Shown here in pieces: positions 1-23,572 of a stretch of 23,572 bases of DNA. This DNA comes from Bdellovibrionota bacterium (GTDB lineage Bacteria > Bdellovibrionota_C > UBA2361 > JBGSMV01). Position 1 is the first letter of the stretch. Every line of letters starts with the position of its first letter. The position numbers and the translations under genes were made by a program. Under the pieces are notes generated by a model. It was not told the origin of the DNA. It saw only the letters and a program-made list of their open reading frames with translations, and searched no databases. Where the stretch lies: assembly GCA_044356455.1 (NCBI GenBank), contig JBIKWF010000066.1:1-23572 (forward strand). Direction: 5' to 3'.

Positions 1-49
1 TCCCCCCTTCGCACGCTACAAACTGAAGGAACTCAGCAAGCCGATGCAT
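1..49 (-). CDS. 5' start of a gene running off the left edge (MHRLAEFLQFVACEGG...), product unknown
   Basis: The minus strand reads TGA GGAGGAG AT ATG directly after the VWA gene stop. This is a strong SD, and the frame is open to the window edge. Confidence 0.55.
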   Translation of the reverse strand, partial: MHRLAEFLQFVACEGG

Positions 50-58
50 ATCTCCTCC

Positions 59-2425
59 TCAGAAGCGGTCCGGATTTCTGATCATTTCCTCTGCGACACG
101 TGTAAGAACTTCGGCGAAGGACTGGACTCCCCGTCCGCGGTCAGCGCGGTTTGGCCTCATCTTTAGATTCGGATACCCGTGTGGGTAGGACTTGACGACA
201 TCCTCGGTGTCTGGCCCAAGACCAAACGCTACAACTTTCGCTATCCCCTCTTTCCGAATTCGTCTCAGACTCTCGGCAAGCATCTCGGGAATGTTCGAGC
301 CACCATCGGTCAGCACGAGGATAAAGTTCTCTTTGCCTGCACATTCTTTGAGTCTTTGATACCCGACCTCGAGTGCGAGGGCGTCGTTAGTGCCGCCGCC
401 TACCATCTCTGGAATTGCAGCAATGCGTTGCTGAATTGACCCAGGAAGACGGTCTGTGAATGACTTCACGATCTTGACGCCACCTGAGAAGGCAAGAATC
501 TCAATCGGTATTTTGAGCGCTTGAAATACTTCAGATAGAATTACAAGCGCTTTAAAAGTCTCCTCGGCCTTTTCCCCTGCCATGGAACTAGAGATGTCCA
601 CGAGGAAGGTGAAGCGATAGTCGAAGGTTTGGGGCGTAAGCCTTCTATCCCAAAGCTTCATGAGCTGGCGGTGGTCTGCCTTTGACTGCATCGCCGCCTG
701 CAGATTAAGGCGCGTGCCGGTAGGATAGCCTTGGTCCCAATCAGGGTCCTTGCGTGGCCTCAGAAATCGCTTGAGCCGCACATAAAGGGGATGAATTAAG
801 TCTCGATGTTCGTGAAGCGCTTTATCATAGGGAGTCTTAAGCGCTTCGCGCACTTCGCTTAGGTCCTTCAGCATTTCCTGGGTGGCATCTTCAAGCTCTT
901 TACGCTCCGCCTTTTCGCGAGCCTCGCGCTGCGCGCGTTCTCGGCGCTCCTGATGAGCTTCTACTTCCTTCTTGTTAAGCTTCCCCTCGAGTTCGGAGCT
1001 TATCGCATCCTCGAAGCCCTCAAGCTTCTGCTGGGCCTTTCCTCGGCATCTCTCGCGCACCTCTTGGGGCAAAGAATCAAAAAGTTTTTTAAGGGCCTCT
1101 TGGGTATCCTTTGAGAGCTCTGACATGCGGGGACCACTTCCTCCACCTCCCGCACCAAACAACGCAAGTAAATCCTGGAGCGCTTGTTCCGCAGCGACCT
1201 TGGCCTCCCGTGCCTTTTCGTGCGCATCCCCTAGTTTTTTTAGGTCCCCTTGGTTCCCCTGCCCGTCGGCTGCTGCTTTCTCTGCCTCTTCAAGTTGGCG
1301 AGCAAGCTCAGCCTCTTCCTTCGTGGCCCGCTCAAGTTCCTGCCGAGCCGCGTCCAGCGCCTGCTTCATACGCTCAGCATTCTCGCGGAGCATTTTGTCA
1401 AATATTTTTAGTAGCTCGCGCTGAGCGGCTTCTGAAAGTTCCTTGTATTCACGAAGCTCTTTCTTAAGTTGCTCTATCTCCTCGCTTAGCTCGTCCACGC
1501 GCTCGGAGTCTCCGCGTGACTGGGCTGATTTCAGCTCTTTTTGCTTAGCGGTAAGGGCCCTCCTTTTTTCGAACATCTCCTGAAGGAGTTGATTCTCGCT
1601 TTCGTTCGCAAGATCCTTTTCCACGAGCTTTCGCAATTCTGGCCAAATAAACTCACGATAAAGCGAGAATCTCTCGCGAAAGAACTCTATGCGTGTTTTC
1701 CTATCTGCATCGGGGGGAGGAATCAGCGCGGTAAAGCGCCGCACAAACGGAATGATCCGTGTCAGCGTCTTCTCGACCTCTGGTTCGAGGGTTTTACTAA
1801 AGCGGCCCTGGTGCCAATCACGAATAATTTCGGAAATGACATAACCGAAGCGCGGATAGGCCCCCAGTTGACGCGCAGCTCGTTCAATGTCCGGTAGGTC
1901 AACAGGAACATTTTCCTGACTGAACATCTTGTCATATGAAGTGTCTTTGTGACGTTCGAGGCCAGGGAACTTCTTCACCATCCAGGTGTTCACCGCATTG
2001 TCTTCGCAGCCGTTGAAACCGGCATGAAAGCCGAGCTGCTTCATGAGGAGCTCGGCCTCCTCACGTGGCATTCCCGAGGCAACAGGTCCTACTGTGATTG
2101 CACGGTGCGAACCTTCGTGGCCTGCCACGAACTTTGCAAATTCCGGATTCTCGGCAACATGCACCGGGTCAAGGGTGATTCGGCAACGCTCAATGTCAAA
2201 ATAACTTCCCTCTCCCGGCTCACCTATCCGAACGGACATTCCAAAGTCGCTTCCCACTGCCTGGGCTATGACGGTGAGTTCGGCAAGAGTACGCGAGGTA
2301 ATCGTGAGGCAGCGCTTGGGAGCGTCTGAAGATACCGGGGATGATTCCATCCCCTCGGACGGGATCTCAGGCAGCGATATAACAAAGGGAGAAGGAGCTG
2401 CATTCAGTGAGAGGTCGTGATTCAT
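59..2425 (-). CDS. VWA-domain protein with N-terminal HExxH (zincin-like/CobT-like) region and central coiled coil
   Basis: 788 aa. HEGSH plus downstream FNGCEDNAVN; long E/K/A/Q-rich helical middle; C-terminal MIDAS elements DISSS, GGGTND and LTDG. Start codon uncertain. Confidence 0.85.
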   Translation of the reverse strand: MNHDLSLNAAPSPFVISLPEIPSEGMESSPVSSDAPKRCLTITSRTLAELTVIAQAVGSDFGMSVRIGEPGEGSYFDIERCRITLDPVHVAENPEFAKFVAGHEGSHRAITVGPVASGMPREEAELLMKQLGFHAGFNGCEDNAVNTWMVKKFPGLERHKDTSYDKMFSQENVPVDLPDIERAARQLGAYPRFGYVISEIIRDWHQGRFSKTLEPEVEKTLTRIIPFVRRFTALIPPPDADRKTRIEFFRERFSLYREFIWPELRKLVEKDLANESENQLLQEMFEKRRALTAKQKELKSAQSRGDSERVDELSEEIEQLKKELREYKELSEAAQRELLKIFDKMLRENAERMKQALDAARQELERATKEEAELARQLEEAEKAAADGQGNQGDLKKLGDAHEKAREAKVAAEQALQDLLALFGAGGGGSGPRMSELSKDTQEALKKLFDSLPQEVRERCRGKAQQKLEGFEDAISSELEGKLNKKEVEAHQERRERAQREAREKAERKELEDATQEMLKDLSEVREALKTPYDKALHEHRDLIHPLYVRLKRFLRPRKDPDWDQGYPTGTRLNLQAAMQSKADHRQLMKLWDRRLTPQTFDYRFTFLVDISSSMAGEKAEETFKALVILSEVFQALKIPIEILAFSGGVKIVKSFTDRLPGSIQQRIAAIPEMVGGGTNDALALEVGYQRLKECAGKENFILVLTDGGSNIPEMLAESLRRIRKEGIAKVVAFGLGPDTEDVVKSYPHGYPNLKMRPNRADRGRGVQSFAEVLTRVAEEMIRNPDRF

Positions 2426-2441
2426 CGCGCGATCCGTCTAC

Positions 2442-2472
2442 AAAACCCTCTTCACACATGAAGGGGTTTTTT
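2442..2472. terminator. Intrinsic-terminator-like hairpin, potentially bidirectional
   Basis: AAAACCCTCTTCA-CACA-TGAAGGGGTTTTTT: a stem with one bulge and T-runs following on both strands. Confidence 0.5.
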
Positions 2473-2646
2473 GACCCTACGGATCTTAGCGATCGCTACC
2501 GAGCGAAAATTTCTCTGTTACAAAAATATTACAATTCATTTTTTGAGAAAGTTCTTCGTTAGCCCAAAAACATGCATTATTTTTAAAGACCAACCTCCTC
2601 GTGCCCGGTGCGTTCTGTCGAACGATTCGGGCCGCCTGAAGTGTGC

Positions 2647-2712
2647 CTAGCTTGATCATCTCACAGCCCCCAAGGGATGTGAGATGATCAGGCTAGCTAA
2701 CGCCCGGATGGC
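2647..2712. repeat. Twin-hairpin REP-like element, copy 1 (family C)
   Basis: CTAGCTTGATCATCTCACA...TGTGAGATGATCAGGCTAG followed by CTAACGCCCGGATGGC. Near-identical to 23499-23563 (2 mismatches seen). Confidence 0.9.
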
Positions 2713-3242
2713 CGATTTTCGGGCGGTAATCTCACGGACCGAAGGGACCCCATGAGATATAAAGGCTAGAGTCATAAACACCTATCAGGCGACAATCACG
2801 TTGTCCGCTCATTCTTCAGGATTGGGGTTTGGCCTCGCTCCGTCGCCAACAAATTCGTTAAATTTTGCAGAATTTGCTGCTTGGTACTTGATTCAGAATC
2901 TCAATTCCCTCAGATTAAGAGCCAGTATTGGGGGCATTCTAACGAAATTGTTTTATCGATGAAGTTTGCCCAGTACCTATGAATCCTCTTGATATTTTTT
3001 CTTTAAAGCCTCGTAGTGCTCATAGTTCGCCTTTGGGACGGGAAGAACTATTTCCATCCTTTACTCTGAACTTCGAGCATCCATCCGTGTTCCAGGATTT
3101 AGTTTCCCTTCCTCGAATACCGCACGTTCGCCGCCCAGCTTCGCCACATTAAACGACACTTCAAGGCCCACTCACTCCTTTTGTAGTAGGACGCCCCTTA
3201 CGCCCCTCAGAGAAGAGTCAACTGCTCAGTGAGGCTTGGGAC

Positions 3243-4574
3243 ATGATCGCCATTGCTCTCGATCAAAGCGCTAGCAGTGAGTCGCATGCTGAACGAATGG
3301 TTGGGATAGAGATTGAGCTTAGCGCCGTAAAGGAGGATGGAAATTATGCCGCCGGTGCTGCAAAGCATATACTTGCTGGACTTACCCCCGAACTCTGGAG
3401 GGAAGAGGCAGGAAGTGGATCGATTGAATTTGCTTCTGCTCCCGTAGCTCTCCAGTCGGGAGCGATATCGTCATTATTTGCTCAGGCAAGTGCTGAAATA
3501 GGAGCAGCTGCGTCCCTGGCTGCCTCAAAACAACTCGGTCTCATAGGAAGCGGGATAGCTCCTGTGATAGGGCCAAACCAGGTTGAAGAGCCTGGGATGA
3601 GCTCCGAAACTGAGCAGTTGCTTTCCGCTCTCGGCAATGAGGAAGAAACGACCTCCACGTCTCTTGTGAGATCGGTTCATCTTGGCTTCGAAGAGGGCGG
3701 CAGCTTTCAACTAACAACCAAGAATGCCGCGTGGACCGTTATTAATGCGCTCCACGTCACCTTTCAAACGCGAGACCCGATTGATGCCCTCCAACTTTTC
3801 AACGCACTAAGAGACCTAACCCCTCTCATGATGGCGATCTCTTCCAATACTGGTGCCTTGAACGGCAAGAAACTCGACCACCAAGAGTACCGGCCTTTCA
3901 TAATTGCAGGCTCCGAGATCATCGACTACAATCTTGAATCATGCTCGGGCATCGTTATCGAGCGGGCTCAATCCTTGCGTCACGCGTTCGAACTCCTCGT
4001 CCCGAGAGAGCCGAGTCGGGCATGCCCGAAGCACTGGCTGAGCTCAGGCGCAACACCTTCAATACGAGACGCCTTTGAATCGGTTCGAGAGGCAACGTTC
4101 CCAAGCGTTCAAATGCGATTGGGGCGCGCTAACCCATCCACATTTCTTATTGAGTATCGGCCCATGAGTGCCCAACTCTCTGTAGCGCGAAATGTAGCGC
4201 TAGCGGGATTTCTCTCGCTCGCAACGGAGTACTTGATAGCTCATCCTGACTCTCACATCTCAGAACCAACTGAGCTTCTTGAAGATACCAAGTCCGCGCT
4301 AAAGCATGGAATGAATGCACCCGTTCATGCACTCGTCGGCCCACAAAAGGGAGTACTTGTTCCGGCCTATGCAGTAGCATTAGATCTACTCGACCGGGCA
4401 CAGGAACATGGCCTCCGTATGGGAACAATCGGCAGTGAGGATCTCTCCGCCCTTTCGTGCTTGAGAACGGCACTGGAAAGAAGAGAGTCGTGCTCCGACG
4501 TGCTCACCAGGGCTATTTCCGACTTTGGTCCCTCAGAAGGGCTCAAGAGGAATTGGATCGCTCCGCGAGCCTAA
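3243..4574 (+). CDS. Glutamate-cysteine ligase family 2 (GCS2-like) carboxylate-amine ligase, divergent
   Basis: Motifs in family order: VGIEIEL, EEAGSGSIEFAS, ALHVTF, LMMAISSNT, EYR, IEYRPMSAQ. Confidence 0.75.
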   Translation: MIAIALDQSASSESHAERMVGIEIELSAVKEDGNYAAGAAKHILAGLTPELWREEAGSGSIEFASAPVALQSGAISSLFAQASAEIGAAASLAASKQLGLIGSGIAPVIGPNQVEEPGMSSETEQLLSALGNEEETTSTSLVRSVHLGFEEGGSFQLTTKNAAWTVINALHVTFQTRDPIDALQLFNALRDLTPLMMAISSNTGALNGKKLDHQEYRPFIIAGSEIIDYNLESCSGIVIERAQSLRHAFELLVPREPSRACPKHWLSSGATPSIRDAFESVREATFPSVQMRLGRANPSTFLIEYRPMSAQLSVARNVALAGFLSLATEYLIAHPDSHISEPTELLEDTKSALKHGMNAPVHALVGPQKGVLVPAYAVALDLLDRAQEHGLRMGTIGSEDLSALSCLRTALERRESCSDVLTRAISDFGPSEGLKRNWIAPRA

Positions 4575-4581
4575 CCAAGTC

Positions 4582-4619
4582 TCCTCACGACCTTTCTTGT
4601 CGAGAAGAGGCCGTGAGGG
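4582..4619 (+). other. Intergenic stem-loop between the ligase and hydrolase genes
   Basis: CCTCACG pairs with CGTGAGG, CCT with AGG and TTCT with AGAA. There is no U-tail, so it is not a canonical terminator. Confidence 0.45.
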
Positions 4620-4663
4620 ACTCCAGGAGAGATAAGGAATAAGCGCATACAAAGTTTATCAAA

Positions 4664-5431
4664 ATGACTAATTTGACCAAACCAGTGATAGGGGTTGTTT
4701 GCCGCGAGCTATCAGACCCTGAGTACGAGATTCCCGCGCAGGGATGTACGTCAGCCTACCTTGAGTCGATCTCTCAAGTGGGCGGAATCCCGCTGCTCAT
4801 CCCCCTCTATTCCGATGCAGAATTGGACATTCTCCGTGTGGCGAGTTTATGTGACGGAGTGCTTCTCGCAGGAGGTGAAGATGTCAGTCCAGAACTCTAT
4901 GGTGCCTCTCGTCATCCTGCTCTCGGAGTAACATCACAGCGGCGCGACGCTGTTGAGCTGTCCATTTTTAAGAAAGCACGAAGCCTCAAGAGACCAATAC
5001 TTGGAATATGCCGAGGCCTGCAGCTCATGAACGTAGCGTTGGGAGGCACTCTATTTCAAGATTTACTCTCGGAACGCGCTACTTCTTTCGATCACGAGAC
5101 CAAGGACAACTGTTGGGAATCCTCTCCCCACCGCGTTTCGGTAGCGGAGGGGAGCATTCTCTCCCGCACGACTCAACTCAGCAACTTTCCCGTGAATTCT
5201 ATCCATCATCAGGCAATCAAGGCCTTGGCTCCCGATCTTGCCGTGGCAGCCCGCTCTGAAATCGATGGAATCATAGAAGCAGTTGAAATCCCCGGTGATG
5301 AATTCAGTATGGCCGTACAATGGCATCCAGAGATTTTTACCTCGAGAACTGGTACTCAAGAGTCCTTGGTTAGCCTCGCGATTTTTGGGGCCTTCATCGA
5401 GGGCGCACGAAGAAGTGCCTTACGCAGGTAG
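4664..5431 (+). CDS. Gamma-glutamyl-gamma-aminobutyrate hydrolase family protein (peptidase C26, PuuD-like)
   Basis: KPVIG, DGVLLAGGEDVSP, LGICRGLQLMNVALGGTL (catalytic Cys), VNSIHHQAIK, VQWHPE (His/Glu). Confidence 0.93.
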   Translation: MTNLTKPVIGVVCRELSDPEYEIPAQGCTSAYLESISQVGGIPLLIPLYSDAELDILRVASLCDGVLLAGGEDVSPELYGASRHPALGVTSQRRDAVELSIFKKARSLKRPILGICRGLQLMNVALGGTLFQDLLSERATSFDHETKDNCWESSPHRVSVAEGSILSRTTQLSNFPVNSIHHQAIKALAPDLAVAARSEIDGIIEAVEIPGDEFSMAVQWHPEIFTSRTGTQESLVSLAIFGAFIEGARRSALRR

Positions 5432-5487
5432 TTCAAGAACCACACGCCCTCGTATGGCAAATGCGCCAAAAACTCGAGAAGTAATTA

Positions 5488-6312
5488 CTACTTCTGCTCA
5501 GCCCCTCGCCCACTTAGCATCTTGGTAATTGATAACGCACGCTCAGGATTCATGAGCGCAAGAATCTGTCCAATTCTCTTCTCAGGCATTCTCTCCAAGA
5601 GACCAAGCGCGATATTCACATCAAGCTGCTCAATCAGAGCTGCCGCTTCCGGAGGATTCATTGAGCCGTATACGTTAGAAAGTTGCTCGAGCTGGGAACT
5701 GCGTTTTTTCTCGCCGCGATCTCTGTCGGAGCGAATGATATCAGTGAGCTCTTTAAGTTCGCTCTGCCGTGCCACAAACTCTTTATCTCTTTTCTCAAGC
5801 TCTGATTCACGCTCATCTAGTCTCATCGCACGCTCCTCAAGCTCGGCGCGTCGATGATCAAGAGCGGTAAGAACTGCTATTTCTGATTTGCTTGACGTCG
5901 AGCGGTCGGTCACCCCTTGAAGAGAAGACTTTGCGGCACTGACACTGGTGGTCGTCATCGTAGCTTGCGCTGCCGACGGCACAAGAACCCCAGACATTTC
6001 AAGCGCCGCCACTGCTACTTTGCCAAGTGCAAAAATTCCCACAAGCGCAAGGGCAGCAAAATGTCCACGATTGGGCTTAGTAGGAAGCATGAGAGGTAGA
6101 CCTGGATGTTCATCTGAAGCAACACGGGCGGGAGTGAGGCTCGGTTTAGCCCCAACATTCTTGCCATGGGGAGCTTTTGCAGCGCCGCTAGGAACTGGTC
6201 CTCCGCCCATTTTCTGCTTCTCAAGCAGGGACGCCATAACACGCTGCAGGTCATCATAAATGGCGCCTGCTTGCTCACGTGAAAGACTCTGCTTCTTAGG
6301 ATTGCTGGTCAT
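5488..6312 (-). CDS. MotE/FlbB-like flagellar protein (MgtE N-terminal-like domain)
   Basis: One TM helix, a coiled coil, then LSNVYGSMNPPEAAALIEQLD...ILALMNPERA; located after fliJ. Confidence 0.8.
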   Translation of the reverse strand: MTSNPKKQSLSREQAGAIYDDLQRVMASLLEKQKMGGGPVPSGAAKAPHGKNVGAKPSLTPARVASDEHPGLPLMLPTKPNRGHFAALALVGIFALGKVAVAALEMSGVLVPSAAQATMTTTSVSAAKSSLQGVTDRSTSSKSEIAVLTALDHRRAELEERAMRLDERESELEKRDKEFVARQSELKELTDIIRSDRDRGEKKRSSQLEQLSNVYGSMNPPEAAALIEQLDVNIALGLLERMPEKRIGQILALMNPERALSITKMLSGRGAEQK

Positions 6313-6330
6313 GGCTTCCTCGCCTTAGGT

Positions 6331-6834
6331 TTACTCGGCCTTTCCCTGGCCAAGCGTGTCAAATTCAAGAGGTTCCGCATCGCGGCGCACCTTAGCTTCC
6401 TTGATAAGCGCTCGTCCTGCACGTTGGACCGCAGACTCATCAAGTACTCGTTCTTCCTCTTTTTGGATGCGTTCCATATACTCTTGGAACCTCCTATTCT
6501 TAAGCGTATCGAGCGCATTAGCGTCTTTTGCTGCTTCGATATAGCGCTGCACAGCTTCAGCAGCTTCCGCCTGACGCATAGCCACCACTTCTATCTGCTC
6601 GGCAAGCGTGGCTTTCATGCGCGCCGCATAGCCGCTTCTCAGTGTCAAATCTTCGACACTAAGGGTTTGTCCCTCGACGAGTCCCCCTTTAAGGAGTTCT
6701 CTCTCAAGGCGCTCTCGCTCCGCTTCCGCTTCATGGAGCCTTTGGTTTGCCGCCAAAAGCTCCCGCTTGCGCTCATCCTTGAGCGACATCCGAAAATCAA
6801 GGACTTTTTGCAACCTAAACTTAAACTTCTTCAA
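6331..6834 (-). CDS. fliJ: Flagellar export chaperone FliJ
   Basis: MKKFKFRLQKVLDFR N-terminus and LDTLKNRR...EERVLDE C-terminus; follows fliI; TTG start. Confidence 0.9.
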   Translation of the reverse strand: MKKFKFRLQKVLDFRMSLKDERKRELLAANQRLHEAEAERERLERELLKGGLVEGQTLSVEDLTLRSGYAARMKATLAEQIEVVAMRQAEAAEAVQRYIEAAKDANALDTLKNRRFQEYMERIQKEEERVLDESAVQRAGRALIKEAKVRRDAEPLEFDTLGQGKAE

Positions 6835-6854
6835 CCGGAACCTACCTGTGTCTT

Positions 6855-8210
6855 CTATTCAGCATGGGCACGTGGCGGAGGCGGCGTATCAAGAATCGCT
6901 TTGAGCCGCTTCCAGCTTTCGCCCATCGTCGAAGGATCGCTCGAACGCTGCTTAAGAAATCCAAGTAGCGGATCTATCAGTTGAACCGCTCGATCGACTT
7001 TCGGGTTCTGACCCGGCTTATAGGCGCCAATCGTGATCAGATCCTCCGCCTCACGATACGTGGCAAGAATATCTCGCGCTTGAGATGACGCATTTACCAC
7101 CTCTTCAGGCACAATATCGGTCATGACACGGGAAACGCTTTCAAGCAGCTCTATCGCAGGAAATTGCCCCTTACCCGCCAGTCTTCGGCTCAGCACAATG
7201 TGACCGTCGAGGATACCTCGCGTCGCGTCAGCAATTGGCTCATTCATGTCATCACCTTCGACGAGCACGGTGTAAAGACCGGTAATAGAACCCTTCCCTT
7301 CGCAGGTACCGGCGCGCTCCAAAAGTCGCGGGAGCATTGCAAAGACAGAAGGAGTGTATCCCCGAGTGCTCGGCGGCTCGCCAATCGCCAATCCAATTTC
7401 GCGCTGCGCCATGGCAAGACGCGTAACCGAGTCGACCATAAGCACGACATTTTTCCCCTGGTCGCGGTAGTGTTCGGCAATGGCGGTAGCGAGGAAAGCT
7501 GCTCGAATACGGAGCAAGGGGGATTCGTTGCCTGTCGCAACCACCACTACGGAGCGGCGGAGCCCTTCTTCGCCGAGGTCACGCTCGATGAATTCCCGCA
7601 CTTCACGTCCTCGTTCGCCGACAAGCGCAATCACGTTGATATCACTACTCGTCGCATGTTTCGCAATCATGCCAAGCAGCGTCGACTTTCCTACGCCAGA
7701 GCCTGCCATGATTCCCACACGCTGTCCTGCACCTACGGTGAGCATGCTGTTGATGGCGCGCACGCCAAGGTCGAAGCAATCCTTAATTCTCGTTCGCGTG
7801 ATGGGATTCGGAGGAGCGCGGAACAGCGGAACCAATGTCCCTATAGGCTCAAGCGATCGCTGATCAATCGGCTGTCCCATTCCATCGATGACGCGGCCAA
7901 GCAGATTGTTGGGAACCAGCACGTCAGTCGAAGCACCTTCGGCCGTTATCTTTGCACCCGGAGCAATACCATGCAGCTCACCATAGGGCATAAGAAGAAT
8001 GCGGTCACTTCGAAAACCTACCACTTGCGCAGGCATACGAATGCGCCCCGAGTGAATCATCACGTTGGAGCCAAGTGAGACAAACGGGCCGTTTCCCTCA
8101 ATTACCATACCCGCAACGTCGGTAACTTCACCGTTGAGCTGAAAACAGCTCGCGATATCCACCGCTGCTCCGGCACGCTCGAATACTTGCTGTATTGCCG
8201 CAGTAGACAT
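6855..8210 (-). CDS. fliI: Flagellar export ATPase FliI
   Basis: Walker A GSGVGKST, GERGREVREF, DSVTRLAMAQREIG, VEGDDMNEPIAD, DGHIVLSR. Confidence 0.97.
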   Translation of the reverse strand: MSTAAIQQVFERAGAAVDIASCFQLNGEVTDVAGMVIEGNGPFVSLGSNVMIHSGRIRMPAQVVGFRSDRILLMPYGELHGIAPGAKITAEGASTDVLVPNNLLGRVIDGMGQPIDQRSLEPIGTLVPLFRAPPNPITRTRIKDCFDLGVRAINSMLTVGAGQRVGIMAGSGVGKSTLLGMIAKHATSSDINVIALVGERGREVREFIERDLGEEGLRRSVVVVATGNESPLLRIRAAFLATAIAEHYRDQGKNVVLMVDSVTRLAMAQREIGLAIGEPPSTRGYTPSVFAMLPRLLERAGTCEGKGSITGLYTVLVEGDDMNEPIADATRGILDGHIVLSRRLAGKGQFPAIELLESVSRVMTDIVPEEVVNASSQARDILATYREAEDLITIGAYKPGQNPKVDRAVQLIDPLLGFLKQRSSDPSTMGESWKRLKAILDTPPPPRAHAE

Positions 8211-9031
8211 TAGCGCACCACTTTTATGACATTATCTCGTACGCGATCCCAGGCATGGTCGAGGTCATAGTCCACCTCTCCTGCCGAGGTCTCGACCACA
8301 CAGCCCGCGCGTATCGTCTCATCGGCCTCAAAGACCCAGCTCCCATCGAACTCTTTGAGCATTTTTGAGACTCCGATGACCTCTATGAATTCCATGTCTT
8401 GCTTACTCACTCGAACCTTACGAATGGTAGCACCACCGGCGAGACGCAGAGCTTCCTCGATAATCTTCACGATATATTCGGGATTTATTTCGACGGCGCC
8501 ATCAATTATCTTTTTGCCTACGGCAAGGGCGAGTTCACTCCCGCGCTTTGCGACCGCGACGGCGATTTCTTCGATCTGCACCCGCAGGTCATTGATTACC
8601 GAGTGCACACTCGTTTCAATTCTCTGAAGCTTTTCACTTTGGGTGCCTGCAATTTCTTCAATACCATGCAGACGACCCGCTTCGTACGCTTCCTGCTTGA
8701 TGCGTTCAAGCTCCTCAGGCGCTAGCTTAAGCAGTGAAGAATCCTCCTCTGCCTTTTTCCCTCCCGTTTTCCCCTCATGGGCAAGGTGCTCTGGGAGGTG
8801 CCACCTCTCTGCGTCAGAAGAAACTCCACGACCACCGAAATCTGCGAACATGGGGTCAACCATGGAGGATTCGGACTTCAGCTGAGGAACCTGCATGGGG
8901 TAAAACTCCTCAGGCCTTGGAGGCTCACCCACTACTTCCCAACTTGAATCACCGTAAGGCGAGCTCTTAAAAGTTGCCTGTGATGGCCCCTTCGTGCTCC
9001 CCGACTCAAACGTTCCGGTACCGCTCGACAT
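8210..9031 (-). CDS. fliH: Flagellar assembly protein FliH
   Basis: EAYEAGRLHG (AxxxG/GxxxG repeat) and C-terminal IRKVRVS...ADETIRAGCVVETSAGEVD; TAATG overlaps with both fliF and fliI. Confidence 0.88.
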   Translation of the reverse strand: MSSGTGTFESGSTKGPSQATFKSSPYGDSSWEVVGEPPRPEEFYPMQVPQLKSESSMVDPMFADFGGRGVSSDAERWHLPEHLAHEGKTGGKKAEEDSSLLKLAPEELERIKQEAYEAGRLHGIEEIAGTQSEKLQRIETSVHSVINDLRVQIEEIAVAVAKRGSELALAVGKKIIDGAVEINPEYIVKIIEEALRLAGGATIRKVRVSKQDMEFIEVIGVSKMLKEFDGSWVFEADETIRAGCVVETSAGEVDYDLDHAWDRVRDNVIKVVR

Positions 9032-10677
9032 TAGAGTCTCCCATCATTGAGCCAGTAGCGAATAAGCAGCGCGGCCTGTTGTGGGTTTTCCTTCACGATA
9101 CGTGAGTTCTCAGCCAGCATCTGTTCGAGCTGCTCAAGATCCACGGTAGGCTCATAGGTTGGCACCTGTGCTCGAGTACGCTCGGCATCAATTTCTTTTT
9201 CAAGATCTTGAATACCCGTTGGCAAGAGCCGAGAGAGATCAACCTCTGCTTCCGTAGGCGTAACAAGGAATTTCACGAGCGGCTTGACTATGACCATGAA
9301 GAACAGAAGGATGAAGAGAAGCGGGCCGGCTCGGAAGACCATATTAAAGATAAAATCTTGTGTTGCCTTGCCGCTCATTTCCTCGGTGAAATCATTATCG
9401 CCAGCATGGAACGCAATGTTTTCCACGGTGACGGTATCCCCGCGCGCCGAATCAAAGCCTACGGCACTCTTTACGACAGACTCGATACGTCCAATGGTTT
9501 CAGCGTCCAGTGCCTTAAACTCAGCTGGAGCATCGGCGGGCGCGTCGGGCTTCTTCTCATACGCTCCGTCGACAAGCACTGCCACCGAGAGGCGCGTGAG
9601 TCTACCGCGGGGCGATGAGGTCTTGCTCACCGCACGCGAGACTTCGTAGTTCTTGACCTCTTCCTTACGCTGCGACTCTTGGTCGCCCTGACCTTTAGGG
9701 GCAAGTAAGTTCGGGTCGTTGGTTAGATTTGCCGCGACTCCAGGAACTCCTCCGCGTTGTCCCGCGCCTGAGCCCTCGGAAACCGTTCTTTGTGAACGCA
9801 CCACTTGTCCACCTGGATCATAGCTCTCCTCTTCCCGTTCAGTCGACGAGAAGTCGAGGTCTGTAGAGACACGCGCAATCACCTTGTTAGGTCCCAAGAC
9901 TTTGGAGAGCATTTGCTCAATCCGCTGCACGAAGCCCTTCTCCATCTCGCGCTGATATTGAAGACGTGTAGCCTCCATCGTTAAGGCATCTTCATTCTCC
10001 TCATCCACTGAGAGGAGGTTCCCTCGTACGTCAATGAGGGTCACATTCTCTGATTTGAGGCCTTCTACCGACCCTGCAACAAGATTAGTAATCCCCTTCA
10101 CCTGAGCTTTGGTGAGCGCTCCACCGTTTTCGAGTTGCAGCATCACGGAGGCAGTCGGCTCACTTCCTCGCTTCGTAAAGACGCTTTTCTCCGGCTGGGC
10201 GAGATGGACGCGTGCGGAGCGCACGGCATCAAGTGAAGAAATCGTGCGTTCAAGTTCGCCTTGAATTGCCCTCTGAAACTTTATTTTCTCTTGAAAAGTC
10301 GTCGTTCCGAGATTCGTAGCCTCGAATATTTCGAGTCCCACGACGCCGCCTTGGGGAACGCCTTCTCCGGCAAGCTCGATGCGAAGCTCATGAACTACTT
10401 CGGGAGGAGACACGGCAATCGAAGAACCATCGCCGCGAACTTCATATTTAATTTTCTTTTCCTTGAGCTTGGTAATGACGCCGGCGGAGTCCGTGGGCTT
10501 GAGGTCAGAAAACAGCACCACGTAGTCAGGTTTGTTTGCCCAATTGGCAACCCATACTATTCCCGATACCGACCCCACAATCAGAAGCGGGAACATGATT
10601 TTCTGAATCAGCGGGAGCTTCATAAAGCTCTGCGTCAGCTGATTCAGCACAGCACTTGGATCAAACGTAGTTGCCAC
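9031..10677 (-). CDS. fliF: Flagellar MS-ring protein FliF
   Basis: RAIQGELERTI, SARVHLA, PTASVML, NYEVSR, RLSVAVLVDG, SAVGFDSARGD, AALLIRYWL; AGGAGA SD before a GTG start. Confidence 0.97.
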   Translation of the reverse strand: MATTFDPSAVLNQLTQSFMKLPLIQKIMFPLLIVGSVSGIVWVANWANKPDYVVLFSDLKPTDSAGVITKLKEKKIKYEVRGDGSSIAVSPPEVVHELRIELAGEGVPQGGVVGLEIFEATNLGTTTFQEKIKFQRAIQGELERTISSLDAVRSARVHLAQPEKSVFTKRGSEPTASVMLQLENGGALTKAQVKGITNLVAGSVEGLKSENVTLIDVRGNLLSVDEENEDALTMEATRLQYQREMEKGFVQRIEQMLSKVLGPNKVIARVSTDLDFSSTEREEESYDPGGQVVRSQRTVSEGSGAGQRGGVPGVAANLTNDPNLLAPKGQGDQESQRKEEVKNYEVSRAVSKTSSPRGRLTRLSVAVLVDGAYEKKPDAPADAPAEFKALDAETIGRIESVVKSAVGFDSARGDTVTVENIAFHAGDNDFTEEMSGKATQDFIFNMVFRAGPLLFILLFFMVIVKPLVKFLVTPTEAEVDLSRLLPTGIQDLEKEIDAERTRAQVPTYEPTVDLEQLEQMLAENSRIVKENPQQAALLIRYWLNDGRL

Positions 10678-10716
10678 AGCAGGGTCTCCTTAAATCGGGT
10701 ATTCTGAGTACGTGGG

Positions 10717-11040
10717 TTACACTTGCGTACGCATTACTTCTTCATACGCACGCACAATCTTGGCGCGTATGTTATTCATGAGCTGAAACGCGACATCCGC
10801 TTTTTCAAGCGCGATCATGGCGTCATGGGTTGTGGTTTCGTCCCTGCGCAGCACGAGGTCTTCAATTTTTGTATCGGCCGATTTCTGTAGCGAATCGACT
10901 TCCGATATCGCATTGGAGAACATCTTGCCAAAACTGACCTCTTTGGCGCTTCCGGCCTCTGCGGCATTCGGAATCTGCGAGGTTATCTTTTGAATCTCGG
11001 CGTACTTGGCGAGACCAGATTTAATTCCTTCAACGCTCAT
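10717..11040 (-). CDS. fliE: Flagellar hook-basal body protein FliE
   Basis: HDAMIALEKADVAFQLMNNIRAKIVRAYEEVMRTQV C-terminus. Confidence 0.95.
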   Translation of the reverse strand: MSVEGIKSGLAKYAEIQKITSQIPNAAEAGSAKEVSFGKMFSNAISEVDSLQKSADTKIEDLVLRRDETTTHDAMIALEKADVAFQLMNNIRAKIVRAYEEVMRTQV

Positions 11041-11052
11041 ACTTTAATTCCT

Positions 11053-11478
11053 TTACGCTTGTGAAAGTGATCGTGCATCTCGTGACATGCCGCGCACGGT
11101 ATCTACGGCAACCACATTGGCCTGATAAAGACGACTTGCACTCATCATGTCAGTCATCGTTGAAACAATGTTGATATTGGGATACGCCACATAACCGTCT
11201 TTGTTGGCATCAGGATGGCCGGGTTGAAAAACCATGCGAGGGGCGGACTGGTCTTCAACAACCGCCTGCACGGAAGGCGCCGCTAGCGACATACGGTCGA
11301 GCGCTGAGCCAAAATCAGGTCGAAAGTCATTAGCGACCTGAACGATGTCTTTTCGTTTATAAGGACCACCTTCAGAAGTTCGAGTTGTCTCGGCGTTCGC
11401 AATATTCGATGCGATGGTGTTGACGCGCAGACGCTGCACACTGAGTGAACGAGCCAGTACTTCGATAGGACTAGGCAT
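11053..11478 (-). CDS. flgC: Flagellar basal-body rod protein FlgC
   Basis: ASNIANAETTRT, GGPYKRK, PGHPDANKDGYVAYPNIN. Confidence 0.97.
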   Translation of the reverse strand: MPSPIEVLARSLSVQRLRVNTIASNIANAETTRTSEGGPYKRKDIVQVANDFRPDFGSALDRMSLAAPSVQAVVEDQSAPRMVFQPGHPDANKDGYVAYPNINIVSTMTDMMSASRLYQANVVAVDTVRGMSRDARSLSQA

Positions 11479-11485
11479 ACGCTAT

Positions 11486-11893
11486 CTATCTCCCTGATTC
11501 ACGAATGGCGAGTTTGAGCATCCCAAGCTTTTTGCGATAGGCGTCGGTTGCCATCGAGTACTGGCCTGAGTTGTAGGCGAGCCTCCCCATTTGAATATCG
11601 ATATCGACGTTGTTGCCGTCGGGTTTCGTAGCTCCACTTAAATCTGAGGCAAGGTGCGAGGCGCTATCGGTCGAGATATCAAGGTGTTTTGAACTCGTGC
11701 GAGCGATTGACTCACTGCTTTCGCCAAAGGCACGCGCCAACTCGCCGCCGAAGTTAAGGTCCACTGCTCGGTATTGCGGCGTTTCTGCATTCGCCACATT
11801 GCTGACGATGGCCTCATTGCGGCGCCACGTAAGGTCCATGGCCTTATGAAGGCCCGTGAGCGTCCGGTCAAAGAATCGATCGATGAAGGTCAT
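11486..11893 (-). CDS. flgB: Flagellar basal-body rod protein FlgB (start revised to ATG 11893, 135 aa)
   Basis: SNVANAETPQY and DGNNVDID motifs; AGGAG SD precedes ATG at 11893 (MTFIDRFF). Confidence 0.95.
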   Translation of the reverse strand: MTFIDRFFDRTLTGLHKAMDLTWRRNEAIVSNVANAETPQYRAVDLNFGGELARAFGESSESIARTSSKHLDISTDSASHLASDLSGATKPDGNNVDIDIQMGRLAYNSGQYSMATDAYRKKLGMLKLAIRESGR

Positions 11894-11930
11894 AAAAGCT
11901 CCTAAGTGGAGTTCTGCACCTCTGGTGAAT

Positions 11931-11946
11931 TGCAAGGAGCGTGCAC
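11931..11946 (-). promoter_or_regulatory. Sigma54-like -24/-12 element upstream of flgB (non-canonical -24)
   Basis: Minus strand GTGCACG-CTCC-TTGCA versus consensus TGGCACG-N4-TTGCW. Spacing is correct, but TG replaces GG. Confidence 0.45.
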
Positions 11947-12088
11947 AGGCAGGTGGGGGTGGTCCAGGCAATAGTTTCAAGGACTTAGCGTTTTCTGCCT
12001 CAAGGTATTCTGACGCAAGGAGTCAAGCTTTTGACGCATGAGAGCGCGCGGGATACTCACCTCTTAAGCACCTGATGAGAGTACCCGC

Positions 12089-12889
12089 ATGACTGAGAGC
12101 CCTCCCCACCGAACCGCGCGCCCCGCACCTTCCCAAGATGATGAGGGCTGCCCCGAGTGTCACAAGTCTCCAGCGACTTGCGTCTGCGATGTCCTCCCGA
12201 GTGCATCGCTCACTCCGCGGACAAGAGTTTTAATTCTTCAACATCCCCAAGAACCGGACAAAGTTCTCGGCAGTGCCCTGCTTGCACAGCGCGTGCTTAA
12301 GGGAGCGGTGCTTAAGACCGGCCTCTCGTGGCGAAATCTCTCGGCCGCTCTAGGCGAAGAAGCCACGTCCCAGCGCTGGGGAGTTCTTTTTCTTGGGACC
12401 CAAAAGAGTTCGGCCTCAACTGCGGGGAAAAAGCCGAAGGCAGCGGCCCCTCGCGAGGAGGAACCCTTAGATGTGCTGGAGTCGCCATCTGCTACTCAGC
12501 AAGAAGTCACCGTGCTCTCTCCCAAAGGTGGTCCGCGTGATGAGCAGGGTCTCGACGGAATTGTGGTGCTCGATGGCAACTGGAGACAAGCGAAGGCCCT
12601 CTGGTGGCGAAATGCCTGGCTTCTGAAGCTGAACCGGATCGTGCTGAGCCCCAAGAACCCTTCTCTCTATGGATCTTTGCGCCGAGAGCCGCGCCGGGAA
12701 AGTGTTTCATCTCTTGAGGCCATTGCGCTCTCACTTGGCGCGCTAGAAGAGTCCCCCGAGATCAAGAATGCGCTTCTGTCGCTTTTTAGAAAGTTTCTTC
12801 AGCGCTGCAGAGACTCAGGCGTGAAGCCTTCAGCTCCACCGAGGCACAAGGGAAGACCACGGCGCGGCCGCGCTCGCACCCCTAGGTAG
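12089..12889 (+). CDS. DTW-domain protein, putative tRNA-uridine aminocarboxypropyltransferase (TapT/YfiP-like)
   Basis: CPECHKSPATCVC, ILQHPQE, VVLDGNWRQAKAL, LRREP...SSLEA. Confidence 0.88.
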   Translation: MTESPPHRTARPAPSQDDEGCPECHKSPATCVCDVLPSASLTPRTRVLILQHPQEPDKVLGSALLAQRVLKGAVLKTGLSWRNLSAALGEEATSQRWGVLFLGTQKSSASTAGKKPKAAAPREEEPLDVLESPSATQQEVTVLSPKGGPRDEQGLDGIVVLDGNWRQAKALWWRNAWLLKLNRIVLSPKNPSLYGSLRREPRRESVSSLEAIALSLGALEESPEIKNALLSLFRKFLQRCRDSGVKPSAPPRHKGRPRRGRARTPR

Positions 12890-12911
12890 GGCGCCGCGTC
12901 CTCGCGGTGCC
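12890..12911. terminator. GC-rich hairpin between convergent genes
   Basis: GGCGCCGCG-TCCT-CGCGGTGCC immediately after the DTW gene stop; no clear U-tail. Confidence 0.35.
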
Positions 12912-13016
12912 GAAAGATCTCTCAAGTCCCTCGATTCTGCCGGAATTCTAGGGAGCCCTAAAAAATCCCACTCTGTGCACTCTGTGGTTGATTGAAATTG
13001 TTGAACAGCCGTGAAC

Positions 13017-13559
13017 TTACAGCTGCCGCGTCGAAGCGTGCGCAGTGCCGTTTTTCGAGGCAACGTGAGCCGCACCAGAAAGTTCCTTTGCCGCTTTTGA
13101 TTGGCCAGCTTTCTTTGCGGGCTTTGTGCTCTTCCACTTCTTTTCAAGGCGCTCGAGTACCCCGCCATAACGCTGCTCCGCCTGGTCGATTATTTGGGCC
13201 ATAATGAACTGCCCGTCTTCACTCAACTCGTAAGGCTGAGGGAACTGGGCCAGAATTGCAAAAATAATTTCCTTTTCGTCGATAACTTTGCCGACCGACT
13301 CGTGGATCAAGAGAGCCGTTTCCCCGAGGTTAAACACATAGTTGTGATCAATGGCTGCGCGAAAGATGCCAGCTAGCTCTTTAATTACGCGGTGAACCAG
13401 CGCCGGAGTTATCTCGCCTGGGAACTTCACAAAGCCATAACACCAGCAATCAATTTCGATTTCAAAAATTTCGTTGTATCTGTCTGCAACTTGCAGGGGG
13501 AATTCTTGCGCTGGGCTCGCGCTTGTATTGTCATCTTGATTTGACACTGCCCAGCTCAT
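13017..13559 (-). CDS. Hypothetical protein (180 aa)
   Basis: Protein-like globular core (EIEIDCWCYGFVKFPGEI...) with a K/A-rich tail; ATG 2 nt after the upstream stop. Confidence 0.75.
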   Translation of the reverse strand: MSWAVSNQDDNTSASPAQEFPLQVADRYNEIFEIEIDCWCYGFVKFPGEITPALVHRVIKELAGIFRAAIDHNYVFNLGETALLIHESVGKVIDEKEIIFAILAQFPQPYELSEDGQFIMAQIIDQAEQRYGGVLERLEKKWKSTKPAKKAGQSKAAKELSGAAHVASKNGTAHASTRQL

Positions 13560-13561
13560 GG

Positions 13562-13804
13562 TTACGCCGCCTTCCTGATCGCTGCTTCCCTGATCGCTGC
13601 CTTCCTGATCGCTGCCTCGGCTTCCAAATGTGCATTTCCTCCGTACTCTCCATTAATCTGCATGCGCGCCGCATCGACGAAGGCTCTTAGCTGGCCAAAG
13701 CTCGTCTCGGTTGAGTAACCTTTGATCGTCCCTTCAGGACGTTGTATCTTGAGGCCCTCTAAGTGTTGGGCAGGGTGCTGTGCATTATTTGTGGTTTTGA
13801 TCAT
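13562..13804 (-). CDS. Hypothetical small protein (80 aa) with AAIR(K/E) repeats
   Basis: GGAGAAGAGG SD before ATG; closely coupled to the downstream ORF. Confidence 0.65.
   Translation of the reverse strand: MIKTTNNAQHPAQHLEGLKIQRPEGTIKGYSTETSFGQLRAFVDAARMQINGEYGGNAHLEAEAAIRKAAIREAAIRKAA
13569..13613. repeat. 3 x 15-bp in-frame tandem repeat
   Basis: GCCTTCCTGATCGCT / GCTTCCCTGATCGCT / GCCTTCCTGATCGCT. Confidence 0.9.
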
Positions 13805-14042
13805 AGCTTACCTCTTCTCCCCATATCGGCGAGATGAAGAATCCTGCTTCAGGGCCTAACTATCTGTAATTATTGACCTGCGGCTCTTTCTAGAGATGTT
13901 TGCAGGGAAAATGCGTAGCTCTCGAGGCCGATCTCGAACCCACGACCATGGGAGATGGAGCCCCCTCTAAGCCTAATCGCTCGCCAATAGGTGAACCATT
14001 GCTGGGAAGACGTTTCGTGGGGGAGCACCACTCATGCGCCTG

Positions 14043-14062
14043 AGTTGATGTCGTATCCCTCA
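14043..14062. repeat. 20-bp direct repeat of the sthA 3' end (left copy, att-like)
   Basis: AGTTGATGTCGTATCCCTCA versus AGTTGATGTCGTATTCCTCA at 19085-19104 (19/20). Confidence 0.8.
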
Positions 14063-14350
14063 CCTTTTTCTCTCTGAGGCCTCGCGCGACGTAACCATCC
14101 GTGACCATTCATCCTCGCTTGGCATCTACCCAGTATTTCGCGCCTTTTAGTGGCCCATTCGAGAACAAAACAGATCTGGATGGAGCTATGGTGGAGCGGG
14201 AATAGCTCATGGAGTGCCTAAAGATAGTGCAGGGATGAGCATTCTTTACGCTATCGAAGCATCAAAGAACGCTAAACTGCCGCATTCAGATCTGCGGCGC
14301 CAGTCGTTTCAACAGCTTAGAGTGCGCCACGTCTCAGAGACAAATGGTGG
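14063..14350. mobile_element. 288-bp MITE/REPIN-like element, copy 1 (family A)
   Basis: Direct repeat of 18766-19053 (7 substitutions and no indels by manual alignment); inverted ends TTTCTCTCTGAGGC ... GTCTCAGAGACAAA; internal hairpins. Confidence 0.8.
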
Positions 14351-14480
14351 GCAGCATTTTGCAGGTTACTATACGTCATTGCAGGTTCGACCCCCATGCA
14401 AGTTAACAGAAATTCGATTGGTCTATGCCTAAGGTTAGCAGAATCCACTCAACTTCGTGCAAGGTTGGGGCGTACCAATT

Positions 14481-14645
14481 GGGACCGGCCTCGCTGATCA
14501 GAGCAACAGCGAGCTCCGTAGACTCGTCGAACAGGGAGGTGTCTCGATCGGCGGAACAAAGATCGCTGATCCAGCGACTACGATTAAACTATCGGTAGAT
14601 GGCCTGCTTCAGGTCGGAAAGCGGAATTGGTTTAAACTGAATAAG
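14481..14645 (+). pseudogene. tyrS: 3'-terminal fragment of tyrosyl-tRNA synthetase (S4-like domain)
   Basis: GLADQSNSELRRLVEQGGVSIGGTKIADP...LLQVGKRNWFKL matches the TyrRS C-terminal S4 pattern; no catalytic domain or credible start upstream. Confidence 0.8.
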
Positions 14646-14653
14646 CAGAATCG

Positions 14654-14750
14654 CCCGCGGCCTTGTCCACCTCAACATTCTCAAGCCTTCCGCGAGGGGC
14701 TGTTCCAGTGAGTTCAGTGAGTTAGATTGAAAATAGTTGGGGTGAACAAG
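14654..14750. repeat. 97-bp palindromic element, copy 1 (family B)
   Basis: CTTGTCCACCTCAAC-ATTCTCA ... TGAAAAT-A-GTTGGGGTGAACAAG; 86/97 identical to 16711-16807. Confidence 0.9.
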
Positions 14751-14827
14751 ACGTGAGGTTACGCTGTGCCAACTTCTCTCCATAACCGTGCTGCAACCCG
14801 ATTGAGGGATTAGAATAGGCGGCGATT

Positions 14828-16657
14828 ATGGGAATAGAACCTTCGAGGCGGCCGTCTGACCATCTTACTGTCGACAGAGTGGCCACAATTCTAGATTCGA
14901 TCCCACTTGTTGGCCCCACCTTGCCTGCGCATATCCCTATCGAAACGCGAGAACGGCCGACAATTGATGCCGTCAATAACCTCATTAAAGAATGGCAGAA
15001 TGAAAGGATTCGCGCCGAATTGCAATCTACCCTATCGACCATAAACAATGTGCGCAATCCATCCGAACTCGGGACCTTGGTTGACTACCTTACCAGATGC
15101 CCCAAAGAGCGAAGCAGTTTCATCATTACCGGCCCTGGATTTTCTGATTCCGTTAGCTTTGAAAGACGAATCCAGACTCCCTGCGGAGAACTTGAGAGGG
15201 GCACGAAAGTTGTACAAGACATCATTGATTTCAGCGCATCCATGACCGAACGGATACTAAATCTTCCGGAAGGCAAGGCAAAGGAGACTGCGTTAAGGGT
15301 GAACGAGTTCCCGCGCGGGTGGCAAGCTGCGCTAGAGCAGATCAAGACTCAGAGTGACGATGATTCGAGAGACGAAGCGATGCGGCTCGTCCGCCGGATC
15401 GGTCTCCACTACGAGGTTACTCGAATCAGAGTTGAGGCTGAAAATTTTCGCTACAACCCCGTGAGCTCGCTAGCCTTCAATGGGAATCCATTTTTTCTCA
15501 TAGAAAAAGCGGCGTCCAAGATTAAGGACGAACTGATGCGCCATCCAGCGAAGTTAGATCCGGACACGGTTCGCCATGTAACCGACACTTATCGCGACGA
15601 TATGGTTAGGCGCGTTATAGAAAGCCCAGATCCTGAGGGCGAGATGCGCTGTCAGGAACTTCTTTCGTACGGATTCCGAAATCAACAGGGTGGCATCGGA
15701 TCACTTTTGGCCATGCGTAAGGTTAGCGTGCGAGAGGTAACCCATCTCGCTAAGAAGCAAGACGCAGTCGCATGGACTGCCGATGAAACACAATCCTATC
15801 CGACTACCAATGAGATTATCGTGGAGACAACGCCACTTGTGTTGTGCGCAGAGTCTTTCGAGGATACAGAGAGGCTGAGGTCGTTCTCGGCCGAAATTGA
15901 GACCATTTGGAGTGGGATTGTCGACCCCAGACGGAAGATGAGAGACATCACTGATGACGAGCTTCATCGGACCGCTCCTGCCCTACTCGCCGCAGTCGAA
16001 GATTACTATCCGGGAGTGTCCGATATTCTCGCCGGAGTTGCGAGCCAACTGACCTTCGCTCCAGTCAAGGAATGGCCTGCCGCCATGCAGATCGCCAATT
16101 TCATCGGGCTCTTTGAAGAACTACGGGAGGAACTTAGCACGATGGATCGCGAGGGGCGGCAACGAGTTGCTGAGTGGCTATCGGCTCTCACGGCACCCCA
16201 AGAACAAACAACCTTAATCGACCTGGCGGAAACACTCCCTGTTTGGACAGCGGTGGGCAGTGCGCCAGCTCAAGCCACTCCAGTACTTGGCGATCTCCTT
16301 GCGCTCGCGGAGAGTAACCCAGTCTTCTATCGTGGCTCAAAATCGACTCTTCACGCTGCATTCACTCTCCTGACACCCCAGGGAGTTGAAACCGTTGAGC
16401 AGTTGATTGAAGAGCGACTCCTCGCTGTTGATGGTGTTACCCCCTCAAGTGTACTTGCTATGAATACTCGTTCGGTCGAGGACATCCGCAAATTCATAAA
16501 CCAGCAGGTGGACGCTATTCCGCCGAAGGCTACGACGCGAGAAGTTGAAAAGCGGGGGCTACTTCGTCTTTATAATTTCGAGAACCCCGACGCCGACTGG
16601 AACGCAGCGACCGCCCTCGCGACTTCAAGTCCATTGTGGGCGAAACTGGTCGATTAG
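14828..16657 (+). CDS. Hypothetical protein (609 aa), no recognised family
   Basis: Long uninterrupted ORF with ATG start; appears soluble and helical; no motif recognised. Confidence 0.8.
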   Translation: MGIEPSRRPSDHLTVDRVATILDSIPLVGPTLPAHIPIETRERPTIDAVNNLIKEWQNERIRAELQSTLSTINNVRNPSELGTLVDYLTRCPKERSSFIITGPGFSDSVSFERRIQTPCGELERGTKVVQDIIDFSASMTERILNLPEGKAKETALRVNEFPRGWQAALEQIKTQSDDDSRDEAMRLVRRIGLHYEVTRIRVEAENFRYNPVSSLAFNGNPFFLIEKAASKIKDELMRHPAKLDPDTVRHVTDTYRDDMVRRVIESPDPEGEMRCQELLSYGFRNQQGGIGSLLAMRKVSVREVTHLAKKQDAVAWTADETQSYPTTNEIIVETTPLVLCAESFEDTERLRSFSAEIETIWSGIVDPRRKMRDITDDELHRTAPALLAAVEDYYPGVSDILAGVASQLTFAPVKEWPAAMQIANFIGLFEELREELSTMDREGRQRVAEWLSALTAPQEQTTLIDLAETLPVWTAVGSAPAQATPVLGDLLALAESNPVFYRGSKSTLHAAFTLLTPQGVETVEQLIEERLLAVDGVTPSSVLAMNTRSVEDIRKFINQQVDAIPPKATTREVEKRGLLRLYNFENPDADWNAATALATSSPLWAKLVD

Positions 16658-16710
16658 AAAGAGTTTGCTCGTGTCGTAGAGCTCAAGTCATCAATGCGAG
16701 TTTCATAGCT

Positions 16711-16807
16711 CCCGCGGCCTTGTCCACCTCAACATTCTCAGTCCTCCCGCGAGGGTCAGCTCCAGTGATCTCAGTGCATTAGATTGAAAATAGTTGGGGT
16801 GGACAAG
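16711..16807. repeat. 97-bp palindromic element, copy 2 (family B)
   Basis: CTTGTCCACCTCAAC ... GTTGGGGTGGACAAG arms; same orientation as copy 1. Confidence 0.9.
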
Positions 16808-17260
16808 GGCGATGGAGGCCGCCTGTCGCAGCACCCTTCCGTTCACACGGTTCATGCCACTTCAATACGCTTACAGCATTCTACTGCCCATAACCAAGAT
16901 TGCTCCATCAGCTCATATGGTTAAATTGAGTTAACTATCCTTCTAAGTTTCCGCAGTTACGAGACGATGGGTCGGTCTCTCAGTTAACTCAGACGAGGAT
17001 TGTCTTAGATCAAGACGCTGGTAGCGCCATCAAAGGCCCGGGCAGAGCAGATGTAATTATGGGCAGAGGCGCAGGCGGCAGCTAATCGGCCGTATGAAAC
17101 GGGTGAGTTGTATTACCTATTGCTGAAGAAGTAGCGCCCGACATTCGCACATTAAATTAAAAGCTTCACAATAGTTAGGGGAACAGTTCGACTTTCGCTT
17201 TAGTAGAGTCGGACCCAATGTTATCCTATTGGGCTGGTGCTTAATTAAAGCTTGGCGCAA

Positions 17261-18730
17261 ATGGCTAACGAACCTAAATCTGTCACTTCGGGTGTCAAAA
17301 TCCCTTCAGATCATGTGCGCACCGGCATTAACGAACCGGGACTTCCGCCAGGATTACGCCCAGCGATCGCTGAATGCAGAATTCAGACGGCCAAATTGAA
17401 GCCAGAGCATTACATTCCAGCTGCAGAACTACTTCCTACTTTTCGCGAATACATGCAGTTGGCGTTGTATCACCCGAAATTCGGCTATTACTCAGCAGCC
17501 AAGGTGCAGTTCGGAAAAGATTTCATTACGTATCCGATCGCGCTATCCCCGAACTTTGGGGCGATGCTGGCCGAGCATGCATTTCGCATGAGAGGGTAGC
17601 TCTTGAAGCAAGGATTATTATCCAGTGACGAGTTCTTTCAAGTTAGCGAATTTGGATGTGGCGAAGGCGTGCTTGCACGCGACTTTTGCAGAGCAGTTAG
17701 TAGTCGGTCTCAGACGGATCCCGAATGGGAACGTTTTCGGCAGTCACTGTGTTATCAAGCTGTAGAGCAGTCGCGGTCTTTATGCGAAAGAATCGAAAAA
17801 AACCTAGATGGCACCGATGTTAGGTACGGGGTTTTGAATAGTGACGCCGTTAGCTTTATGAGGAAAGCTCGATACAGCCTGGGCAAAGGCCTGGTTATTT
17901 CAAATGAGCTCGTCGACGCATTCCCAGTAGAAATTTTTCGCAAAAGCGAAAATGGTGTTGACGTAACGCATGTAATTCCGAGAATTCGCACTCGGGTCTT
18001 AGCTGGGCAGGCAGAGTTAAGAGAATCAGCGATAGCGGGAAATAGTTTGGTCCGGGCAAAACTCGGTATTCCGGATTCTGTGATGTCTGAATCTTTCTTA
18101 CTTGATTCAAGATCGCTGCGTTCAATTCTTGATTCACTCGGCGAAATATCTGGCGCGGACCGCGCGATTGTATTAGAGGGACTCAGCTTTATCGAGACCT
18201 CAGTGCCGCTAGAAGATCATCCTCGCATCCGCGGCACGCTAAAGACTTATATTTCTGCGGCTAAAGCTCAACCCAATTTTTTGGGCTCGATTCTTCCACC
18301 TGATGCGGTGGAGTTCTTCTCGGGAATTCAATCGAAACTTAAATGTGGATATGTTATCACTGTGGACTACGGTGGCCCATTTGCTGAGATTCAAGATCGA
18401 TTTCAGCGATATGGCGTCAATGCTCGAACGTATTGCAACGGAACAACTCATCTCTCTCCGTATCAGCGCTTTTCCGATCTCGATATTACTTCGAATGTGG
18501 ATTTCAGCTATTTGAAATGGCTTGGCTTCCGTCATGGCCTAGACCAGGTACATTTCGGTCGCCAGTCTGACCTCTGCGCTGGACTCGACCCTTGCTTTAC
18601 AGACCAAATCTTAGCGTTAAAGCGAAAATGCGCTAAGAAATTCTTTCAAGGGAACCGTTTCAAGATGTTGATTCAGGCTACTCAGAACGTTGAGGCTCGT
18701 CCTGGCTGGCCGCTCCTGGGGGCGGTTTAG
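17261..18730 (+). pseudogene. SAM-dependent methyltransferase, MidA/NDUFAF7 family, interrupted by one in-frame TAG at 17597-17599
   Basis: TFREYMQLALYHPKFGYY, DFITYP and FGAMLA lie before the stop. EFGCGEG, ISNELVDAFPV, ITVDYG and DITSNVDFS lie after it in the same frame. Confidence 0.85.
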
Positions 18731-18765
18731 TTTAAAGTCCTCCCCTTTTTCCCCCCTTCCCCCCC

Positions 18766-19053
18766 CCTTTTTCTCTCTGAGACCTCGCGCGACGTAACCA
18801 TCCGTGACCATTCATCCTCGCTTGGCATCTACCCAGTATTTCGCGCCTTTTAGTTGCCCATTCGAGAACAAAGCAGATCTGGATGGAGCTATGGTGGAGC
18901 GGGAATAGCTCATGGAGTGCCTAACGATAGTGCAGGGATGAGCATTCTTTACGCTATCGAAGCATCAAAGAACGCTAAACTGCCGCATTCAGATCTGCGG
19001 CGCCAGTCAGTTCAACAGCTTAGAGTGCGCCACATCTCAGAGACAAATGGTGG
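18766..19053. mobile_element. 288-bp MITE/REPIN-like element, copy 2 (family A)
   Basis: Direct repeat of 14063-14350; ends TTTCTCTCTGAGAC ... ATCTCAGAGACAAA. Confidence 0.8.
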
Positions 19054-19082
19054 CGGCACGCTCTTTAACAACAGGTAGATCC

Positions 19083-20525
19083 TTAGTTGATGTCGTATTC
19101 CTCATGCGGCGCTTCGTCGGGAAGCCCCTGAGTTGCAACTACCTTGTTCATGCCATCGAGCGCTGCCGTTCGATAGGCCTGACCAAGCGTCGGGTAGTTA
19201 AAGACGGCATGAGAAAGATAATCAATGCCGCCCTTAAAGCCCATCACCGTTTGGCCCACATGCACGAGCTCTGAGGCGCTGTCGCCGATAATGTGAACAC
19301 CAAGAAGCTGCAAGGTATGGCGATTAAAGAGTAGCTTAAGAACTCCCGAGTCATCGCCAACAATCTTCCCGCGCTCGATTTCACCAAAGCGGGCAACACC
19401 TACCTCATAAGGGACTTTCTTTTTCGAGAGCTCTTCTTCTGATTCGCCAACCATCGCCATCTCTGGAATGGTGTAAATTCCATAAGGAATGGGGAGCCCG
19501 AAGCCGACGTCTGAGAGTTTTAGCGCGTGGCACGCAGCACGCCGACCTTGTTCTAGCGAGGTGGAGGCCAAGGAAGGCGCACCTATTACATCACCTACCG
19601 CATAAATATTTGGAACATTTGTCTGAAAATGTTCGTTCACTTTTATGAGCCCGCGCTCGTTTGACGCAATGGATGCAGCCGCAAGGTTAAGTCCTTCGAC
19701 ATTACCTACGCGTCCTGCTGATACCAGAAGTACCTCGGTCACTATGCGCTTTCCACTTTCAAGAAAGGTAACCGCGCGGCCATCCGGAGAACGCGCGCAG
19801 CGCACCACTTTATCATTGGTGACCACAAGCACTTTTTGCTCTCTCAGCTTATAGACCAGAGAGTCCACGAGTTCTTTGTCCACGAAGCCAAGAATGCTCG
19901 GACGCGCCTCAACGAGCGTCACTTTAATACCGAGGGCAGCAAACATGGAACCGTACTCGCATCCGATCACACCACCACCCACAATAGAAATATTCTTGGG
20001 AAGGTGCTTCATGTGCAAAATGGAATCACTATCGAGAATTACCTCGCCATCGAATTCAAATCCCGGTGGATGCCAAGGACGAGTTCCTGTGGCGATAACG
20101 ATAAACTCTGTAAGGAGTTCTTGACTTCGATTGCGCAGAGTAACCTTGACGCGGTTCTTATCTACGATAGAGCCGAACCCTTCGAGCACTTCAATGTTGT
20201 TGCGAATGAGCTGAGATCGCATCGTCTGCTCGATATCCTCAACAATACTGTCAGTTCTTCCCGTAAGATCCTCCATGAGGACCTGCTGCTTTACGCGGTA
20301 GGCCTTCCCGTAGTGGCTACGTTCTCGGTAACCAGAGAGATGTAAGATCGCCTCGCGAAAGGACTTACTCGGTATGGTGCCGTCGAAGAGACACGCCCCA
20401 CCCACCTGAGCTCGGGCGTCAATAATCGCTACCCGTTTGCCAAGTTTCGCGGCCTGCATCGCGGCTTTTTGCCCGCCAGGACCACTCCCAATAACCACCA
20501 TGTCGTAATCGTATGTGCCCGCCAT
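19083..20525 (-). CDS. sthA: Soluble (Si-specific) pyridine nucleotide transhydrogenase
   Basis: GSGPGGQKAAMQAAKLGK, GGACLFDGTIPSKSFRE (single Cys), GGGVIGCEYGS, GIYTIPE, VFNYPTL. Confidence 0.93.
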   Translation of the reverse strand: MAGTYDYDMVVIGSGPGGQKAAMQAAKLGKRVAIIDARAQVGGACLFDGTIPSKSFREAILHLSGYRERSHYGKAYRVKQQVLMEDLTGRTDSIVEDIEQTMRSQLIRNNIEVLEGFGSIVDKNRVKVTLRNRSQELLTEFIVIATGTRPWHPPGFEFDGEVILDSDSILHMKHLPKNISIVGGGVIGCEYGSMFAALGIKVTLVEARPSILGFVDKELVDSLVYKLREQKVLVVTNDKVVRCARSPDGRAVTFLESGKRIVTEVLLVSAGRVGNVEGLNLAAASIASNERGLIKVNEHFQTNVPNIYAVGDVIGAPSLASTSLEQGRRAACHALKLSDVGFGLPIPYGIYTIPEMAMVGESEEELSKKKVPYEVGVARFGEIERGKIVGDDSGVLKLLFNRHTLQLLGVHIIGDSASELVHVGQTVMGFKGGIDYLSHAVFNYPTLGQAYRTAALDGMNKVVATQGLPDEAPHEEYDIN

Positions 20526-20641
20526 GCAAGTGCTATCGGCCGCCTTATCGCAAAGCCTAAAGGGACTTCTTAGAGGCCATTTGTGTTTTTTGCGGAATTA
20601 ACTAAGATACTGAGGTCATTAAAGAATCAGGGAGAACACCC

Positions 20642-22462
20642 GTGCAATCTTCTACGGCGCCTCAATCTCTCGCTTCTTCTCAGAAGCGAAGCGGCTCACT
20701 TTTTATCTCTGCTAAACACCTTACAGCTTCAAGCACATGCGCCGTACTTGCGCTGTCTCTTTCATATTCAAACTATAGCTATGCACAGGACACCGCGGTT
20801 GCAGTACCCGCCTCCGCAGCTGCGCACATTGATGCTTCTCCCCTGCCCCTCGAAAAGACGAGCGCCTTCGGGACCGCTCTGCGTGCGCATTTTGGGAATT
20901 CACCCTACCCTCCGCCCCCAAAATCGGCTGAAGCTTTGAACTCCGCAGATCTTTCAGCACAGACGTTGACTCCGACAAAAAGCGGCGCTCGCGACCTCTC
21001 GCTCAGTGACGCGATACTTCTGTCCCTGGCACAGAATCCTTCCTTTGCCATTACACGCCTCGCTCCATCCCTTGCAGAACAAGAGGTTCTTAGCGCCAAA
21101 GCCATTTACGACACCATTGTTCGTGCAAACGCTGCAACATCTCGAGATGTCGCCCCCAGCGAGTCCTCTCTCTCGGGTACGAAAATTACGACAGAGCAGG
21201 CAACTGGCACTCTTGCGCTCGACCAAAAGCTTCCCACAGGTGCGGACCTCTCTCTCGCCTGGGATAACTCTCGAACAGAAAACGATGCTCGTTTTACGAG
21301 CCTAAGCCCAGCCTACCGCAGCTCCCTTTCGCTCTCATTGAGCCAGCCCCTGCTGCGCGGCACTGGCTGGGGAGCCCCCGGCGTTCTTATTCGCATCGCA
21401 CGCTCGTCGAGCCAGGTAAGCAAAGACCTCTATGAGAGCCAGGTCGCCGACCAAGTTCGGCAGGTAGTTCAGGCCTACTGGAGCGAGGTGCGCGCGCGCG
21501 AGCTCGTCGAAGTTCGCAAACGCGAAGTTGAGCTCTCAGAGCGGCTCCAAAGCGATGTGGAAGAAGGAGTTAAGGTAGGACAGCTTGCCCCGCTTTCTTT
21601 GAGTGAAGCGAATGCACAAATTGCACTGAGTAGAGAGCAACTCATTGTCGCAGAGAACCAACTCCTCGCCGCCGGACGCACTCTTCGGCAAATTACCGGA
21701 ATTGACTTTATTACCGGAGAGAACGGGCTTTCAGACTTTGCTCCCCTGCGCGCAAGTGATCGTCCTGAAGTAATAAAGGTAACATTTGATCCTAACCAAA
21801 GCGTCGAACTCGCTCTCGCACACCGCGCCGAATTACGAGCTCAAAAAGAACGCCTGCGATTGGCAGAGCTCAGTGCGAAATTGGCATCAAATCAGGTACT
21901 GCCCGAGCTCAATCTTGAAGGACGCGCCGGACTTCAGGGCCTCGCGGGCACTGACCGGGGAACAGATAGCGCCTTTGGCGGGTCGGCCAGCCCCTACCAA
22001 GGTGGCTATGGAGATGCTCTGGACGATGTAGGATCAAAAGACTTCTACGACTACACGGTTGGGCTTAGATTAAGAATGCCCCTGGAGAACCGGGAAGCTC
22101 GTGCTGAATTTAACAGAAAGAAAATTGGGCTGCTCTCAGAGCAGCATCGCCTACGCGCCCTTACCCAGAGCGTAATCGAAGAAACCCTTGCTGCCATTTC
22201 ATCCCTTGAAGCAAGCAGCAAGCGCGTCAAAGCAGCTCAAGAGGCCGTTGCCTTCTCGCGCCAGAGCCTTGAAGTCCAAAGAGACAAACTTAATGCCGGG
22301 CTCGCTACCGTACGAGACATGCTGGAGACCCAGCGAGATTTTTCTGAAGCTGAACTGCGCATGGCTGAAGCGCTCACTGACTTTAGCACTTCGCTTTCTG
22401 AGGTACTTCGCGCCCGAGGAGAACTTCTTGAACACTACCACCTAAAGGTTGATGTCCTGTGA
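20642..22462 (+). CDS. TolC-family outer membrane efflux protein
   Basis: LSLSDAILLSLAQNP, LSLSQPLLRG, VVQAYW, NQVLPELNL, GLATVRDMLETQ; signal-peptide-like segment ending in SYA-QD. Start uncertain. Confidence 0.9.
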   Translation: MQSSTAPQSLASSQKRSGSLFISAKHLTASSTCAVLALSLSYSNYSYAQDTAVAVPASAAAHIDASPLPLEKTSAFGTALRAHFGNSPYPPPPKSAEALNSADLSAQTLTPTKSGARDLSLSDAILLSLAQNPSFAITRLAPSLAEQEVLSAKAIYDTIVRANAATSRDVAPSESSLSGTKITTEQATGTLALDQKLPTGADLSLAWDNSRTENDARFTSLSPAYRSSLSLSLSQPLLRGTGWGAPGVLIRIARSSSQVSKDLYESQVADQVRQVVQAYWSEVRARELVEVRKREVELSERLQSDVEEGVKVGQLAPLSLSEANAQIALSREQLIVAENQLLAAGRTLRQITGIDFITGENGLSDFAPLRASDRPEVIKVTFDPNQSVELALAHRAELRAQKERLRLAELSAKLASNQVLPELNLEGRAGLQGLAGTDRGTDSAFGGSASPYQGGYGDALDDVGSKDFYDYTVGLRLRMPLENREARAEFNRKKIGLLSEQHRLRALTQSVIEETLAAISSLEASSKRVKAAQEAVAFSRQSLEVQRDKLNAGLATVRDMLETQRDFSEAELRMAEALTDFSTSLSEVLRARGELLEHYHLKVDVL

Positions 22463-23538
22463 TCCAAAGCCCCCACTCTCCTGAGAAACCAAGCCGTGAC
22501 CCTGCCTCTGCAGCAGATCTCTCGCGTCTTCGAATCGACCGAGTTGACACGGCCGCGGAATCGAACGGGCAGAACTCATCCCACTCTGTTCGCTGGTATG
22601 TGACCTGGGGCGCCTCATTACTGATTGGGGGAATGCTTCTCGGACGATTCGCGCTGAGTCCGCGCACCACCGCTACCAATCCTCCCTCTTTGTCCATGAG
22701 CGCCGCCTCCTCATCTCAGCCAGTTCCCCCTGCACAAGGAGCGGGGTTGTCCGCCTCAGGCTATGTCGTGGCCCAGCGTCAAGCGGCGGTGGCATCTCAG
22801 GCCACAGGCCGCCTCAAAGAGTTACGAGTGGAGGAAGGAGACAAGGTTAAGGCTGGAGATATTATTGGCGTTATTGAAAACGAAGGCCTCCAAGCGGCGG
22901 TGCGTCAAGAAGAAGCAAGCCTGCTGAGTGCCGAGGCGCGCATCGACTCCGCTAAGGCCGGACTTGCCGAGGTGGCTCTGCAGAGAAAACGCATCTTTGA
23001 TCTCTATGAGCGCAAATCAGTTTCTCAAGCAGAAAAGGATACCGTCACCGCAAGTTATGAGCGTGCCCGAGCGGAACTAGCCTCCGCGGAAGCCACTGCA
23101 GGTCTCGCGCGCGCCAAGCTTGACCGCGCCAAAGTTGAGCTTGGGTATAGCTATATTCTCGCCCCCTTTGACGGCACCGTACTCACCAAGAATGCTGACG
23201 AAGGCGAAGTAGTAGCCCCCTTTGGATCTTCCGCAAATGCGCGTGCCGCCGTGGTAACCATAGCTGACATGAGTTCGCTTGAGGTAGAAGCGGACGTTTC
23301 TGAAGCGAATCTCCAGCGAGTTTCCGTGGGCCAAGCCTGCGGCATTACGCTCGACTCCATACCCGGCAAACTCTATGAGGGAGTAGTGAGCAATATCGTC
23401 CCCACCGTAGACCGGGCTAAAGCAACCGTACTCGTAAAGATAAAATTTAAAGAACTCGATGAGCGTGTCATTCCAGAGATGAGTGCACGCGTTACCCTTA
23501 GCCTGATCATCTCACAGCCCCCAAGGGCTGTGAGATGA
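22459..23538 (+). CDS. Efflux periplasmic adaptor (membrane fusion protein, HlyD/MacA-like), C-terminus derived from a repeat
   Basis: SASGYVVAQRQAAV, VEEGDKVKAG, ILAPFDGTV, LEVEADVSE, PEMSARV; GTGA overlap with the TolC gene. Confidence 0.92.
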   Translation: MIQSPHSPEKPSRDPASAADLSRLRIDRVDTAAESNGQNSSHSVRWYVTWGASLLIGGMLLGRFALSPRTTATNPPSLSMSAASSSQPVPPAQGAGLSASGYVVAQRQAAVASQATGRLKELRVEEGDKVKAGDIIGVIENEGLQAAVRQEEASLLSAEARIDSAKAGLAEVALQRKRIFDLYERKSVSQAEKDTVTASYERARAELASAEATAGLARAKLDRAKVELGYSYILAPFDGTVLTKNADEGEVVAPFGSSANARAAVVTIADMSSLEVEADVSEANLQRVSVGQACGITLDSIPGKLYEGVVSNIVPTVDRAKATVLVKIKFKELDERVIPEMSARVTLSLIISQPPRAVR

Positions 23539-23569
23539 TCAGGCTAGCTAACGCCCGGATGGCGTTAGC
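23499..23569. repeat. Twin-hairpin REP-like element, copy 2 (family C)
   Basis: Perfect 22-bp stem TAGCCTGATCATCTCACAGCCC-CCAA-GGGCTGTGAGATGATCAGGCTA, then a perfect 9-bp stem GCTAACGCC-CGGAT-GGCGTTAGC. Confidence 0.92.
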
Positions 23570-23572
23570 AAA

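Follow-up and report, generated by a model that had tools for sequence, protein, structure and literature searches.

RAYT-like Y1 transposase genes bounded by TIRs, with TIR copies that constitute repeat families and often occur as dimers or clusters, have been described as TIRtrons or TIRYT (Di Nocera et al. 2013, PMC3733652; TnpA-Y1 class 2, Quentin et al. 2018, PMC6006769). The locus considered here lies in a 23,572-nucleotide stretch of DNA from a Bdellovibrionota bacterium (the window) and resembles these systems in its Y1 genes with TIRs and in its TIR repeat families, which are often clustered. It differs from them, as far as the available passages of both papers go, in that the core of its element A does not fit GGGGWSAS, the associated transposase carries other motifs, and the elements are present in multiple copies per genome. 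Moreover, the direct pairs bracket kilobases of foreign DNA, an arrangement not described in those passages; a literature search of incomplete coverage returned no paper on TIRYT-type elements with cargo.

Partial likenesses exist to other systems, here compared with the accessible parts of their descriptions. In TIME-COMP/IMU structures, as in the window, two non-autonomous copies of 200-300 bp bound cargo, the transposase acts (or here would act) in trans, and direct pairs are proposed to result from circle integration at a resident copy (PMC13367494). However, TIME-COMP/IMU have Tn3-family ends, a DDE enzyme and target duplications of 5-6 bp, whereas the island, its cargo seen at a single site, has Y1-type ends, shows no short duplication at the outer A ends, belongs to a kind whose pairs are never inverted and has a displaced gene end outside. 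The 3'-displacement arrays of T6SS and Rhs genes, attributed to homology-facilitated illegitimate recombination, likewise combine a homologous anchor with a non-homologous joint and displace older pieces and orphan 3' ends backwards in successive steps; in that account joints form independently of mobile-element ends (PMC5361080), whereas here they coincide with TIR ends and the anchors are housekeeping genes. REPINs and RAYTs share with the present elements a short, hairpin-forming, non-autonomous form, ends that also flank a Y1 gene and local clustering, but REPIN clusters are tandem or adjacent (PMC3116915), whereas the present copies stand 0.6-8 kb from one another, have intervening genes and contain no GTAG-type REP palindromes.

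Repeat layout and contiguity of the island

An earlier note on this DNA reported three nested pairs of direct repeats; these are real, and every coordinate and spacing has been borne out. The copies of pair A (14057-14350 and 18760-19053) are 294 nt long, 97% identical and spaced by 4703; within the 288 bp first delimited they show seven differences (2.4% divergence). Pair B (14654-14750 and 16711-16807; 97 bp, 89% identity) has a spacing of 2057. The outer pair (14039-14062 and 19081-19104) matches at 22 of 24 positions, or 19 of 20 within the limits first drawn. It is not a chance match, because BLASTN of the genome gave an E of 0.002 and the alignment score of 38 exceeds the maximum of 30 among 324 mismatched flank pairs; a third copy is absent. 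The nest is not symmetrical: on the left the outer copy adjoins A1 directly, and on the right a gap of about 30 bp separates it from A2.

The three direct pairs are three different kinds of thing. In particular, the outer pair consists of the last seven codons of sthA and a displaced copy of them that abuts A1, and is not a target duplication. The sthA gene (19083-20525, minus strand), encoding soluble transhydrogenase (NF003585, 605 bits; cut-off 465), contains the right outer repeat and is separated from A2 by a unique spacer (19054-19080). The island does adjoin the sthA 3' end, as had been proposed, with the correction that its right outer copy is sthA's own coding end. The displaced copy (14039-14062, minus strand) reads EGYDINS where the native end reads EEYDIN-stop, and its truncated 5' side lies directly against the outer end of A1. 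Scrambled matches of 8-9 nt to sthA on the left side of 14039 were put down to chance.

The island is not covered in full by any one contig. In run X1, however, all four A junctions are present and the interior forms one 4525-nt contig at single-copy depth, and runs X4 and X6 confirm the joints of A with sthA and of A with tyrS and B1. Depth is flat across the left flank and the interior; on the sthA side it is lower in X1 (5-8 vs 9.4). A contig of run X2 joins the left flank of a further A locus, C211, to the right flank of A1. The lack of X6 coverage from 16738 to 18660 is uninformative at such depth.

Elements A and B and their putative transposases

A and B are non-autonomous TIR elements, as the earlier note had supposed; neither has coding capacity, and no frame has a Pfam match. 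Also as anticipated there, Y1 transposase genes with matching ends were found elsewhere in the genome. A1 (14057-14350, plus strand) has a TCTCTGAGAC-like core at both ends and a pyrimidine tract outside its left end; A2 (18760-19053, plus strand) is preceded by iterated C/T units (about 18741-18765). The TIR arms of A are imperfect and 28-30 nt long, and its inverted ends correspond to those of a RAYT-like element with a Y1 (HUH) tyrosine transposase, which is of a little-studied kind and is present in 32 of the 41 genomes searched. A matrix derived from 52 C42-type Y1 element ends found in relatives, with a core picked after the likeness had been noticed, ranked the four A ends of the window and the C211 end 10, 22, 26, 45 and 106 among 9.39 million positions. 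Both A ends read TCTCTGAG, a departure from the TCTCAGAG of most autonomous ends. C169 and C177 carry sister elements, about 295 bp long, that have the same ends as A.

C42 and its relatives share their ends with A. The core of A, TCTC[A/T]GAGAC, departs from the GGGGWSAS of TIRYT subclass 2.1, and the C42 protein has H-I-Q and Y---QA rather than HuH and Y---NP, both of which C29 and C84 carry. C42, C191 and C140 have long C-terminal tails, with no HTH family match in a profile search; the NF047646 and PF01797 scores of the Y1 proteins are mostly below cut-off. C42-type elements are multicopy within genomes (eight matches in G018), and the C84 and C140 elements are 94% alike. A is a non-autonomous element, probably derived from a TIRtron, for which cleavage and movement by a Y1 transposase are predicted. 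A transposase remnant within A was ruled out (no Pfam match and no tblastx match to 30 C42-type loci), as was a folded hairpin (z -0.58).

In lake metagenomes, at least three other right flanks adjoin A, which argues that it moves alone; its varied flanks appear to record past movement. Four of five such loose-end flanks are absent from the host genome, G000, and one maps to C91, possibly on a chimeric contig. The exact 24-nt A pattern had no matches in JGI metagenomes, a set that perhaps does not include the organism's own records. A strain about 96.6% identical (X6 record 32) carries A at the same site behind sthA, and its degree of divergence is similar to the 2.4% difference between A1 and A2.

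B copy 1 (14654-14750, plus strand) is a short hairpin element with imperfect 15-nt TIRs (14662-14676 and 14736-14750); the hairpin of copy 2 (16711-16807, plus strand) has a z of -4.35. The right part of a third B-type element occupies 14377-14480 (plus strand; end motif 14463-14477) and has related copies on C88, C31 and C19. Of the 26 sites with the B end motif, three lie immediately upstream of the C29/C88 Y1 genes. None of 29 loci of C29-like transposases in relatives (proteins about 40% identical) has B-type ends nearby, so the link of B to its enzyme comes from one near-identical pair in G000. A and B seem, by their ends, to point to different Y1 transposases. B reads GGGGTG[A/G/C]AC, one base out of register with GGGGWSAS. 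The consensus cores of integron attC sites are RYYYAAC and GTTRRRY, and pairing ends at the crossover; the B cores are CCTCAAC and GTTGGGG, with pairing about 10 nt past the would-be crossover.

Cargo between the repeats

The tyrS fragment, orphan ORF and split methyltransferase noticed earlier are present, and a third B-type end, an mltA fragment and an IS91-like end had been overlooked. No integrase or transposase domain was found in the island ORFs or in 50 stop-to-stop frames, in keeping with the earlier observation. A 3' fragment of a foreign tyrS (S4 domain; 14481-14648, plus strand) starts right after the third B-type end and is 75% identical over 51 aa to a 415-aa TyrS-like protein of G034; a host origin was rejected, the piece being barely similar to host TyrS (score 47 against a shuffle maximum of 46). 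The orphan gene (14828-16657, plus strand; 609 aa) has no family in Pfam, NCBIfam or Atlas and is absent among 90 genomes of the order searched; one remote full-length relative, P0009, is 26% identical. The stretch at 16818-16941 (plus strand) is the downstream end of an IS91-family element, which we take to be its oriIS side; it is 74% identical to two sites of G023, of which one immediately follows an IS91-type transposase ORF. A foreign mltA 3' fragment (3D domain; 16943-17136, plus strand) begins at this end, has an 8-bp deletion and is 69% identical in DNA to mltA of G034; no mltA was found in the host genome, which is 93% complete. The Methyltransf_28 (MidA-like) gene (17252-18730, plus strand; 491 codons) is split by a single in-frame TAG (17597-17599) rather than by a frameshift, is identical in run X2 and has no close match in the 90 genomes. 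All cargo is single-copy in G000, and the nearest counterparts of its pieces are in a single other family of the order (G034, G023). The cargo is foreign debris: the 3' ends of tyrS and mltA, one IS91-like end, the orphan gene and the methyltransferase gene with its single stop.

Recurrence of direct pairs in the genome

The layout is not confined to the window. Among 57 repeats with Y1-type ends, 25 have their nearest relative 0.2-12 kb away, all in direct and none in inverted orientation (A, 4 of 10 loci; B, 8 of 15; G-type, 13 of 32), in 12 distinct clusters; other near repeats in the genome are also mostly direct (57 vs 11 inverted). The corresponding figures are 5 of 365 for an IS5 MITE, 2 of 40, both inverted, for the C65 hairpin, and 0.36% for the null, so that pairing by chance among abundant repeats, named in the earlier note as fatal to its model, does not account for the layout. 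Nested copies of the layout occur on C19, C23 and C73, and pairs sometimes lie nested inside duplicated gene ends. Among 24 TIR-free low-copy direct pairs, six have a Y1-type end within 200 bp of the inner edge (one being a degenerate B end; null 1.2-2.3%), and 18 have no recognised TIR nearby.

The sthA/A1, tyrS/B-end and C19 joints share one geometry: the outer edge of a TIR marks the start of a gene's 3' piece, which is read in the direction leading away from the TIR. Many unrelated genes have similar duplications (56-145 bp, 75-94% identity), with no integrase ORF recognised by eye among the ORFs that these enclose. Of 56 differences between displaced and native gene pieces, 26 fall at third positions (six pairs, p 0.03), as would be expected of alleles from another lineage; the signal comes from three of the six pairs, and the window's own pair contributes 0 of 2. 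At none of 28 single elements did a flanking duplication exceed the null, so ordinary insertion does not make these repeats, and a long target duplication as a normal product of the elements was rejected.

Origin of the island

What the repeats are, that the cargo is foreign and that direct pairs recur throughout the genome are all directly supported. The island is a mosaic of foreign DNA between two families of miniature TIR elements; that it was built by several additive integration steps, and not inserted as one unit, is the leading explanation, at about even odds. Since the layout recurs across the genome, the elements likely assist in the stepwise incorporation of foreign DNA into the chromosome. 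Arriving DNA of a related lineage would pair on one side by homology, with sthA or with an A or B copy already in residence, and the second joint would be made at an outer TIR edge, probably through the action of a Y1 transposase in trans. The gene end or element already in place would be pushed to the far side, so that every step would leave a single direct repeat (24-300 bp, with divergence at the level of alleles), and subsequent steps would nest inside earlier ones. A layer could be lost by RecA crossover between repeats; no such loss was seen.

A rather less probable explanation is that the elements copy themselves to nearby sites in fixed orientation, by single-strand transposition at the replication fork, within a neutral variable region. 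The pairs would then bracket cargo without having moved it, and the sthA duplication would be an unrelated recombination scar. Such hopping is consistent with the several different flanks of A, with the targeting of the lagging-strand template by IS200-group HUH Y1 enzymes, as the relevant part of PMC6006769 describes, with the location of all four copies of the 14464-type element on negative-skew strands, and with insertion of REPINs beside existing copies, the origin of their clusters given in the pertinent passage of PMC3116915. However, A-family ends occur on both skew signs (five loci negative, three positive), as do Y1 genes (6 vs 4), so no strict strand rule holds; gene-end duplications abutting TIR ends and cargo fragments starting at TIR ends are also left unexplained.

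The earlier note had favoured a composite MITE transposon in which the A copies flank the cargo and the B copies an inner part of it; helped by a transposase supplied in trans, it would move or excise as a whole, and each layer could leave as a circle. Such a unit would be akin to TIME-COMP and IMU elements. A1 and A2 are indeed 97% alike with intact outer TIRs, autonomous partners exist in the genome, and direct MITE pairs formed by circle integration at a resident MITE have been proposed for MITESen1 in the portion of PMC13367494 concerned. The MITESen1-type circle route overlaps with our explanation of the A and B layers. Nevertheless, movement as one unit is improbable, because A and B imply different enzymes, A moves alone, the cargo is found at one site only, and the outer A ends have no short target duplication, the 24-bp repeat being offset by about 30 bp on the right. 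Neither circle junctions nor other joints were found in the contigs of six runs, contigs being a weak test, and comparison with relatives revealed no empty site; in G001, of the same genus, the flg-DTW-ORF180 order is kept with other genes beyond, and a murJ-like gene (by eye) lies behind sthA.

Integrase-type islands classically carry a duplicated gene 3' end at both borders, and the duplicate at both borders of this island is the sthA 3' end (22 of 24). The 24-bp repeat might therefore be read as the attL/attR core of a decayed island whose integrase was lost and into which MITEs came later, in a genome with four tyrosine recombinases, one inside a 46-bp perfect pair on C172. This reading is very doubtful, since no integrase remnant was found in the island's ORFs or frames, A1 abuts the left copy exactly, and similar duplications occur at many unrelated genes; ARAGORN found no tRNA at the island, and Rfam one chance match (E 0.5). 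Least credible of all are an assembly artefact or mis-phasing through the 294-bp repeat, to which the lack of a spanning contig, the C211-A1 join and the lower sthA-side depth lend some colour but against which stand the four junctions and interior contig of X1, the support of X4 and X6 and A1/A2 differences at most 84 nt apart, and the reading of B as an attC site, which the integron integrase of the genome (TIGR02249, 428 bits) and the AAC..GTT cores of B would suit but the consensus mismatch and overlong pairing described above do not.

Implications

The island's own cargo is mostly debris and of little importance itself. The host genome and its order contain multicopy, TIR-bounded Y1 elements and miniature derivatives with defined ends, and at about a dozen loci such derivatives bracket foreign DNA in one orientation. 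It may tentatively be suggested that TIR-flanked Y1 (TIRYT-like) transposases act together with their miniature elements as a gene-capture system that needs no integrase and works at the ends of housekeeping genes. The enzyme would make the joint at the TIR end and host recombination the other joint, and repeated rounds would give nested, cassette-like arrays of foreign genes chromosome-wide. As the enzymes and DNA ends are named and the junctions predicted, a direct test is possible.

Organization of the island

The island behind sthA is enclosed by three nested pairs of direct repeats, as an earlier note had described: A1/A2 (14057-14350 / 18760-19053; 294 nt, 97% identical), B1/B2 (14654-14750 / 16711-16807; 97 nt, 89%) and an outer pair (14039-14062 / 19081-19104; 22 of 24 positions). 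No integrase or transposase was found in the island, also in agreement with that note. The genome under study, G000, comprises 4.7 Mb in 216 contigs and is 93% complete; the window is its contig C16. In X1, a lake metagenome run that may be the source of the assembly, the island interior forms a single 4525-nt contig with a depth equal to that of the left flank. Moreover, all four A junctions are present in X1 contigs, and two of them were confirmed in runs X4 and X6. No record covering the whole island was found among the run contigs; thus, the phase through A, whose copies show seven differences spaced at most 84 nt apart, depends on the assembler.

The right outer copy consists of the last seven codons of sthA, which likewise terminates near that residue in relatives. 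The left copy abuts A1, and the right copy lies approx. 30 bp beyond A2. At single elements, a flanking repeat above the null was found in 0 of 28 cases (18 elements from relatives and 10 from G000, after one more had been dropped for too short a flank), whereas the repeat flanking A1..A2 scores 38, the highest null score being 30. Therefore, the outer pair is a displaced sthA end linked to the composite and not the usual insertion footprint. Duplication of a core at a gene 3' end is the pattern of att sites.

Mobile ends and candidate transposases

A third A copy, on C211, is truncated and interrupted by another small element. Other lake runs show A with at least three further flanks at its right end and with one at its left; three of these four flanks were searched for in G000 and were absent. 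Given these varied flanks, element A moves independently. Its ends are similar to those of an element on C42 that encodes a 309-aa RAYT-like tyrosine (Y1) transposase, relatives of which occur in 32 of 41 genomes searched, a set that contains G000, and can reach 8 matches in a single genome. At their boundaries, C42-type elements carry a conserved inverted core, TCTCAG[A/T]GAC. When G000 (9.39 million positions) was scanned with a matrix of 52 ends from 41 loci, all in relatives, A ends ranked 10, 22, 26, 45 and 106, the core used to collect the matrix ends having been picked after the likeness to A had been seen. C169 and C177 each hold a sister element of approx. 295 bp with A-like ends. A longer A-family element of 419 bp (C33:28-446) carries one small ORF, which by eye appears to resemble a Phd/YefM antitoxin.

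The C42 protein (L022:1447-2373) has H-I-Q and Y---QA where class 2 has HuH and Y---NP; the Y1 clade with these motifs is widespread and multi-copy. At C90:1-416, a C42-type element is represented by its left end and first codons, beyond which the sequence resembles a group II intron end. At loci L071, L083 and L108, at C23:2421, C29:5041-5078 and C42 of G000, and at window 18741-18765, Y1-type elements show tandem copies of short terminal units that lie outside the terminal inverted repeat (TIR) or run across it; this iteration is possibly a footprint of end-joining chemistry.

Element B forms a hairpin whose arms measure 15 nt. G000 contains 26 sites with the B end motif; three of these lie directly upstream of the C29 and C88 Y1 genes, and one, at 14463, is a third site within the island. 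The motif was found at 0 of 29 relatives' loci encoding transposases of approx. 40% identity; thus, the link between B and a transposase is weaker than that for A. B does not match the attC consensus, although G000 encodes an integron integrase (TIGR02249, 428 bits; L024, C92), close to which lies an 83-bp direct pair resembling attC sites.

Direct pairing across the genome

Repeats were paired by whole-genome self-comparison with subsequent refinement, and a best match was counted if 0.2-12 kb away. Such matches were found for 4/10 A-type, 8/15 B-type and 13/32 G-type loci, G ends being those that flank Y1 elements on C84 and C140 (94% alike). All 25 nearby pairings, in 12 distinct clusters, are direct. 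Among the controls, the IS5-type MITE gave 5/365 (direct), a 65-bp hairpin family 2/40 (inverted) and chance 0.36%. This hairpin family has approx. 40 genome loci, including window 2648-2712 and 23499-23563.

Low-copy near direct pairs numbered 45; 8 coding-coding pairs were dropped and 13 are TIR elements. In six of the remaining 24, a Y1-type end lies no more than 200 bp from an inner edge (expected, 1.2-2.3% per interval), one of the six being itself a degenerate B end; the window's own pair fell under the cut-off and is uncounted. In six hand-picked coding pairs (paralogs excluded, C101 dropped for its doubtful frame), 26 of 56 differences fall at third positions (p 0.03), a signal that comes from C19, C35 and C169, with 0/2 in the window pair. 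Nested layouts resembling that of the window occur at C19:46660-49376, C23:1-6230 and C73:8056-15995, where duplicated native sequence is outermost and encloses TIR elements or ends in direct pairs. At C211:29500-50250, C100:890-7130 and C51:11230-16810, three to six direct TIR elements alternate, cassette-like, with single large orphan ORFs.

Cargo and neighbourhood

The tyrS 3' end after the third B-type end is 75% identical to that of the related genome G034 and hardly similar to host tyrS. B2 is followed by the downstream end (oriIS side) of an IS91-family element, 74% identical to G023, and directly behind it by an mltA 3' end closest to G034; both G023 and G034 are members of a single family, different from the host's. 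For the 609-aa orphan, 1.84 billion representatives yielded one remote full-length relative, and the orphan is therefore a real gene. The methyltransferase gene contains one in-frame stop, also present in run X2. The orphan and the methyltransferase gene were both absent from the results of searches in 90 other genomes of the order.

In G001, of the same genus, gene order is conserved from flg through DTW as far as the 180-aa ORF, where it breaks off; a search of relatives, G001 among them, gave no empty site. In L125 (G004), the DTW gene lies two genes from a relative of the window membrane-fusion gene (22459-23538), a hint of variability within the family for the window interval at 12.9-20.6 kb. 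Window 12885-13005, which separates the DTW gene from the 180-aa ORF, holds repeat ends of very high copy number (summed X1 depth, 524), probably those of the IS5-type MITE of this genome. An 80-aa ORF on the reverse strand (13562-13804), without relatives in G000, ends in a 15-bp triple repeat.

A proposed mechanism: stepwise additive integration

The simplest single account is stepwise additive integration. Homology, via a gene or a resident element, would act on one side, the opposite joint would form at a TIR edge, and the resident piece would be pushed outward; as judged from sequence, the transposase may take part in the joining. Such integration would account for the direct orientation of the repeats, for their varying length and allele-level divergence, for gene ends that start at TIR edges, and for the nesting. 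The main rival is local strand-biased hopping of elements. The argument from orientation is tempered, as most near repeats outside the classified families are direct too (57 versus 11). The orientation of the elements does not strictly agree with GC skew. The earlier note's observation is confirmed, and its interpretation is partly supported. Its excisable circles could possibly be formed by RecA, but the contigs from six runs contained no joint; this test is weak, as rare variants are lost from contigs.

Additive integration has parallels in homology-facilitated illegitimate recombination (PMC5361080) and in the integration of a circle at a resident MITE (PMC13367494), and the Y1-type ends are as in TIRtrons (PMC3733652, PMC6006769). 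No report of TIRYT-type elements bracketing cargo was found in the literature searched. The main value of the finding lies in the signature seen across the genome and in pairs of enzyme and DNA end that can be tested, rather than in the island cargo.
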